Origin: a bacterium
GTDB taxonomy: Bacteria > Fidelibacterota > Fidelibacteria > Fidelibacterales > Fidelibacteraceae
NCBI GenBank assembly: GCA_963676395.1
Contig: OY781066.1
Span: forward strand, 1,728,001 to 1,792,000
Length of the DNA: 64,000 nucleotides
Direction of reading: 5' to 3'
This document shows, in pieces, positions 1 through 64,000 of the stretch; the stretch's first letter is position 1; each line of letters starts with the position of its first letter. The position numbers and the translations under genes were made by a program. The notes below the pieces were generated by a model. It ran no database searches, was not told the origin of the DNA, and saw nothing but the letters and a program-made list of their open reading frames with translations.

Positions 1-2
1 GT

Positions 3-1304
3 GATTATCGTGTTTCAACCGCCTATATGTCCAGGGGTGATGGGGCGGTTTTGCATAGCGATGCACCGGCCTATGAAAGTGTTTATCCTCGGAGACAAAC
101 TCATTATACCTATTATTATCCTCGTCATGTTGAGTGGTATGTGCTAAAGAACGATATGAGTAATCTTAATGATCTAAAGCAAGTAATCATGGATCAGGGT
201 GCTGTTGGTACTTGTATGTATGTTGGTTCGGGTTTTCTAAATGATTCAACCGGTATACATTATCAACCTGCATCGGACCAAAATGATCCCAATCACTCAA
301 TTGCCATCGTTGGTTGGAATGATACATTGACGACACAAGCAGATCTACCGGGTGCCTGGTTATGCAAGAATTCCTGGGGAGAAAGCTGGGGCTCGGCATG
401 GCATGGTAGTGGATATTTTTGGATATCGTATTATGATAAACACACAGCCAGGCAGGAGCAAATGGGATTTGTTTCATTTCAGGATGTTGAAGAAATGAAA
501 TACGATACGGTGTATTATCATGATTATCATGGTTGGCGTGATGAGTTGGCCGATGTAGATGAAGTGGCTAATATTTTTAAAGCTGAAGGTAATGATACAC
601 TTAAAGCCGTAAACTTTTTTACCGCTGCTGATTCAGTAAATTGTATAATTCGTGTTTATATGGGTGTGCAAAAAGCTTACGAAAATAATCCGGAGTTGAT
701 CCAAAGCAAATTTTATGCTCATACCGGTTTGCATACCCTTGATCTGGAAAATGCTATCCAACTGACAAAAAATGATACGTTTGTTGTCTCGGTGGAGTTT
801 GATAATAAACTTTATCCATACGATAAAACATCCGAAGTCCCCGTGCTTTTAGATGTGCCGTCCATTTATAATATGGCCCCTCAAAACACCATGGTACCGT
901 CTAAGGCTTCCATGCGTGAGAGCATGTTTAAAGTATATGGACAGTGGTTGGATCTGCAATATTTGGATCAAAGTGCAAATTTTTGCGTTAAAGCTTTGAT
1001 AGATCGCTCGAAAACTCCGTCGGCATTAACACAAAATCCTGTCTCCAACTCCTTTTCCTTGTATCCCAATCCTTCGCCCGGGCGAATACATATTGATTTT
1101 GAATTACCTGCCAGTTCAGAGATTAAGATCACTCTATATGATCTTAGCGGTAGACGCTTGAAAGTCCTTGAAAATGCTCATTATTCAATGGGGTATAATG
1201 TGAAGATCTTTGATTTTTCCGACTTGTCCAATGGCATATATGTTTGTACTTTTGAGATGAATGGAATAATGATGAATATACAAAAACTTATGGTGGTTAA
1301 ATGA
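3..1304 (+). CDS. Papain-like (C1) cysteine peptidase with lectin-like domain and T9SS-like C-terminal sorting domain (5' partial)
   Basis: Catalytic His/Asn motifs NHSIAIVGWND and WLCKNSWG; C-terminal YPNPS...YDLSGR...QKLMVVK; frame is open back to the window edge, so the catalytic Cys region lies upstream. Confidence 0.85.
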   Translation, partial: DYRVSTAYMSRGDGAVLHSDAPAYESVYPRRQTHYTYYYPRHVEWYVLKNDMSNLNDLKQVIMDQGAVGTCMYVGSGFLNDSTGIHYQPASDQNDPNHSIAIVGWNDTLTTQADLPGAWLCKNSWGESWGSAWHGSGYFWISYYDKHTARQEQMGFVSFQDVEEMKYDTVYYHDYHGWRDELADVDEVANIFKAEGNDTLKAVNFFTAADSVNCIIRVYMGVQKAYENNPELIQSKFYAHTGLHTLDLENAIQLTKNDTFVVSVEFDNKLYPYDKTSEVPVLLDVPSIYNMAPQNTMVPSKASMRESMFKVYGQWLDLQYLDQSANFCVKALIDRSKTPSALTQNPVSNSFSLYPNPSPGRIHIDFELPASSEIKITLYDLSGRRLKVLENAHYSMGYNVKIFDFSDLSNGIYVCTFEMNGIMMNIQKLMVVK

Positions 1305-3640
1305 TAAAGAAGTTTGCTGTAATATCTGTTTCCCTATTGGCTTTATTGGCGGCCGCCGAATTTGTATATGACTACGATTTTTCGGCTCCTGTTTTTTCTC
1401 AAAAAGAAGCTCATTTATTGATGGAAGTGGAAAATTGTATGTTACAAGGAATTGAGGGGGAACCGCTTCTGCCTCATCGTGCATTTTCAATTTTACTGCC
1501 TCCCGGCGAATCGCTGGAATCCGTGGAAGTCAGTATTCTTGCTAAAAAAAGCTATCCTCTGATGTTGCCTCTTTTACCCAAACAGGCCGATAGACCTCTA
1601 TCACATGGTAGAAGTGGAAAATTCATGAAAAAAGAAAGTATTTATAGCAAGAATGAATATCGTAGCGAGAAAATTCGCGCACAGGTTCAGTATTTCGGTG
1701 GAGCCGCTGTGGTAACCGGGGCACTCATTCCTGTAAGTTATTTCCCGGCCAAGGGTATGGTTGATTTGAATACAAAGCTCAGTTTAAAAGTGAAAACTAA
1801 TTCTTCTAACCAGGATATTCATTTAGATGCCGGTTTGTTAAAACAATTGGAAGTTATGGTTGATAATCCGGATATGTTGGCAAGTTATTCAGTGCCTGAT
1901 CAAGATGAAAGAGAGCGCATGTTGATCATTTCATCATCGACTTATGAAAGTGTTTTTGATACATTGATCGAGCATTATTCACATTATGGTATCGAAGCGA
2001 ATTTTATGTCTGTAAATGATATCTCGACAAATTACTCTGGTGTTGATCTTCAGGAAAAGATCCGAAATGCTATTAAAGAATATTATATCGTCAATGATTT
2101 GGATTATGTTTTACTGGGTGGAAATATCATGATAGTTCCTGCAAGAGGTTTGAGCTGTCGCGTGCTTTCCGGAGGCAGCTGGATATCTTCTGATAATATT
2201 CCATCGGATCTTTATTATGCTGCGCTGGATGGGACTTGGGATACGAATTTGAATGGTGTTTACGGGGAGTATAATGACACGACCGGCTTTGATGAAGCAG
2301 ATTTAATACCCGAATTAGCCATTGGTCGTTTTCCGGCAAATACCCTTGATGAAATGAAAAATATGATCAACAAATCTTTGTTATACCAACAATCACCTAT
2401 TGTAGATGAAATGGACAAACATGTGTTTTTTGGTGAGTTTTTATGGGGAGATCCCGAAACATGGGCAGCGGATTACATGGAATTACTTATCGGTTCCCGA
2501 AATGATAACGGTTACACTACCGTTGGCTTATCTGAGAATTTAACGATTAATAAATGGTATGATCAAGATAGTTTGGGGTTATGGAGTGAATTAACGGTAA
2601 AAGAAGAATTGGCATCAGGTTATTCATTTCTACATCATGACGGGCATGCAAATTACTCATATATGATGAAGTTTGACCTAAGTGAAGTGAATGATTCCGA
2701 TTTTGTCACGGTTAACGGTATTGACCATACTACACCGGTTTTTTATTCACATGGATGTAGTTGTGGAGGTTTTGATCGTATAGATTGTATAGCTAAAAAG
2801 ATCGTAACTTCTCCATATATCTCTGTGGGTGGAATATTTAACTCACGATACGGTTGGTTTAACGAAGGGCAGACCGAAGGACCTTCTATTCACATACATC
2901 GAGAGTTTGAAGATGCTATTTATGGACATCATTATAATCAATTGGGTAGGGCTTTAAGTTTGTCCCGAGGGGCAACAGCACCCTGGGTGACAGCAATGGG
3001 GCAACATGAACAGAATGCTTTACGTTGGAATTTTTATACCATTAATGTTTTGGGTGATCCTGCCATGCGGATTTACTCACAAAAACCTGTACTTCCTGAG
3101 GTCTTATATGATATAAGTCAATTACATCTTGGGCATCTGTCAGCAATAATTAAAAAAGATGATATTGTGATGGCGGATGCTGGTTTGGCAATTGTGGATA
3201 CCAGCGGTCAGTTGGTCGGTTTTGCCTTGAGTGATGCACGTGGTATCGCAAGTATTGAACTTGATCAAGCTCCGATTGATGGAGAGGTATTACATTTTTA
3301 TGTAAGTGGTGAAAACCTTTTACTGAGTGATACCACCATTGTTTCTAGAGAAAGTTCTATTGATATTGTTGATTCACATGTTTTATTGACTGCATATCCG
3401 AATCCGTTCAATCCCAGTGTGGCAATTTCATATAATATTCCAAGCATGATGAATGTAACAGTAAAATTATATGATGTAAATGGTAGGGTTGTAGATGTAT
3501 TGGCAGAAGGACAGCATATTGCCGGGAACTATCAACTTGATTATCATGCCGGAACACTTTCTTCGGGATTATATATTTGTCGAATAGAATCAGAGAATAT
3601 TGAACACACTGTTTCAAGAAAATTATTATTATTAAAATAA
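1301..3640 (+). CDS. C25 (gingipain-like) cysteine peptidase with propeptide and T9SS-like CTD
   Basis: Signal peptide; GEPLLP propeptide; YVLLGG, SDLYYA, IGRFPA, HDGHAN (His), HGCSCG (Cys), LGDPAM motifs; YPNPFNP CTD. Confidence 0.88.
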   Translation: MIKKFAVISVSLLALLAAAEFVYDYDFSAPVFSQKEAHLLMEVENCMLQGIEGEPLLPHRAFSILLPPGESLESVEVSILAKKSYPLMLPLLPKQADRPLSHGRSGKFMKKESIYSKNEYRSEKIRAQVQYFGGAAVVTGALIPVSYFPAKGMVDLNTKLSLKVKTNSSNQDIHLDAGLLKQLEVMVDNPDMLASYSVPDQDERERMLIISSSTYESVFDTLIEHYSHYGIEANFMSVNDISTNYSGVDLQEKIRNAIKEYYIVNDLDYVLLGGNIMIVPARGLSCRVLSGGSWISSDNIPSDLYYAALDGTWDTNLNGVYGEYNDTTGFDEADLIPELAIGRFPANTLDEMKNMINKSLLYQQSPIVDEMDKHVFFGEFLWGDPETWAADYMELLIGSRNDNGYTTVGLSENLTINKWYDQDSLGLWSELTVKEELASGYSFLHHDGHANYSYMMKFDLSEVNDSDFVTVNGIDHTTPVFYSHGCSCGGFDRIDCIAKKIVTSPYISVGGIFNSRYGWFNEGQTEGPSIHIHREFEDAIYGHHYNQLGRALSLSRGATAPWVTAMGQHEQNALRWNFYTINVLGDPAMRIYSQKPVLPEVLYDISQLHLGHLSAIIKKDDIVMADAGLAIVDTSGQLVGFALSDARGIASIELDQAPIDGEVLHFYVSGENLLLSDTTIVSRESSIDIVDSHVLLTAYPNPFNPSVAISYNIPSMMNVTVKLYDVNGRVVDVLAEGQHIAGNYQLDYHAGTLSSGLYICRIESENIEHTVSRKLLLLK

Positions 3641-4194
3641 TGGAGCCAAGAATGTATACACCGTTTTTATGTGGAAAAAAAGTTGATCTTTGTCCGGTAA
3701 GTGAGGCGGATATTGAAATATTTAAAAAAGGCTACAATGATCCTAATGTTCGTGATGCCATGTTTATGTATTTTCCTTTGACTCAGTCTGAAACTGAGAA
3801 GAAGATCGAGAAAATGGCTGAGAATGAAAAGGCTATAAATTTTGCCATTGTAGATAAAGAAACAAAACAAACCGTCGGACATACGGCATTGGTACATCCA
3901 GACTGGGTTTCTCGCATGATGACCTTTTATATTGTTTTGCTTGATAAAAGTACATGGGGAAAGGGATTTGGTTCCGAAGCAACTCAATTGGTCGTTGATT
4001 ATGGTTTTCAAATGTTAAACCTGAATCGCATTCAGTTGCATGTGAATGCGGAGAATGAACCCGCAAAGGCAGTGTATAAAAAGATTGGATTTCAATACGA
4101 AGGCAATTTGCGTCAGGCTATGTACAAAAATAATAAGTATTATGACTTTTGGTTAATGAGTATTTTAAATGAGGAATATTTTAACAATGATTAA
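3640..4194 (+). CDS. GNAT N-acetyltransferase, RimJ/RimL family
   Basis: WGKGFGSEA acetyl-CoA motif, NEPAKAVYKKIGFQYEG; start overlaps upstream stop (TAATG). Confidence 0.88.
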   Translation: MEPRMYTPFLCGKKVDLCPVSEADIEIFKKGYNDPNVRDAMFMYFPLTQSETEKKIEKMAENEKAINFAIVDKETKQTVGHTALVHPDWVSRMMTFYIVLLDKSTWGKGFGSEATQLVVDYGFQMLNLNRIQLHVNAENEPAKAVYKKIGFQYEGNLRQAMYKNNKYYDFWLMSILNEEYFNND

Positions 4195-4301
4195 AGTGAA
4201 ATTAATTTTACTTTAAGTACCTAACATATTCAGCCTACAAAGCCAAACCATTAAGTTCAACTTGTTATTACGTTTAAAAGTAATCCGGTAAAAAAAAGCG
4301 C

Positions 4302-4330
4302 TTGCCAAAAACAAAATTCCTTATTATAAT
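4302..4330 (+). promoter_or_regulatory. sigma70-type promoter for tRNA-Met
   Basis: TTGCCA-17 nt-TATAAT just upstream of the tRNA. Confidence 0.7.
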
Positions 4331-4345
4331 AGCAGGCTTATTTAT

Positions 4346-4419
4346 GGCGAAGTAGCTCAGTCGGTTAGAGCATCGGAATCATAATCCGAGTGTCCGGGGT
4401 TCGAGTCCCTGCTTCGCTA
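4346..4419 (+). tRNA. tRNA-Met (CAT), elongator type
   Basis: GGCGAAG/CTTCGCT acceptor stem, AGCTCAGTCGGTTAGAGC D-arm, TCGGA-AT CAT AA-TCCGA anticodon arm, GTTCGAGTC T-loop; CCA not encoded. Confidence 0.93.
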
Positions 4420-4420
4420 C

Positions 4421-4455
4421 AGTCCCTGTCTTTAACGGCAGGGATTTCTTGTTTA
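4421..4455 (+). terminator. Intrinsic terminator after tRNA-Met
   Basis: AGTCCCTGTC-TTTAAC-GGCAGGGATT hairpin followed by a T-rich tract. Confidence 0.7.
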
Positions 4456-4613
4456 TAACAAACAATTAGCTGAGGGGGGGTAAGGAGTCAAGAAACGGAA
4501 TTCCATACCCAAAACAATTTTGTTTATCCTATTAACACGTTTGAAAAAACATGAAACATCTTGTCTAAAATCTCGTCAAATTGTAAATTTACTTCCTAAC
4601 ATAAGGAATATTC

Positions 4614-5594
4614 ATGACTACCGTTGAAACATTAAAAAATGTTAATAAACAATACGAAGCCATACGTAAAGAAATTGCAAAAGTGATCATTGGCCAGGAT
4701 GATGTGCTTGAAGCCTTAATGATCGCTTTGTTTTCTAAAGGTCATGCCCAGTTGGTGGGTGTACCGGGTTTGGCAAAGACCTTAATGATACAAACTTTGG
4801 CTGAAGTTATGGATCTTGATTTTCGTCGCATTCAATTTACACCTGATCTAATGCCTTCGGATATAACCGGCACTGAAGTGATTGAAGAGGATCGCAGTTC
4901 GGGACGTCGTGAATTTCGCTTTATTAAAGGGCCGGTTTTTGGTAATATTATTCTTGCCGATGAGATCAACAGAACACCGCCAAAAACACAATCTGCCTTA
5001 TTGGAGGCCATGCAGGAAAAACAGGTAACTGCTGCGGGGCAGTCACATCAGTTGGACGCACCGTTTTTTGTATTGGCAACGCAGAATCCAATTGAGCAAG
5101 AAGGCACTTATCCTTTGCCTGAAGCTCAGCTTGACAGGTTTATGTTTCAACTTTTAGTTGGATATCCCGACATGAATGAAGAAAAAGAGATCGTAAATCG
5201 TACAACTGTAAGTTCTCAAGCGAATATCAAAAAGATCATTTCCAAGAAAGATCTGCTGGCTGTTCAAGAGGCATTAACCGAGATCCCGGTGGCAGAGCAT
5301 ATTGTTGATTATGCTGTTGCCATTGTACGAGCAAGTCGCCCGGATAGCTCCAATGTGGAAATAATACAAAAATATGTTAAATGGGGTGCCGGTCCCCGTG
5401 CTTCACAGTATATGGTCATTGCATCAAAAACCAGAGCCGCTCTATTAGGTAAAATGACCCCCGATGAAGAGGATGTCCGTGCTGTCGCTCCGTTGGTTCT
5501 GCGCCATCGCATTCTTCGCAATTTTAAGGCAGAAGCCGAAGGTGTAAGTGTTGATGCGATCATTGAAGAATTGACTCAGGTAAAGCATGGCTGA
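4614..5594 (+). CDS. moxR: MoxR-family AAA+ ATPase
   Basis: GVPGLAKT Walker A, RIQFTPDLMPSD, ADEINR Walker B, ATQNPIEQEGTYPLPEAQLDRF. Confidence 0.93.
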   Translation: MTTVETLKNVNKQYEAIRKEIAKVIIGQDDVLEALMIALFSKGHAQLVGVPGLAKTLMIQTLAEVMDLDFRRIQFTPDLMPSDITGTEVIEEDRSSGRREFRFIKGPVFGNIILADEINRTPPKTQSALLEAMQEKQVTAAGQSHQLDAPFFVLATQNPIEQEGTYPLPEAQLDRFMFQLLVGYPDMNEEKEIVNRTTVSSQANIKKIISKKDLLAVQEALTEIPVAEHIVDYAVAIVRASRPDSSNVEIIQKYVKWGAGPRASQYMVIASKTRAALLGKMTPDEEDVRAVAPLVLRHRILRNFKAEAEGVSVDAIIEELTQVKHG

Positions 5595-6477
5595 TACCGA
5601 TTATAGTCCGGAAAATATTGTTCATCTTGGGAACCTTCGTTTCAAAGCAAAAACCATTGTAGAAGGTCTTCTGTTGGGGCTTCATCATTCTCCATATCAC
5701 GGCTTTTCCGCCGAATTTTCTCAGCATCGGCAATATATGCCGGGTGATGATATCAAACATATTGATTGGCAGGTTTATGCGAAGACCGATCGTTATTATA
5801 TCAAACAATATGAAGAAGAAACAAATTTGAACACTTATATCATGGTTGATAATTCGGCCTCCATGGGTTTTGCCTCGGAAAAAAATATTTCGAAATTTGA
5901 GTATGCCAGACTGATAGCAGGGGCATTAACATATTTGTTGATAAATCAGAATGATGGAGTTGGGTTGAGTATCTTTAATGATAAACCTGAAATTCTCTAT
6001 CCGCCAAGATCGGTCAGGTCCTATATCAATGAATTATTAATAGCATTGGAAAAAACTCAGTGTTCCAATACAACCGGTACCGGCAAAGCGCTTGAATTAA
6101 TTTGCGAAAAGTTGACTCGTAAAGGACTGGTGATTATGATCTCAGATTTGCTGGATGATAAGGATGAGATCATGAAAGGGTTAAAACATTTACGATATCT
6201 TGGACATGATGTATTAGTTATTCAATTGCTTGATCCTGGAGAATGGGAGCTGAACACAGGACAAAAATATCGCTTCCGGGATCTGGAAAGCAATGAAGAA
6301 ATTAAATTAGATGTTCGACAGATAAAAAAAGAATATCAAAAAAGGATCAGGAATTATTGTGATGAGATCGATCGCGAATGTGGAGAGAATGGGATTGATC
6401 ACAGTTTGATCTTTAGCAATATGGACTGTCGGATCGCTCTGATGGAATTTTTACGTAAACGCGGAAGACTTGCTTAG
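5587..6477 (+). CDS. DUF58 domain protein (MoxR partner, vWA-like)
   Basis: GLHHSPYHGFSAEFSQHRQYMPGDDIKHIDW...YEEE, DNSASM; overlaps moxR. Confidence 0.9.
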   Translation: MADTDYSPENIVHLGNLRFKAKTIVEGLLLGLHHSPYHGFSAEFSQHRQYMPGDDIKHIDWQVYAKTDRYYIKQYEEETNLNTYIMVDNSASMGFASEKNISKFEYARLIAGALTYLLINQNDGVGLSIFNDKPEILYPPRSVRSYINELLIALEKTQCSNTTGTGKALELICEKLTRKGLVIMISDLLDDKDEIMKGLKHLRYLGHDVLVIQLLDPGEWELNTGQKYRFRDLESNEEIKLDVRQIKKEYQKRIRNYCDEIDRECGENGIDHSLIFSNMDCRIALMEFLRKRGRLA

Positions 6478-6608
6478 GCAAAACTTTTCAAGTTTCATCT
6501 TCAATTCTCCATGTTTTATTATTTTCTTTTTTCTTTTTACTTTTAATTTGTACTGGCTATATTTCCTTGCTTAAAATAAAATTGCAAATTCAGGAAGGCT
6601 TTGATTTA

Positions 6609-9600
6609 ATGAGACTTAGAAGATTTCTAATTGCTTTTGTACTTGTTGCAATCGCATTTGCATCGGCTCCTGCCGGTTATTATGATTCAGCGGCCGGATT
6701 AACCGGTTCTTCCTTGCGTCAGGAACTACATAATGTTATTGATGATCATATAGTAAAATCATATGATTATTTGTGGACTGCTTTTGCCACGACTGATATT
6801 CGAACATCATTAGGTTCAGACTATATTTGGTGCATGTATACCGAATTGGAATTTCATCATGATGAAGACCAATCTACAGGTTCGTCCGTTTATACAACCT
6901 ATAACAGGGAACACTCTTGGCCAAAAAGTTGGACCAGCGAATATTCTCCGCATTATACAGATCTTTTTCATTTATATCCCACACAAGCTTACGCAAATTC
7001 AAATCGCTCAAATTTACCTTATGGTGAAGTTGCAACCGGGGCTGAAACATGGGTATCGGAAAATGGAACAAAAAAGGGTCCTGCGAGATCCGGTCTGGGA
7101 TACACCGGTACGGTATTTGAGCCCATTGACGAGTATAAAGGAGATTTTGCACGTACATATTTTTATATTTCAACACGCTATTTGGGAGAGGATAGTACCT
7201 GGGATCCTGCTCATGAATATGAGTATATGGCAATCGGTGCGGAGCTTAAACAATGGGCTGTGGACATGCTTTTGGAATGGCATCATAACGATCCTGTTTC
7301 AACCAAGGAAACAGTGAGAAATGATGAAGTTTATGCTATCCAGAATAATAGGAATCCTTTTATTGATAATCCGGCTTATGCCGATTCAATTTGGTCGTCG
7401 TCCGGTGGCAGTCTTGGTGCACCAGTTGCTCAATCAGCTACATCGATCACAACGAGTGGATTTACCGCAAATTGGAATTCGGTAAGTGGAGCGACCGGTT
7501 ACAAACTCTATGTTTCAACTTTAAGTGATTTTTCTTCATATATTGCAAATTATGGTCCCAAAGATGTCGGTAACGTTACATCAGAGATCCTGACGTCACT
7601 TTCTTCCGGTACGGATTATTATTATCGAGTTAGAGCATATGATGCCTCAAGTGAATCTGCAAATTCAAATGAAATATCGTTGACCACTTCAAGTGGAAGC
7701 GTTGGTGGTTCAGGAGAGGATCATTGGACGGAAAATTTTGATTCCGGTGTTGCAAATGTATATACTACTGGAATACAAACGCTTTCCACTGGTGATTGGT
7801 ATACATCTGATGCATATCAAGAATCAAGTGCGGATTCTCGTGGAGGTGTTGGTCATGCTGTACGTTTAAATGATGATACTAATGGAGCAAGCTTAAGAAC
7901 TCCCGCCGTTAATACAGTCGGAACCGTTACTTTCTATTATCGCGAATTAAACAGTGGTGGTGGCACTTTTATTCTTGAAAAGAGCTATAATAATTCTGAC
8001 TGGACACAGGTAACAACTCAAGCATTTTCAGGTGAGACTTATACTGAATTTTCATATGCTGTTAATGATGCCGCTTCAACAATATATTTACGTGTAGTAA
8101 ATGATAATCAGGCCGGACATTTAATTATTGATGATTTTACAGTTAATAGTTATTCTGCTGCCGATCCCGAACCTACAAATCATCCATCATCATTTATTTC
8201 ACCATCTAAAACAGAAAGTTCAATTACATTGACCTGGAGTGATAATGATGGTGCACAGATAGCGGCAGGATTTCTTGTCAAGGCCAGTACGGGATCTGTT
8301 ATAGATCCTATTGATGGTACCGCAGAATCAAATGATATCGATCTATCTGATGGTTCAGGTGCAGTGAATGTTTCGCATGGGATAGAAACTTATGAATGGA
8401 CCGGATTAACTGAGAATCAAACTTATAATTTCAAAATATTTGCTTACACAAACTCGGATACTAGTATAGACTACAAAACAGCATCTGCTCCTTCAGTTAG
8501 TGTCACAACGGATGAGGCTGTAGCGGCGGCAGAAGATTTTATCGAAGATTTTAGTACCGGTGATAAATATACCGTTACTTTGGGTAGTGAAGGACAAGGC
8601 GGTAGCGAGGATTATTTTATTAGAACGGATGATAATCTGGGGCATAATATTTCACCTGCTTATCTGGAGGCTGATGGATATTTCTTTGCGGCACAAGATA
8701 TTGATGATGTTGGTTGGGTAGGATCTGCATCACCTTCGGAATTAACTTGGACCGGTATTGATATATCTGGAAATAGTGCAACACAACTGTCTATAGATTT
8801 TGCTTCTATTGCAACACTTAAAATTGATGTAGCAGATTATGTTCATGTTCAATATCGAATTGATGGAGGTTCTTGGACAAACATTCTTGCATTTGAAAAT
8901 GACGGGACTCAATATAATACAAGATTTTATGAAGATACAAATTTTGATGGGAATGGTGACGGAAGCGCTTTAAGCAGTACATTTACTACTTTTACAAAAG
9001 ATATTACCGGTACGGGTTCTACATTGGATGTTAAAATTATTGTGGCCGTTGATGCCGGTGGTGAAGATGTTGCTTTTGATAATCTAATCATCAGCAATAG
9101 TGGCGGTGCAACACCCATTTGTCTTTCAAGCTTTACAGCTGAAGCCAAGAACGGTGTGGTTGAATTATCATGGGAAACCGCATCAGAAACCAATAACGCT
9201 CAGTTTTTGATTTATAGGAATGATAAAGAAATTGCAAGCGTAGAAGGTGCCGGGACAACAACAGGAACCACGTACTATAACTATGTGGACGCTACAGTTG
9301 TGCCGGGTATCACGTATACTTATGTGTTAGCTGATGTTGATTATGCTAATATCTTAACTTATTATGACGACAAAGCGATTACACTGGTTATTGAAGATGA
9401 CCTTGCCGAAGCTGATTTTAAGATCGGTGCTGCTTATCCCAATCCTTTTAATCCCTCAGCACTTATTCCGATTGAATTATCACGCGAAGCTGTTGTGGAA
9501 GCTAAACTCTATACACTGGCGGGTCGTGAAATTGCAACACTGGCAAATGGTACCATGAATGCCGGTGTGCATGAACTTTGTATTGCAGCAGATAACATGA

Positions 9601-9674
9601 CAACAGGTCTTTATCTTGTAAAAGTTATGATTGAAAATGTGATTGATGTACAAAAGGTTGTGTTTGTAAAATAA
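6609..9674 (+). CDS. Secreted endonuclease I-family nuclease with FN3 domains and T9SS-like CTD
   Basis: NREHSWPKSW, TDLFHLYP, KGDFARTYFY, QNNRNPFIDNP nuclease motifs; FN3 repeats; YPNPFNP CTD; ATG at 6609 gives a clean signal peptide. Confidence 0.88.
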   Translation: MRLRRFLIAFVLVAIAFASAPAGYYDSAAGLTGSSLRQELHNVIDDHIVKSYDYLWTAFATTDIRTSLGSDYIWCMYTELEFHHDEDQSTGSSVYTTYNREHSWPKSWTSEYSPHYTDLFHLYPTQAYANSNRSNLPYGEVATGAETWVSENGTKKGPARSGLGYTGTVFEPIDEYKGDFARTYFYISTRYLGEDSTWDPAHEYEYMAIGAELKQWAVDMLLEWHHNDPVSTKETVRNDEVYAIQNNRNPFIDNPAYADSIWSSSGGSLGAPVAQSATSITTSGFTANWNSVSGATGYKLYVSTLSDFSSYIANYGPKDVGNVTSEILTSLSSGTDYYYRVRAYDASSESANSNEISLTTSSGSVGGSGEDHWTENFDSGVANVYTTGIQTLSTGDWYTSDAYQESSADSRGGVGHAVRLNDDTNGASLRTPAVNTVGTVTFYYRELNSGGGTFILEKSYNNSDWTQVTTQAFSGETYTEFSYAVNDAASTIYLRVVNDNQAGHLIIDDFTVNSYSAADPEPTNHPSSFISPSKTESSITLTWSDNDGAQIAAGFLVKASTGSVIDPIDGTAESNDIDLSDGSGAVNVSHGIETYEWTGLTENQTYNFKIFAYTNSDTSIDYKTASAPSVSVTTDEAVAAAEDFIEDFSTGDKYTVTLGSEGQGGSEDYFIRTDDNLGHNISPAYLEADGYFFAAQDIDDVGWVGSASPSELTWTGIDISGNSATQLSIDFASIATLKIDVADYVHVQYRIDGGSWTNILAFENDGTQYNTRFYEDTNFDGNGDGSALSSTFTTFTKDITGTGSTLDVKIIVAVDAGGEDVAFDNLIISNSGGATPICLSSFTAEAKNGVVELSWETASETNNAQFLIYRNDKEIASVEGAGTTTGTTYYNYVDATVVPGITYTYVLADVDYANILTYYDDKAITLVIEDDLAEADFKIGAAYPNPFNPSALIPIELSREAVVEAKLYTLAGREIATLANGTMNAGVHELCIAADNMTTGLYLVKVMIENVIDVQKVVFVK

Positions 9675-9705
9675 TAAAGCTCTAAGCTAACATAAACGAT
9701 TATAC

Positions 9706-9733
9706 TGGCGGACTTTTATGTTCGCCATTTTTT
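9706..9733 (+). terminator. Intrinsic terminator
   Basis: TGGCGGAC-TTTTAT-GTTCGCCA hairpin plus T tract. Confidence 0.65.
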
Positions 9734-9925
9734 AATCTCTTAAAAAATGAAATTTATATAGGTAATTCTAAAATCGCTCGACATCTGGCTAATAGCGGTT
9801 ATTAAGTTCAATCTTAAAAGGTGTAATATTTTGTTCTTTGTCATCTCTAAATATTTCCCTAATTTATCGCGACTAATTAAAAGTGACTTAATTACAGTTA
9901 AAACATAACAATAAGTGAGGAAAAT

Positions 9926-11122
9926 ATGGCCGCACCTCGTGGAGAAAGACTCATCATAACTTTACTTGGACGACGCAATGTAGGTAAATCTTCATTGATC
10001 AATGGTATCACCGAGCAGGATATTTCTATTGTATCAAAAACGCCCGGTACAACAACTGATGCCGTTGCTAAACATTATGAACTAATTCCCGTAGGTCCTG
10101 TAACCTTTTATGATACAGCCGGTATTGATGATATTGGTGAACTTGGCGAACAGCGCGTAAAGGCAACTCGTCGCGTGCTATGGCGCTCTGATATGGTACT
10201 GCTTGTATTTGATAAAGAGACTTTGGATGATCAAGACAAAAATACTATTCAAGAACTTAAAGGAATGGATATTCCTTTTCTTATTATTTTTAATAAAGCA
10301 GATCTTTATCAACCAAAAGCTGAAACGCTGAAATATTTAGATGACGAAGAATTAGTCTACATTTCAGTGACTTCGAGTAATAGTGATGACATGGTCGATC
10401 TTCGTGAAAAATTGATTGATTTGGTTCCTGAATATTTTAAAAAAGAACCGGTTATTATCGGTGATATTATTAACGAAGGTGATGTCGTCGTTTTGATCAT
10501 TCCTATTGATCAGGAAGCGCCAAGGGGTAGGATTATTTTGCCACAGATGCAGGTGCTACGTGAGGTTTTAGATAACAATGCTATCGCTGTTACTGTTCAA
10601 GATACTGAAGTTAAAGAGGCCTTTAAAAGTCTAGGCAAAAAAGCAAAATTGGCAATTACGGATTCTCAGGCAGTGCTTCAAGCTGCCGCTGATACACCTG
10701 AAGATGTACCTTTTACAACTTTTTCGACTGCTTTTGCTCGTTACAAAGCAGACCTTGGCGTATTGTTGGAGGGTCTTAAAAAGTTGGATGATCTTAAGAA
10801 TGGTGATAAACTGCTTATTGCTGAAGCATGTTCACATCATGTGAATTGCGATGATATTGGTCGTTATAAAATCCCCAAATGGATCGAAGAATATACCGGT
10901 AAAAAACTAGAGTACGAAATTGCTGTGGGTCATGATTATCCCGATGATTTGACTCCTTATGATTTAATTATTCACTGTGGTGGTTGTATGAATACCGGAC
11001 TTGAATACAAGCGTCGTATTCGCCATGCACATGCTCAGGGTGTTCCTATCACAAATTATGGTATTTTGATCTCTAAGACTCAAGGGTTACTTGATAGAGT
11101 TGTGAAGCCTTTTGGATTTTAA
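9926..11122 (+). CDS. hydF: [FeFe]-hydrogenase H-cluster maturation GTPase HydF
   Basis: GRRNVGKSS, DTAG and NKAD GTPase motifs; APRGRIILPQ; CSHH...HCGGC Fe-S ligands. Confidence 0.93.
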   Translation: MAAPRGERLIITLLGRRNVGKSSLINGITEQDISIVSKTPGTTTDAVAKHYELIPVGPVTFYDTAGIDDIGELGEQRVKATRRVLWRSDMVLLVFDKETLDDQDKNTIQELKGMDIPFLIIFNKADLYQPKAETLKYLDDEELVYISVTSSNSDDMVDLREKLIDLVPEYFKKEPVIIGDIINEGDVVVLIIPIDQEAPRGRIILPQMQVLREVLDNNAIAVTVQDTEVKEAFKSLGKKAKLAITDSQAVLQAAADTPEDVPFTTFSTAFARYKADLGVLLEGLKKLDDLKNGDKLLIAEACSHHVNCDDIGRYKIPKWIEEYTGKKLEYEIAVGHDYPDDLTPYDLIIHCGGCMNTGLEYKRRIRHAHAQGVPITNYGILISKTQGLLDRVVKPFGF

Positions 11123-11141
11123 TGTTTTCATTATGAATTAT

Positions 11142-11170
11142 AAAAGTCACGCAATTGCGTGACTTTTTTA
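11142..11170. terminator. Bidirectional intrinsic terminator
   Basis: AAAAGTCACGCAATTGCGTGACTTTTTT between convergent genes. Confidence 0.8.
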
Positions 11171-11193
11171 TTTGTCTGATAATTTGACTTGAA

Positions 11194-11871
11194 TCATTTT
11201 ATTGCAATATCCATCCAAAGGTGATACAATTTTGCCAGTTCCATAAATCTCATTTCGATAAATGGTATTAATTCATCAGAGAATAGTAGCTTATCATGCT
11301 TGCGCTTGCTGATAATATAGGCGTTTTTTCGTTGATGCCAAGACTTTAGCTCATCCGGTAGGTCAGCTTTGAATGGACGTTTATAAAGCCTACCTTCTAA
11401 TAAATAATTTTCTTCTCCCGGAAAAAATGAAGTGGCTTTTTTGAATTTTATGGGATTCGTTTCCAATAGATCTCTGAAGTTCTTCATTGTAACTGAGCTG
11501 GCATCGTAAAAGCCCATACCAAATGTATATTTATCGGGTGTGATCTCAAACCACCAACTGGGTATATCATACCAGTTATTAATAGGTCGTTTAAATTTTA
11601 TCCACATATGGTCACGAAACATTCGCTTATCTTTGGCAAAGCGTGTATCACGATATATTCTTGAAATGGTTTTATTTACAAGGGGTCTGACATCGATCTC
11701 AGGGTCAATATCAATCATAATGGGACTTAAGGCCATGACCAGTTTTCTCAAAGGAATGAGAATGAGTTCTTCATAATCATATCGATGTGCTTCAAACCAG
11801 GTTTTGTTATTATTGGCCTGTAATTCTTTTAAAAAGTGTGGAAAATCTCGAGAGAATCCGTCAAAGGTCAT
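11194..11871 (-). CDS. DUF2461 family protein
   Basis: FLKELQANNNKTWFEAHR and SRIYRDTRFAKDK motifs. Confidence 0.85.
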   Translation of the reverse strand: MTFDGFSRDFPHFLKELQANNNKTWFEAHRYDYEELILIPLRKLVMALSPIMIDIDPEIDVRPLVNKTISRIYRDTRFAKDKRMFRDHMWIKFKRPINNWYDIPSWWFEITPDKYTFGMGFYDASSVTMKNFRDLLETNPIKFKKATSFFPGEENYLLEGRLYKRPFKADLPDELKSWHQRKNAYIISKRKHDKLLFSDELIPFIEMRFMELAKLYHLWMDIAIK

Positions 11872-13397
11872 TAAGAGATCCCTAGATCTTTTTTGATTTG
11901 TTCCGCACAGATTTCACCGGCAGTCATTGCACCTCCAAAACCGGCACCGGGTAAAACCCAGGCAGAGGCAAAGTAAAGGTTTGGAATATTCGATTTGGCT
12001 TTGGGTCTAAAGATTAAGGCCTGTTTAATTGAGTTAGAATAGCCGTAAGCTGTACCGTTAGGTGTTTTTAAGTATCTTTTCATGGTTTTGGCTGTTGCTA
12101 ATTCTACGTGTTCTATTTGATCCCGCATTTTTGGGAAGATATCACATATCCTATCAACTAAAATATCCATGACCTGTTTTTTCTTAAATTTATATTCACT
12201 TTCACTTAGATGCTCCCAATCCTTAAGGTAATCCATTAGAGAAAGAACTAAATAACCTTTCCCTTCCGGTGATAGTTGGGAATCAAGTTGACTATAGTCA
12301 CAAAGGATTGCTGGCCTAGTTTTAAAGTCACCTTGATTTAATTTCTTAAATGTTTTCAAACTAAAATCTTTTGAATCGTAAAGCGTAAGCGAATAAAAAT
12401 TATTTCCAAGGTCCTTTAGAGGTTTTTTTAATGCTATATACAAAGTCATGATGGATGGACCTATTGTGAAAGAATCAAATTTCTTTAGAGATTTTGTCGT
12501 TTCCTGATCCATGAGTTCATGTCTTACATTAGGAATGGCTGTATTCGCAATAATGGTATCAGCATATGCCTCAATTTTTTGAGAATCCTTACGTTTGGAT
12601 TTATAGCGTACACCAATTGCTTTGCCATTTTTAGTTAGAATCTTTGTCACCTCTTGCAATGTGTGAATCTCACCGTCATGATTAGTGATGATATTTGCCA
12701 GAGAATCAGGCAGCTGATGTGAACCACCTTGGATATATGCACCACCATAACGATAGTATCCTGTTTGTGCGATTGCATAAAATATCATTGATATATCGTA
12801 TGGATCATCTCCATAATAGCCCATATTCCCAAGAAGAATAGCCTTAAGATTTTCATTTTTGAAATGTTTATCAAGATATGTACCCAAGGTTGTAAAAATG
12901 CTTTTTAACAATTTTGGGTAGATAAATGGAGATGCGAGTAAAGAGAGAAAAAAGCCCAGTGGTTTTCTGTTGTTAATTTTCATGGTTTGATCATGGATCT
13001 TGAAAATGGTTTCAAAGTAGGTCTTAATGGCTTTTGCATCATCTGGAAACATCTCAGAGAGATCACGAATATTTTCTTCTACATTATTTTTGAATGTGTA
13101 TTCATAACCATTACCCTTGATATGATAAAATTCCGGGACAGGGACAAAATTGATTTTATCAAGAATGCCCATACGTTTGAATAAGCTATCATTTCCATTT
13201 TGAGAATTGATCATGGCTGTCATATGAAGTCCTGCTTCAAAAATATGACCTTTGCGATTAAAGGATGTGGCTGAACCTCCAACCCTAAAATGTTGCTCTA
13301 AAACACAAACTTTTTTACCGGCTTTTGCAAGATCTGCGGCTGCGGTCAAGCCTCCCAGACCGGAGCCTATAACGATTATATCATATGTATTTTTCAT
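11871..13397 (-). CDS. Phytoene desaturase-family FAD oxidoreductase
   Basis: IVIGSGLGGLTAA Rossmann motif, GGSATSF, NGTAYG, C-terminal PGAGFGGAMTAG. Confidence 0.85.
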   Translation of the reverse strand: MKNTYDIIVIGSGLGGLTAAADLAKAGKKVCVLEQHFRVGGSATSFNRKGHIFEAGLHMTAMINSQNGNDSLFKRMGILDKINFVPVPEFYHIKGNGYEYTFKNNVEENIRDLSEMFPDDAKAIKTYFETIFKIHDQTMKINNRKPLGFFLSLLASPFIYPKLLKSIFTTLGTYLDKHFKNENLKAILLGNMGYYGDDPYDISMIFYAIAQTGYYRYGGAYIQGGSHQLPDSLANIITNHDGEIHTLQEVTKILTKNGKAIGVRYKSKRKDSQKIEAYADTIIANTAIPNVRHELMDQETTKSLKKFDSFTIGPSIMTLYIALKKPLKDLGNNFYSLTLYDSKDFSLKTFKKLNQGDFKTRPAILCDYSQLDSQLSPEGKGYLVLSLMDYLKDWEHLSESEYKFKKKQVMDILVDRICDIFPKMRDQIEHVELATAKTMKRYLKTPNGTAYGYSNSIKQALIFRPKAKSNIPNLYFASAWVLPGAGFGGAMTAGEICAEQIKKDLGIS

Positions 13398-13489
13398 AGG
13401 TCAATAATAGGTAGATTTGATGTGAAATCATAAATAAAAGTTTATGCGTAGTGAGTGAGCGCTAGTGTTGTTTTGCGAATGAAGTGAGC

Positions 13490-14878
13490 TTACCACGTCA
13501 TTCCAACCCCCATGGATATAGACAAGCCACCATAGTATTTTATATTTCCCGGCTCAACAGGAATAGGTTCTGGTTTTAGTTGTTTAATAAAAGGGATCAA
13601 TTGCGATATGTTTAAGTTTATATGAAGATCTGAGTTTAAAAAGAATTTTGAATTTATACCCGGAGAAGCAAAAATGGCAATGTGTTGGTATTGCTTATCA
13701 ATATTAATATCCTCTATACCAAATTGTAAAAGTGCCAGTGCATTTAAATGAGAAAAATAATATCCACTAATTATATCAAATCGCGGGGTGAGTTCAAAAA
13801 TCCCCATATTAAAAGAATGATCTATATGAGACCTGAATTGAATATAATGTGTTGTAAGGGTGATATCACCTTGATGAGCGATAGGGAGTATGCTAAATAC
13901 ATAGCCAAGTACGGGAGTCGCAAGATGACTGGAACCACCTGTCCTTCCAAATCGAAGTGAAAGATCAAAATTAGTTTTTGTGTTGGTATGTGCATAAGCA
14001 AATGTTCCGGAAAATGAATTTAGCTTACCTGAATTCAGCTTGATGATCTCAAGCGTATCGGGATCGTTTGGAAATACGGTGTGAGACCAATCAATTGGGG
14101 TATGATTAAATGTCATGCCAAGCTTTAGGACAGCATTGGTATCGACTTTTAGTAAGACCAAACTGTTGAAATTAATGGTTTTAAAGTGAACGAGGGATTC
14201 TCTCGGCCCCTGAAGTTGATTTACATCACCTAGATTCCAATGCCTCTCATTCAATTTGTTGTGTGTTATGCTGTAATCGAGGTATAATGAAAATCCCCTT
14301 GTTGCATTCATTCTTTCAATGTATAAGTTTGAATTGAATTTATTGTATGTATTGTTGTAAAGAATACTATCACCGAATGTACCGGGTAGCAGATCAAAGA
14401 AATAATCGTTATAGATCCTTTCTTCGCTAACCGGGTATTTTTTTATAAAGAGTGTATCGCTAAATGTTGAAAAGCTAAATCCTAATCCTGGAATTAATAA
14501 ATAATGTCCCATTCTGAATTGAATCTTTCCTTCAATAGTCTGTATGTCGGGTTTTATTGTGCTTCGCGTATAATCATTATTAAATAGATCATTTATATCA
14601 AGAATATTTCGATGATAATCAATCCTATAGTTTATATCTTTAAGTTTTTGGGTGCATTTAATATGTTGTTGTCTTATCGTGTATCGAGATAATAAAGTAT
14701 CGTTTCTGCTTGCTCTTAATAATTCAAGATGGTCTAAAGAATAGTTTAATCCATTGGACTCTATTTTTCCTGACCTTGGATATTCTTGCCAAAAAGAATT
14801 AAAAATATCACCAGCATGTGATGGCGTGAAAAATGAAAATAGTAGAAGAACTGCAATGAGGAATTTGTGTTGTTTCAT
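13490..14878 (-). CDS. Hypothetical exported protein, probable outer-membrane beta-barrel
   Basis: Signal peptide MKQHKFLIAVLLL...SHA; beta-strand-like pattern; C-terminal GLSISMGVGMTW ends in an aromatic residue. Confidence 0.6.
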   Translation of the reverse strand: MKQHKFLIAVLLLFSFFTPSHAGDIFNSFWQEYPRSGKIESNGLNYSLDHLELLRASRNDTLLSRYTIRQQHIKCTQKLKDINYRIDYHRNILDINDLFNNDYTRSTIKPDIQTIEGKIQFRMGHYLLIPGLGFSFSTFSDTLFIKKYPVSEERIYNDYFFDLLPGTFGDSILYNNTYNKFNSNLYIERMNATRGFSLYLDYSITHNKLNERHWNLGDVNQLQGPRESLVHFKTINFNSLVLLKVDTNAVLKLGMTFNHTPIDWSHTVFPNDPDTLEIIKLNSGKLNSFSGTFAYAHTNTKTNFDLSLRFGRTGGSSHLATPVLGYVFSILPIAHQGDITLTTHYIQFRSHIDHSFNMGIFELTPRFDIISGYYFSHLNALALLQFGIEDINIDKQYQHIAIFASPGINSKFFLNSDLHINLNISQLIPFIKQLKPEPIPVEPGNIKYYGGLSISMGVGMTW

Positions 14879-14883
14879 AAAGG

Positions 14884-14914
14884 GAAAAAGACCGACCACA
14901 AAAGTAGCCGGTCT
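14884..14914 (-). terminator. Terminator-like hairpin between co-oriented genes
   Basis: Minus strand AGACCGGCTAC-TTTT-GTGGTCGGTCT followed by TTTT. Confidence 0.6.
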
Positions 14915-14927
14915 GTAAATTGTTTTT

Positions 14928-17384
14928 TTATTTAAGTAGTGTCATTTTCTGATAGGCAATGTCGGTATTGTACTGAACTCTGAGCAAATAAACACCTGAT
15001 GCATGCTCTGCGGCATTCCAGATTACATCATATGTGCCGGCATTCATGTATCGGTCATCAATTAGATCAGTGACTTTTTGACCGGCAATATTAAAGATGC
15101 TCATTGTTACATTACCTTCAATTGGAATATCAAATGAAATGGTTGTATTGGGGTTAAACGGGTTAGGATAATTTGATCTCAATGCAAATTCTTCCGGTAG
15201 GATGTCCACGCCAACGGTATCGGGAATTATTATAACGCGGGTGGGGAAGAAACCGCCCAAACTTGGATCAGTACCCTCAAGATAGTTTTGGAATACTTTT
15301 ACAAGATTATTGGGGATGCTATCAAACCAAGCTGACATATTCATGGTATCCGGTCCCATAATGCTAAAGACTTCAGGAACATCCATATCGGCAGATATCA
15401 TTTTAACACCTTGTGAAACGGAAAAGAGATCCATCATCATGGTATCATAATCTTCGGGTTTCATGCCTAGCTCGAACATGAGTGAATCGGCATAAACCAT
15501 GGTGGCGATTAATGAATCTGAAAAATCGCACAGTAGATGCAGGCCATTTCGCATATTCATACCAAGTTCGGCAAAGGCGATTTTACCATCGGGTGTGAAT
15601 TCGCCAAAATTAGGATTTGCTGCTTGAAAACGATATATGAGATCAAGCGGACCTTGGACATCGGAAAGATTCAATAGGTTTGGGTTAAGCGTGATATCAA
15701 CCAGTGAATCCACATAATTGTAGGCCATATCGAGTTTCATTCCCAGCTGTTCTAAACCATATTGGATGGCATATGATGTATTTACTATAGTACCGCTAAT
15801 TTGAGGAATGACATACAATGGATACACCATGTCTCCTGGAGTAACAATTTCTCCAGTAGAAGACATGTTGGGGTCTTTGATAAGAATGGTGAATAAGACA
15901 ATATTGCTATCATTGTAGATTGATGTCATATGATAGTCAAGGTCCATCTGTATTGAAGCTAATTCTTGACTATAATCCAAATTCATCCAATTGTAATTTT
16001 GAAAAAGACTGTCAATACGACCGCCGTCAACCAAGGCCAATATTTGATCGATCTGCATGCCGAGGTCATCAAGCATAAAGATTAGGTCAATATAACCTCT
16101 TCCTACATGAGCATTAATATTTTCCGGCATATCCTGAAGTACTAAATTGAATTCCGTTCGTTTAGTGTCTAAATAAGCCATTAGAGTGGACTTGTCATCA
16201 CGAGGATCAATGACTAGATCCGGGAGTAGCTCTATGATCGTAGCTTGAGGCAAGCCGTCCGGGAAAATATTTCTAAAATTATAGGTGAAGGGGTCCGGGA
16301 CAGAATAAAGATCTATGTAGGTACGATATAAACCATAGGGAATGTTTTCAAGAATACCAACGGGACGGAAAGAAACTTTCGGATCATGACCAACCATGTA
16401 TATCTTGCCACCCAAGAGGCTGTCTGCACTTGCAAGGGCATCTTTAACATCCTGGAAAGTGACACTGTCCTGTTGATTTGATTCTTCGTCCCAGTAGTGA
16501 ATGATGGTTGTATCAACCAAATCCAACATAAATGGATTATTCAGTGTATCCAATACCTGATTAAAAGATGTAATCGCCATTCTTAAGGTATCAATTCCTT
16601 CAAAGGCAAGACTGTCATTTAAAATACATCTTAATCCTGCTCCCAGATAATTTAGACCGTCTTCCATGTTATGAATAGCAGCGTTGATACTTTCATAGGT
16701 TTCATCATAGATCACTGCGACCTCAGTTGTATCATATATTGGAAGAACTAACTCGGAACCCGGAGTAAAATCGACAACACCAATTCTGAATGTGAAGTCT
16801 TCGTCGGCTGTAAGTACATCCTCGAAGCGAACATTGCAAGTGTCAAAAAGACTATCAAGGTCATTAAGTGTCTGTTGCCATAGCATGTGTGAATTATATA
16901 AGTTGTTATAGTGAGTCAATTCTGCATCATAGATCCATTGCATGACAGAATCATCATACCCGTTTTTTAAATAATCATGGAGATTATCGATCAAATCATA
17001 CTGACTGTTAACACTATCGGTGATAAACCAGATTGATTCAAGAATAGAAAATACAACTTTTTCGTAAGCGGAAATGGTTTCCCAGGCATAATCACTTTGG
17101 GTGCTTGCAGCAGAGGACAGTGAATCACGAGCGGTGAACATATCTAAAATGATGTGCCCTGTTTGTCCTTTGCTGAAATAACCCTGTAGAGTGGAGTCTG
17201 ACCACATATCGTATACTACACGATATTGTTCTATGATCATTTCTTGTTCTTCTTCGGGAATATCGTTATCGTCAGGAATTGCCATATCCCAGTATGGGCT
17301 TTCTCCCGGTGGGGGAGGAAGTTGGGCAAATAATCCGGCGAATACAATAACACTGAGAAGAATGATTAGCAATTTTCTCATCAT
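14928..17384 (-). CDS. Hypothetical acidic secreted protein with T9SS-like CTD
   Basis: Signal peptide; body not recognised; NYPNPFNPNTTISF...QKMTLLK CTD. Confidence 0.75.
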   Translation of the reverse strand: MMRKLLIILLSVIVFAGLFAQLPPPPGESPYWDMAIPDDNDIPEEEQEMIIEQYRVVYDMWSDSTLQGYFSKGQTGHIILDMFTARDSLSSAASTQSDYAWETISAYEKVVFSILESIWFITDSVNSQYDLIDNLHDYLKNGYDDSVMQWIYDAELTHYNNLYNSHMLWQQTLNDLDSLFDTCNVRFEDVLTADEDFTFRIGVVDFTPGSELVLPIYDTTEVAVIYDETYESINAAIHNMEDGLNYLGAGLRCILNDSLAFEGIDTLRMAITSFNQVLDTLNNPFMLDLVDTTIIHYWDEESNQQDSVTFQDVKDALASADSLLGGKIYMVGHDPKVSFRPVGILENIPYGLYRTYIDLYSVPDPFTYNFRNIFPDGLPQATIIELLPDLVIDPRDDKSTLMAYLDTKRTEFNLVLQDMPENINAHVGRGYIDLIFMLDDLGMQIDQILALVDGGRIDSLFQNYNWMNLDYSQELASIQMDLDYHMTSIYNDSNIVLFTILIKDPNMSSTGEIVTPGDMVYPLYVIPQISGTIVNTSYAIQYGLEQLGMKLDMAYNYVDSLVDITLNPNLLNLSDVQGPLDLIYRFQAANPNFGEFTPDGKIAFAELGMNMRNGLHLLCDFSDSLIATMVYADSLMFELGMKPEDYDTMMMDLFSVSQGVKMISADMDVPEVFSIMGPDTMNMSAWFDSIPNNLVKVFQNYLEGTDPSLGGFFPTRVIIIPDTVGVDILPEEFALRSNYPNPFNPNTTISFDIPIEGNVTMSIFNIAGQKVTDLIDDRYMNAGTYDVIWNAAEHASGVYLLRVQYNTDIAYQKMTLLK

Positions 17385-17476
17385 AGTACCTCCGTTATTT
17401 TTGTTAATACGCTTAAAATAAGATAGTTAAAAGAATAATGACTATCAAGGAAAAAAAGATATAGGATTCAGGAGGA

Positions 17477-17962
17477 TTAATGAACTATTTTTATAATCCA
17501 GTCGAGTGCTTCGGCGCCGGTTAATACGGCGATTAAAACAATGATGGCTGCAATGAGCACACCTACAACACTGGCAAGAACAAAGTGCTTGGGTTTGATA
17601 TCTAATACAAAGGCGGCTAAAGCTCCGGTATAAACGCCTGATCCGGGGAGCGGAACTCCGATAAATAATGCTAACCCCCAAAATCCATATTTTTCTACTT
17701 TGGGTTGGATCTTGGTCTGAACTTTATGGAGAGTGCGTTCATAAAGTCTATTAAAAACAGGTACTTTAACAACAACATCCAAAAATAGTTTAAGGGCAAA
17801 ATACACCAATGGAGCTAGGATTATGTTTATAATAACAACAAGAACAAAAGCCCAATACCAGGGCATATCGACGACAAGTATTGCATACGGGAGACTGGCT
17901 CTTAATTCCAGTGCTGGTATAAGTGTTATGAGGATGATATGGAGGATATCATTAAAATTCAT
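17477..17962 (-). CDS. Small multi-drug export-like membrane protein (COG2426)
   Basis: IPALELRASLP and LFIGVPLPGSGVYTGAL motifs; hydrophobic. Confidence 0.85.
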   Translation of the reverse strand: MNFNDILHIILITLIPALELRASLPYAILVVDMPWYWAFVLVVIINIILAPLVYFALKLFLDVVVKVPVFNRLYERTLHKVQTKIQPKVEKYGFWGLALFIGVPLPGSGVYTGALAAFVLDIKPKHFVLASVVGVLIAAIIVLIAVLTGAEALDWIIKIVH

Positions 17963-18645
17963 TGTTTATCCTGCTTGTAGGATTTAAAGAAAGAAGAGAC
18001 AATCATACCGATAAATCCGAATGTTGAATCAATATAGGTCATCTTACTTTTATGTTTCTTTCCATAAATGGTTGGTATGGTTATTGTTAGTAATTCAATT
18101 TTATTTGCAGCCCAGGCAATGAGCATTTCGTTTTCAAATATAAAGCCTTTGATCTTAGAAAGTTTCCATGAAATGTACTGATGCGGGATCAAACGAAAAC
18201 CACATTGAACATCATAAAATCTTTTACCTGTTCTTAGGCTAGTTATCCATGCCGATACGCCATTACTAAATTTTCGAGTCCATGGCATATTCTTGTCCCG
18301 TTTTCTCATCCCAAGAATAATAGCATCTGGATGTTTACTGTACATATCGATAAATTTCGGGATATAGTTGGCAGGGTGTTGTCTGTCTGCATCAAAGGTT
18401 ATAACAAAATCTATATCTAACTTTGAAGCAAATTTGAATCCACTTTGAAGCGCAGCGCCTTTCCCCAAATTTTCTGAGTGTTCAACAAGCATGGCTCCGG
18501 CATTTTTTGCAATGTTGGAGGTTTTGTCGGTAGAGCCATCATTTACGACTAGGATTTCTAAATTATCGTAAATCTTCAGTTCTTCAAATACTTCAGCTAA
18601 AGTATCTTCCGCATTATATGCCGAGATCAGTATAAGTCCTTTCAT
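17959..18645 (-). CDS. Glycosyltransferase family 2
   Basis: AYNAE, VVNDGSTD, NLGKGAAL, TFDADRQH, DVQCGFR. Confidence 0.9.
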   Translation of the reverse strand: MKGLILISAYNAEDTLAEVFEELKIYDNLEILVVNDGSTDKTSNIAKNAGAMLVEHSENLGKGAALQSGFKFASKLDIDFVITFDADRQHPANYIPKFIDMYSKHPDAIILGMRKRDKNMPWTRKFSNGVSAWITSLRTGKRFYDVQCGFRLIPHQYISWKLSKIKGFIFENEMLIAWAANKIELLTITIPTIYGKKHKSKMTYIDSTFGFIGMIVSSFFKSYKQDKQ

Positions 18646-18809
18646 AGATGCGAATATAAGCTTTTAAAGCTAAAAGGGAAAAGGAAAAAGCTAAAAGGGA
18701 ACAATTGAGATTTGTAAAAAAGAAATTTGCAAAGTATAATAGAAAGACTTGTTTTTATTACCTTTGGGTATTATTAACCCGAGATGATCAAGAATAGTTA
18801 TTAAATATA

Positions 18810-18836
18810 AAAAAGCCCCTCAAGTGAGGGGCTTTA
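18810..18836 (-). terminator. Intrinsic terminator of the LysM gene
   Basis: AAAAAGCCCCTCAAGTGAGGGGCTTT hairpin. Confidence 0.75.
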
Positions 18837-18855
18837 ATCATTTGAAAAAATACTC

Positions 18856-19479
18856 TTAGAGATCTTTTCTTACCTTAAGAACGGTACCGGCTGATAGAGA
18901 GTCATAGTCTTCTCCGACAACTTCCATATTGTCGCGAAGTAATACAACCCAAGCGTAGTTATTGCCGTAAAGTTTTTTAGCTATGCACCATAGTGTTTCG
19001 CCTTCTTTTACGGTATAGTCGTAAACTTCAACTTCTTTTTCTTCAACGTTACCGTCTTTTAAGAGATTAAGTTCGTCGTAAGGGTAAATAAGGTCAGGAT
19101 TGTCGCCAACCAATTCTTTGTTCCAGTCCCAGATTTCGCGCCACATTGTAACAACGCCATATTCTTCAAGGGCGATTTTCATTAAATAGTCACCAGGTTG
19201 GATCATATATTTGGTCCAAACAGCTTCTTGGACAGCTTCTTTAACCTCTTCAGGAAGAACTTCAACAACTTCAACAACTTCTTCAACAGCTTCTGTAACT
19301 TCTTCGGCTGTTTCTTTAGCTGTATCATCTACGACAGCTACTTCTTCTTCTAGGACGATTTTTTCTTTGTCACATGCATCACCTTCGAGGTATGTGCAAC
19401 CGATAGTTTCTCTTTTAGCACAACCAAAAAGCATGAATACACTTAATACGATAGCAAGCAATGTTAAAACGCGTTTCAT
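18856..19479 (-). CDS. LysM-domain lipoprotein
   Basis: Lipobox LFGC; Glu/Val-rich linker; two LysM repeats (YMIQPGDYLMKIA, YTVKEGETLWCIAKKLYG). Confidence 0.85.
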   Translation of the reverse strand: MKRVLTLLAIVLSVFMLFGCAKRETIGCTYLEGDACDKEKIVLEEEVAVVDDTAKETAEEVTEAVEEVVEVVEVLPEEVKEAVQEAVWTKYMIQPGDYLMKIALEEYGVVTMWREIWDWNKELVGDNPDLIYPYDELNLLKDGNVEEKEVEVYDYTVKEGETLWCIAKKLYGNNYAWVVLLRDNMEVVGEDYDSLSAGTVLKVRKDL

Positions 19480-19539
19480 TTATAATCTCCTTACATGTTT
19501 TACAATACTCTATAAAGGTAATTCTTATTATATCTATTG

Positions 19540-20466
19540 TCAAGTTTTTCTATTGGTGGACAGTAATTTTTCGGCAATGGTGAAAGGACTGGGTTTTTGC
19601 ATATTATTACCGTAGATACTATCCTTCAAAAAAGCTATTTTACCTTTGTCCCAAAAGGATATTGTTAGTTTGTCAATAACCAGTTGTTTTACTTTTTCCT
19701 CTAATCTTTTTTGCCTTAGGATGCTCCATTGTTCTTCTGATTTCAATTTATTAAGATAATTATCTAAAACCTTAACGATTTCCTTAACACCTTCACCTTT
19801 GTTGGCAATTGATCTTAAAACCGGTTGTTCCCAAATGTCATTATTCCCGCTTGTTCGAAGTTTCGTTAATGATCTGAGGTTTAATATCATAGCTTCAGCA
19901 CCATGTCTGTCGGCTTTGTTGACAACGAATATATTCGTAATTTCCATGATGCCGGCTTTCATGGCTTGGATATCGTCTCCGGATTCTGGAACCAATACCG
20001 TTAACGTAACATCTGCGGCTCGAGCAATGTCCAGTTCAATTTGCCCCACACCCACAGTTTCAATGAGGATGATGTCAAAGCCTTCTCCATCCAAAATATC
20101 GCAAACATCATGAGTTTTCATACTTAAGCCGCCTAGGCTACCACGCGTAGCCATAGAGCGAATGTAAACATTCGGGCGTTTACTCAGTGTGTTCATCCTG
20201 ATCCGGTCACCAAGTATCGCACCACCGGTAAAAGGGGAAGAAGGGTCGACTGAAATGACGGCCACTTGTTTATCCTCATCAGAAAAGTGTTCTGCAAGAC
20301 AGTTGACTAAGGTACTTTTACCTGCTCCGGGAGGTCCTGTTATCCCAACCCGATAGGCATGGTTACCCGATTTCCATGCTTCATCAAGAAGCCGGTTTGC
20401 GTTGGGAGCATCATTTTCTACACAAGTGATCTTTGATGCCAGAGATTTTATGTCTTTTGAGGTCAT
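19540..20466 (-). CDS. meaB: Methylmalonyl-CoA mutase-associated GTPase MeaB (ArgK family)
   Basis: GITGPPGAGKST, VDPSSPFTGGAILGDRIRM, ETVGVGQ, NKAD. Confidence 0.93.
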   Translation of the reverse strand: MTSKDIKSLASKITCVENDAPNANRLLDEAWKSGNHAYRVGITGPPGAGKSTLVNCLAEHFSDEDKQVAVISVDPSSPFTGGAILGDRIRMNTLSKRPNVYIRSMATRGSLGGLSMKTHDVCDILDGEGFDIILIETVGVGQIELDIARAADVTLTVLVPESGDDIQAMKAGIMEITNIFVVNKADRHGAEAMILNLRSLTKLRTSGNNDIWEQPVLRSIANKGEGVKEIVKVLDNYLNKLKSEEQWSILRQKRLEEKVKQLVIDKLTISFWDKGKIAFLKDSIYGNNMQKPSPFTIAEKLLSTNRKT

Positions 20467-20900
20467 TCGGGTATAACTTCTGTTTCATGTGTGATATTTA
20501 CATTGCCTTTTAACATGGCAGCCACCGAACAATATTTTTCATGACTTAATTCTACTGCCCGTTGAAGGCTCTTAAGTGCTTTTTCTCCTTCATTCGAATA
20601 TAGTGTGAATTTTATGTGAATATCCGTGTAGACTTTCGGATGTTCTTCGGCTCGGTCACCGATTAATTCTATGTCCAAATGTGTAAAAGAAATCCGTTTT
20701 TTCTTGAGGATGGCCAAGGTATCCATTCCCTGGCAACCTCCTAGAGATTCAAGTAATAACTCAATTGGGGTTGCGGCAGCACCATTTCCACCGACTTCCG
20801 CTTTAGCGTCCATGATGGTAAAATGACCCGAATTACTCTTTGCTGCAAAGGTCATGTCTTGGTTTACACTGGCGAGTTTTACTTTTAATGCGTTAGCCAT
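20463..20900 (-). CDS. OsmC/YhfA family protein
   Basis: PIELLLESLGGC and KYCSVAAML conserved Cys pair. Confidence 0.88.
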   Translation of the reverse strand: MANALKVKLASVNQDMTFAAKSNSGHFTIMDAKAEVGGNGAAATPIELLLESLGGCQGMDTLAILKKKRISFTHLDIELIGDRAEEHPKVYTDIHIKFTLYSNEGEKALKSLQRAVELSHEKYCSVAAMLKGNVNITHETEVIPE

Positions 20901-21062
20901 ATCATACTCCTATATTTATTGTTTAAATATACCAAGAATAAAAATCAATTACAAGGAAAGCTAAAACAGAAGGCAGAAGTCAGAATAATGTGACTTAATA
21001 GTCTTGAATTTAAACATAAGGCTATTGAGTTGATGAATTTTTCAATTATCTCCAAAAAATAT

Positions 21063-21090
21063 TTGCATTAAGCTTAAATGTCATTATATT
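21063..21090 (+). promoter_or_regulatory. sigma70-type promoter for the tRNA cluster
   Basis: TTGCAT-16 nt-TATATT upstream of tRNA-Gln. Confidence 0.55.
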
Positions 21091-21105
21091 TGACGGCTTT
21101 TTTAA

Positions 21106-21176
21106 TGGGTTGTCGTCCAACGGCAGGACATGCGGCTCTGGACCGTAGAATCGGGGTTCGAATCCCTGCAACCCAG
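21106..21176 (+). tRNA. tRNA-Gln (CTG)
   Basis: TGGGTTG/CAACCCA acceptor stem; TGCGG-CT CTG GA-CCGTA anticodon arm; GGTTCGAATCC. Confidence 0.93.
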
Positions 21177-21183
21177 CTGAGAT

Positions 21184-21255
21184 GGCGCGTTCGTCTAGTG
21201 GTTAGGACGCTGGCTTCTCACGTCGGTAACACGAGTTCGACTCTCGTACGCGCTA
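21184..21255 (+). tRNA. tRNA-Glu (CTC)
   Basis: GGCGCGT/ACGCGCT acceptor stem; CTGGC-TT CTC AC-GTCGG anticodon arm; GTTCGACTC. Confidence 0.93.
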
Positions 21256-21277
21256 CTTAAAATTGAAATGAATATAT

Positions 21278-21351
21278 GCGCCCGTAGCTCAATTGGATAG
21301 AGCGTCTGGCTACGGACCAGAAGGTTAGGGGTTCGACTCCTCTCGGGCGTA
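21278..21351 (+). tRNA. tRNA-Arg (ACG)
   Basis: GCGCCCG/CGGGCGT acceptor stem; TCTGG-CT ACG GA-CCAGA anticodon arm; GGTTCGACTCC. Confidence 0.94.
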
Positions 21352-21354
21352 CAT

Positions 21355-21385
21355 AAACCCACTCGCAATAACGAGTGGGTTTTTT
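21355..21385 (+). terminator. Intrinsic terminator after the tRNA cluster
   Basis: AAACCCACTCG-CAATAA-CGAGTGGGTTT followed by T tract. Confidence 0.85.
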
Positions 21386-21430
21386 GTTTTGAATGCTATA
21401 TATTCCGAGCTGAATAAGTAAAGGGATGGA

Positions 21431-22600
21431 ATGAAACTTCCAAAGAACGTAATTAAAAATCCTATGTACATATACATGACATTATTGGTGGTTGTGGCTA
21501 CGGCAGGGCACCAGATGTGGAGAACATTATTAAATAATTATGCCGTAGACCAAGTGGGTTTAAGTGGATTCCATATGGGGTTTATTCAATCACTGCGTGA
21601 AGTTCCTGGCTTTTTGACTTTCTTGGTAGTATATGTTTTGCTGATATTTAAGGAACATCGTCTATCTGCATGGTCGGTGATCTTGTTTGGGGCGGGTATT
21701 ATTTGTACCGGTTTGTTTCCTTCTTTTTCCGGTTTAATGGTAACCACTTTTTTCATGTCTTTAGGATTTCATTATTTTGAAACGACACGCCAATCTTTAG
21801 TTTTACAATATTTTAATAAGCAAGAATCACCGCTGGTCCTTGCAAATTGGCGTAGTTTAAGCGCTTTGGCAAATATTTCTATCGGTGCATTAATATGGTT
21901 GGTGTTTAAATTTACTGATCTACCTATGTCTTGGGCTTATACTATCATGGGATTGATGATCATTGCTGTGGGTGTCTATTCTTTAACAAAGGATCCTGCG
22001 GACAAAGATCTGCCAATTCAGCATAAAAAGATCGTTATCAGGAAAAAATATTGGCTGTTTTATGTTCTTAATTTTCTTAGCGGTGCCCGAAGACAAATAT
22101 TCGTTGTTTTTGCGGTATTTATGTTGGTTGAAAAGTATGCTTTTTCTGTGTGGGAAATATCTGCCTTGTTTGTATTGAATAATGTTATTACATGGTTGGT
22201 GAGCCCGTATATTGGTAAAGCGATCAATCACTATGGTGAAAAGAGAATGTTAAGTTTTGAATATATTTCATTGATACTCATTTTTATTGGTTATGCCTTT
22301 GTCAGTCAAAAATATTTTATCGTAGCACTTTATGTACTTGATCATATATTTTTTAATTTTTCCATCGGTATTCATACCTTTTTTCAAAAAATGGCAGATC
22401 CCAAAGATATAGCTCCTTCAATGGCAGTTTCTTTTTCAATTAATCATATCTCTGCGGTTGTTATTCCCGCTATTGGTGGAATGTTATGGATGTTGAATTG
22501 GCGGATACCTTTTATTGCAGGTGCCTGTTTGGCTGTTTTGTCACTGATTTTTGTTCAATATATTAAATTACCTGCTCCGGATCTATCGAATAAAATATAA
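21431..22600 (+). CDS. MFS transporter
   Basis: About 12 hydrophobic segments; QSLREVPG and FLSGARRQIF motifs. Confidence 0.85.
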   Translation: MKLPKNVIKNPMYIYMTLLVVVATAGHQMWRTLLNNYAVDQVGLSGFHMGFIQSLREVPGFLTFLVVYVLLIFKEHRLSAWSVILFGAGIICTGLFPSFSGLMVTTFFMSLGFHYFETTRQSLVLQYFNKQESPLVLANWRSLSALANISIGALIWLVFKFTDLPMSWAYTIMGLMIIAVGVYSLTKDPADKDLPIQHKKIVIRKKYWLFYVLNFLSGARRQIFVVFAVFMLVEKYAFSVWEISALFVLNNVITWLVSPYIGKAINHYGEKRMLSFEYISLILIFIGYAFVSQKYFIVALYVLDHIFFNFSIGIHTFFQKMADPKDIAPSMAVSFSINHISAVVIPAIGGMLWMLNWRIPFIAGACLAVLSLIFVQYIKLPAPDLSNKI

Positions 22601-22753
22601 GTAAAGAAATAATAAAACGACAAAAGCGATTACATGCCAAATAAGTCGTCGCTTTGGGCGACGTTCTTCGTGCACCTTGCGAAAATGTAAGCGTTTATCA
22701 TCTTCGGGTTCTTTAACCACCCAGCGTGAGCGGCGTACGGGTTTTTGTGGCAT
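22583..22753 (-). CDS. Small 56-aa basic protein with C-terminal TM helix (not in the ORF track)
   Basis: AGGAG RBS, ATG at 22753; MPQKPVRRSRWVVKEPEDDKRLHFRKVHEERRPKRRLIWHVIAFVVLLFLYLYFIR. Confidence 0.65.
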   Translation of the reverse strand: MPQKPVRRSRWVVKEPEDDKRLHFRKVHEERRPKRRLIWHVIAFVVLLFLYLYFIR

Positions 22754-22947
22754 GCTTTCTCCTTGTCTTATGCGGTAAATTCCGTAGAAAACGGCGATAT
22801 GTCAAGCAATATTATTTTTCTCATATAGTATCCGGGTGATGTATCGTATGTCATACATATATTTTATAATCATGTTAATCTTGTTCTTGCGGGCTCCCAT
22901 AGGAATGACAGTGTTAAAATTTTTTCATTTAAAAAATATAATTTTCT

Positions 22948-22982
22948 TTGCATTAAAATAACACTTGGTTATATTGCCAAAT
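22948..22982 (+). promoter_or_regulatory. Promoter with overlapping imperfect palindrome (putative ArsR operator)
   Basis: TTGCAT-16 nt-TATATT overlapped by ACTTGGTTATATTGCCAAAT. Confidence 0.5.
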
Positions 22983-23002
22983 GAGAAAACGAAAGGGTTC
23001 GA

Positions 23003-23299
23003 ATGGACATTAAGGAAAAGCGAAGATTAGAAGAACTGACAGAGATATTCAAGGCTCTGGCGCATCCTGCCAGACTGTGGATGGTTGAGCAGTTGTTTGA
23101 GCAAGAAAAATGTGTTTGTGAATTCGTTGATGTCCTCCAACTGGATTTTTCAACCGTGTCCAAACATTTATCCGTTTTGAAACATGCCCATGTGATCGAA
23201 GATGAAAAGAGAGGAAAGAATGTATATTATTCTCTCAGAACAAAATGTTTACCACATATTATTGAATGCCTTAAAAATAATGCTAAACTGGAGAACTGA
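23003..23299 (+). CDS. ArsR/SmtB-family transcriptional regulator
   Basis: FKALAHPARL, EKCVCEF, STVSKHLSVLK wHTH. Confidence 0.92.
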   Translation: MDIKEKRRLEELTEIFKALAHPARLWMVEQLFEQEKCVCEFVDVLQLDFSTVSKHLSVLKHAHVIEDEKRGKNVYYSLRTKCLPHIIECLKNNAKLEN

Positions 23300-24282
23300 T
23301 GTTAAAGGTATTTAAATGGCTTGCCGATATCATTGTGTACAATTGGTTGAAGATGGAAGAAGCTTCACGTTGGGCAGGTGCTTTGCATTTTTTTATAGAA
23401 GATATTACTAAGATATTTTTTTTGTTGGTGATCATGATCTATGTGATCGGTTTATTGAGAGCAACACTGAATACTGAGCGTATTCGCATTTTTCTGCAGG
23501 GAAAAAGTCGTTTCTTTGGTTATTTTCTGGGAGCCGGCTTTGGTGCGGTAACTCCTTTCTGTTCATGTTCAAGTATCCCGCTTTTTCTTGGCTTTACTCA
23601 GGCGAGGATTCCTATTGGGATCACCATGTCTTTCCTGATTACTTCTCCGGTCATCAATGAAGTGGCCGTGGTTTTGCTTGGAGGATTGTTAGGCGTAAAA
23701 TTTATGATCATTTATATCGGGATCGGTATTCTGGTCGGTGTGATTGGCGGTATCTTTATTGATGCAATAAAAGCGGAGCGATTTTTAATGCCAATTGCCG
23801 AAAGTATGCGGAGTTCCGAAACAGTAATGCCAGATACAGAAAATTCACAGCCAAAAAAAATGACGTTTAAAAAACGCCACGCATTCGCCAAAGGCGAATT
23901 GAATGAAATTCTTGGAAGAGTTTGGAAGTGGGTATTTATCGGTGTTGGTCTGGGGGCCTTTCTTCATGGTTTTGTCCCCGAAGAATTTATTGTTAATAAT
24001 CTAGGTTCAGGACAATGGTGGAGTGTGCCGGTAGCTGTATTGCTGGGTATACCTCTTTATTCAAATGCAAGTGGTATGATCCCCATTGCTGAAACCCTTC
24101 TTGCTAAAGGTTTACCGGTTGGTACAACCCTTGCATTTATGATGAGTACCGTGGCGGCCTCGTTTCCGGAATTTGTTATATTAAAACAGGTCATGAAACC
24201 AAAATTGTTGGTGATATTTTTTGCTATGCTATTGGTTATGTTTACTTTTGTAGGACTTGTATTAAATGTGATACCATTTTAG
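23299..24282 (+). CDS. Permease, ArsP/DUF318 family
   Basis: GAVTPFCSCSSIPLF motif; multiple TM segments; downstream of arsR. Confidence 0.9.
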   Translation: MLKVFKWLADIIVYNWLKMEEASRWAGALHFFIEDITKIFFLLVIMIYVIGLLRATLNTERIRIFLQGKSRFFGYFLGAGFGAVTPFCSCSSIPLFLGFTQARIPIGITMSFLITSPVINEVAVVLLGGLLGVKFMIIYIGIGILVGVIGGIFIDAIKAERFLMPIAESMRSSETVMPDTENSQPKKMTFKKRHAFAKGELNEILGRVWKWVFIGVGLGAFLHGFVPEEFIVNNLGSGQWWSVPVAVLLGIPLYSNASGMIPIAETLLAKGLPVGTTLAFMMSTVAASFPEFVILKQVMKPKLLVIFFAMLLVMFTFVGLVLNVIPF

Positions 24283-24293
24283 AGGAGATTAAA

Positions 24294-24530
24294 ATGAAAA
24301 TTCAAGTATTGGGAACAGGATGTTCCAAATGTAATCAATTGATGAGTCGTACCGTAAATGCGGTCAATGAATTGGGCTTGGATATTGAGGTTGAAAAGGT
24401 CTCGGATATCAATGAGATCGTGGCGTTTGGAATTATGACCATTCCGGCTTTGGTTGTGGATGGAAAAGTACTGGTTCGTGGGAACGTCCCCAAACTCGAT
24501 GATTTAAAAGAATTAATAACGAAAGGATAG
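24294..24530 (+). CDS. Small redox-active disulfide protein (thioredoxin family, MTH895-like)
   Basis: MKIQVLGTGCSKC...GIMTIPALVVDG. Confidence 0.9.
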   Translation: MKIQVLGTGCSKCNQLMSRTVNAVNELGLDIEVEKVSDINEIVAFGIMTIPALVVDGKVLVRGNVPKLDDLKELITKG

Positions 24531-24532
24531 AT

Positions 24533-24966
24533 ATGAAAAAAAGAACAGGATTATTTACGCTGATGACAGTTGCTGTGCTTATCGCCGCATTGTTCCTCAC
24601 AGGATGTTCAGAAAAGAAAGCTGATGTTAGTGCAAGTGCAAAAAAAACTTCAGTCGCGACTGCCTCAGAAAAGCTTCCAAGAATGGTTGATTTTGGGCTC
24701 CTCATTGTCCCCCGTGTCGACAAATGATCCCCGAATTAGAAGAATTACATGAAAAATATGCGCATGCTTTTAATTTGGTAAAGATCAATACCTCTTTGGA
24801 AGAAAATCAAATGGCTGCCCGTGCCAATGATATTAAATATATTCCCACTCAGATATTCTATGATGAAAACGGAAAACAATTATTTCGTCATGTAGGATAT
24901 ATGTCCAAACAGGATATTTTGAGCAAATGGGAAGAGTTAGGTTATACTATGAAAGCTCAAGATTAG
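24533..24966 (+). pseudogene. Lipoprotein thioredoxin split by a 1-nt frameshift
   Basis: Lipobox LTGC in the first ORF; adding one base in GATTTTGGGCT (about 24689-24699) gives DFWAPHCPPCRQMIPELEEL, continuous with ORF 24724-24966 (IPTQIFYDENGK). Confidence 0.8.
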
Positions 24967-24994
24967 TATATTTAACTTTGTTTGTGAGATTGAG

Positions 24995-25022
24995 GAGGCG
25001 CAACTTGTTGCGTCTCTTTTTT
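24995..25022. terminator. Terminator/REP-like hairpin between convergent genes
   Basis: GAGGCGCAAC-TT-GTTGCGTCTC followed by T tract. Confidence 0.65.
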
Positions 25023-26616
25023 ATTGTTTTGATAATATTTCATCTGCTGCATACCAACCGGTCATAATGGCAATGGGGATCCCCGCGGGTGTATAGGTCC
25101 ATTGCCCGGCTTGGTAGATGTCTTTGATTGGTGTTTTTATTGCTCGCGGCATGCCGAAAATTTTGTTTTCTACCGGGACTTTCTCAATATAAGACCAACC
25201 TGTTATAGCACCTTCGGAGCTTCCTCCGATATGTTCTATGGTCAATGGCGTAGCTGAAAATTTAAATAAAATTTTCTCTTTGAGTCCGGGATATATCGAA
25301 GCATTCAATACTTGAATAATGTTATCTTCAGTTGCCGAAATAAATTCTTTTAACCAGCCGGCTTTTTTGATCTTTTTAATTAATTCATATTCCATAAAGA
25401 AATTGATGATCACTCCGCTTTGTCCTTTTGGCGCTAAGGCAGGATCACGATATGCCGGAATGGATATTTCATAAGTATCTCGCTCGCATGATGTTTTTAA
25501 CCAAGTGAGAACATTTTCTTTTTTGATGGAGTCGAAATTCTTGATCAAATCTTGTACATTATCATATCGGGCCGCTCCCAATCCTTGTGAAGAAGGGGTG
25601 TAGAAGAAATGCCCATGATTCTTTTTGGCAAAGTAATCTATCGGGAGATCAGTTGCTAAGTATAGACTGAATACAGAGTCACCACCGCGCTTGGATAAAA
25701 GTTTTTTTGATATCTTTGATACTTTGTTTTTCGTATTGCTATCAAGAGTGCCGGTATCAAGATGTTTATATAGGAATTTGGTATCTCCACACCAAATCAA
25801 TTGATCATAACTGTAACTTTTACCGTTCTTGTCTGTGATAAGCTTTTTGTTTGCATCAATATTTTCAATAAAAGTTTCATATGAGATGCTTCCACCAAAT
25901 TCAATGATCTTTTCGGCAAGTTTTTGGGTTAATTGCCCTGTACCACCTCTAGGATATATATAATCACCATAAACGTAATAATAACCCAAGGCAAAGAATA
26001 CATTGGTGTGATAAAAGAAATGTTGACAAATAATATCTATCAAAGAACTATCATTCGTGAACTTGGTTAAATAATCTTCAATAGGCTCGGTCATTCGCCC
26101 CATTCGCCATACGGCGGGAAGAAAATTCCGCATCTGTGGGATCAATTCCAAAAACAGATATTTTTTATCTTTCTTGAAATCTCTAAAGATCGGATTATCA
26201 AAACCGTAGATACCGTGCATAGAGCGCATGATTCTTTTAATGACTTTGAATATTCTATTGATGCCTTTTTCTTCATTGGGAAAAAGCTTGATCAATAGAT
26301 TCTGATATTGTTTCATACTATCCTTTGATGTGAAATCAATGATCGTATCGGCAATACCAAGGGAAACGGGACTCTCAAGAAGGTCCATGTCTATTCCAAG
26401 TTCTCGGATCATTGGACGGATCACTCCGGAATTTTCTATGGAGCGCGCTCCGCTGTCAAATGTAAATCCTTCTCTTTCAAATGAGGTTAATAAGCCGCCG
26501 GGAACAGAGTTTTTATCGATTAATAGAACATTTTTTCCGGCCTTTGATAAGTAAGCAGCGGCCGTAAGCCCGGCTAATCCGGCACCTACAATAATAATCT
26601 TATTCTGTGAATGCAT
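25021..26616 (-). CDS. Phytoene desaturase-family FAD oxidoreductase (second paralog)
   Basis: IIVGAGLAGLTAA, GGLLTSFEREGFTFDSG, GAITGW, AGQWTYTPAGIP. Confidence 0.85.
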   Translation of the reverse strand: MHSQNKIIIVGAGLAGLTAAAYLSKAGKNVLLIDKNSVPGGLLTSFEREGFTFDSGARSIENSGVIRPMIRELGIDMDLLESPVSLGIADTIIDFTSKDSMKQYQNLLIKLFPNEEKGINRIFKVIKRIMRSMHGIYGFDNPIFRDFKKDKKYLFLELIPQMRNFLPAVWRMGRMTEPIEDYLTKFTNDSSLIDIICQHFFYHTNVFFALGYYYVYGDYIYPRGGTGQLTQKLAEKIIEFGGSISYETFIENIDANKKLITDKNGKSYSYDQLIWCGDTKFLYKHLDTGTLDSNTKNKVSKISKKLLSKRGGDSVFSLYLATDLPIDYFAKKNHGHFFYTPSSQGLGAARYDNVQDLIKNFDSIKKENVLTWLKTSCERDTYEISIPAYRDPALAPKGQSGVIINFFMEYELIKKIKKAGWLKEFISATEDNIIQVLNASIYPGLKEKILFKFSATPLTIEHIGGSSEGAITGWSYIEKVPVENKIFGMPRAIKTPIKDIYQAGQWTYTPAGIPIAIMTGWYAADEILSKQ

Positions 26617-26639
26617 GAAGCCTCTTTAAAGAAGATGCA

Positions 26640-27266
26640 TTATTGTTTTCTTAGAACATTATTATAGCCAGCACAAATAATGGTATCTTGTCCCTCGGTT
26701 CTTACCGCCCATTCTTGACCATATTGAGTTTCTATTACATGAGGAATGTAAGATTTATTCCAGGCTGTAGGTGAGTGTGCTGCCCGGTAGACAGAATCTT
26801 CAGTAAATGTATATATTTGTCCACGAGTATTGCTCCAAGAACCTACAATATCATCGACCAGGAAATCAATACGAGGAACAACAGCATCACTTAAATAGAT
26901 CTTAGTGATTTCGCTATCGTTTTGACTGTAAAGAATGTAACTGCTGGTATCTTTAATCTCAATATATGTGAACTTACCATTACTGAACCATGGTGTGCTG
27001 GTAAATGTTATAACATCATCTACTATTTCCCATGAGAAAAAATCAGATTCACATAGAGGGGGATCCCAAAAACCACCTTCACCAGTACCATCATCCCAAA
27101 ATTGAAGATATAATTCGGTTAAAGGAGGGTTTGGATCAGGGGAGCCCGGATCAGGTAGTGCAAAACGATAGCAACCGCTTGGAACTGTTGCTTCGGGTAC
27201 TTGAATACAAGATACAAGTGTGAGTAGCGCGATGAAAATTATGAATGGCAATAGTTTCTGTTTCAT
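26640..27266 (-). CDS. Hypothetical lipoprotein
   Basis: Lipobox LVSC after a signal peptide; AAGGA RBS. Confidence 0.65.
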   Translation of the reverse strand: MKQKLLPFIIFIALLTLVSCIQVPEATVPSGCYRFALPDPGSPDPNPPLTELYLQFWDDGTGEGGFWDPPLCESDFFSWEIVDDVITFTSTPWFSNGKFTYIEIKDTSSYILYSQNDSEITKIYLSDAVVPRIDFLVDDIVGSWSNTRGQIYTFTEDSVYRAAHSPTAWNKSYIPHVIETQYGQEWAVRTEGQDTIICAGYNNVLRKQ

Positions 27267-27285
27267 GTTATTCCTTTATGAAAAA

Positions 27286-28893
27286 TTAGTTCAAAACTGA
27301 GAAATCTGCAAAAACTACAAAAATACTTATAATAATAGCAAGAATAATTCCTGCTGCCCATTTTGCACCTTTCCAGGGAGTCATATCAACGGCTTTGACA
27401 TCTTCTTGAATAAATTCTGTCTCTCTGGGGTTTGTCTCTCCCATAATTAACATCGTGATGATAAGGTAAAGAAAGACAAGTCCAAGAAAATGGTATTCAT
27501 GCATCTGTGCCACGATCTTATCAAAAGGTGGGACGAAATAGCCGATTGCAATAATGATAATACCGCCAAGAAGTCCAAAATTCGCGGCGCGCTGAGGGAC
27601 GCGTTTGGTTAACATTCCGGTTAAAACAACCGCAAAGATCGGAATAAAGTAGATACCATTCATTTTTTGCAAATAGGAATAAATAGACCCTGTTTTTGCC
27701 AGTAAGGGTGCGACAACAACGGCAAAGATTGCCAGGATAATTCCAAAGATCTTTCCTGATGATACGATTTGTTTTTCGCTGGCTGTTTTGTTGAGTTTTT
27801 CTTTATAAATACCCAAAGAGAAAAGTGTACAGGTAGAGTTTAATGCTGAGTTAAATGATGAAAGAATAGCACCTAGCATGGCGGCGGCAAAAAAGCCTGC
27901 CAAAGGTGTGGGTAGTACTTCATTGACCAACATTCCGTATGCATGGTCAGCCTTGATGCCTTGTCCGGCAAACAGAGCAAAAGCAATAATACCGGGAAGA
28001 ACCAAATAGAGTGGCCCTAAAAGCTTTAATCCACCGGTAAGTAAGACACCTTTTTGACCTTCGGACAAAGAGCTGGCAGCAAAAGTTCTTTGAATGATCT
28101 GCTGATTGGTTGTCCAGTAGAAAAAGTTAAGTAACATCACACCGGAGAAGACGGTGGAGAAGGGGACCGATGTTTCAGGGCCTCCGATAGAGTTCATTTT
28201 TTCGGGTACCAGTTCAGCAAGATTACGAATACCCTCTAAAAAGCTACCATCGCCAAGCATTTTAAAAGCAAAAAATGTAATGAGGAAACCACCTGTAAGT
28301 AATCCGATGCCATTTAAAGTATCCGAAACCGCAACGGTACGCAGGCCTCCGGTAAGAGCATAAAGTGAACCTATTACACCTACAGAGATTACGACAAGTA
28401 CAAGAACGGTTCCATAATCCTGAATGCCAAGCAATGTCTGCAGATCAAGAATACCTATCAAACCAACCGCTCCCGTATAAAGGATAATAGGCAATAGGAT
28501 CAAGGCATAGGCTGAGAGCATAATAATATTTGTAATGAATTCACTGGTTTTACCAAAACGGATGCTTAAATATTCGGGTACCGTGGTAACACCGCTTTTA
28601 AGAAAGCGTGGTAAAAAGAATAAGGCCATGGCAAGAAGAGCAAGCACCGCGCCGACTTCCCATACCATGACGGCAAAACCATCGGTAAAGGCTGAGCCGT
28701 TAAGTCCAACCATTTGCTCGGTTGATAAATTGGTCAGCAATAATGAACCTGCGATTAGCGGAAAGGATAAATTGCGTCCCGCCAGAAAATAACCGTTTTT
28801 CGAGCTCATATCCTGCTTGCGTGTGAAGAACCATGTTAACACAGCAACAAGAAGAGTGAAAAATAAGAATGAAATGATGATGAAGAAGTTCAC
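27286..28893 (-). CDS. Sodium:solute symporter (SSS family, YidK-like)
   Basis: GYFLAGR, LLLTNLSTEQMVGLNG, NQQIIQRTFAA, SSFNSALNS. Confidence 0.92.
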   Translation of the reverse strand: MNFFIIISFLFFTLLVAVLTWFFTRKQDMSSKNGYFLAGRNLSFPLIAGSLLLTNLSTEQMVGLNGSAFTDGFAVMVWEVGAVLALLAMALFFLPRFLKSGVTTVPEYLSIRFGKTSEFITNIIMLSAYALILLPIILYTGAVGLIGILDLQTLLGIQDYGTVLVLVVISVGVIGSLYALTGGLRTVAVSDTLNGIGLLTGGFLITFFAFKMLGDGSFLEGIRNLAELVPEKMNSIGGPETSVPFSTVFSGVMLLNFFYWTTNQQIIQRTFAASSLSEGQKGVLLTGGLKLLGPLYLVLPGIIAFALFAGQGIKADHAYGMLVNEVLPTPLAGFFAAAMLGAILSSFNSALNSTCTLFSLGIYKEKLNKTASEKQIVSSGKIFGIILAIFAVVVAPLLAKTGSIYSYLQKMNGIYFIPIFAVVLTGMLTKRVPQRAANFGLLGGIIIIAIGYFVPPFDKIVAQMHEYHFLGLVFLYLIITMLIMGETNPRETEFIQEDVKAVDMTPWKGAKWAAGIILAIIISIFVVFADFSVLN

Positions 28894-28908
28894 GTAGATT
28901 TCTCCTTA

Positions 28909-29430
28909 ATTGTTAAGATTAAGATTAAGTAGAAATGAGATTTTAGTTTTAAGTTTGTTTTTTCGCATGAATTATACAGAATAATTTTTAAGTGTTTTTA
29001 TAATTTTATTTAGACTATGAACAACCTTTTGTATTTTAGATTCATAGTTGTTTACTGTTTCTTTTGTAAAATATTTTACTTTATTTCCGTATATCAAGTG
29101 ACTTTGCAGTTCACAAGCGGAACCTCTACTGTATCTGTAGAAATTCAACTTATCTTTTAGATGTTCTCTTCCAAAAGCTTCGGCGATATTTGCTGATATG
29201 CTATTGGCACTTCTTCTCATTTGAGAAGCAAGTGCATAATCCTCGACTTTTGGTAGCTTTTCAGTTAAATTATATATCTCAACGGATATATCAATTGATT
29301 CTTGCCATACAGGAAAATCCTTAAAGGATTTATATCCTTTGATTTGAGTCATAACGTCCCCCGCTATTTTATCAAATTATACCAAACTTAATCTTATTAC
29401 TTAAATCTACTTAATCTTAATCTCGACAAT
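28909..29430. repeat. Inverted repeat arms (28909-28957 and 29383-29430) enclosing the four-helix-bundle gene
   Basis: Perfect 18-bp core AGATTAAGATTAAGTAGA (28916-28933) vs TCTACTTAATCTTAATCT (29406-29423), with imperfect extensions. Confidence 0.8.
28972..29352 (-). CDS. Four-helix-bundle protein (23S rRNA IVS protein / Avd-like family)
   Basis: SFKDFPVWQ, EDYALASQMRRSANSISANIAEAFGR, SRGSACEL. Confidence 0.92.
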   Translation of the reverse strand: MTQIKGYKSFKDFPVWQESIDISVEIYNLTEKLPKVEDYALASQMRRSANSISANIAEAFGREHLKDKLNFYRYSRGSACELQSHLIYGNKVKYFTKETVNNYESKIQKVVHSLNKIIKTLKNYSV

Positions 29431-29434
29431 CAAT

Positions 29435-29917
29435 TTACTCATCTGTTTTCTCAATATTTTTCACTGAAATCAACGGCGGTCCCGGAGAAAATACCTTTTT
29501 TACCAAAGGTAAAATGCCTGATTCGGATTTTTCAATTTCTACTTCGGCTTCTTTGAGAACGCCTGCCCACATGGTGGCAAACCCCGGATGTTTTTCGAAC
29601 ATGATATGAATGGCTTTATCATAAACGTAAAGAACACGCAATTTATCGCGACCGGGACGTTCTTTTAGTGAAGATATGGTAGATTTTAAGTTTTCGATGG
29701 TCTTTTGTTTATTTGCTAAATCATTATTGAGCGCTTCGTTACCTTTTGCAGTAATATTCATGGTGGTGTTCAGATGACTTTTAAGTTGGGAATTTTCTTC
29801 TACGAATGCTTTTAATTTTTGTCTGTTTTTAATTCGCCCTTGAAGCCAAACTACAATACATAATAATAGACCAACACCTAGTCCGATCAATAATGATGAA
29901 AATGAAAAATTATCCAT
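29435..29917 (-). CDS. Hypothetical membrane-anchored coiled-coil protein
   Basis: N-terminal TM helix followed by coiled-coil-like region; AAGGA RBS. Confidence 0.7.
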   Translation of the reverse strand: MDNFSFSSLLIGLGVGLLLCIVVWLQGRIKNRQKLKAFVEENSQLKSHLNTTMNITAKGNEALNNDLANKQKTIENLKSTISSLKERPGRDKLRVLYVYDKAIHIMFEKHPGFATMWAGVLKEAEVEIEKSESGILPLVKKVFSPGPPLISVKNIEKTDE

Positions 29918-30060
29918 AAGCCATTCCTTTATATATGTTTAACACTGTAAGATAAGGCAAAATTGTATATGATTCAAGATGTAAGTCGCCAGTTCTTTCA
30001 AGCTAGTTAAAACTATTTTAATAGCATCCGTTTTTTTGTTTGAATTTTAGCTGTATTTTC

Positions 30061-30146
30061 TTATTCGGAACGATTCTTAATAAAAGGCTTGCATTGTAAG
30101 ATAATCTATTGTATACTTGTGTTGTAATCGGAATGATTCCGAATAA
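30061..30146 (+). promoter_or_regulatory. Promoter flanked by two palindromic Fur/PerR-type operator candidates
   Basis: TTGCAT-17 nt-TATACT (30089-30117); TTATTCGGAACGATTCTTAATAA (30061-30083) and GTAATCGGAATGATTCCGAATAA (30124-30146). Confidence 0.65.
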
Positions 30147-30156
30147 GGAAAAGCAA

Positions 30157-30561
30157 ATGAAAGATCAGACATACAGAAATACAAAGCAGAGAAAGAGAAT
30201 ACTGGAAGTCTTGAGTATGACAGATATACATCCTACGGCTTCTTGGGTTTACGATCAGTTAAAACCGGAATTTCCCTCTTTGAGTTTAGGAACGGTTTAT
30301 CGCAATCTTGCCATTCTCGAGGAACAGGGACTATTGATAAAACTGCATTCAGGCTCTACCTTTGATCGTTATGATGCAATGGTATCGCCACACGCTCACT
30401 TTGTATGTAAGGTTTGTGGTGGTCTATTTGATATCAAAGACATGGAACTTGGCGAGCTGAAGCATTCTGCAGAAATAAAAACACGCCACCATATTGAAGA
30501 TGTTAAATTGACTTATACGGGAGTCTGTGATGATTGCTTAAATAAAGAGATGAAAGATTAA
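30157..30561 (+). CDS. perR: Fur-family repressor, PerR-like
   Basis: TKQRKRIL, HPTA, SLGTVYRNL, HAHFVCKVCG and CDDC; AAGGA RBS before ATG 30157; adjacent to a peroxiredoxin. Confidence 0.8.
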   Translation: MKDQTYRNTKQRKRILEVLSMTDIHPTASWVYDQLKPEFPSLSLGTVYRNLAILEEQGLLIKLHSGSTFDRYDAMVSPHAHFVCKVCGGLFDIKDMELGELKHSAEIKTRHHIEDVKLTYTGVCDDCLNKEMKD

Positions 30562-30583
30562 TTAAAAACAAGAGGTAAATACA

Positions 30584-31267
30584 ATGGAAGAACAAGTAAA
30601 AGAAACTTACGCAATGCCATTAATCGGGGACAGCGCACCGGCATTTACAGCCAATACAACTCAGGGAACGATTAATTTTCCTGAAGATTATAAAGGTAAA
30701 TGGGTTGTATTGTTCAGTCACCCAGCTGATTTCACACCGGTATGTACAACCGAATTTATGACTTTTGCCAGCATGAAAGAAGAATTTGCTGCATTGAATA
30801 CCGAACTAATAGGTCTTTCAATTGACAGCTTATACGCTCACATTGCCTGGTTGCGTACGATCAAAGAAAAAATTGAATACAAAGGCATGAAAGATGTGGA
30901 CGTTACTTTTCCGGTGATCGAAGATCTTAAAATGGACGTAGCCAAGAAATTCGGTATGGTCCAACCCAATGCTTCAACAACGCAAGCGGTTCGTGCCGTT
31001 TTTGTGATCGATCCGGACGGTAAGGTCCAGGCCATTATTTATTACCCGCTCTCGAATGGCCGGAATATGGATGAGATCAAACGACTGATCCTGGCTTTGC
31101 AGAAAACACGTAAGGACGGTGTAGCCACACCCGCCAACTGGCAGCCCGGTGATGACGTGATCATTCCTCCTCCAGGTTCATGCGGTGCTGCAAAAGATCG
31201 CGTTGAGTCAGAAGAAGAAGGAAAGTACTGCCTTGATTGGTTCATGTGCCTGAAGAAAGACAAGTAA
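30584..31267 (+). CDS. Peroxiredoxin (Prx6/TDXH type)
   Basis: FSHPADFTPVCTTE peroxidatic motif; ATPANWQPGD; C-terminal CLDWFMC. Confidence 0.93.
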   Translation: MEEQVKETYAMPLIGDSAPAFTANTTQGTINFPEDYKGKWVVLFSHPADFTPVCTTEFMTFASMKEEFAALNTELIGLSIDSLYAHIAWLRTIKEKIEYKGMKDVDVTFPVIEDLKMDVAKKFGMVQPNASTTQAVRAVFVIDPDGKVQAIIYYPLSNGRNMDEIKRLILALQKTRKDGVATPANWQPGDDVIIPPPGSCGAAKDRVESEEEGKYCLDWFMCLKKDK

Positions 31268-31300
31268 CATAATAAACACTAACATTTCGTTTTGCTCATT

Positions 31301-31331
31301 AAAAAAGGGTTGTTAAAAAACAACCCTTTTC
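31301..31331 (+). terminator. Intrinsic terminator
   Basis: AAAAGGGTTG-TTAAAAAA-CAACCCTTTT. Confidence 0.75.
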
Positions 31332-31473
31332 TTAATACAAAACTAACTTTTAAATTTTTTAAAATTTTGTTATAATATTTCGGATATTTGAGAGAGAGTA
31401 TTTCATCATTCCTGTTGAATGGTTCCTCCTCCAATATAAGTAAAAAAGAAAATCTGTATCTAAAACCGGAGAG

Positions 31474-33777
31474 ATGATGAAAAAGTTATTTGTTATTTTG
31501 TTATTAATTGGTCTGACACCACTTTTTGCGAACAGTTCGTTGGAATTCGATGGCATTGATGATTATGTCCAATTATCGTCCATATTGAACATAGGCAGCA
31601 GTAGCTCTACGATCGAAGCCTGGGTAAAGATCCCCACGGTGGGAACAGGTAATTTGATTTCGGATGAAAGAGTGGGGGTCATTATCGGGAATTGGGGTGT
31701 CGATGCAAATAACGTTGCATTGGAAGTCTATTCGGCAGGACAGTTACGATACTTCTGGAATAACGGTGAATTCGATCTGAAAGGATCAAAAGATCTCCGT
31801 GATGGAAGCTGGCATCATGTTGCTGCGGTAAGAGATAAAGTTAATGACTTGATTGTTATGTACGTTGACGGCGTTTTGGAATTTGATAATTCAAGTGCCG
31901 GAGCCGATTTCAACATTGTCCAAACCCATCGTATCGGTAGGGATAATCGAGGTGGAACACCGATCTCTTTTCATGGAGAGATCGATGAAGTGCGAGTATG
32001 GAATACGGCACGTACTCAAGCGGAGATCCGGGAATATATGTGTGAAGACGTCACCGGTGCCACCGGTTTGGTCGCATATTATCAAATGAGTGATGGCACA
32101 GGAACCTCCTTAACGGACAATAGCGGTAATAGCATTACAGGAACGCTGACTAACATGGACAACAGCGATTGGGTCAACGATAACCAGATCCCAAACGGCG
32201 ATGGAAGCACAATGCCCTACCAGATCAACGGATTGAACCAACTTTATTGGTTGTCTCAGAATTCCGCTTATTGGAGCGCGGACTTTGACCAGATCACCGA
32301 TATTACCGCCACGGCAACCGAGAGCTGGGACGGGGGCGCAGGATTTACTCCGATCGGAAACAACAGTACCAGATTTACCGGAACGTATGATGGGAATAAT
32401 TATGTGATCAATGACTTAAATATTGATAGAAATACCCAGATCGGTGTTGGTTTGTTCGGATATGCTTATAGCGGTGCTGCCATATCAAACGTGCATGTAT
32501 TAAATATGATTATGAGTGGTGATTTTGGGATCGGGGGTGTTGTGGGTGCTTTAAATTCATCAAGTATTAGTCAATGTTCATCAACCGGTACGATCTCTTG
32601 CAATCGCTATGCCGGCGGATTAGTCGGTAACTTGAACAGTGGAACGGTCAGCGAATGTTTCTCATCGGCATCAGTTAGTTACAGACCCGGGGGTAGCGGT
32701 GAAGGTCTCGGGGGACTGGCAGGCTATTCCGCTGGAACGATCCGTGATTGCTATGCAACCGGTGATATCAGTGGTGATTATAATGTTGGGGGGCTCACGG
32801 GAGCCGGTTTTTCGGGATCATCAACCATAAATTGTTATTCCACAGGCAGTGTCAGCGGAAGTTCACTTACTGGAGGCTTTATGGGATATGCAGACCCCGG
32901 AAATGAAGATCCGTTCGACCCTTGGATGAATGAGCCGGCAGCTGTAATCACAGCTTGTTTCTGGGATACGGAAGCATCGGGTAATGCCACCAGCGATGCC
33001 GGAGCCGGTAAAACAACGGCCGAAATGAAAACACTATCCACTTACACTGATTCCAGTTGGGACTTTATTGATGAAACTGTGAATGGCACCGATAATTATT
33101 GGGGTATCAATAACGAACAACATGACGGTTATCCTTTCCTAGCTTGGGAAGATTATACTCATAACTACAGCGATACGCCTCTGCCTGTCACCTTGGCATC
33201 TTTTAAAGCTACAGATGTTAAAGGCAAGGTCAAACTGACCTGGACCACTGAAAGTGAAACGCAAAATCTGGGTTATGTGCTGGAACGAAAAGTCAATAAT
33301 TCGGATTGGTGTGAAATCGCAAGCTATGTGAGTGACGCTGCATTGCAAGGGCGTGGAACGACCAGCGAAACGCATGATTATATCTATACAGACCGTGATG
33401 TGATTGCCGGTCAAACATATGGATATCGCTTAAGCGATGTCAGTGAAAGTAATGTGATCACCGAATTGGGCGTTGTTGAAGTCACGGTTGATGCTTCAGA
33501 CGATCTGACACCGGCAAACTTCGGATTGACCAACGCTTATCCTAATCCCTTCAACCCGGTTTTGACCATTCAGTATAACCTGACAGAAAGTGCTCAGACA
33601 ACGATCAAGATCCTGAACCTGGTGGGCCAGACGGTCGCCGTGCTGGATAATGGCTTCCGAGCCGCCGGTTTTCATGAGCTACAGTGGCAAGCGGATCATG
33701 CAGCATCGGGGATTTATTTTATCGAGATCATTTCTGGTAAGAAAAAAGATTTTAACAAGATATTATTAGCAAAGTAA
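31474..33777 (+). CDS. Secreted LamG + GLUG-repeat protein with T9SS-like CTD
   Basis: SLEFDGIDDYV, WHHVAAVRD, FHGEIDEVRVWN (LamG); GLFG/GGLVG/GGLAG repeats; LPVTLASF linker; YPNPFNP. Confidence 0.85.
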   Translation: MMKKLFVILLLIGLTPLFANSSLEFDGIDDYVQLSSILNIGSSSSTIEAWVKIPTVGTGNLISDERVGVIIGNWGVDANNVALEVYSAGQLRYFWNNGEFDLKGSKDLRDGSWHHVAAVRDKVNDLIVMYVDGVLEFDNSSAGADFNIVQTHRIGRDNRGGTPISFHGEIDEVRVWNTARTQAEIREYMCEDVTGATGLVAYYQMSDGTGTSLTDNSGNSITGTLTNMDNSDWVNDNQIPNGDGSTMPYQINGLNQLYWLSQNSAYWSADFDQITDITATATESWDGGAGFTPIGNNSTRFTGTYDGNNYVINDLNIDRNTQIGVGLFGYAYSGAAISNVHVLNMIMSGDFGIGGVVGALNSSSISQCSSTGTISCNRYAGGLVGNLNSGTVSECFSSASVSYRPGGSGEGLGGLAGYSAGTIRDCYATGDISGDYNVGGLTGAGFSGSSTINCYSTGSVSGSSLTGGFMGYADPGNEDPFDPWMNEPAAVITACFWDTEASGNATSDAGAGKTTAEMKTLSTYTDSSWDFIDETVNGTDNYWGINNEQHDGYPFLAWEDYTHNYSDTPLPVTLASFKATDVKGKVKLTWTTESETQNLGYVLERKVNNSDWCEIASYVSDAALQGRGTTSETHDYIYTDRDVIAGQTYGYRLSDVSESNVITELGVVEVTVDASDDLTPANFGLTNAYPNPFNPVLTIQYNLTESAQTTIKILNLVGQTVAVLDNGFRAAGFHELQWQADHAASGIYFIEIISGKKKDFNKILLAK

Positions 33778-33988
33778 AATGAATTAATAAGAAGACGAAT
33801 AGATAAAATAAATAATTATTAATTGACAATTTTATATTTATTTTTATCTTTTGGTACATTATATTGACTTATGTTTAATAATTAATGATAACACAATAAA
33901 TTACTATTTGAGCTTATTTAAATAATGTGAGTAGCTATGCAAGTTGAGTTGATTTGTAAGTTATTGATTTATAGGAAATTATAAAGCT

Positions 33989-34213
33989 ATGGAAAAAGAT
34001 CCAAAAAACGTCAAGAAAGAAACGACGGTTCCGGTTGAAGGTTCACTTGGGCTATTGGCATTGGGTGCTGTAGGGATTCGTGCATGGAAAGAAAGAAGAA
34101 AAGAAGTCGGATATATTAATCTTAATACCAATTTCATTAAGAAAAAACCGGAGGGGTTGAAGGCCGAGGCAAACAAGAAAACTCAGGTCCAAGGAAAAGA
34201 GGACAAAAAATGA
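33989..34213 (+). CDS. 74-aa micro-protein containing a PEP-CTERM-like motif
   Basis: VPVEGSLGLLALGAVGIRAWKERRK; stop overlaps the next ATG (ATGA). Confidence 0.7.
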   Translation: MEKDPKNVKKETTVPVEGSLGLLALGAVGIRAWKERRKEVGYINLNTNFIKKKPEGLKAEANKKTQVQGKEDKK

Positions 34214-36225
34214 GTAAACGCAAAGCGAATAAAGTCCTCTTGATTGGTTGGGACGCCGCCGACTGGAAAGTGATCAACAAACTCATTGATGAAGGCAAAA
34301 TGCCCACGATGAGCAAATTCGTGAATGAAGGTGTGATGGGAAATCTTGCAACATTAGATCCTCCTCTATCACCCATGCTTTGGACCAGTATAGCCACCGG
34401 TAAACACGCCGATGAACACGGCATTATGGGCTTTATACAGCCCAACAAGAATGGTGACGGCGTTACGCCCGTACTGTCTACCTCCCGAAAAGTAAAAGCC
34501 TTGTGGAATATCCTCATGCAGGAAGGTATGAAGTCCAATGTTGTTAGCTGGTGGCCCTCGCATCCCGCTGAACCCATTGATGGAATATATGTTTCAAACT
34601 TTTATCATAAACTCAGCAGTCGCGTCAATTTTCAAAAGCCTATGTCGGACTCAACGGTTCACCCAAAGGAATTACACAAAATCCTTGAAGATTTACGCGT
34701 TTTCCCATGGGAATTGACAAGCGAGCATTTACTCCCCTTTGTGCCGAATGCGGCCAAGATCAACCAAGAAAAAGATTACCGTCTGAATTCGATCGCTAAA
34801 ATTCTTGCCGAGACGGCGACTATTCATTCTGCGGCCACCTATGTAATGGAAAACAGTGAATGGGACCTCATGGCCGTTTACTACGATGGCATTGATCACT
34901 TCGGTCACGGTTTTATGAATTATTATCCGCCAAAGATGGAAAAAGTCGAACAAAAAGATTTTGAACTCTACAAAGGTGTGGTTGAAGCCGGTTACCGTTT
35001 TCATGATATGATGCTGGAGCGTTTGCTTGAATTGGCGGGTGAAAACACTACGGTTATTATTTGCTCCGACCATGGATTTCATTCGGATCACTTGCGCCCA
35101 AAAAGCTTATCAAAAGCTCCTGCCGCTCCTGCTGCGCAACATCGACCGTTTGGAATTTTTGCCGCGAAAGGCCTTCATATTAAAAAAGATGAGATCGTTT
35201 ACGGTTCTACAATATTGGATATTACTCCGACTATTCTGGATCTATTTGGATTGCCTATCGGTGAAGACATGGTGGGAAAACCCATTTTGCAGATGTACGA
35301 AAATCCTGAAGCGCCTGATTATATCCCATCCTGGGAAAACGTTCCCGGTGAATGTGGCATGCATGCCGAAGAACAGCGAAGCGATCCCTGGGCGGACAAA
35401 GAAGCCATGGAGCAGCTGATCGCACTGGGATATATTGAAGCACCGGGTGAAGATGTAAAAGAATATGTCGATAAAACGGCACGTGAATCCAAATTCTATC
35501 TTGCTCGTACATATCTTGACTCTAATCGCCCTCAGAAGGCGTTGGATATTCTCGAAACTATTTATAAAGAAGCACCTGATCAAGCTCGTTATGGTCAGTA
35601 TCTGATCAAATGTTATCTTGAATTGAATCGTCCTGACGATGGGATGAGGGTTCTTGAAAAATTAAGAAAGGCTTTTCCAAAAAGTGTAACACAAGCCAAT
35701 TTGTTGGAAGCACGCTTATGGCTGAAAAAAGGCGACATTGATCTTGCACAAGATTTTCTTGAAAAAGCAAAGAATATGTCAGAGGATAATTTTACGGCCA
35801 CGCTAGAACTGGGAAACGTTTACTTAATGAAAAAGATGTATACCAAAGCCGAAACATGCTATTTGGAATGTATTAAAATCAATCCCAGTTCACCTATGAG
35901 CCATTTTGGTTTAGGCAGAACTTATCTTCAACTGGAAAAGAACATGGATGCGGCTGAGCAATTGATAACTGCCGTCTCCTTGAAATATTTTTTCCCGGTA
36001 GCGCATTACTTTCTTGGTGATGCCTTGTTGAGGTTGAACTATCGCGAGAGAGCGCTGGAGGCCTATCAGATCGCTATTCAACAGGCACCGGGGATGGAAA
36101 AAGCACATAAGCGATTGATCAAGCTTTATAAGGAGATTTTTGACATGCCGGATAAGGCTAAGGAGCATGAAGATTTCATTAAAGAAAAGATTGAACCGAT
36201 CAAAAAGAAGAAAGAGAAAGCATGA
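34210..36225 (+). CDS. Alkaline-phosphatase-superfamily (nucleotide pyrophosphatase/phosphodiesterase-like) protein with C-terminal TPRs
   Basis: LLIGWDAADW, PPLSPMLWTSIATG, GIDHFGH, SDHGF metal-site motifs; EQLIALGYIE; TPR helices; no signal peptide. Confidence 0.88.
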   Translation: MSKRKANKVLLIGWDAADWKVINKLIDEGKMPTMSKFVNEGVMGNLATLDPPLSPMLWTSIATGKHADEHGIMGFIQPNKNGDGVTPVLSTSRKVKALWNILMQEGMKSNVVSWWPSHPAEPIDGIYVSNFYHKLSSRVNFQKPMSDSTVHPKELHKILEDLRVFPWELTSEHLLPFVPNAAKINQEKDYRLNSIAKILAETATIHSAATYVMENSEWDLMAVYYDGIDHFGHGFMNYYPPKMEKVEQKDFELYKGVVEAGYRFHDMMLERLLELAGENTTVIICSDHGFHSDHLRPKSLSKAPAAPAAQHRPFGIFAAKGLHIKKDEIVYGSTILDITPTILDLFGLPIGEDMVGKPILQMYENPEAPDYIPSWENVPGECGMHAEEQRSDPWADKEAMEQLIALGYIEAPGEDVKEYVDKTARESKFYLARTYLDSNRPQKALDILETIYKEAPDQARYGQYLIKCYLELNRPDDGMRVLEKLRKAFPKSVTQANLLEARLWLKKGDIDLAQDFLEKAKNMSEDNFTATLELGNVYLMKKMYTKAETCYLECIKINPSSPMSHFGLGRTYLQLEKNMDAAEQLITAVSLKYFFPVAHYFLGDALLRLNYRERALEAYQIAIQQAPGMEKAHKRLIKLYKEIFDMPDKAKEHEDFIKEKIEPIKKKKEKA

Positions 36226-36788
36226 TCACGATCGTATCCGGATTACCCAGAAGCGGAACCTCACTCATGATGCAAATGCTTGAAAAAGGCGGTATGCCGA
36301 TTTTGACGGACGGTGTTCGTAAACCTGACGATAATAATCAAAACGGCTATTATGAATATGAAAAAGTAAAAGGCCTGATGAAGGATAACAGTTGGCTGGA
36401 TGAGGCTGAAGGTAAGGTGGTTAAAGTAATATCCGGATTACTGTCGTTTTTATCTGACAATCATGAATATAAGATAATCTTAATGCGACGGGATATTGAA
36501 GAAGTATTAAGCTCTCAGGCTAAAATGCTGGAACGGCTGGGCACCTCTCAAAAAGTCGACCCCGGGATCCTAAAGATGACCTTTGAAAAACAATTTGAGA
36601 TGGTCAGGACAATGATGCTGAAGAAAGAGAATATGCAGTTTGTTGAAATTTCGTATCGTGATCTTGTGTTGGCACCCGAAAATGAGATTAAAAAGATCAA
36701 CGGATTTTTTGGAAATATTTTTAATCAAGAAATAATGATCACGGCGATTGATAAAACACTTTATAGAGAAAAGAAATTGGATCTGTAA
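36222..36788 (+). CDS. PAPS-dependent sulfotransferase family protein
   Basis: GLPRSGTSLM 5'-PSB loop; RRDIEEVLSS 3'-PB motif; ATGA overlap with the upstream gene. Confidence 0.88.
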   Translation: MITIVSGLPRSGTSLMMQMLEKGGMPILTDGVRKPDDNNQNGYYEYEKVKGLMKDNSWLDEAEGKVVKVISGLLSFLSDNHEYKIILMRRDIEEVLSSQAKMLERLGTSQKVDPGILKMTFEKQFEMVRTMMLKKENMQFVEISYRDLVLAPENEIKKINGFFGNIFNQEIMITAIDKTLYREKKLDL

Positions 36789-36809
36789 AGCAAAAAATGG
36801 AGATAGAAA

Positions 36810-38003
36810 ATGAAAAAGAAAACATCACGTACCGTAGAGAAACTGCAATTAAATAAGATTGCGGGTTATTCCTTGCTTACCGGAGCAACTATGTTGCTGG
36901 CACCGATAAGCGCTAAAGCGGATATTGTTCATGTGGATCCCGAGGATATTATTGTAGACAAATCAAACAACTATGACATTGATATTGATAATAATGGGAT
37001 CAATGATTTTAAAATTCGACAAGGAGATATAAATTTGCCATTTTCATCATACCAGTCAGATCTTACAGTAAGTGCTTATGAAGGAAATTATATTTCTACA
37101 TCAAATGGATGGATTGCAAAACAATCGAGCAGTATTTCAGTTAACAGCGCGAATATTTGGAAGAACGCCGCTCGCTTTTTAAGTGGTACTAGATATTATA
37201 GTAGTTCTTGGATGACATTAAATGGGAATTGGGAAAGCAATGCCGATGAAAAGTATTTTGGTATTAAATTTGATATTTCCGGTTCAACCCATTATGGCTG
37301 GATAAGGGCTAGCGTAGAGAACAATGTAGGAGATTTAAAGGTCACCATTCATGATTGGGCCTACGAGGATCAGCCGAATACTTCGATAAAGACAGGCGAG
37401 ACGGTTCTTCCCATTGAATTGGCGAATTTTGCTATTGACGAAGAAGACGGAGCTGTGCGGTTGAATTGGCAAACCGCCTCCGAGACTGAGAACAGCGGGT
37501 TTATTATTCAGAGGAAAACTGTTGGTTCCGATTGGGAAAACTTAGTTGATTTTTATAGCGATCCTAAACTGGCAGGACAAGGGACAACAAGTGAAACACA
37601 TGATTATTCCTGGTTGGATAATAGTGTTGAGCCTGGAATGAGCTACCAATACCGTCTGGGTGATGTCGATCATGCGAATACGATCGTTTGGCACGATGCA
37701 GTTGACATTACGGTCTCTGAAGAACTCGCGCACATGCCGGCTGAGTTCGGTTTGCAGTCAGCATTTCCCAACCCATTTAATCCCACGCTCACTATTCGAT
37801 ACGATTTGACCGAAAGTGCCAAGACTAGCGTTAAGATTTTAGATCTGGCGGGCCAGACGGTCGCCGTGCTGGATAATGGTTTCCGAGCTGCCGGTTCTCA
37901 TGAGCTGCAGTGGCGGGCGGATGATGCTGCATCAGGGATCTATTTTGTGCAGTTGCAATCCGGGGATCAACTTGATTTTCAGAAAGTACTTTTAGTTAAA
38001 TAA
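36810..38003 (+). CDS. Secreted protein with YFGIKF...THYGWIR domain and T9SS-like CTD
   Basis: Extended signal peptide ending AKA/DIV; DIDNNGINDF; KYFGIKFDISGSTHYGWIR...DWAYEDQPN; LPIELANF linker; FPNPFNP CTD. Confidence 0.8.
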   Translation: MKKKTSRTVEKLQLNKIAGYSLLTGATMLLAPISAKADIVHVDPEDIIVDKSNNYDIDIDNNGINDFKIRQGDINLPFSSYQSDLTVSAYEGNYISTSNGWIAKQSSSISVNSANIWKNAARFLSGTRYYSSSWMTLNGNWESNADEKYFGIKFDISGSTHYGWIRASVENNVGDLKVTIHDWAYEDQPNTSIKTGETVLPIELANFAIDEEDGAVRLNWQTASETENSGFIIQRKTVGSDWENLVDFYSDPKLAGQGTTSETHDYSWLDNSVEPGMSYQYRLGDVDHANTIVWHDAVDITVSEELAHMPAEFGLQSAFPNPFNPTLTIRYDLTESAKTSVKILDLAGQTVAVLDNGFRAAGSHELQWRADDAASGIYFVQLQSGDQLDFQKVLLVK

Positions 38004-38024
38004 TTAAATTTAAATGATATTGAC

Positions 38025-38047
38025 TGGCCGGCAATTGCCGGCCATTT
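38025..38047 (+). terminator. Terminator-like hairpin
   Basis: TGGCCGGCAATTGCCGGCCA followed by TTT. Confidence 0.65.
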
Positions 38048-38123
38048 ACATATTGACATTTAAAAAATAAATACTTATTATTATATGTTAGTAAAATAAA
38101 TGTAATTAAGTAAAGGAAATAAC

Positions 38124-38801
38124 ATGAGGACTATAATTTTACAATTGAAAAATGTATTTCAATTAGTTGTAATTGTATTTCTGGGCTTTCTTTTTATAGA
38201 TTGTGATTTGAATATTTTCAAACCTAATCAAAGGGAATATTTCCCGGTTTCAGTCGGCAATACTTGGACTTTTAATTCGATATATAAGTATTGGTATAAT
38301 GATCTTGGAACATCATCTAAGAATCATTATGAAGGAGTAGAAATCTGGGAAATTATAGCTAATAATGGTGATACACTAACTTTAGAAATTAGTTTTAACG
38401 GATATAGTTATTTTCTGGTTTATTATGATGATTGTGATCTTTATGGGGGTCCTTATTTAGATTCGACTCGAATAGATGTTAGGAAAGTAATTAAATTATT
38501 ACCACAAAATAGTTGTTGGAAATATAACTCAACCACTGAGTCAAATACTTCGTTTAACAAAATACCAGGCTTGATGCTTATAAAAGATTCTGGAATTCCA
38601 TATAAAATAGACAGCAATGAACTTGTAGTTCGAGACACGATTTATGATACCTCCGATGACCATTCAGGAGATATATCTGGTTATTTGTATTGGGATATCA
38701 CGTTACACCAGGGACCAATATTTGGGAAGCGACTCGAATCAACATGGTATTGGGGTAATAGCCAGAGTATTGAATTGTTATTTCATTCTTTGAATGAGTA
38801 A
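38124..38801 (+). CDS. Hypothetical exported, possibly lipoprotein
   Basis: Hydrophobic N-terminus with Cys; YFPVSVGNTWTF motif; AAGGA RBS. Confidence 0.65.
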   Translation: MRTIILQLKNVFQLVVIVFLGFLFIDCDLNIFKPNQREYFPVSVGNTWTFNSIYKYWYNDLGTSSKNHYEGVEIWEIIANNGDTLTLEISFNGYSYFLVYYDDCDLYGGPYLDSTRIDVRKVIKLLPQNSCWKYNSTTESNTSFNKIPGLMLIKDSGIPYKIDSNELVVRDTIYDTSDDHSGDISGYLYWDITLHQGPIFGKRLESTWYWGNSQSIELLFHSLNE

Positions 38802-38899
38802 ATGTATACGGAACAGGCGTGCCTGTTTCGAATAATTGAGATATATAAAGAGACGCAAATTCTTGCGTCTCTTTTATTTTCGCATGATATTGCAACTTC

Positions 38900-38928
38900 T
38901 TGACAAATCGGGAGTTAAAGGGTATATT
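38900..38928 (+). promoter_or_regulatory. sigma70 promoter of ssrA
   Basis: TTGACA-17 nt-TATATT. Confidence 0.75.
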
Positions 38929-38946
38929 AGTCAGCTTTTTGATATT

Positions 38947-39295
38947 GGGGGTGTAAAGGTTTCGACAGGGCGGGTAGGTCGGAATGTAAGCGTGTCGTGG
39001 TGTTCAGGATCCCACGTAAATCAATCTGAAATTCAATTTAAATGCAGATAATTTTGCATACGCTGCTTAATTAAATAGTAGCCGTCCATCCAGGCTTTGT
39101 TCGTGGGTTTGGAATGGGCGCCATTTTACGAACTCGCATTTGCCAGTGATTGCGGGGTAAATGTTAAAAACTGCGATCTGGTTCTTTTTGTATTTGATCA
39201 TTGATGCATAAAGAATAAGAAATCTCGATGATCTACGCACGTAGAAAGCATCTTGGTCTCCGTTTTGGACCCGGGTTCGATTCCCGGCACCTCCA
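38947..39295 (+). ncRNA. ssrA: tmRNA; tag peptide (A)ADNFAYAA*
   Basis: 5' GGGGGTGTAAAGGTTTCGAC; 3' GGACCCGGGTTCGATTCCCGGCACCTCCA; tag frame GCA GAT AAT TTT GCA TAC GCT GCT TAA at 39044-39070. Confidence 0.95.
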
Positions 39296-39480
39296 CACTT
39301 CGCTCGAAGCGTGAAGTGTGCCCTTCGAAGTTCATCTTTAGATGAACGAAGAATGGGCTGATCAAATAAAACCATTCTTAAACACTCTTCGAGCTACGCA
39401 TGGCAGGCCACAATTTGTGATGTACATCACAATTAGTAATTCTTTCCTGAATTTGCCTGAAATATTAATTATTTTTAGAT

Positions 39481-39726
39481 ATGTATTATGTTTACATCCT
39501 GAAAAGTGAAATCAATTCAAAAGAAACATATACAGGTTATAGCAGTGATCTGAAAAAGCGATTAACCGCGCATAACAATGGTGAGTGTAGGCATACTTCA
39601 AAATATAGGCTATGGAAAGTTATTTGGTACAGTGCTTTTGAAGATAAATTAAAAGCAATTCAGTTTAAAAAATACCTGAAATCCAGTTCAGGAAAAGCAT
39701 TTACAAATAAAGGATTAATTAATTGA
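39481..39726 (+). CDS. Small GIY-YIG nuclease family protein
   Basis: MYYVYILKS...YTGYSSDLKKRLTAHNNG...HTSKYR...KYLKSSSGKAF. Confidence 0.88.
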   Translation: MYYVYILKSEINSKETYTGYSSDLKKRLTAHNNGECRHTSKYRLWKVIWYSAFEDKLKAIQFKKYLKSSSGKAFTNKGLIN

Positions 39727-39990
39727 TTCGCTCGAAGAGACAATAATCAAACTCTAATAACCAACTATTGAACTACGCTGTAGTTCTTATTTTTTTGGAT
39801 AACTTTTCTATACTATTTGACCACTCTGTGGTCCCTTCGAATAAAGAACAATAGAAAATTAAGCACTCGAATAATAAAGAAGAAGCTATATTATTTCAGA
39901 ATTCTTATAGAGCAATGGATAATTATTTGATTTATGAGTAAAGCCATCAAGTAAATCCTGTTATCCTGTCGAAATAAATCCGGTCAATGG

Positions 39991-40605
39991 CTATAAGCTA
40001 AACATCAAAAACCCCGTAAATGCCGCATTGCTGGGGGAGAGGCTTGGGTCGACCTGCTTTTTCATTTCATGTATATATGTTCTGTATCTTTTGTAGAAAT
40101 CATAGCTGGGCCGTGGTCTGTAGATCAGATCATCCAACTCCAAAAAGTTGATGATATTTTTAGTGGTCGTGGGTTTAACAAAGATCTCTTCGGTGGGTTT
40201 ATAGTAAGTCCCGAAGACGGTAGTCAACGTCCATTTTGCTAATTTAACTCTTCTCAGGATATCAACCATGAATTCAAAGCCTTTTTCTTGGTCCCCGTGC
40301 AGGAATTCGTAAAGGGATTGAGCCAGGAATTCCTTTTGTCCCATGTCTAATGAATTTACATAATCCCTGTATTTGGGTTTCTCAAAAAGTGATACCATGG
40401 TTGATTTTTTAACCATTTCGATCATTTTGGGTACGATAAGATCCAGTCGGGTGAATTTTTCCGGAGCAAAGCTTTCTTGAGCAAAAGCGATAAGCTTATC
40501 CATTTTATGTTTTTTACCCACTTCGATCATTTCCGGAGAATTAAAGCCCTTGGGATATCTGGCCAAAAATTCTTGTTCGGCAGCTTTTAGTCTTTCTATA
40601 TTCAT
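39991..40605 (-). CDS. Hypothetical protein
   Basis: 204-aa ORF with AAGGA RBS; SLFEKPKYRD, FVKPTTTK, SNAAFTGFLM look like conserved blocks but no function recognised. Confidence 0.75.
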   Translation of the reverse strand: MNIERLKAAEQEFLARYPKGFNSPEMIEVGKKHKMDKLIAFAQESFAPEKFTRLDLIVPKMIEMVKKSTMVSLFEKPKYRDYVNSLDMGQKEFLAQSLYEFLHGDQEKGFEFMVDILRRVKLAKWTLTTVFGTYYKPTEEIFVKPTTTKNIINFLELDDLIYRPRPSYDFYKRYRTYIHEMKKQVDPSLSPSNAAFTGFLMFSL

Positions 40606-40767
40606 TTGTAATCCTTTTATTTTCTTGTTTAATTATACGAAAATTACATTGATTCAATAAAGAAAAATCGTATTGAGTTAATGGATGTAAATTTGATCGA
40701 GTCGCAGGATTAAAATATTCTGAAAGCGATTATTGTCGGAAGTATTTTCTGTGAATTATGTAAACTA

Positions 40768-40914
40768 AACCGAGTCGCTTGCCTGCATGTTACATCGACT
40801 CGGTTGAATGAAACCCACAATTAGGCAGTTGAATTAATCTGAGGTCTCACTCCTGACTTTCGGTTTCTAGCCCCAAATGGTCAAAGGGCGCCTACCCTTA
40901 GATAGACGCCCTTT
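40768..40914 (-). ncRNA. Candidate structured RNA with four consecutive hairpins
   Basis: Four stems whose plus-strand mismatches become G-U pairs on the minus strand; family not identified. Confidence 0.5.
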
Positions 40915-41094
40915 TAGGAAATAAAAAAGAGTTTTGATTTATTTCGTAAAAAGAAGACGAATTTTAATAAAAGATGTACTGAAAACAAAAAGATAAAAAA
41001 TATTTTTTATTGTTATCATTATCAAGTTTATTCATATATTTAAGATTGATTTGCTGAAAGGTGCGTAACGAATAAACGAAAAGGAAAAAAACGC

Positions 41095-42969
41095 ATGAAA
41101 CGTTTGATGTCTATCATCATGATGCTTTGTCTGGTTTTCTCATTTACTTTTGCAGGTGAAATGGATAACTCCAAACGCATTCCTACTCGCGACGAGATCG
41201 CCGAACAATATCGTTGGAATCTGTCCGATATTTATCCTACAACAGATGCATGGGAAAAAGATTTCTCATTGATCGAGGAAAATCTTGAAACTCTTCAGAA
41301 ATATAGAGGTAAGCTTGGAAAATCTGCTAAAAATCTAGAAGCTTGTTTAAAGGAATCTGAAAAGCTTGAAAGAGTTATTGACCAATTGTATGTAGCTTCA
41401 CATCTTCTTAAAGATCAGGATACAGGTAATTCAACATCTCAAGCTTTGGCTAATCGTATTGCTTCATTAAGTCAAAAGTTTTATCAAGGTCGCGCCTTCT
41501 TGTGGCCTGAAATTCAGGAGATTCCTGCAAAAAGATTGAAGAAATTTGTAAATTCTTCAGACTACCTGAAACAATATGAACATTCATTTGAAGATATGGT
41601 TCGTACTCAAGAACATATTTTAAGTGAACGCGAAGAGGAATTGCTTTCTATGGCCGGTAACATGTCTCGCGAATTTTCTTCAATTCGTGAAGCCTTAACA
41701 ACAGCCGACATTCAGTTCCCTATGGTTGAAGATGAAGAAGGTGATATGATCGAATTATCTTACGGTCGCTATCGTGCTTTGTTGATGTCGCATGATCCTC
41801 AAGTACGTCGTAATGGTTTCGAAGGTATGTACGGAACCTATGATAAGATCAAGAACACATCTGCTGCAGTTTATCGTGGCTCCGTGAAACAAGATATGTT
41901 CTATGCACAAGCTCGTGGATATGATTCATGTATCGAAATGGCACTTGATGGTGACAATGTTCCAGTTGAAGTGTATGATAACTTGATCGCTACGGTACAT
42001 GAATATATTGATCCTTTACAACGCTATATGAATATTCGCAAGAAGATATTGGGCGTTGATGAATTACACCTTTATGATACATCAGTTCCAATTATTAAAG
42101 GTTCAGACAAACGCTATACATATGAAGAAGCTGTTGATGTGATCCTCAAAGCATTGGAAGTTATGGGACCTCAATTTCAGGCCGATGCTAAAATGGCATT
42201 GAGTTCTCGCTGGGTTGATGTCTATGAAACAAAAGGTAAACGTTCAGGCGCCTATTCTTGGGGAACTTATGATTCTCATCCTTACATGCTGTTGAATTAT
42301 AATGGTACTCAGAATGATGTATTTACTTTGATCCACGAATTGGGTCACTCATTACATTCTTATTATACCAACTCAGCACAGCCTTACGCAACAGCGAATT
42401 ATTCATTGTTTGTTGCTGAAGTTGCTTCAACTTTTCTTGAAAATATCTTGATGGATTATCTTTTGAATACCATTGAAAGCAAAGATGAAAAACTTGCTCT
42501 TTTAGATCAATGGGCAGACAATATTACCGGTACTTTATATACCCAGACTCTCTTTGCAGAATTTGAACGTGAAGCTCACTCAAAAGCAGAACAAGGTATT
42601 CCTTTGACAGTTGATGTTTTGAATGAAACATACATGGATATCTTAAAAACATATTATGAAGGTTGTTTGACGCTTGATGAAGAATATGCTTTAACATGGA
42701 GTCGAATTCCTCATTTCTTCCGTCAATTTTATGTTTATAAATATGCCACATCAATTTCAGCGTCGACAGCTTTGAGCCAAAAAGTGATCGCTCAGGAAGA
42801 AAATGCAATGGAAAATTATATGAACTTCCTTCACAGCGGTTCATCAGATTATCCTATTGAATTGCTTAAAGGCGCCGGCGTTGATATGTCAACTCCCGAA
42901 CCTGTTGCAAATACCTTGAAACTTTTCGACAAGATCGTAACTCAAATGGAAGAGTTGATAAACGAATAA
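41095..42969 (+). CDS. pepF: Oligoendopeptidase F (M3B) with signal peptide
   Basis: WNLSDIYP, KGKRSGAYS, HELGHSLH zinc motif, FVAEVAST, WSRIPHF. Confidence 0.93.
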   Translation: MKRLMSIIMMLCLVFSFTFAGEMDNSKRIPTRDEIAEQYRWNLSDIYPTTDAWEKDFSLIEENLETLQKYRGKLGKSAKNLEACLKESEKLERVIDQLYVASHLLKDQDTGNSTSQALANRIASLSQKFYQGRAFLWPEIQEIPAKRLKKFVNSSDYLKQYEHSFEDMVRTQEHILSEREEELLSMAGNMSREFSSIREALTTADIQFPMVEDEEGDMIELSYGRYRALLMSHDPQVRRNGFEGMYGTYDKIKNTSAAVYRGSVKQDMFYAQARGYDSCIEMALDGDNVPVEVYDNLIATVHEYIDPLQRYMNIRKKILGVDELHLYDTSVPIIKGSDKRYTYEEAVDVILKALEVMGPQFQADAKMALSSRWVDVYETKGKRSGAYSWGTYDSHPYMLLNYNGTQNDVFTLIHELGHSLHSYYTNSAQPYATANYSLFVAEVASTFLENILMDYLLNTIESKDEKLALLDQWADNITGTLYTQTLFAEFEREAHSKAEQGIPLTVDVLNETYMDILKTYYEGCLTLDEEYALTWSRIPHFFRQFYVYKYATSISASTALSQKVIAQEENAMENYMNFLHSGSSDYPIELLKGAGVDMSTPEPVANTLKLFDKIVTQMEELINE

Positions 42970-43005
42970 AAGTTTCGCATAATATAAAATATCTTATTAG
43001 ATTTA

Positions 43006-43038
43006 TTCCCGTGGAGAGTCTCCACGGGAATTTTTTTA
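43006..43038 (+). terminator. Intrinsic terminator
   Basis: TTCCCGTGGAG-AGT-CTCCACGGGAA followed by T tract. Confidence 0.8.
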
Positions 43039-43060
43039 TCAAACCAAAGAAAGGATAAGC

Positions 43061-43930
43061 ATGAAAAAGATCCTTGTACTGTTACTGATTATGTTGATAT
43101 CTATTCCACTTCTTGCTGAAGATGAGAAAGAGAAAAGTCTTTGGGAAAACAAAGGTCAAACTTCTTTCCAATTTGCTCAAGCTGCCTTCAAAAATTGGGC
43201 CGGCGGTGGTACGAATGCTTTATCTTTAAATACATTATTGACCTATTACGTCAGTTATAAAAGAGATAAGTTTTCATGGAAAAATAATTTCGAAGTTGGG
43301 TACGGTTTTCAATATGCTTTGCAAACCATGCAGAAAACTGATGATAAACTAGATTATTCTACTTCTTTGGATTTTACTGCCGGTAAAAGCTGGGATTATT
43401 CCGGTGCCTTGAGTTTTAAAACTCAAATGGTCAAAGGTTATGATAGCGGAAACCTGATATCAAACTTTTTTGCTCCCGCTTATGTGGTTATTTCCGGTGG
43501 CATGACCTTTGCTCCGAATGAAGATTTAAATATTTTGCTTGCTCCTGTAACAGGAAAAATGACATTTGTAACGGATCCCGTATTATCTGCAGCCGGATCT
43601 TATGGTGTTGATCCCGGTAAGACTTTGAGAGCGGAGTTGGGTGGTTTTATTAAAATGTCACTTAAATATGAATTGTTAGAAAATGTATTAATGAGAACAA
43701 AATTAGAGTTATTCTCAAATTATGCCGATAATCCCCAATTTGTTGATGTAAACTGGGATCTTTTGATAGCTATGAAGATCAACAAATACCTGTCTGCCAA
43801 TATTTCTACGAACTTGATATATGATCATGATATTGATATTAAACATGAAAACTTACAGGGTGTTACTGTAACCGGACCGGCCGTACAATTTAAAGAAATG
43901 TTCTCATTGGGTGTAACGTTTATTCTTTAG
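43061..43930 (+). CDS. DUF3078 outer-membrane beta-barrel protein
   Basis: FKNWAGGG, QKTDDKL, ISNFFAPAY, DVNWD, QFKEMFSLG. Confidence 0.85.
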   Translation: MKKILVLLLIMLISIPLLAEDEKEKSLWENKGQTSFQFAQAAFKNWAGGGTNALSLNTLLTYYVSYKRDKFSWKNNFEVGYGFQYALQTMQKTDDKLDYSTSLDFTAGKSWDYSGALSFKTQMVKGYDSGNLISNFFAPAYVVISGGMTFAPNEDLNILLAPVTGKMTFVTDPVLSAAGSYGVDPGKTLRAELGGFIKMSLKYELLENVLMRTKLELFSNYADNPQFVDVNWDLLIAMKINKYLSANISTNLIYDHDIDIKHENLQGVTVTGPAVQFKEMFSLGVTFIL

Positions 43931-43938
43931 GAGGAAAT

Positions 43939-44289
43939 ATGATTATTAAATCCTTAAAAAATGTTGAAAAGAAAACAGTCAATATGGAAGGTGTCAAGAA
44001 TGCTTTTCGTCAAGTACCCGTGGGGATTGCCGATGGTACACCGAACCTTTCTTTTCGTGTATTCACACTAGAACCCGGTGGTCACACGCCGTTTCATATA
44101 CATGAATCTGAGCACGTGAATTATTTTATTTCCGGGAAAGGTGCCGTTCGGGATGAACAAGGGGTTTTGCATCCTGTTGAAGCGGGTGACTTTTCCTTGA
44201 TCATGCCTCAGGAAAAACATCAGTATCGCAATACCTCCGATACGGAAGACCTGGTCTTTATCTGTGCGGTGATGAAAGAATATGAATAA
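43939..44289 (+). CDS. Cupin domain protein
   Basis: PGGHTPFHIHESEH...EKHQYRN. Confidence 0.9.
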   Translation: MIIKSLKNVEKKTVNMEGVKNAFRQVPVGIADGTPNLSFRVFTLEPGGHTPFHIHESEHVNYFISGKGAVRDEQGVLHPVEAGDFSLIMPQEKHQYRNTSDTEDLVFICAVMKEYE

Positions 44290-44351
44290 GAATAAGAATA
44301 TTCTATAGCCTTGAGTTTAAACCCAAGGTAAATGAAAAAAAGATTTATAAC

Positions 44352-44379
44352 AAAAACGGCATCTTGAGATGCCGTTTTT
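44352..44379. terminator. Bidirectional terminator
   Basis: AAAAACGGCATC-TTGA-GATGCCGTTTTT. Confidence 0.8.
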
Positions 44380-44423
44380 GCGTTGTTGGAATGAAACCAA
44401 AAAGAGAAAACTAATATACTTTG

Positions 44424-45782
44424 CTAATTATTATTACTTAGCGATTTAAGATGTTTAAATTCGGATGTTACCATAAATAAAACCCAGATAATGATGAGCA
44501 TATCTATTAAAAATGAACCGATATAAATCCATTGTATTCCGAAAAACCTGGGGAGGATAAGCATTACAGGTACATATAAAATCAATTGCCTTACAATACC
44601 CATGATGGATACCGTTTTCCCTTTGTTTATCGCCGGGAAAAAGGTCATAGCCATAAATATTAAAGGTAATACTGGAAGCAAGGCCATAAAGAACCTGAAG
44701 TTACTAATGTCAGAGGCAAGAAAGTTTTTTGCCGGTAGCATTAAATGCAGTACCGTCTCAGGGCTAATCATCATGATAAGCCAGAAGGGTGTCATCAGGA
44801 TTGTAGCTGCAAATCCAAAGATTTTGAAATTGCTGATAACTCTGTCATATTTTTTAGCTCCAAAGTTGATTCCCACTGCAGGCTGAAGGGCTCTCATTAA
44901 TCCAAAGATTGGCGTTAGCATAAATAAAAAGATTCTGTATACAATACCGTAAAAAGCCAGATCCGAAGTAGTGCCAAAGCGACTCAGGGCATTAAGAACA
45001 ACAATTCCTTGAATAAGGGTCATTACTGTCATGATCAAAGAGGGGATCCCGTTGGATATCATAGTTTTTATAATTTCTTTATCTCTGGATAATGCGAAAG
45101 GTTTAGCTTCAAATGAAATATGTTTACCTGAAGCATAGATGAAAAATATTATCGTATAAACCAGCATGCCTATATTGGTTCCCCAGGCTGCTCCTTTAAC
45201 TCCAAGGTCGAGAACAACGATAAAGAAGTAATTAGCAATAATGTTTACCGCTAACCCTATACCCATCATAATAGCCGCTGAGCCCATTTTACCTTCGGAA
45301 CGTACTAGCATATTACCCGAAAGTCCCGTAATCCAAAATATGGAGCCAAAGAGTGTAATTCGAAAATAGTCTACGCCAAAAACCAGTGCTTTACCTGTTC
45401 CTCCCATCATTACAATTAAAGGTTTACAGAAGAGAAGCCCCAGTACAGTTAAACTAATACCAAAAACTATGTTTAGATAGTTAAGGTTACCAAGGATTTT
45501 TTTTTGAGTACTATGATCATTTGCTCCAAGTGCAATACTGAGCGCTGATCCTGCCCCCACTCCCACAAGCGAGCCTAACCCGAGAGAGATTTGACTCAGA
45601 GGATAAGCTAGAGATATTCCTGCAAGAGCTGTTTCTCCAACAAATCGACCAACAAAGATGGCATCAAAAATTGTATTAAAACCGTAAAGTATCATGGCGA
45701 TGACAGCCGGCCATGAAAGTTTAAACATCACGTGCCAGATATTGTCGTTAAGAATCATATTTTTTTGTTTATTATTACTCAT
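44424..45782 (-). CDS. MATE family efflux transporter
   Basis: DAIFVGRFVGETALAG, RSEG, LGVKGAAWGT, QPAVGINFGAK; about 12 TM segments. Confidence 0.92.
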   Translation of the reverse strand: MSNNKQKNMILNDNIWHVMFKLSWPAVIAMILYGFNTIFDAIFVGRFVGETALAGISLAYPLSQISLGLGSLVGVGAGSALSIALGANDHSTQKKILGNLNYLNIVFGISLTVLGLLFCKPLIVMMGGTGKALVFGVDYFRITLFGSIFWITGLSGNMLVRSEGKMGSAAIMMGIGLAVNIIANYFFIVVLDLGVKGAAWGTNIGMLVYTIIFFIYASGKHISFEAKPFALSRDKEIIKTMISNGIPSLIMTVMTLIQGIVVLNALSRFGTTSDLAFYGIVYRIFLFMLTPIFGLMRALQPAVGINFGAKKYDRVISNFKIFGFAATILMTPFWLIMMISPETVLHLMLPAKNFLASDISNFRFFMALLPVLPLIFMAMTFFPAINKGKTVSIMGIVRQLILYVPVMLILPRFFGIQWIYIGSFLIDMLIIIWVLFMVTSEFKHLKSLSNNN

Positions 45783-45793
45783 CGAATATTATC

Positions 45794-45877
45794 CTATCTA
45801 TTTTGATTATATAACGGGGCCATAAAAGCTATAGATAAAAAGAATACTCTAAAGAATACTTTTCTTAAAATTTGCAT
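45794..45877 (-). other. 27-codon ORF consisting of a signal-peptide-like sequence (gene remnant or leader)
   Basis: GGAGG RBS, ATG at 45877; MQILRKVFFRVFFLSIAFMAPLYNQNR*. Confidence 0.5.
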
Positions 45878-45919
45878 GAATGCCTCCAGTATTGTCATGA
45901 TTTAAAAATTGTTAAGTTT

Positions 45920-46303
45920 TCAGATCATTACAGGAGGTGCTCTTTTCTGAGTAGCATGTTGAATGAAAGGTAATTGTTGTATATACTGTCCCCGGGAAGT
46001 GAGATCAGTATTAGAAAAGAGGAAAAATAATAGGAAAATAAAAATGGCGAGGATGGTGTTGAGAGCTTGTATAAAATATAGTTGCGACTGCGAATGCCGG
46101 TGAGTGGCTTCATTAGGTTGTTCGTTGTGACTGAATGGATGAGAGTGTACCATTATCCGTCCATTCTCCATCCTATGCAAATGGAGAAAAAAACTGCTGT
46201 TGATAAGAACAAGTACAAAAGCAAAGATCAGTATATAAACTAATATAGCCTGTCGTTTGTTTGCGACGTATTTATTATACTGACTGTTAATTGTTATGAT
46301 CAA
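45920..46303 (-). CDS. His-rich two-TM small protein ending in RAPP (DUF2946-like leader)
   Basis: HLH...MVHSHPF...HRHS between two hydrophobic segments; C-terminal KRAPPVMI; likely TTG start at 46303 after GAAGGAAG. Confidence 0.7.
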   Translation of the reverse strand: MIITINSQYNKYVANKRQAILVYILIFAFVLVLINSSFFLHLHRMENGRIMVHSHPFSHNEQPNEATHRHSQSQLYFIQALNTILAIFIFLLFFLFSNTDLTSRGQYIQQLPFIQHATQKRAPPVMI

Positions 46304-46566
46304 CTTGCTTCCTTCTTCAATAAGGCGTAAAGCTACAATCGAATATTTAATAAAACAAGTATAATTGAGAATTAATCTCAATTTATTGTGATTTAATGGA
46401 TTTAAAATTGATTGTTTCGCTTACACTTAAGAGTGTGAGGTGCTGGTGAGGATATGTTTAGACTCTACATTTTTTTAAATATTTCATCTAATATCGAAAT
46501 AATATTAAAACCATTTCATGTTATGATGATTTTCAATTAAATTTGTCCTGATATGTTTAAGAAAGG

Positions 46567-48063
46567 ATGTTTATGAAACGATTCAGCACATTATTGCTTA
46601 TTTCTCTGTTTGTTATTTCATGCGGGGCTACCTCTCAAAGTATTGTAAAAACCGGAGGTGCGGATTTTAATTCACTAATGAAAAATATTGATGCTATTGT
46701 TCATGATGAAGAATTTGCTCACGCGCATTGGGGAGTAATGATTAAATCATTGGATAAAGATGAGGTTTGGTATGCTCACAATGCCGAGCGTATGTTTATG
46801 CCTGCATCAAATAATAAGATTCCTTCGACCGCAGCAGCTTTGAAAGTATTGGGGAAAGATTTTCGTTTTGAAACTAAGGTTTATACCAAAGGCTATATCA
46901 AGAATGGCGTTCTTCACGGAGATTTGATCGTCTGGTCAAATGGCGATCCAACCATGTATGAAAAGTATATGGATGATTCAAAAGCGGTATTTAAAGCATG
47001 GGCCGATACGCTTAAAAAGCAGGGAGTACATCATATAACCGGTGATATTATCGGCAATGACGATGCTTTTGATGATACTCATATTGGAGAGGGCTGGGCC
47101 TGGGATTATCAGAGCGTATGGTATGCTGCGCAATTTGGTGCCTTGCAGTTTAATGAAAACTATGTTGATGTCAAGATCGTCCCACCTGCAACGGTGGATG
47201 GTGATGTTGTTCTTATTCCTAATGTTGAGACATCCTATTTTAATTTAAACGATGATTTTGAGATCAAAGAAAACGGTTGGAATAAAATATCGATGCACCG
47301 CGATTTTTACTCAAATGATATAACCCTATACGGTGAATTGGTAGCCGGTACCGATACAACAGAAAGAACTCCTACCATTGATAATCCCACAAAATATTAT
47401 GTCCATGTGTTGAAAGAAACATTGGAAGAGTGTGGTGTTGATGTTCAGGGTAAGGCTATGGATTGTGATGATGTTGTAGGGTGGAAGAATGAAGAAATGT
47501 GTGATGATAATGTTAAAATATTAGCTGTTTATCATTCCGTACCGCTAAGTGAAGTGGTAAAACGCTGTTTGAAGCGCTCCCAGAATATGTATGCAGAAAC
47601 CATGCCCAGAGTATTATCATGGTATGTTACGGGAGAAGGCAGTATCGAAGCCGGTCGTGAGATCATGGATTCTATTTTTACTGATTTTGACATAGAACCA
47701 GGCTCATGGGCTTATGTAGATGGATCAGGTTTAACTCGCTATGATTATATTTCACCGGAAGTTTTAGTTAAAATTTTAGAAGGAATGTATCGTTCGGATC
47801 TTAAAGATGTTTGGATGGAATCTTTACCAATTTCCGGAGTGGATGGGACTTTAAGACGTCGTATGAAAGGTACGGCAGCGTATAAAAAGGTTCTGGCTAA
47901 GACAGGCACTATTTCGAATACTCGAGGACTTAGTGGTTACACCACAACCGCTTCCGGCGAAAACATAGTATTCTCATTTCTGGTTAATGGACATTTACTC
48001 AGCTCAAAAGATACAGAAAGGATTACGGATTCTATCCTTGAGTTGATTTGTGAATACAAATAG
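46567..48063 (+). CDS. dacB: D-Ala-D-Ala carboxypeptidase/endopeptidase PBP4 (S13), lipoprotein
   Basis: PASNNK (SxxK), SQN, DGSGL, AKTGT; lipobox VISC. Confidence 0.93.
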   Translation: MFMKRFSTLLLISLFVISCGATSQSIVKTGGADFNSLMKNIDAIVHDEEFAHAHWGVMIKSLDKDEVWYAHNAERMFMPASNNKIPSTAAALKVLGKDFRFETKVYTKGYIKNGVLHGDLIVWSNGDPTMYEKYMDDSKAVFKAWADTLKKQGVHHITGDIIGNDDAFDDTHIGEGWAWDYQSVWYAAQFGALQFNENYVDVKIVPPATVDGDVVLIPNVETSYFNLNDDFEIKENGWNKISMHRDFYSNDITLYGELVAGTDTTERTPTIDNPTKYYVHVLKETLEECGVDVQGKAMDCDDVVGWKNEEMCDDNVKILAVYHSVPLSEVVKRCLKRSQNMYAETMPRVLSWYVTGEGSIEAGREIMDSIFTDFDIEPGSWAYVDGSGLTRYDYISPEVLVKILEGMYRSDLKDVWMESLPISGVDGTLRRRMKGTAAYKKVLAKTGTISNTRGLSGYTTTASGENIVFSFLVNGHLLSSKDTERITDSILELICEYK

Positions 48064-48091
48064 TTGTTTTCCATAATAAAATTTTTGCAAG

Positions 48092-48131
48092 AATTAGTAA
48101 AGACGGAGTATTACCCCGTCTTTACTAATTT
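48092..48131. terminator. Long hairpin between convergent genes
   Basis: AATTAGTAAAGACGG...CCGTCTTTACTAATT. Confidence 0.75.
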
Positions 48132-48146
48132 ATAGCAAATATAATT

Positions 48147-49619
48147 TTACTTTCCTGTGGGAAACTTCACGGTAAACTTTGAGCCTTTTTCGTACTCGGA
48201 GCTTACAAAAATCTGTCCATGATATTCATCCACGATTTTTTTAAGAATGGTCATACCCAGTCCGGTACCGCTGATCTTACGAGTATGTTCATTCTTGGCA
48301 CGAAAAAATTCTTCAAATAGGCGTTCGCTTTCTTTCGCTTTCATACCGATACCCGTATCTTCAATGCTGACGATAACATGTTTGTCATCTTTGGATGCAT
48401 TTACAATTATTCGGCCTTCATCTTTATTGTATTTGATAGCGTTTGAGATCAAATTGGTATAAACACGACGAATTTCTTCGCGATCGGCATCCATATATAA
48501 TTCTTTGTCTATGGATGTCTCAAGTTTTAGCTTTTTACTACGTATATTACTGGTAAAAAATTCCAAAGTTTCTTCAAGAAGATCGCCGGCATCGATGTGT
48601 TCGATTTCTCGACGAATGGTTTGGGCATCCATTCTAAAGATATTTAAGAGATCCTGCAATAGGGCCAGCATTGCTTCGGAACGATTTAGAGAGCGTTTTA
48701 AATATTTTTCATAGAGTTCTTCGTTATCACCTAATTGTTTTTCGGTGACCATCTCAAGATAACCCTTAATAGCACCCAACGGCGCTTTCAATTCATGCGC
48801 AACCATGTTGATGAATTCAGATTTTGATAGCTCTAATTCTTTGATTTCAGTAATGTCCCTTAAAACCGATACAACTCCGTTCATTTTTCCGTTTTCATCA
48901 AGAATGGGAGTAGAGTTAGCCATAACTACCAGTTTGGCCGGGGGTGTGATAATGATCTCTTCTTTGATAGAACAAGTGCTTGCATTGCTCATAAAAGCAT
49001 TATCAATTTGCTCTTGTAATTTTTTGGGAAGGATCTCAAATATTTTTTCACCAACCGGGATCTCGCGCTCAACACCGATAAGTTTCATAAATCTAGGATT
49101 GGTAAAAATGATCTCCCGTCTGGAATTTGTGATCATTAAACCATCATCAATGGTATTAATCACGGAACGAAGTCGTGATTGTTCTTCGGAAATAGCCAGA
49201 AGATTTTCATTTTTTTCTTCTTCCAGGCGGCGGGCTTCACGAATATACCAACGACGTTCGGTAGCTCGTTTTAAGAGTCTTTCAAATTTGTGGTGTCTGA
49301 TAGGTTTTTTTAGGAAATCATAAGATCCGAGACGAGCACTTTTCATGATGGTATCGATCTCGGGGTCTTGTTCCATCATCACACAAATAGCTTCAGGATA
49401 AGCCTTATGAATTTTTGATAAAACCTCAAGTCCGGGGCGGTCGCCAAGTTGGGTAGCTATGAGATATATATCGTATTCTTTATTTGTACCTCGCTTGATA
49501 CCTTCCTGGGCATTAAGCTTTACGTCAAGCTTAAATGGCTCCTTGATAGCATGCTTGATGCTGTCTATAACCTTTAGGTCTTTTTCAATCAATAAAATAT
49601 GTGCGCCGGTCAATAACAT
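48147..49619 (-). CDS. Hybrid receiver-PAS-histidine kinase
   Basis: N-terminal REC-like domain, PAS, AHELKAPL H-box, NLISNAIKYN, DTGIGM, GTGLGM. Confidence 0.9.
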   Translation of the reverse strand: MLLTGAHILLIEKDLKVIDSIKHAIKEPFKLDVKLNAQEGIKRGTNKEYDIYLIATQLGDRPGLEVLSKIHKAYPEAICVMMEQDPEIDTIMKSARLGSYDFLKKPIRHHKFERLLKRATERRWYIREARRLEEEKNENLLAISEEQSRLRSVINTIDDGLMITNSRREIIFTNPRFMKLIGVEREIPVGEKIFEILPKKLQEQIDNAFMSNASTCSIKEEIIITPPAKLVVMANSTPILDENGKMNGVVSVLRDITEIKELELSKSEFINMVAHELKAPLGAIKGYLEMVTEKQLGDNEELYEKYLKRSLNRSEAMLALLQDLLNIFRMDAQTIRREIEHIDAGDLLEETLEFFTSNIRSKKLKLETSIDKELYMDADREEIRRVYTNLISNAIKYNKDEGRIIVNASKDDKHVIVSIEDTGIGMKAKESERLFEEFFRAKNEHTRKISGTGLGMTILKKIVDEYHGQIFVSSEYEKGSKFTVKFPTGK

Positions 49620-49834
49620 GCCAAATAATATTGATTATTGAGACGCAAAGCAAAGATTAATTGAGAATTGAGAGTGAAATTAAGAATTAAAAATTGAATA
49701 TGTGGTCATTGGGACTAATGTCAATTGGTCAACGAAGCCGGTGCAGGCCATCGAAGAAAATTAAATATTATTTGTATCTCGTGAAAAAATGAAATACATT
49801 ATTAATGTAGGTATAAAATAAAGGAGATTCTCCA

Positions 49835-50302
49835 ATGAAAACGAAATCGGTTTTAATAGTGCTATTATTAGTTATAAGCTTAATTTTTACTTCATGCTTT
49901 GAAGAAAATGCGGTTTATAAGTCAATAATAATCAATTTGAATGATTTTGCAGACGCAATGGGTGATTGTGATGGGGCTGCAAGTACTGAGGAAATTGAAG
50001 CTGTAAATGAATACTTTCTAAATAATTCTTTAGCTTATTTTATGATAGGTAGTTTAAATATTTATGATCCGCCAATTTCCGGTAGTGAATTTGCAAATAG
50101 ATTTCATATAATGTCACTGTCAGAAATATATTCAAGTGAAAATCAAATGAGAGAAGCGTTTGAAGGAGTAGGGATAAAAACACCTTGGGTCGCAATTTCA
50201 CTGGCGATCTTGATAGATGGTGATATTACTATTACACATATTTATCGAGCACCCGGACCTAATGTTTATGAAGGTGCATGGGAAAGAGTAGAAGTAGAAT
50301 AA
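49835..50302 (+). CDS. Hypothetical lipoprotein
   Basis: Lipobox FTSC; AAGGAG RBS. Confidence 0.7.
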   Translation: MKTKSVLIVLLLVISLIFTSCFEENAVYKSIIINLNDFADAMGDCDGAASTEEIEAVNEYFLNNSLAYFMIGSLNIYDPPISGSEFANRFHIMSLSEIYSSENQMREAFEGVGIKTPWVAISLAILIDGDITITHIYRAPGPNVYEGAWERVEVE

Positions 50303-50325
50303 TAAAAAAAACAAATTAAAATTTA

Positions 50326-50352
50326 AAAGCCATGCTTAAGCATGGCTTTTTT
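50326..50352 (+). terminator. Intrinsic terminator
   Basis: AAAAGCCATGC-TTAA-GCATGGCTTTTTT. Confidence 0.8.
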
Positions 50353-50646
50353 ATTGGAATTCGTATTGATTAAATGTTTATGTGTTTATAACTCATGTAT
50401 GAAGCTATATCAATTTAGGGCGGGGGGAGAAATTCATACAATATCCCAACCCTTCGGGGTTTAAACCGTAAAAGGTGCTTGAACCAATTTGTGTAGATAC
50501 CCCGGCATAAAAAGTCAGGCAATGAATAATACACTATTTATGATAAATTTAATTACAGCGCAATTGCCATCTGTCAATCGTTAATTGCCCATTGTTTCAG
50601 CTTCTTTTTTACTTTCTTTAGACTTATATTAGAAATTTGGTACTCG

Positions 50647-53600
50647 TTGAAACAAAAAGTGAATTCATTGCATCTTAATACTGTGAAATATCTAAGAAAA
50701 ATATTCCTGTTGCTACTGGCAATAACAGTGGTGTTTGCAGAAAATGAAGCCATAGAATTACTTCACGCCGTAACGATGCAAAGGGTTAATCCGGAGGTCG
50801 ACAGGAATGCTCCAGATAGCAGGGGGTCTTACCTGATGTTTGATAAAGAGGTCCATCTTAAACAAGGGGATGTTCACCTTTACGCTGATCGGGTATATCA
50901 ATACGTAGATCTTGATATTTTACGCCTTCTTGGAAATGTAAAGATATTTGATGATAGTGTTACGGTCGAATTTGAGGAGGGTGAATACAATACAGATACC
51001 AAAGATCTTGAAGTGCCCTCGGCTTTTTCTATTGATTATGACGGACGACGTTTTTCTGCATTATCACTTACCGGAAATCTTGATAAAGATGTTTATCTTG
51101 CAAAAGGAGAGGTGGAAATCTCTGATAGCATGTCATATGCTTATGCAGATTCTTTACGTTTTGATAGAGAAAATGAGCGAGCATGGCTATATGGTGAAGC
51201 TTTTATGAGCGATACGGTAAATATGCTCACCATGAGAGGGTCCGAATTGGAATATAGATTAGATAGCGATGAATTTTTTGGTCATAAAGATGCCTCTGTT
51301 TATGAAAGCAATAAAGATGGCAAGAAGCGTTTTGAGGTTTTTGCCGGTCATTTACAAGGGGATATGAATGCCGGATCTATGATTGCAACACAACATGTGT
51401 TTGTTTTACAGGATTCATCTTCTGCTTGGTGCGATTCACTATATTACAATGATTCTTTACAGATCGTCGAGTTCCACGGAGAAGCTCATCTACGGTATCA
51501 AGATATCGATATGTATGGCCCTGAAATGTACTTGGAATTTTATCGCGATAGACTGGGGACTCTTCGTGCCCCCAGAGATCCGCGCATAACATTGAGTGAA
51601 GAAGGGTATATAGGTAAAGATTCAACAAATCTTGTAGAAAAGGTGTCCAATGTTAAGGCTAAAGACCTTCTGCTTAAATTCAATTCTGAAGATCAACCGG
51701 AGTGGATGGATGTAAGCGGAATGGTCGAATCCGAGTATCATGTTTTTAAAGACTCTGTGTACAAAGGTTTAAATAATATGACTTCTGATACCTTGCACAT
51801 TGTTTTTGATGATGGCGAGGTTGCCGATCTTTTTGCGATCTTTGGTGTGGAAGGTGTTTTTGAACCCGATACGTCATATACCGAAATGGATACAATGGTC
51901 ACGTATTCGGGTGATGAGGCTCATTATTCTATCAAGAATGATAATATGTTCGTTTATCCATCATCCAATATGAGATATGGAAATATCAAGTTAAAAGCCG
52001 ATACCATGAAGATTGATTGGAAGACGAATATTCTATACGCTATTCCGGGCAAGAATGGTGAACGGCCCGAATTTGTACAAAATGATGATGACCCGGTTTA
52101 TGGTGATCTTTTTGAATATAATCTAGATACGCAAAGAGGTAGAATCACCAAGGGGAAAACCAATATCGATGACGGCTATTATCAGGGGAAAACCGTATTG
52201 AAAACCGAGGATGATCCTTTATATGTTACTAAAGGTGTTTTTTCTACCTGTGATTTGGAGGAACCTCATTTCTGTGTTGAAGCAAAAAAAATGAAAGTTA
52301 TTCCGGGAGATCGTGTTTTTGCTCAAGATCTGACCCTTAAGGTGATGAATATTCCTTTACTGTATATTCCCTCTCTTTTTATATCTATAGAAGAGGGGAA
52401 ACGTCGAAGCGGATGGATAATTCCGGGTTTCGTGCGACAATCTTACAGGGGAACGGGTATAAATGATTTTGGTTACTACTGGGCGCCAAATGATTATTAT
52501 GATGCACGTTTGGTTTTGGATTTTTATGATGGTCAAGGTATTACAGCCGAGCTTCGACAGCGCTATGCTTTGACGCATTATATTAATAAAGGGGAACTGG
52601 GTTTAAAGTATTGGAATAATTTTTTAGCCAAAACCCCCAAACAAGGTTTTGAGATCTCTATGGATCATTCTCAAAATATCGGACAAAAGTCTAGACTAAT
52701 TATTGCGGGTAGATATACAAACGATGCAACACGATATGAAGAGGAGGTTGAGATCGAAGACCAACTTGAACAGCAAATGATTTCAAGTGGTTCTTTTAGT
52801 ACCTCTTTGGGGCCTTTTAACATGAGTGTATCTGCATCACACAAGCAAGATCTTTTAACCGGAAATTCAAAAACAAGTTTTCCCTCATTATCAATTTCTA
52901 AGTCACAGTCTAGTTTATTCAAGCGAAAAAGCAATAGTGTGCCGGAGCAATGGTATCATAAAATTAAGTATGGGCTTTCTTCCAAGATGACTAATACTTA
53001 TACACACAGCTATGATTATTCCGACAGTACTGTCACAGAAAACGATACGATCATCAATAAATACTATATTGATGATAGCAAGAATAAAATGGTAACCGAA
53101 GCCGGTGTTCAATATTCCGATAAAATATTTGGCTTTTTAACTGTCCGACCATATATGAATTATTATGAGGATTGGACCATGAAATATTATGCTCCTATCA
53201 TGCAAAATGATTCGGCACTTGTTGATACTAATGGTACTTTGCAGTTACAAGAGATAAATGCTTTCAAGCGCCGTAGTCGTTATGATATGGGTGCTTCGGC
53301 TTCAACGACTTTTTACGGTGTTTTTAATCTTAATATTGGGCCTTTGGAAGCGATTCGTCATACGCTTGGTATGAGTATAAATTATAAATATAAGCCAGAT
53401 CAAAGTAAGAACCCAGATTACGTATATCAAGGTTATGGAACCGATGGTTCGGAAATATATTATGATTATTTTCAAAATACGGGCTTAATGACAACGCCAA
53501 ATTCAGGTAATCAAACCTTTAATATGAGTTTTTCACATAAGTTTGATGCGAAAACAAAGAATAAAAATGCTGAAGTTAAGAAGATAAACTTTTTAACGTT

Positions 53601-54246
53601 AACCCACAGTATTAATTTTTTAGAGGATTCATTTCAATTTTCGAATATTTCTGCTAGATCTTCCATAAGAAATATACCGGTGTTGGGGGATCTAAATATT
53701 AATGCGACTTTCGATCCTTATGCTTACCGTATAGATGATGAAGATGCAGGGACATTTACCAGAATAAATCGATTAACAATTCCTAGAATAACATCTCTGA
53801 GAATAGGAACGTCTTTGAAAATAAAAGAAGGGAAACTTAAACGTGTGGTAGATAGACAAAATATCACTATAGATTCTACCATGCAGAATGTTAACGAGTC
53901 GCTTAAACCACCTAAAAATGCTGATAATGGTTTTTCTAACTGGAGTATTTCGTCTGAAATAAGTTATGACTATTCGGCGTCAAACCCTTTGAATGTTAAT
54001 AATAAATTATTGGTTTATACAACGATTCAGGCACAATTAACACCAAAATGGAAGGCTAAATATAAGATTAATTTTAATGTCCTGGACCAAAAGATCACCG
54101 ATCAAAGATTGTCCTTAAGTCGGGATATGCATTGTTGGGTGCTTTCGTTAGATTATCAGCCCATGAGGAATTATGTGTGGATACGATTGAATGCGAAATC
54201 CTCATTGTTAAAAGATTTTAAACTACTTCAACACAAAAATTATTAG
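50647..54246 (+). CDS. lptD: LPS-assembly protein LptD with extended OstA-like N-terminal repeats
   Basis: Repeated ADSL/CDSL jellyroll motifs; FSTCDLEEPHF, RRSGWIIP, GYYWAPNDY, RDMHCW; true start may be GTG at about 50683. Confidence 0.85.
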   Translation: MKQKVNSLHLNTVKYLRKIFLLLLAITVVFAENEAIELLHAVTMQRVNPEVDRNAPDSRGSYLMFDKEVHLKQGDVHLYADRVYQYVDLDILRLLGNVKIFDDSVTVEFEEGEYNTDTKDLEVPSAFSIDYDGRRFSALSLTGNLDKDVYLAKGEVEISDSMSYAYADSLRFDRENERAWLYGEAFMSDTVNMLTMRGSELEYRLDSDEFFGHKDASVYESNKDGKKRFEVFAGHLQGDMNAGSMIATQHVFVLQDSSSAWCDSLYYNDSLQIVEFHGEAHLRYQDIDMYGPEMYLEFYRDRLGTLRAPRDPRITLSEEGYIGKDSTNLVEKVSNVKAKDLLLKFNSEDQPEWMDVSGMVESEYHVFKDSVYKGLNNMTSDTLHIVFDDGEVADLFAIFGVEGVFEPDTSYTEMDTMVTYSGDEAHYSIKNDNMFVYPSSNMRYGNIKLKADTMKIDWKTNILYAIPGKNGERPEFVQNDDDPVYGDLFEYNLDTQRGRITKGKTNIDDGYYQGKTVLKTEDDPLYVTKGVFSTCDLEEPHFCVEAKKMKVIPGDRVFAQDLTLKVMNIPLLYIPSLFISIEEGKRRSGWIIPGFVRQSYRGTGINDFGYYWAPNDYYDARLVLDFYDGQGITAELRQRYALTHYINKGELGLKYWNNFLAKTPKQGFEISMDHSQNIGQKSRLIIAGRYTNDATRYEEEVEIEDQLEQQMISSGSFSTSLGPFNMSVSASHKQDLLTGNSKTSFPSLSISKSQSSLFKRKSNSVPEQWYHKIKYGLSSKMTNTYTHSYDYSDSTVTENDTIINKYYIDDSKNKMVTEAGVQYSDKIFGFLTVRPYMNYYEDWTMKYYAPIMQNDSALVDTNGTLQLQEINAFKRRSRYDMGASASTTFYGVFNLNIGPLEAIRHTLGMSINYKYKPDQSKNPDYVYQGYGTDGSEIYYDYFQNTGLMTTPNSGNQTFNMSFSHKFDAKTKNKNAEVKKINFLTLTHSINFLEDSFQFSNISARSSIRNIPVLGDLNINATFDPYAYRIDDEDAGTFTRINRLTIPRITSLRIGTSLKIKEGKLKRVVDRQNITIDSTMQNVNESLKPPKNADNGFSNWSISSEISYDYSASNPLNVNNKLLVYTTIQAQLTPKWKAKYKINFNVLDQKITDQRLSLSRDMHCWVLSLDYQPMRNYVWIRLNAKSSLLKDFKLLQHKNY

Positions 54247-54250
54247 AGTT

Positions 54251-55090
54251 ATGGATCAAGATTACATTAAGATTATTTTTCCTAAGGATCCCGCAGTTGC
54301 TATTGTATTGGAAGTGCTCATGGATGAAGCAATGGTGCTTTCATATGAAACCACCGACTACGATCTATCCGTACTTCACCTTTGGGAAGAACGCGACAAT
54401 TTATTAAAAAAATTGAGTAAGCTATTACCGGACATTAAATGGAAAGAAGAGAAGATAGAAAGTCGGGATTGGAATCAAACCTGGATTGACGGCTTTCAAC
54501 CTATTCGCATTGCGAAAAAGTTTTGGGTGACACCACCCTGGCAGGAAGAAAAGATCCCAGATGATCATGTAAAGGTTATTATTAATCCAAGTAATGCATT
54601 TGGCACAGGTACGCACGAGTCCACCTTTCTTGCTTTAAAACTTATGCAGACCATGCTTAAGAAAGGTGATAATATTATCGATCTCGGTTGTGGGTCGGGA
54701 ATACTCTCGATTGCCGCCAAAAAAATGGGTGCGGCAAATATCTATGCAACGGACTTTGATCCTGAGATCGAAAACAATATTAACGAAAATCTCAAGCTAA
54801 ATGGGATCAATGATATTAAGTGGGATATTACAAATGTATTAAAGCACGATACATATGCTTGTGATCTGGCTTTGATCAATATACAAAAACACGTGATCTT
54901 ACCGCTTTTAAAGCGTTTTAGCGTTGCAAAAGACCGTCCTAATCGTGTAATTTTAGCCGGTCTTTTACATGAGCATCGTAAAGAAATCCGGAACGCTCTG
55001 AAAAAACAGGGGTATAAGATACTTAAAATTTATCGAAAAAATGAATGGATCGCCATATCGGCAGTCCACTGGAGAAAGAATGAAAAATAA
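54251..55090 (+). CDS. prmA: Ribosomal protein L11 methyltransferase
   Basis: DWNQTW, INPSNAFGTGTHEST, IDLGCGSGILSI. Confidence 0.88.
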   Translation: MDQDYIKIIFPKDPAVAIVLEVLMDEAMVLSYETTDYDLSVLHLWEERDNLLKKLSKLLPDIKWKEEKIESRDWNQTWIDGFQPIRIAKKFWVTPPWQEEKIPDDHVKVIINPSNAFGTGTHESTFLALKLMQTMLKKGDNIIDLGCGSGILSIAAKKMGAANIYATDFDPEIENNINENLKLNGINDIKWDITNVLKHDTYACDLALINIQKHVILPLLKRFSVAKDRPNRVILAGLLHEHRKEIRNALKKQGYKILKIYRKNEWIAISAVHWRKNEK

Positions 55091-55853
55091 ACAATCAATT
55101 GTTTTGTCACTTTTGTTGGCGGTCTTCTTGGGTTCCTGTGGCCCAAACTATCCGGATCCCGAAGTACCTTTAACATATCCTCAGCCACAATTGGATGAAC
55201 GAGTATTAAGTTATAATGATATTCGCGATGAAATGCATTGTGAGGTTAAAGTAAATTATGATTCAAGTTTTACCGAATTGCTTGCAATAGTCGAAGCTCA
55301 GGGTTTTGAAACAGATACATTTACCTTGATCTTGAATGATGCCGGTTTGCTGGGTGATGCCTTGGAAGGAGATGGTATTTATTCCAGAAATACCGATATG
55401 GATCGAATCGATAGCATAGATGGTCAATTGCTTGTAAATTTTAAATTATATCGTGATGATGAACTGTTGAAATCAGCCGTGGATTCATTACCTGTTTCTG
55501 CAAACTTGCCTCCCTCGATCACAGAGATCAGTATGCCAGATACCATCGTTCGTCCTGAAATCGGAATAAACGAGCTGCTGATCTATTTGAGTGTAGATGA
55601 CCCTAATGGTGTACATGATGTCACTTCGGCCTATTTTCAGGTAAAAAACAATACAACCGGATTATGGAGCACCGATTATCCCATGAATGATGAGGGTGAA
55701 ACAGGCGATCAAGTTGCGGGTGATGGTATATTTTCCACCGGTTTGAATATTTCTTCGGCGAATTCTGCTGCAACGAATTATTTTAGATTCAGAGTAAAAG
55801 ACACAGCCGCTAATTTTTCTGAATGGAGTGTGGACTCCGTGGTGGTGAGGTAG
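55080..55853 (+). CDS. Lipoprotein with two ND.G..GD...GDGI(Y/F)S repeats (choice-of-anchor X-like)
   Basis: Lipobox LGSC from ATG 55080; LNDAGLLGDALEGDGIYS and MNDEGETGDQVAGDGIFS. Confidence 0.7.
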   Translation: MKNKQSIVLSLLLAVFLGSCGPNYPDPEVPLTYPQPQLDERVLSYNDIRDEMHCEVKVNYDSSFTELLAIVEAQGFETDTFTLILNDAGLLGDALEGDGIYSRNTDMDRIDSIDGQLLVNFKLYRDDELLKSAVDSLPVSANLPPSITEISMPDTIVRPEIGINELLIYLSVDDPNGVHDVTSAYFQVKNNTTGLWSTDYPMNDEGETGDQVAGDGIFSTGLNISSANSAATNYFRFRVKDTAANFSEWSVDSVVVR

Positions 55854-55855
55854 AT

Positions 55856-57433
55856 ATGAAAAAATATTTAATTGCAATTTTGATCTCAACTTTTTCGATT
55901 GCCTTTGCTTTACCTTTTGCAGTTGCTTATGAGAAAGATTCAACTTTGGTTTATGATGGTATTGGAAGCAATGCGGTCACGGATATACGTCAAGTAAACG
56001 ACAGTACTTTTGTGTTTGCCAGCGGAAATGGCTTGTCCTTTAGTTATGACAGAGGAAAGAATATTTATACCTATTTTGGAAATGGTAAATCAGTGACCCA
56101 TGGTTCGGTTACGGGATTGGTAACACTTGATAATAAAATTTGGGTTGCTACCGCAAAGGATACCATGATACTGGAGGGTTCTTATTACAAAGATTACCCG
56201 GTCGGTAACGGTATATCTTATTCACCCGATATGGGTAAAACCTGGCAGCGCTTTTCTCAATCTGTCGATGGGCAGTATGATACGACAGAAGCTGTATTTG
56301 ATGGTGAAATTGATGCACTTCCCATTACATCGCGTATAAATAATTTAACTTATGATCTGGCAATTCAAGTCACGAATGATGGTGATACCGTACTTTGGTC
56401 GTGTAATTTTGCCGGCGGTACCCGAAAGAGCTATGATAACGGAGAGACCTGGGAACGGGTTGTTTTACCTCCGGATTATTATGATGAACTTAATGAAGAT
56501 ACGCCATTGGATTTTGACTTAAGTCCAACAACGGGTGCCTTAGGTTATGAAAACAATTTAAACCATCGCTCTTTTTCAGTTCATGTAAAAGGTGATACAG
56601 TGGTTGTTGGTACGGCTAATGGAATCAATGTTTCTACGGATGAAGGTGTTTCTTGGGTAAAGTACACGGCACAAAATTCAGCTATCCCCGGAAACTTTGT
56701 AGTTGATGTTGACTTGGATAATGAAGCCAATGTGTATGCCGTCTGTCTTCCAACTCAGTCATCGGAAGCCCGCGGTCTTGCCGTATCTCATATTAACATC
56801 AATGGTTTGCTGTACTGGGAAAGTCAATTTGTAGGAACTCGTCTTTACAGCATTGAGGCCGTAACACCGGAACATATGTTTGCAGCCGGTGAAGAAGGTT
56901 TTTGGTATTCATCCGATGGTTGGAATTGGGCGGATCTTGGAAATGTATATGACGATGACGGTCAATTGCTTTTAACTGAAAAGATATACAGTGTTTATCA
57001 AGATGATAAAGATACCATCTGGATTGGTTCAGCGGACGGTTTAGCCAAATCCGGTGACATGGGTGGAAGCTGGGAGATCATTCGTCGAGTGACTAAAGAC
57101 TTTGACAGTGATATTGCTATTTCTGCCTATCCCAATCCTTTTTCTCCTGCAAGAATGAATCAAATGGGCGATGACGGTTATGTAAGGATATTTTGTAAAT
57201 TACCGGCACCCGGAAGGATATCTATGGAAGTCTATGACTATTCAATGACCAGGGTTAAGGTTCTAGCTCTTGATAAAATTGTGGATACTGACGAAACTGA
57301 AATTCTTTGGAATGGGAAAAATGGTATGAATAATGTCGTCGCAAACGGTGTTTACTTTATAAAGGTGAATTACGATTGGGGTGATGGTGATGGTAAACAA
57401 GTGGCCTGGACTAAAGTAATCGTATTGGATTAA
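55856..57433 (+). CDS. Beta-propeller (BNR-like repeats) protein with FlgD-Ig/CTD-like C-terminus, PorZ-like
   Basis: SYDRGK, SPDMGKTW, SYDNGETW, STDEGVSW repeats; YPNPFSP...WNGKN...VANGVYF. Confidence 0.7.
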   Translation: MKKYLIAILISTFSIAFALPFAVAYEKDSTLVYDGIGSNAVTDIRQVNDSTFVFASGNGLSFSYDRGKNIYTYFGNGKSVTHGSVTGLVTLDNKIWVATAKDTMILEGSYYKDYPVGNGISYSPDMGKTWQRFSQSVDGQYDTTEAVFDGEIDALPITSRINNLTYDLAIQVTNDGDTVLWSCNFAGGTRKSYDNGETWERVVLPPDYYDELNEDTPLDFDLSPTTGALGYENNLNHRSFSVHVKGDTVVVGTANGINVSTDEGVSWVKYTAQNSAIPGNFVVDVDLDNEANVYAVCLPTQSSEARGLAVSHININGLLYWESQFVGTRLYSIEAVTPEHMFAAGEEGFWYSSDGWNWADLGNVYDDDGQLLLTEKIYSVYQDDKDTIWIGSADGLAKSGDMGGSWEIIRRVTKDFDSDIAISAYPNPFSPARMNQMGDDGYVRIFCKLPAPGRISMEVYDYSMTRVKVLALDKIVDTDETEILWNGKNGMNNVVANGVYFIKVNYDWGDGDGKQVAWTKVIVLD

Positions 57434-57442
57434 GGGTGAATA

Positions 57443-58366
57443 ATGAAATATTTAAATAAAATACTACTGATGACGATAATTGCCGGTCTTGCTTTTTCCG
57501 CAGACGAAGCTGGCGGTGTTGGAGGAGCTTATCTTAGAATGCCGGCCGATGCTAGATCTGCTGCTTTGGGGAATGCCGGAACCAGTTTATCGAATGATGT
57601 TAATGCTAATATTGCCAACCCGGCCAATGTTGTCAGTATTGAAACACGTCAATTTGCCTCTTCATTCCAGTTCTTGTCATTGGATAGGTCCTACCAGACT
57701 TTATCTTTTGCCGTTGATCTGCCACCCACAGCGGGAATGTCTGTTGCATGGGTGCATGCCGGAGTGGATGAGATCATAGGACGATCATACTCTAATGATT
57801 ATGCCGGTCGTTACTCCTGGTCACAGGATGCTTTTATTATTGGTTTTGGTTTAGGTTTAACCGATTGGTTGTCTATAGGTGTCAGCGGTAAAGTGCTGTC
57901 TGATCAATTGGCTAATTCCTCTTCTTCGGGTTTTTCTGCTGATGTAGGAGTTAAAGCTACACCTGTAAAGGGGCTGGTTTTGGCTGTTGTTGCAAAAGAT
58001 GTTTCAGGTAAACTAAGCTGGGATACGTCAGGTGAATCATATTCGGAATATCAAACTCGCAGAGTTGATGAATTTCCTTTGGGACTTCATTTTTCTGCAG
58101 CTTATACTCTGTTTGATAAAGTATTGTTTACCGGCGTGTATAAATATTCACCACAGATTGAACCTACCTGGCACATCGGTGTCGAAGGTAAGATCGCGGA
58201 TATGCTATTCATAAGAGGTGGATTGGATAATGGTGCACCGACCTTTGGTTTAGGCACAATTTATAAGCTTTGGAAAAATATTTCCACACGTATGGATTAT
58301 GCCTTTTTACCTGGTATGATAGGTCAAGGTGGCTCACATCTTTTTACTTGGTTATTCTATTTCTAG
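57443..58366 (+). CDS. PorV/PorQ family outer-membrane protein
   Basis: AYLRMPADARSAALGNA...ANPA N-terminal motif; FSADVG; ends in F. Confidence 0.85.
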   Translation: MKYLNKILLMTIIAGLAFSADEAGGVGGAYLRMPADARSAALGNAGTSLSNDVNANIANPANVVSIETRQFASSFQFLSLDRSYQTLSFAVDLPPTAGMSVAWVHAGVDEIIGRSYSNDYAGRYSWSQDAFIIGFGLGLTDWLSIGVSGKVLSDQLANSSSSGFSADVGVKATPVKGLVLAVVAKDVSGKLSWDTSGESYSEYQTRRVDEFPLGLHFSAAYTLFDKVLFTGVYKYSPQIEPTWHIGVEGKIADMLFIRGGLDNGAPTFGLGTIYKLWKNISTRMDYAFLPGMIGQGGSHLFTWLFYF

Positions 58367-58375
58367 GAGTTATAA

Positions 58376-59164
58376 ATGAAAAAAATATTATTATTGATCA
58401 TAAGCGTTTCAGCACTACTGGCCTCCGAAGGCGTGCCTGTGCTAAGTCTGCCTGATTTTGCACAAGATGGCTATATGCCGTCAAGTCCTGTGTATAAAGA
58501 AAAAGGCATTACATTTTCCTATGCTTCTTGGTATTTGGGTACAAATTATACCTCGATCATCACGGAATTAGATAACATCGAATTTGGTTTTAAGGGGCTA
58601 CTATCAAGTAATATTGAGATTCGTGGAGATGTGCCTACCGATACACCTGTCGGGACAACCCAATATTATAACAGTGCGCTTTTCATTAACAAGCATTGGT
58701 ATGTCAGCGATAAATGGGCATTCAAAGCAGGTTTAAACCTTATTAACGAGCATCTTTTCGTTGCGGATTCTTGGGGCGGAGCAGTGAATGCCGAAGCCAT
58801 AAGAAAATTTAATGTCAATACTCGCATTTTAGCCGGTGTAGAAAATTTAGGTTGGATGTCACCCTTGGGATCAGTTGGAACGAATTTGCCTACTCGTTAT
58901 TATGTTGGAGGCGATCTTATTTTTAATTTTCTTATAGTTTCATTGGAAGCCGGGATAAATAATGATATAGATCCGTATTTAAGATGGAGCGTTAGATATT
59001 TTCATCCTGTATTTGAAATAACTTATTCTCATGATACTCTGTTAAAGATTCATCATGTTGGAGCAGACCTTAAACTGTCTGATTTTCGGATTGGTTATGG
59101 CCAATATTTCCATAGTCGAGGTATAGGTAATCCTATGATGCTCTCATTTGGAATGGTATTCTAA
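58376..59164 (+). CDS. Second, divergent PorV/PorQ-like beta-barrel
   Basis: SYASWY, IEIRG, VENLG, LPTRYYVG; ends MVF. Confidence 0.65.
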   Translation: MKKILLLIISVSALLASEGVPVLSLPDFAQDGYMPSSPVYKEKGITFSYASWYLGTNYTSIITELDNIEFGFKGLLSSNIEIRGDVPTDTPVGTTQYYNSALFINKHWYVSDKWAFKAGLNLINEHLFVADSWGGAVNAEAIRKFNVNTRILAGVENLGWMSPLGSVGTNLPTRYYVGGDLIFNFLIVSLEAGINNDIDPYLRWSVRYFHPVFEITYSHDTLLKIHHVGADLKLSDFRIGYGQYFHSRGIGNPMMLSFGMVF

Positions 59165-59169
59165 GAAAA

Positions 59170-59754
59170 ATGGAACGAAAGATTAAATATCTATTTTTTG
59201 CATTCTTGCTTGTATTGCTAATGAGCGGGTGTGAAGCATTTATGCGAGGTTCAGAACCGCCACGTAGACCATCTGTGGATCATTTTATTCCTCCTACTGA
59301 TGCCAGTACGGTATTTACTAACTTGGAGAATGCTTTTACGTATCGTGAGTATGATATTTATTCCAGATGTCTTGCCGATTCACTCAGTTCCGGAAGATCT
59401 TTTACTTTTTATGAATCACCTGTGAAAGCCATTGCTTTTCCGCATCCCTGGGGAAAGCAAGAAGAAGAATTGTATTTTCAGGAATTACTGGCGGCATGCC
59501 ATAAAGATTCTTTATTATTGTTGAGCATTAGTAATGACGATATTCCGGACAGTGATGAAGGTGATACAATTTCATATCAAATTAATTATCAGATTTCCGC
59601 ACATCATAGCAGGGGAGAGTTGGATACTGACTATGAAGGGCGATCGTATATAAAACTAATCAGAAATAATCAAAATTATTGGGTGATCTATTATTGGCAG
59701 GATATTCCTATCTCCACTTCTGCTACATGGTCAGACCTCAAGGCGTACTTTTAA
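59170..59754 (+). CDS. Hypothetical lipoprotein (NTF2-like)
   Basis: Lipobox MSGC; VFTNLENAF...YSRCL...WVIYYWQD...TWSDLKAYF. Confidence 0.7.
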   Translation: MERKIKYLFFAFLLVLLMSGCEAFMRGSEPPRRPSVDHFIPPTDASTVFTNLENAFTYREYDIYSRCLADSLSSGRSFTFYESPVKAIAFPHPWGKQEEELYFQELLAACHKDSLLLLSISNDDIPDSDEGDTISYQINYQISAHHSRGELDTDYEGRSYIKLIRNNQNYWVIYYWQDIPISTSATWSDLKAYF

Positions 59755-59766
59755 CTGGATAAAAAA

Positions 59767-60864
59767 ATGAAAAAATTCTTACTCCCTCTGCTCATCGGAC
59801 TAATACTTCTATCTTGTTCACAATACGACACCGATAAGGTGGATCAAGTTGTTGAAAATGCTATCAAGGAACGGATTTTCCCGGGAGCGGTATTGGTAGT
59901 AGGGAATTCCAATGAAATATTATATCAGAAAGCATATGGCCACTATACATATGATTCATCATCTCAGAAGGTGAAAATGGAGGCTATCTTTGATTTGGCA
60001 TCTCTGTCTAAAGTATTCGGTACCGGCATGTGCATAATGAAAGCCATTGATTCGGGATTGGTTGATCCCGAAAAGGCAGTTGTTGATTATTTACCGGAAA
60101 TGAATAAAGAAGGAAAAGACGAAATAAAGGTTAAGAATCTTTTAATGCATAATAGTGGCATGCATTCATATTGCAGGCCGGGGAAGACTCCTGAGGCTAC
60201 CTGGGAAACGATCTGTAAACTGGCTTTGCCCCGAAAGGTTGGTGAGTATCGTTATTCTTGCTTGAACTTTATTACTTTGATGAAAGTGCTTGAATCTGTA
60301 ACAAAAGAACCCATGTGGAAGTTTTATGAAGAAGTCTACACTAAACCATTGAAGATGACTCGAACCATGTACTCACCAAAGGCGGAATATATTCAAGATT
60401 GTTTACCAACGATCGGTGATAGTACCGGCACCCTTATTATACGACAAGGTGAAGTTCACGATCCTCTAGCTTTATCTTTAGATGGTTATTCAGGTAATGC
60501 AGGTTTATTCTCAACGGGACCCGATATGGCGAAGATTTGTCAGCTTATGATGAATGAGGGTGTATATGATGGAAAACGATTTGTAGAAAAAGACGTGTGG
60601 GAAAAGTTTGTTACGGTTCAAGACGGTTCCAGATCCTGGGCTTGGGGTATCAATAATTACGAAGGTTCTTCAGCCGGTTCAAAGATGTCGGATACCGCAT
60701 TCGGTCATACCGGTTATACCGGAACTTGTGCGTGGATAGATATTGAACAGGATATTTTTGTGATATTATTGACAAATCGTGTGTACCCCGAAGATAAAAA
60801 AACTGTAACTCCAACTAGACGAGCAGTAAATGACGCAGTTATTGAAGCCTTTATAACACAATAG
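59767..60864 (+). CDS. Serine hydrolase, beta-lactamase class C-like lipoprotein
   Basis: FDLASLSK (SxxK), LLMHNSG, YRYS, GEVHDP, FGHTGYTG, LLTNR. Confidence 0.9.
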   Translation: MKKFLLPLLIGLILLSCSQYDTDKVDQVVENAIKERIFPGAVLVVGNSNEILYQKAYGHYTYDSSSQKVKMEAIFDLASLSKVFGTGMCIMKAIDSGLVDPEKAVVDYLPEMNKEGKDEIKVKNLLMHNSGMHSYCRPGKTPEATWETICKLALPRKVGEYRYSCLNFITLMKVLESVTKEPMWKFYEEVYTKPLKMTRTMYSPKAEYIQDCLPTIGDSTGTLIIRQGEVHDPLALSLDGYSGNAGLFSTGPDMAKICQLMMNEGVYDGKRFVEKDVWEKFVTVQDGSRSWAWGINNYEGSSAGSKMSDTAFGHTGYTGTCAWIDIEQDIFVILLTNRVYPEDKKTVTPTRRAVNDAVIEAFITQ

Positions 60865-60868
60865 AGCC

Positions 60869-61567
60869 ATGAAAAAAATTCTTATAATTCTACTTTTGGT
60901 TTGTGCTTTTCCCTTGATGGCGGGAGAATTGTTTAATGCAAGGATTTATTCTGAACAGGATTCTGAAAAGTTGGCATATACTCATAACAATACGGTAACA
61001 ATTGAAGGCGATAGTACGATAATTAACCATTATTACTATACGTCAGATGGTCAATTGTATGTGTTGGATAAGGTGGTATTGTTTAACGGTGAACCGATCT
61101 TTAATTCCTTAAAATTCTATCAGATAAATGAGTATTCCAGTCTTGAACGTAAAGGTGATAAAGTTATATTAAATTACCAAAGAGGCAAAAAGAAAAAACA
61201 AGCTACAAGAAAATATCGCAACCCTCTTGTTTTTGCTCCCATACAACAAGATGCTATCAAAAAAAATATGCATAAGTTATTGAAGGGAGAAGCGGTCACT
61301 TTTTATATTTTTGCCGCTGAAGTTTTGCGTTTGGTCGAAATGCGTGTAACTTTAATTGAGAGCTCCAGCTATGATCGGGAAGATTGTTATGTTCTACAAA
61401 TGAAACCGGATAATTTTTTAATTGATTGGTTGGTAGATGAAGTTTATTATGTGGTGAATAAAAGCACATATTTAATCGAAGAAATGCATGGTTTTTCAAC
61501 CTTACGGCAAGAAATTGACGGAAATTGGGAATACCGTGATATGGATTTTTACTATTCTTATGAATAA
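60869..61567 (+). CDS. Hypothetical exported protein
   Basis: Signal peptide; 232 aa; last gene of the co-oriented run. Confidence 0.7.
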   Translation: MKKILIILLLVCAFPLMAGELFNARIYSEQDSEKLAYTHNNTVTIEGDSTIINHYYYTSDGQLYVLDKVVLFNGEPIFNSLKFYQINEYSSLERKGDKVILNYQRGKKKKQATRKYRNPLVFAPIQQDAIKKNMHKLLKGEAVTFYIFAAEVLRLVEMRVTLIESSSYDREDCYVLQMKPDNFLIDWLVDEVYYVVNKSTYLIEEMHGFSTLRQEIDGNWEYRDMDFYYSYE

Positions 61568-61613
61568 GTCTATTCAAAGAATAAATACATAACGACATAA
61601 AATAAAATATTTC

Positions 61614-62648
61614 GGCTTAATGGTAAAAATGGGGGGCTATTTGGCCAAAAAATGGTCTGTTAATTTAGTTTTCATTTCATCCTTAATTCCAGCATGATTT
61701 CTTAGCTTTGTTTTTAATTCAGTAAAGTTACCTTCCAGTAGATTTGTTGTGTTTGGGATATGTAAATCAGGGTAATCTTGGAAAGTAAAAAGATAAGGTG
61801 TGTTTGTCTTTAGGCTTCGATAAGCACTTCTCAATCTTTTGTGAGTATAATGCCACTTACCCGTAATTGGATTAACCGTTTTTTCTTTCAAATAATTTTG
61901 CCATTTTTTATGCCAATGATCTAATATGAAGATCCAAGATGTTTTATCAATGTTTTTGAGTTGGTATGATATTTCTTTGAGCTCATGGCCGGCCGGTGTG
62001 CGTGGATTCAGTGTTAAATAACGCCTTATGATAGCCTGTTGGTGGAAGTGACACATTTGGATAGGGATTTCTGCAAACGCCTTAAATAAGCCTCTTCTGC
62101 CGTCACAGACGATAGCTTTTATTATCCATCCTCTCATCTTTAGCAAACCAATACCTTGTTTGTAAAGATCAATTGTTTCTGTCTTGATGTACCGCCAATC
62201 AAGATTCTTTTTACTATACGCATCTTTAAATACCATGACACCAAAGCCTCGTCTGAAGTAGCTACTATCCATAATGATCACTGTATCTGAAGGTTTGTAA
62301 TCGGGGATAGTGACTTGATGATCTGCTAATTTTGATCGGATTGTTTTAATGCTTAAATGATACTTTTCTGATAACTGTCGTAAGCTTTGCTTGCCTTCAA
62401 AATAATCAACGAAAAGACTGTGAGATATTTTTTTTCTTGGTCTTGATTTGCTGGAGAATCTGTGGTGACAATCGTTGCATTTATAGCTCTGTTTTCCCCT
62501 CTTCTTTCCGTTCTTTTTGGTGCTATTTCCACCACATTTTGGACATCTTTTTAGCCATCTTTTTATTTAAAAAATAAGAAATCTTATTTAATAAACTATA
62601 AATCAATTAATTATAGCGTTTTTAGCCCCCCATTTTTACCATTAAGCC
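61614..62648 (-). mobile_element. Complete insertion sequence (IS256-like, Zn-ribbon variant), 1035 bp
   Basis: Perfect 26-bp terminal IRs GGCTTAATGGTAAAAATGGGGGGCTA (61614-61639, 62623-62648); 8-bp TSD AATATTTC (61606-61613, 62649-62656). Confidence 0.92.
61637..62566 (-). CDS. DDE transposase with N-terminal CxxC..CxxC Zn ribbon
   Basis: Frame open from 62566: CPKCGG...YKCNDC, HTH-like segment, IIMDS, VCDGRRG, QMCHFHQ, TTNLLEG; no canonical start upstream of the Zn ribbon; stop lies inside the IR. Confidence 0.85.
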   Translation of the reverse strand: MKRWLKRCPKCGGNSTKKNGKKRGKQSYKCNDCHHRFSSKSRPRKKISHSLFVDYFEGKQSLRQLSEKYHLSIKTIRSKLADHQVTIPDYKPSDTVIIMDSSYFRRGFGVMVFKDAYSKKNLDWRYIKTETIDLYKQGIGLLKMRGWIIKAIVCDGRRGLFKAFAEIPIQMCHFHQQAIIRRYLTLNPRTPAGHELKEISYQLKNIDKTSWIFILDHWHKKWQNYLKEKTVNPITGKWHYTHKRLRSAYRSLKTNTPYLFTFQDYPDLHIPNTTNLLEGNFTELKTKLRNHAGIKDEMKTKLTDHFLAK

Positions 62649-62665
62649 AATATTTCAAAGAAATT

Positions 62666-62696
62666 AAAAAAGCCCTCGTTGAATTACGGGGCTTTA
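62666..62696 (-). terminator. Terminator hairpin
   Basis: AAAAAGCCCTCG...CGGGGCTTT. Confidence 0.6.
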
Positions 62697-62735
62697 TATA
62701 TTTTAGATTGAATATTAACTTTCAATTCTTAATTA

Positions 62736-63242
62736 TTATGGTTGCATATCATCGATTCTCATTAAAACCATACCGTTAATATTTTCAGTAGTGATCTTAA
62801 GTTTAATATCAACAAAAGATTCACCGTCCTTCTTGACTAATTTTACTGGTACATGAGAAAATGAATTTTTTCCATTATAGGTTTTTGTTATTAGGTCCAA
62901 CATTTGACACCCGTTACATTCTTTGGTATGGCCACAACCTCCGGGAAGATAAGAATGTTTGCAAGTAAAGATATCACCTGTACGATTATTAATTAAGTTT
63001 TTATGTTTCTTACCCAATTTATCCAGCGCAAGATTATTGGCGGCAATGTAGGTATTATTTTCATCAATTAAAATGACAGGGGCTGAAATTGTGTTTAAAA
63101 ATGGGATAAAGTCAATTTGTTTTTTTTGATAAAGATTTAACATGCATTCTTCACATATACCATGTGTAATCGCGTCCTCAGGCTGGAAATCTGAGTGCTT
63201 TTGCCCCATGTGCTTATTGCACCATGCACACACTAACTTCAT
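62736..63242 (-). CDS. Cys-rich PAS-like domain protein
   Basis: CAWC...HGICEEC N-terminus; PAS-like APVILID...AAN; CKHS...CGHTKECNGC. Confidence 0.7.
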   Translation of the reverse strand: MKLVCAWCNKHMGQKHSDFQPEDAITHGICEECMLNLYQKKQIDFIPFLNTISAPVILIDENNTYIAANNLALDKLGKKHKNLINNRTGDIFTCKHSYLPGGCGHTKECNGCQMLDLITKTYNGKNSFSHVPVKLVKKDGESFVDIKLKITTENINGMVLMRIDDMQP

Positions 63243-63396
63243 ATGCTGTCTCCATTACTTAATGGAATTTAAAAAATATTTAGTAGAAACCAAAAATAAA
63301 TTGATGCGAGAACAAGTAAAACCAGATACGACCTTTGTATTTCGGTAAATAATTTGAAAAATCAGGATTCGTTTATCGGGATATATCTCTTGTATT

Positions 63397-64000
63397 TTAA
63401 CCTTTTTTATTCAAATTAAATTTTCTCAATCTAATCGATTGAGGCGTTACTTCAACCACTTCGTCTTCAGAAATAAATTCGATTGCTTGATCGAGTGTTA
63501 AGATCCTGGGAGCATGAAGTGTAACGGTTGAATCAGCTGAAGCGGCTCGCATGTTTGTCAGTTTTTTTTCACGAACGATATTTACTTTGAGGTCTTGAGG
63601 GAGATTGCGTTCTCCAACGATCATGCCGGTATATACCTCGGTACCAACAGAAACAATCAATGCACCGCGATCTTCCATCGCCAAGCTTGCGTAAGCGGTA
63701 ACTTTACCCGGGCGATCAGCTACGATAGCACCCGAAATTCTTTGTGGAATTTCACCAAACCAGGGAGCAAAGCCGTGAAATAAACTGTTAATTATCCCAC
63801 GTCCTTTAGTATCGGTTAAGAACTGTGATCTAAAACCAATCAAACCGCGAGAGGGAACAAGAAATTCTATATGAGTATAGCCCATGCCATTGTTGACCAT
63901 ACTTTGCATGCGTCCCTTACGCTTTGAAAGTTTTTCTGTAACAACACCGATAAATTCTTCAGGGACTTCGATATGCACTTGTTCAACAGGTTCTTGGGTG
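63397..64000 (-). CDS. typA: Translational GTPase TypA/BipA (C-terminal part, 5' partial)
   Basis: PSRGLIGFRSQFLTDTKGRG, REKKLTNMRAAS, EVTPQSIRLRK. Confidence 0.95.
   Translation of the reverse strand, partial: TQEPVEQVHIEVPEEFIGVVTEKLSKRKGRMQSMVNNGMGYTHIEFLVPSRGLIGFRSQFLTDTKGRGIINSLFHGFAPWFGEIPQRISGAIVADRPGKVTAYASLAMEDRGALIVSVGTEVYTGMIVGERNLPQDLKVNIVREKKLTNMRAASADSTVTLHAPRILTLDQAIEFISEDEVVEVTPQSIRLRKFNLNKKG

Follow-up and report, generated by a model that had tools for sequence, protein, structure and literature searches.

The window, a stretch of 64,000 nucleotides, contains a compact cassette of four genes on the forward strand, which encode a 74-aa micro-protein, an AlkP-TPR enzyme, a small sulfotransferase (ST) and a protein with the THYGW domain (Table 1). 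The ATGA overlap of the first two genes at 34210-34213 can be read directly in the sequence; by the ORF coordinates, the second and third genes overlap by 4 nt (36222-36225), and a 21-nt gap (36789-36809) precedes the fourth. These positions are exactly those of the first-pass annotation, and the four-gene cassette that it described is confirmed as a real observation. Its domain calls (AlkP, TPR, sulfotransferase and T9SS CTD) all hold in profile searches, and its functional interpretation as a whole is partly supported.

Table 1. Genes and protein regions of the four-gene cassette (positions in the window).
Feature	Position	Strand	Basis or description
Micro-protein gene	33989-34213	+	ORF, 74 aa
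AlkP-TPR enzyme gene	34210-36225	+	ORF, 671 aa
AlkP-superfamily catalytic domain, NPP/phosphodiesterase-like	34210..35484	+	PF01663
TPR region of the 671-aa enzyme, ~residues 420-660	35470..36225	+	Pfam TPR families
Sulfotransferase (ST) gene	36222-36788	+	ORF, 188 aa
THYGW-domain protein gene	36810-38003	+	ORF, 397 aa
Parts of the THYGW protein	36810..38003	+	N-terminal signal-like segment, beta-sandwich THYGW domain (~residues 36-212), linker/Ig-like region, T9SS type A CTD

The AlkP-TPR enzyme and the sulfotransferase

The AlkP domain of the enzyme matches PF01663 (Phosphodiest) with 102.4 bits (cut-off 23; E 5e-29). The model of this domain has a pLDDT of 89.7, the enzyme lacks a signal peptide, and the best Foldseek match is Xac NPP (1e-10, probability 1.00). 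Residues D15, S54, D229, H233, D287 and H288 are invariant in both alignments (66 and 38 sequences); from AlkP superfamily motifs, and not from a residue-level superposition, we take the invariant Asp and His residues as putative metal ligands and the Ser as the putative Ser/Thr nucleophile, as would be expected of this superfamily. Within the alkaline phosphatase superfamily, the NPP and sulfatase branches share the fold, at the superfamily level only (TM about 0.45-0.5, 15% identity). Unlike NPPs and sulfatases, the enzyme is cytoplasmic, carries C-terminal TPRs, is often fused to a sulfotransferase and has a helical surface that is predicted to hold the micro-protein. Several Pfam TPR families exceed their cut-offs in the TPR region, and NCBIfam gives only generic sub-threshold TPR matches there. 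The enzyme family comprises at least 7972 proteins at E<=1e-10, with identity of about 50% across phyla, and so far has no name more specific than "alkaline phosphatase family protein".

The 188-aa ST matches both PF13469 (Sulfotransfer_3; 47 bits, cut-off 27) and PF00685 (Sulfotransfer_1; 37.3 bits, cut-off 22). Its PRSGTS loop, R90 and S98 are invariant in 34 sequences. In profile comparisons the ST finds cytosolic SULTs at 4.5e-8 and, at about 1e-3, the loops of TPSTs; the alignment covers the SULT 3'-PB regions and the TPST P-loops. Judged from its sequence, the product of the third gene is a minimal PAPS-type sulfotransferase. A cluster of cysD, cysN/C and cysC for PAPS synthesis, genes for which a search had been proposed, was found in the window's genome. 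APS kinase occurs in 298 of the 401 genomes of the phylum, and PAPS supply is therefore not specific to the module.

The micro-protein and its relation to PEP-CTERM tails

The 74-aa micro-ORF contains the core VPVEGSLGLLALGAVGIRAWKERRK. Its invariant part, PVEGSLGLLALGAVGIRAW, occupies residues 15-33, and a basic cluster comes next; on either side the sequence varies and has many Lys and Glu residues. Read directly, PVEGSLGLLALGAVGIRAWKERRK shows first a Pro motif, then a hydrophobic stretch and then a basic cluster. The N-terminus is hydrophilic, and the ORF has neither a signal peptide nor a cargo domain, as the first-pass annotation had stated. Besides the micro-protein itself, 32 small homologues were found, and the family comprises 809 representative clusters at E<=0.001; the length is 45-100 aa in 149 of the best 150 clusters. 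Within the 13 codons of the core, homologues differ from the copy in the window's genome by up to 12 synonymous changes and by 0 non-synonymous ones. Because of the 32 homologues, the 809 clusters and the exclusively synonymous core changes, the micro-ORF lies far beyond chance, and these comparisons indicate a real gene under strong protein-level selection; the purifying selection proposed for checking is thus borne out.

PF07589 (PEP-CTERM) scores 14.5 bits on the micro-ORF, below its cut-off of 20.7, and TIGR02595 does not appear among the NCBIfam matches at E<=0.1. PFE-CTERM (NF050011) reaches 15.5 bits against a cut-off of 24, and in a genome-wide scan with this profile the micro-ORF was the sole match (16.1 bits). 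In the same genome (single contig, 95.29% complete), the exosortase profile PF09721 gave 0 matches and no PEP-CTERM match was found; for this reason the micro-protein does not appear to be a sorting signal here, in agreement with the earlier interpretation. With the PEP-CTERM/exosortase system (TIGR02595, PF07589; PF09721) and IPTL-CTERM (TIGR04174), it shares the succession of a Pro motif, a Gly/Leu-rich hydrophobic stretch and an Arg/Lys cluster. In exosortase-bearing genomes, THYGW proteins carry true PEP-CTERM tails, above the TIGR02595 cut-off, that are clearly related to its core. Unlike such a tail, however, the micro-protein stands alone, scores below the cut-offs, has a shorter hydrophobic run, continues for about 36 residues after the basic cluster and has a cytoplasmic enzyme as its predicted partner. 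In five genomes with exosortase, the micro-protein profile matches 14 places, 8 of them in AlkP loci, and PEP-CTERM matches total 143.

The THYGW surface protein

The THYGW protein carries a T9SS type A CTD, as shown by TIGR04183 (36.5 bits, cut-off 23; residues 319-394 of 397) and PF18962 (41.3 bits, cut-off 27). The THYGW domain was modelled with a pLDDT of 92.6. A Foldseek search with this domain returned nothing at E<=0.001, and comparison with HmuY-like structures gave best VIA Z values of 7.4 (8b6a), 7.3 (4ei0) and 6.8 (3h8t), a range that the tool gives as typical in the absence of a clear match. The gene in the window is the sole true THYGW-domain match in its genome; among five genomes, 7 of the 8 true matches lie within AlkP loci. 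THYGW genes often occur in several tandem copies within the module.

The C-terminus of the THYGW proteins varies with the lineage. In T9SS phyla, including this genome, they bear a T9SS CTD, and the tail has a gene of its own; TIGR04183 was above its cut-off in all nine proteins tested from loci of this split type. In Proteobacteria, Verrucomicrobiota, Planctomycetota, Bryobacterales, Armatimonadota and Nitrospirae, the THYGW protein ends in a PEP-CTERM/IPTL-CTERM tail that resembles the micro-protein core, and in 16 loci such a protein is encoded directly upstream of the enzyme. Among tails of this kind, TIGR02595 exceeded its cut-off in 6 of the 12 tested and IPTL_CTERM in one of two. Six THYGW proteins from soil metagenomes end in the exact core of the micro-protein. 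The association of a YFGIKF/THYGW/WAYE domain with a similar tail, which the first-pass annotation had mentioned, was thus recovered in other phyla and in metagenomes, and so was the proposed separation of the tail as a gene of its own, since it stands alone in some lineages and forms the THYGW C-terminus in others. The window's protein shares its CTD with T9SS type A cargo; unlike the usual cargo of this type, its cargo domain bears PEP-CTERM/IPTL-CTERM tails in other phyla, beside the same enzyme. No description of this alternation between PEP-CTERM and T9SS on the THYGW cargo domain was found.

Linkage and fusions across phyla

The micro-protein and AlkP-TPR genes occur in the same 5 of the 401 genomes of the phylum. 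In all four other Cloacimonadota loci, the micro-protein gene is followed by AlkP-TPR and ST genes, with a THYGW gene adjacent. Among 80 AlkP loci from other phyla, a strong stand-alone match to the micro-protein was present in 49, within 300 nt upstream in 47 of them; ST was found in 74 and THYGW in 57. Fifteen of the 80 loci have neither a micro-ORF nor a tailed THYGW protein, and four of these 15 have less than 800 nt of upstream sequence. No other family recurred in more than 6 of the 80 neighbourhoods. Conversely, metagenome loci retrieved with the micro-protein profile have AlkP downstream in 66 of 70 cases, at a median distance of 46 nt.

Natural fusions join the same parts. Among the matches listed, an ST domain is fused to the AlkP-TPR homologue in 54 of 120 (manual count), in fusion proteins of 845-950 aa with ST at the C-terminus, and the micro-protein forms the N-terminus of AlkP-TPR in 5 of 120; another in-frame micro-AlkP fusion was found at a further locus (L016). 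Profile searches therefore show both the co-occurrence of the micro-protein with AlkP-TPR, ST and THYGW genes and the fusion of the tail to the THYGW domain elsewhere that had been suggested for checking. Conserved gene order and these fusions indicate that the cassette is one copy of a self-contained module present in many phyla. No description of this module was found in the searchable literature.

Predicted binding of the micro-protein to the AlkP domain

Complex prediction for the micro-protein and the enzyme gave ipSAE values of 0.82, 0.82 and 0.85, against 0.00 for the best of three controls; the partner pLDDT was 61-65 and the runs agreed in at least 72% of contacts. In the calibration of this score, 116 of 157 solved complexes attained the ipSAE mark, against 2 of 215 mismatched pairs; the calibration holds only roughly here because our own alignments were used for the prediction. 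The predicted binding surface comprises residues 139-140, 161-176, 192-214 and 264-271 of the AlkP domain. Two of its contact residues, P176 and T210, do not vary among 66 enzymes, and conservation is 90% or more at E168, T170, H173, A208, E214, M267, M268 and R271. When 90 distinct micro/AlkP pairs were tested for covariation, contact positions were not enriched (Mann-Whitney p = 0.20), and the top-ranking pair was a contact. The micro-protein is thus predicted to bind the AlkP domain. The first-pass annotation had proposed that it is read by the TPR enzyme and had suggested modelling its binding to the TPRs; the prediction docks its invariant helix on the catalytic domain and not on the TPRs.

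Proposed function and alternative explanations

These findings suggest a module of three parts. The first would be a cytoplasmic bifunctional enzyme, made up of an AlkP/NPP-like domain, TPRs and a PAPS-type ST that is either fused or encoded by the next gene; the second, a secreted surface protein with the THYGW beta-sandwich. The third is a helix of about 25 residues, P-x-E-G-S-L-G-L-L-A-L-G-x-x-G-x-x-x-W-R/K followed by a basic cluster, which occurs in three arrangements: as a PEP-CTERM-like tail at the C-terminus of THYGW proteins, as a stand-alone micro-protein (the case in this window) or as an N-terminal fusion to the enzyme. In an exosortase-free genome such as this one, the micro-protein would most likely serve as a subunit or activator of AlkP, and neither as a sorting signal nor as a passive anchor. 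We infer this role. With PAPS as donor, the enzyme may then modify a target that has to do with the THYGW surface protein. We give a probability of about 0.6 to this reading, in which the micro-protein is a tightly bound subunit or a recognition/activating peptide of the AlkP domain. Several points count against it: contact positions were not enriched in the covariation test, 15 of the 80 loci have neither form of the tail, the reading assigns no ligand to the TPRs, and a conserved acceptor residue was not found.

The micro-protein might instead be a single-pass anchor (N-out, C-in) that holds the enzyme at the inner membrane, on the cytoplasmic side. The target would then be a substrate linked to a lipid or to the membrane, or else the end of exported THYGW proteins that lies in the cytoplasm. 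The hydrophobic core of the micro-protein precedes the basic cluster and corresponds by homology to the segment of PEP-CTERM tails that spans the membrane, and the N-terminal fusions to the enzyme fit a signal-anchor topologically. TM-like hydropathy (a Kyte-Doolittle 19-residue mean of 1.6) is reached by 23 of 178 family members, and an uncharged run of 16 residues occurs in 55 of 167. The median uncharged run, however, is just 13 residues (range 9-20), and the four variable positions that separate G26 from W33 include a charged residue or His in 121 of 167 members. About 16 residues are near-invariant across phyla, which is unusual in a passive anchor, and the complex prediction buries the helix in the AlkP domain. 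The anchor is thus unlikely, and the membrane-embedded adaptor envisaged by the first-pass annotation is doubtful on the same hydropathy figures.

It is still less probable that the micro-protein is a substrate, that is, a RiPP-like precursor or carrier that AlkP and ST phosphorylate, dephosphorylate or sulfate at the invariant Ser19 or at Tyr42 of one subfamily. Its gene immediately precedes those of the modifying enzymes, and its stop codon overlaps the next start codon; conservation of Ser19 is 90% or more among 115 sequences, a GY.N.N motif is conserved in the subfamily, and the ST P-loop resembles that of protein-tyrosine sulfotransferases. Against this, no protease or exporter recurs in the 80 AlkP neighbourhoods, the flanks vary and some family members end directly after the basic cluster, fusion to the enzyme or to THYGW would be odd for a released product, and the predicted contacts omit the catalytic residues. 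Even the layout shared with PEP-CTERM tails and the sub-threshold PEP-CTERM and PFE-CTERM matches hardly make a case for a genuine exosortase-type sorting signal or for a decaying remnant without a function of its own: exosortase, signal peptide and cargo are all absent here, purifying selection is strong, and the stand-alone gene is conserved in the other-phyla loci and across the representative clusters given above. We regard that explanation as very improbable.

The preferred reading, an AlkP-bound subunit or activator, can be compared with two peptide systems. RaxX/RaxST of Xanthomonas is a sulfated-peptide system in which, as in the module, a small peptide gene adjoins a PAPS-dependent sulfotransferase. 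Unlike RaxX/RaxST, the module has no recurrent peptidase-containing exporter, its conserved partner is the AlkP-TPR enzyme, the conserved part of its peptide is a hydrophobic helix and not an acidic Tyr site, and a secreted beta-sandwich protein is included. A dedicated protease or exporter beside precursor and ST, as in RiPP-type systems, does not recur in the 80 neighbourhoods. Leader-peptide-dependent RiPP enzymes can respond to an activating leader that is provided in trans or that forms part of the enzyme itself. The module is similar in that one short recognition peptide may belong to the client (in cis), have its own gene or be fused to the N-terminus of the enzyme. Unlike those enzymes, it involves neither a RiPP recognition element nor any of the known RiPP enzyme families, its activation is putative, and its client is a folded, secreted surface protein.

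To our knowledge, a role of PEP-CTERM tails beyond exosortase cleavage has been an open question since their first description. The module ties one subclass of these tails to a cytoplasmic enzyme; the tie rests on gene order, on natural fusions of three kinds and on a complex model with high scores. As a tentative extension, with the odds against it, this subclass might have a second, cytoplasmic job as the recognition/activating peptide of a dedicated AlkP-TPR-sulfotransferase that modifies THYGW proteins or their anchor before export, in a widespread system of surface-protein sulfation; where exosortase is absent and the cargo has switched to T9SS, the peptide would persist as a separate gene or an enzyme fusion, as a "leader in trans". 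If the enzyme does sulfate surface proteins or anchors, bacteria of soil, water, sediment and digester communities would commonly carry a surface modification that has been overlooked. At the locus described here, the PEP-CTERM-like tail survives as a gene of its own where exosortase is absent.

Organization of the cassette

The cassette encodes a micro-protein resembling a detached PEP-CTERM tail, an AlkP-TPR enzyme, a sulfotransferase and a secreted surface protein with a beta-sandwich domain, here called THYGW (Table). The ORF coordinates agree with the first-pass annotation, which had described four ORFs with overlaps and a 21-nt gap: the micro-protein and enzyme ORFs share an ATGA at 34210-34213, read directly in the sequence, and the coordinates place a 4-nt overlap between enzyme and sulfotransferase and the gap before the THYGW gene. 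The domain calls of that annotation were likewise borne out by Pfam and NCBIfam. The enzyme matches Phosphodiest (PF01663, E 5e-29) and many TPR families, the 188-aa ORF matches Sulfotransfer_3 (47 bits, cut-off 27) and Sulfotransfer_1 (37.3, cut-off 22), and the 397-aa protein ends in a T9SS type A C-terminal domain (CTD; TIGR04183, 36.5, cut-off 23). The micro-ORF stays below threshold for PEP-CTERM (14.5 vs 20.7) and PFE-CTERM (15.5 vs 24). The flanking genes are unrelated, and the cassette is therefore bounded. Promoter and terminator scans of 33700-38300 gave counts at chance (18 vs 13.6 +/- 3.7 and 5 vs 3.6 +/- 2.1, respectively). A look-up over window 33900-38100 returned one DNA-type data set and none of RNA.

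Coordinates of the cassette, its flanks and the cys cluster of the host genome
Feature	Position	Strand	Length	Remark
Micro-ORF	33989-34213	+	74 aa	
AlkP-TPR enzyme ORF	34210-36225	+	671 aa	
Sulfotransferase ORF	36222-36788	+	188 aa	
THYGW/T9SS protein ORF	36810-38003	+	397 aa	
Upstream flank (Fur, peroxiredoxin)				Not related to cassette
Downstream flank (tmRNA gene, GIY-YIG ORF, M3 peptidase)				Not related to cassette
cysN/C fusion (638-aa frame), cysD, separate cysC, clustered	G000 (host genome):C1:914435-917799			Outside the window

The AlkP domain shows superfamily-level matches to Xac NPP (1e-10), sulfatases and phosphonate monoester hydrolases, and a PDB sequence search gave it no solved relative at E<=0.01. 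The single sulfotransferase sequence found only weak matches in the PDB. With the sulfotransferase profile, the 3'-phosphate-binding half aligned with cytosolic phenol and tyrosine-ester SULTs (best 4.5e-8), and the invariant PRSGTS loop with protein-tyrosine sulfotransferases (about 1e-3). The THYGW domain is modelled as an all-beta sandwich (pLDDT 92.6); Foldseek returned no match at E<=0.001, and VIA gave only middling matches, to HmuY-like proteins (Z 6.2-7.4).

Linkage of the genes across phyla

The same five of 401 genomes in the phylum sample carry both the micro gene and AlkP-TPR, and in the other four the micro, AlkP-TPR and sulfotransferase genes stand in this order, next to THYGW/T9SS paralogues. 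The enzyme family is large, with at least 7972 proteins at E<=1e-10 among 8000 candidates examined (about 50% identity) and source names that include Neomarinimicrobiota, Delongbacteria, Bacteroidota, Proteobacteria, Planctomycetota and Chloroflexi. Among the matches listed, 54 of 120 enzyme homologues contain the sulfotransferase domain in the same polypeptide (845-950 aa).

The first-pass annotation had proposed checking the co-occurrence of the micro core with the three other components, and all proved to be linked across phyla. Of 80 reference-genome loci retrieved with the enzyme profile, 74 have a sulfotransferase after the enzyme, either fused to it or adjacent, 57 have a THYGW-domain ORF and 49 have a strong stand-alone micro-ORF. 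Forty-seven of these micro-ORFs lie within 300 nt upstream of the enzyme, one is fused to it in frame (L016) and one lies at 1656 nt. When ORFs of at least 90 aa were clustered, only two families recurred, the enzyme (79 loci) and THYGW (55), and the next most frequent reached 6 of 80 loci. Membership in a polysaccharide locus was rejected, with no recurring glycosyltransferase or export genes. In the reverse test, 80 metagenome loci were fetched with the micro profile, 70 of which have at least 300 nt downstream; the enzyme follows on the same strand in 66 of the 70, at a median distance of 46 nt.

Conservation of the micro-protein

Thirty-two other small proteins (46-80 aa) akin to the micro-protein were retrieved by a word-based search; one database homologue is labelled Candidatus Cloacimonetes. 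Aligning the 33 sequences shows an invariant core, E-G-S-L-G-x-L-A-L-G-A-V-G-I-x-x-W, between two variable flanks. An exhaustive search of 1.84 billion representatives with the micro profile gave 809 clusters at E<=0.001, 125 of them at E<=1e-10, and the best 150 of the 809 are all 45-100 aa long bar one (156 aa). Over 13 core codons, comparison with the host genome's copy showed up to 12 synonymous and no amino-acid changes (at two loci, L040 and L016), and same-genus copies showed 6 synonymous changes and 1 non-synonymous. This synonymous excess indicates that constraint acts on the protein; purifying selection, whose absence the first-pass annotation would have held against its proposal, is thus seen in the core. 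A chance ORF was rejected on the 809 clusters and the codon pattern. After the basic cluster, residues 41-49 (window 34109-34135) form a short second motif, G-Y-x-N-x-N-x-N-[FIV], which the Cloacimonadota copies share with some other members. Neither the micro-protein nor the THYGW domain has a name in Pfam, NCBIfam or the protein atlas; the atlas matched only clusters labelled "hypothetical protein" (scores 0.79-0.87).

The core as a tail on THYGW proteins and as part of the enzyme

Among the 31 loci without a strong micro-ORF, 16 have a THYGW gene directly upstream of the enzyme. Its product (220-320 aa) has a signal-like N-terminus and a C-terminal tail, for example ...PEPSSVALMGLGLLALGGRGLREWRRRKKK at L065 and ...PEPGTLSLTLLGLGAGGVRAWRKRK at L056. 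These loci belong to Proteobacteria, Verrucomicrobiota, Planctomycetota, Bryobacterales, Armatimonadota, Nitrospirae and Desulfobacteraceae, the last two with a VPTLxxWG-type tail. PEP_CTERM (TIGR02595) was above cut-off in 6 of 12 tailed THYGW proteins tested and IPTL_CTERM in 1 of 2, and TIGR04183 was above cut-off in 9 of 9 THYGW proteins from split-type loci, where the tail is a separate micro gene. The remaining 15 of the 80 loci showed neither a micro-ORF nor a tailed THYGW protein, 4 of them with less than 800 nt of upstream sequence. THYGW proteins ending in the exact micro core (...QGSLGLLALGAVGLQAWR...) were found at four metagenome loci without a downstream enzyme (of the 70) and at two more loci, and they link the tail and micro forms directly. 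A similar tail on THYGW-domain proteins, mentioned in the first-pass annotation together with a proposed search for fusions in other phyla, was thus recovered both at the 16 loci and, as the exact core, in metagenomes.

The motif is also found on the enzyme. Among the 120 homologues listed, five (743-772 aa) carry it at the N-terminus, about 50-75 residues before the catalytic domain, and a sixth starts inside it; a Dehalococcoidia locus (L016) has the same type of fusion. Together, these observations establish a conserved three-part module whose connecting helix is carried on the cargo, stands alone or sits on the enzyme.

In five exosortase-bearing genomes of the fused type, in which the THYGW protein itself ends in the tail, the micro profile matched 14 places at E<=0.05, and the same genomes gave 143 PEP-CTERM matches. 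Eight of the 14 places are at enzyme loci, and the 12 examined include two other THYGW proteins and two non-THYGW proteins. True THYGW-domain matches number 8 in five genomes, 7 of them beside the enzyme; the host genome has exactly one. An exosortase was above cut-off in 5/5 fused-type vs 1/5 split-type genomes; with so few genomes, related to one another, the difference counts as a pattern rather than a test.

Two loci showed unusual THYGW genes. A Chitinophagales locus (L082, 1725-4700 and 7678-8265) has five short THYGW ORFs (194-201 aa) that end just after the domain, without a T9SS CTD or other tail. At a Planctomycetota locus (L066:4051-4972), the THYGW gene preceding the enzyme seems to be divided between two overlapping frames, and a frameshift or an error of assembly may explain this; the second part of the gene has an extra Asp-/Gly-rich repeat segment ahead of the PEP-type tail.

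Exosortase and sulfate donor in the host genome

The host genome is a single contig of 2,335,625 bp (95.29% complete). As the first-pass annotation had suggested, it was searched for an exosortase and for cysC/cysDN. A genome-wide profile search gave no match to exosortase (PF09721) and none to PEP-CTERM at E<=1, and the sole weak PFE-CTERM match was the micro-ORF. A cluster of cysC, cysD and cysN/C was found, and PAPS can therefore be made; ATP sulfurylase PF01747 has no match, CysD and CysN/C being present instead. Of the 401 genomes in the phylum sample, 298 have APS kinase, all five cassette carriers included, so PAPS supply is available but not cassette-specific, and APS kinase was rejected as a module marker for its lack of discrimination. 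The only PAPS_reduct-family match in the genome is cysD, and no CysH-type PAPS reductase was seen.

Predicted binding and possible role of the micro-protein

The first-pass annotation had proposed that the micro-protein may be read by the TPR enzyme and that peptide-TPR binding be modelled. Complex prediction (enzyme alignment of 66 rows, micro alignment of 115 rows) placed the helix on the AlkP domain instead. The ipSAE was 0.82, 0.82 and 0.85, vs 0.00 for the best of three controls, with a partner pLDDT of 61-65 and at least 72% of contacts agreeing between runs. Of 157 solved complexes, 116 reached the mark applied, as did 2 of 215 mismatched pairs; these counts hold only roughly here because our own alignments were used. 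Predicted contacts are residues 15, 17-21, 23-28, 30-31, 34, 44, 46 and 48-49 of the micro-protein, of which 44, 46, 48 and 49 belong to the second motif, and residues 139-140, 161-176, 192, 199, 203, 206-211, 214, 264, 267-268 and 270-271 of the enzyme. The predicted interface is built by AlkP-domain helices 191-215 and 257-276 (model pLDDT 89.7), lies outside the TPR region and includes no presumed catalytic residues. Across 66 enzymes, the contact residues P176 and T210 are invariant, and E168, T170, H173, A208, E214, M267, M268 and R271 are at least 90% conserved. In a covariation analysis of variable micro positions against AlkP contacts (90 distinct pairs), contacts were not enriched (p = 0.20); the top pair was a contact.

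Because its stand-alone form is near-invariant without an exosortase and is naturally fused to a cytoplasmic enzyme, the helix is most simply read as a subunit bound to the AlkP domain or as the recognition peptide of this domain. Alternatively, the micro-protein may be a plain membrane anchor for the enzyme. Among 178 family members, the best 19-residue Kyte-Doolittle mean has a median of 1.33 and reaches 1.6 in 23; the motif is crossed by an uncharged stretch of 9-20 residues (median 13), and true PEP-CTERM tails, read from sequences, have about 16-17. At least one of the four variable positions between G26 and W33 holds a charged residue or His in 121 of 167 members. From these sequence properties, a membrane-helix state is not the obvious reading. 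A further alternative is that the micro-protein may be a peptide substrate. Under the bound-subunit or recognition-peptide reading, exosortase-bearing organisms would use this helix to link the enzyme with its THYGW client. RiPP enzymes use leader or follower peptides, which a helix coupling enzyme to client would resemble. No description of the module was found in the full-text literature, subscription journals lying outside the search; the one paper found to contain both PEP-CTERM and sulfotransferase, PMC8776678, names each of them once.

Surroundings of the cassette

Upstream of the cassette, window 31474-33777 encodes a 767-aa LamG, GLUG and T9SS-CTD protein without a THYGW domain, whose last ~200 residues are ~50% identical to the THYGW/CTD proteins of related loci; it is not kept with the module elsewhere. 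Locus L007, from the same genus, has a second THYGW paralogue upstream of its micro gene. Downstream, neither Pfam nor NCBIfam matches a 225-aa ORF (window 38124-38801) whose N-terminus is lipoprotein-like, and related Cloacimonadota loci have no counterpart of it. The tmRNA gene (38947-39296) begins ~950 nt downstream of the cassette and is followed by the GIY-YIG ORF (39481-39726). GC content is 0.39-0.48 across 31-38 kb (cassette region given as 31474-38003) and 0.32-0.38 in the flanks, and the cassette enzyme is 71% identical to a Neomarinimicrobiota-labelled protein and 46-47% identical to other Cloacimonadota enzymes. Taken together, the GC contrast, the presence of the cassette in 5/401 phylum genomes, the closer Neomarinimicrobiota enzyme and the tmRNA neighbour suggest that the cassette was acquired horizontally next to ssrA.
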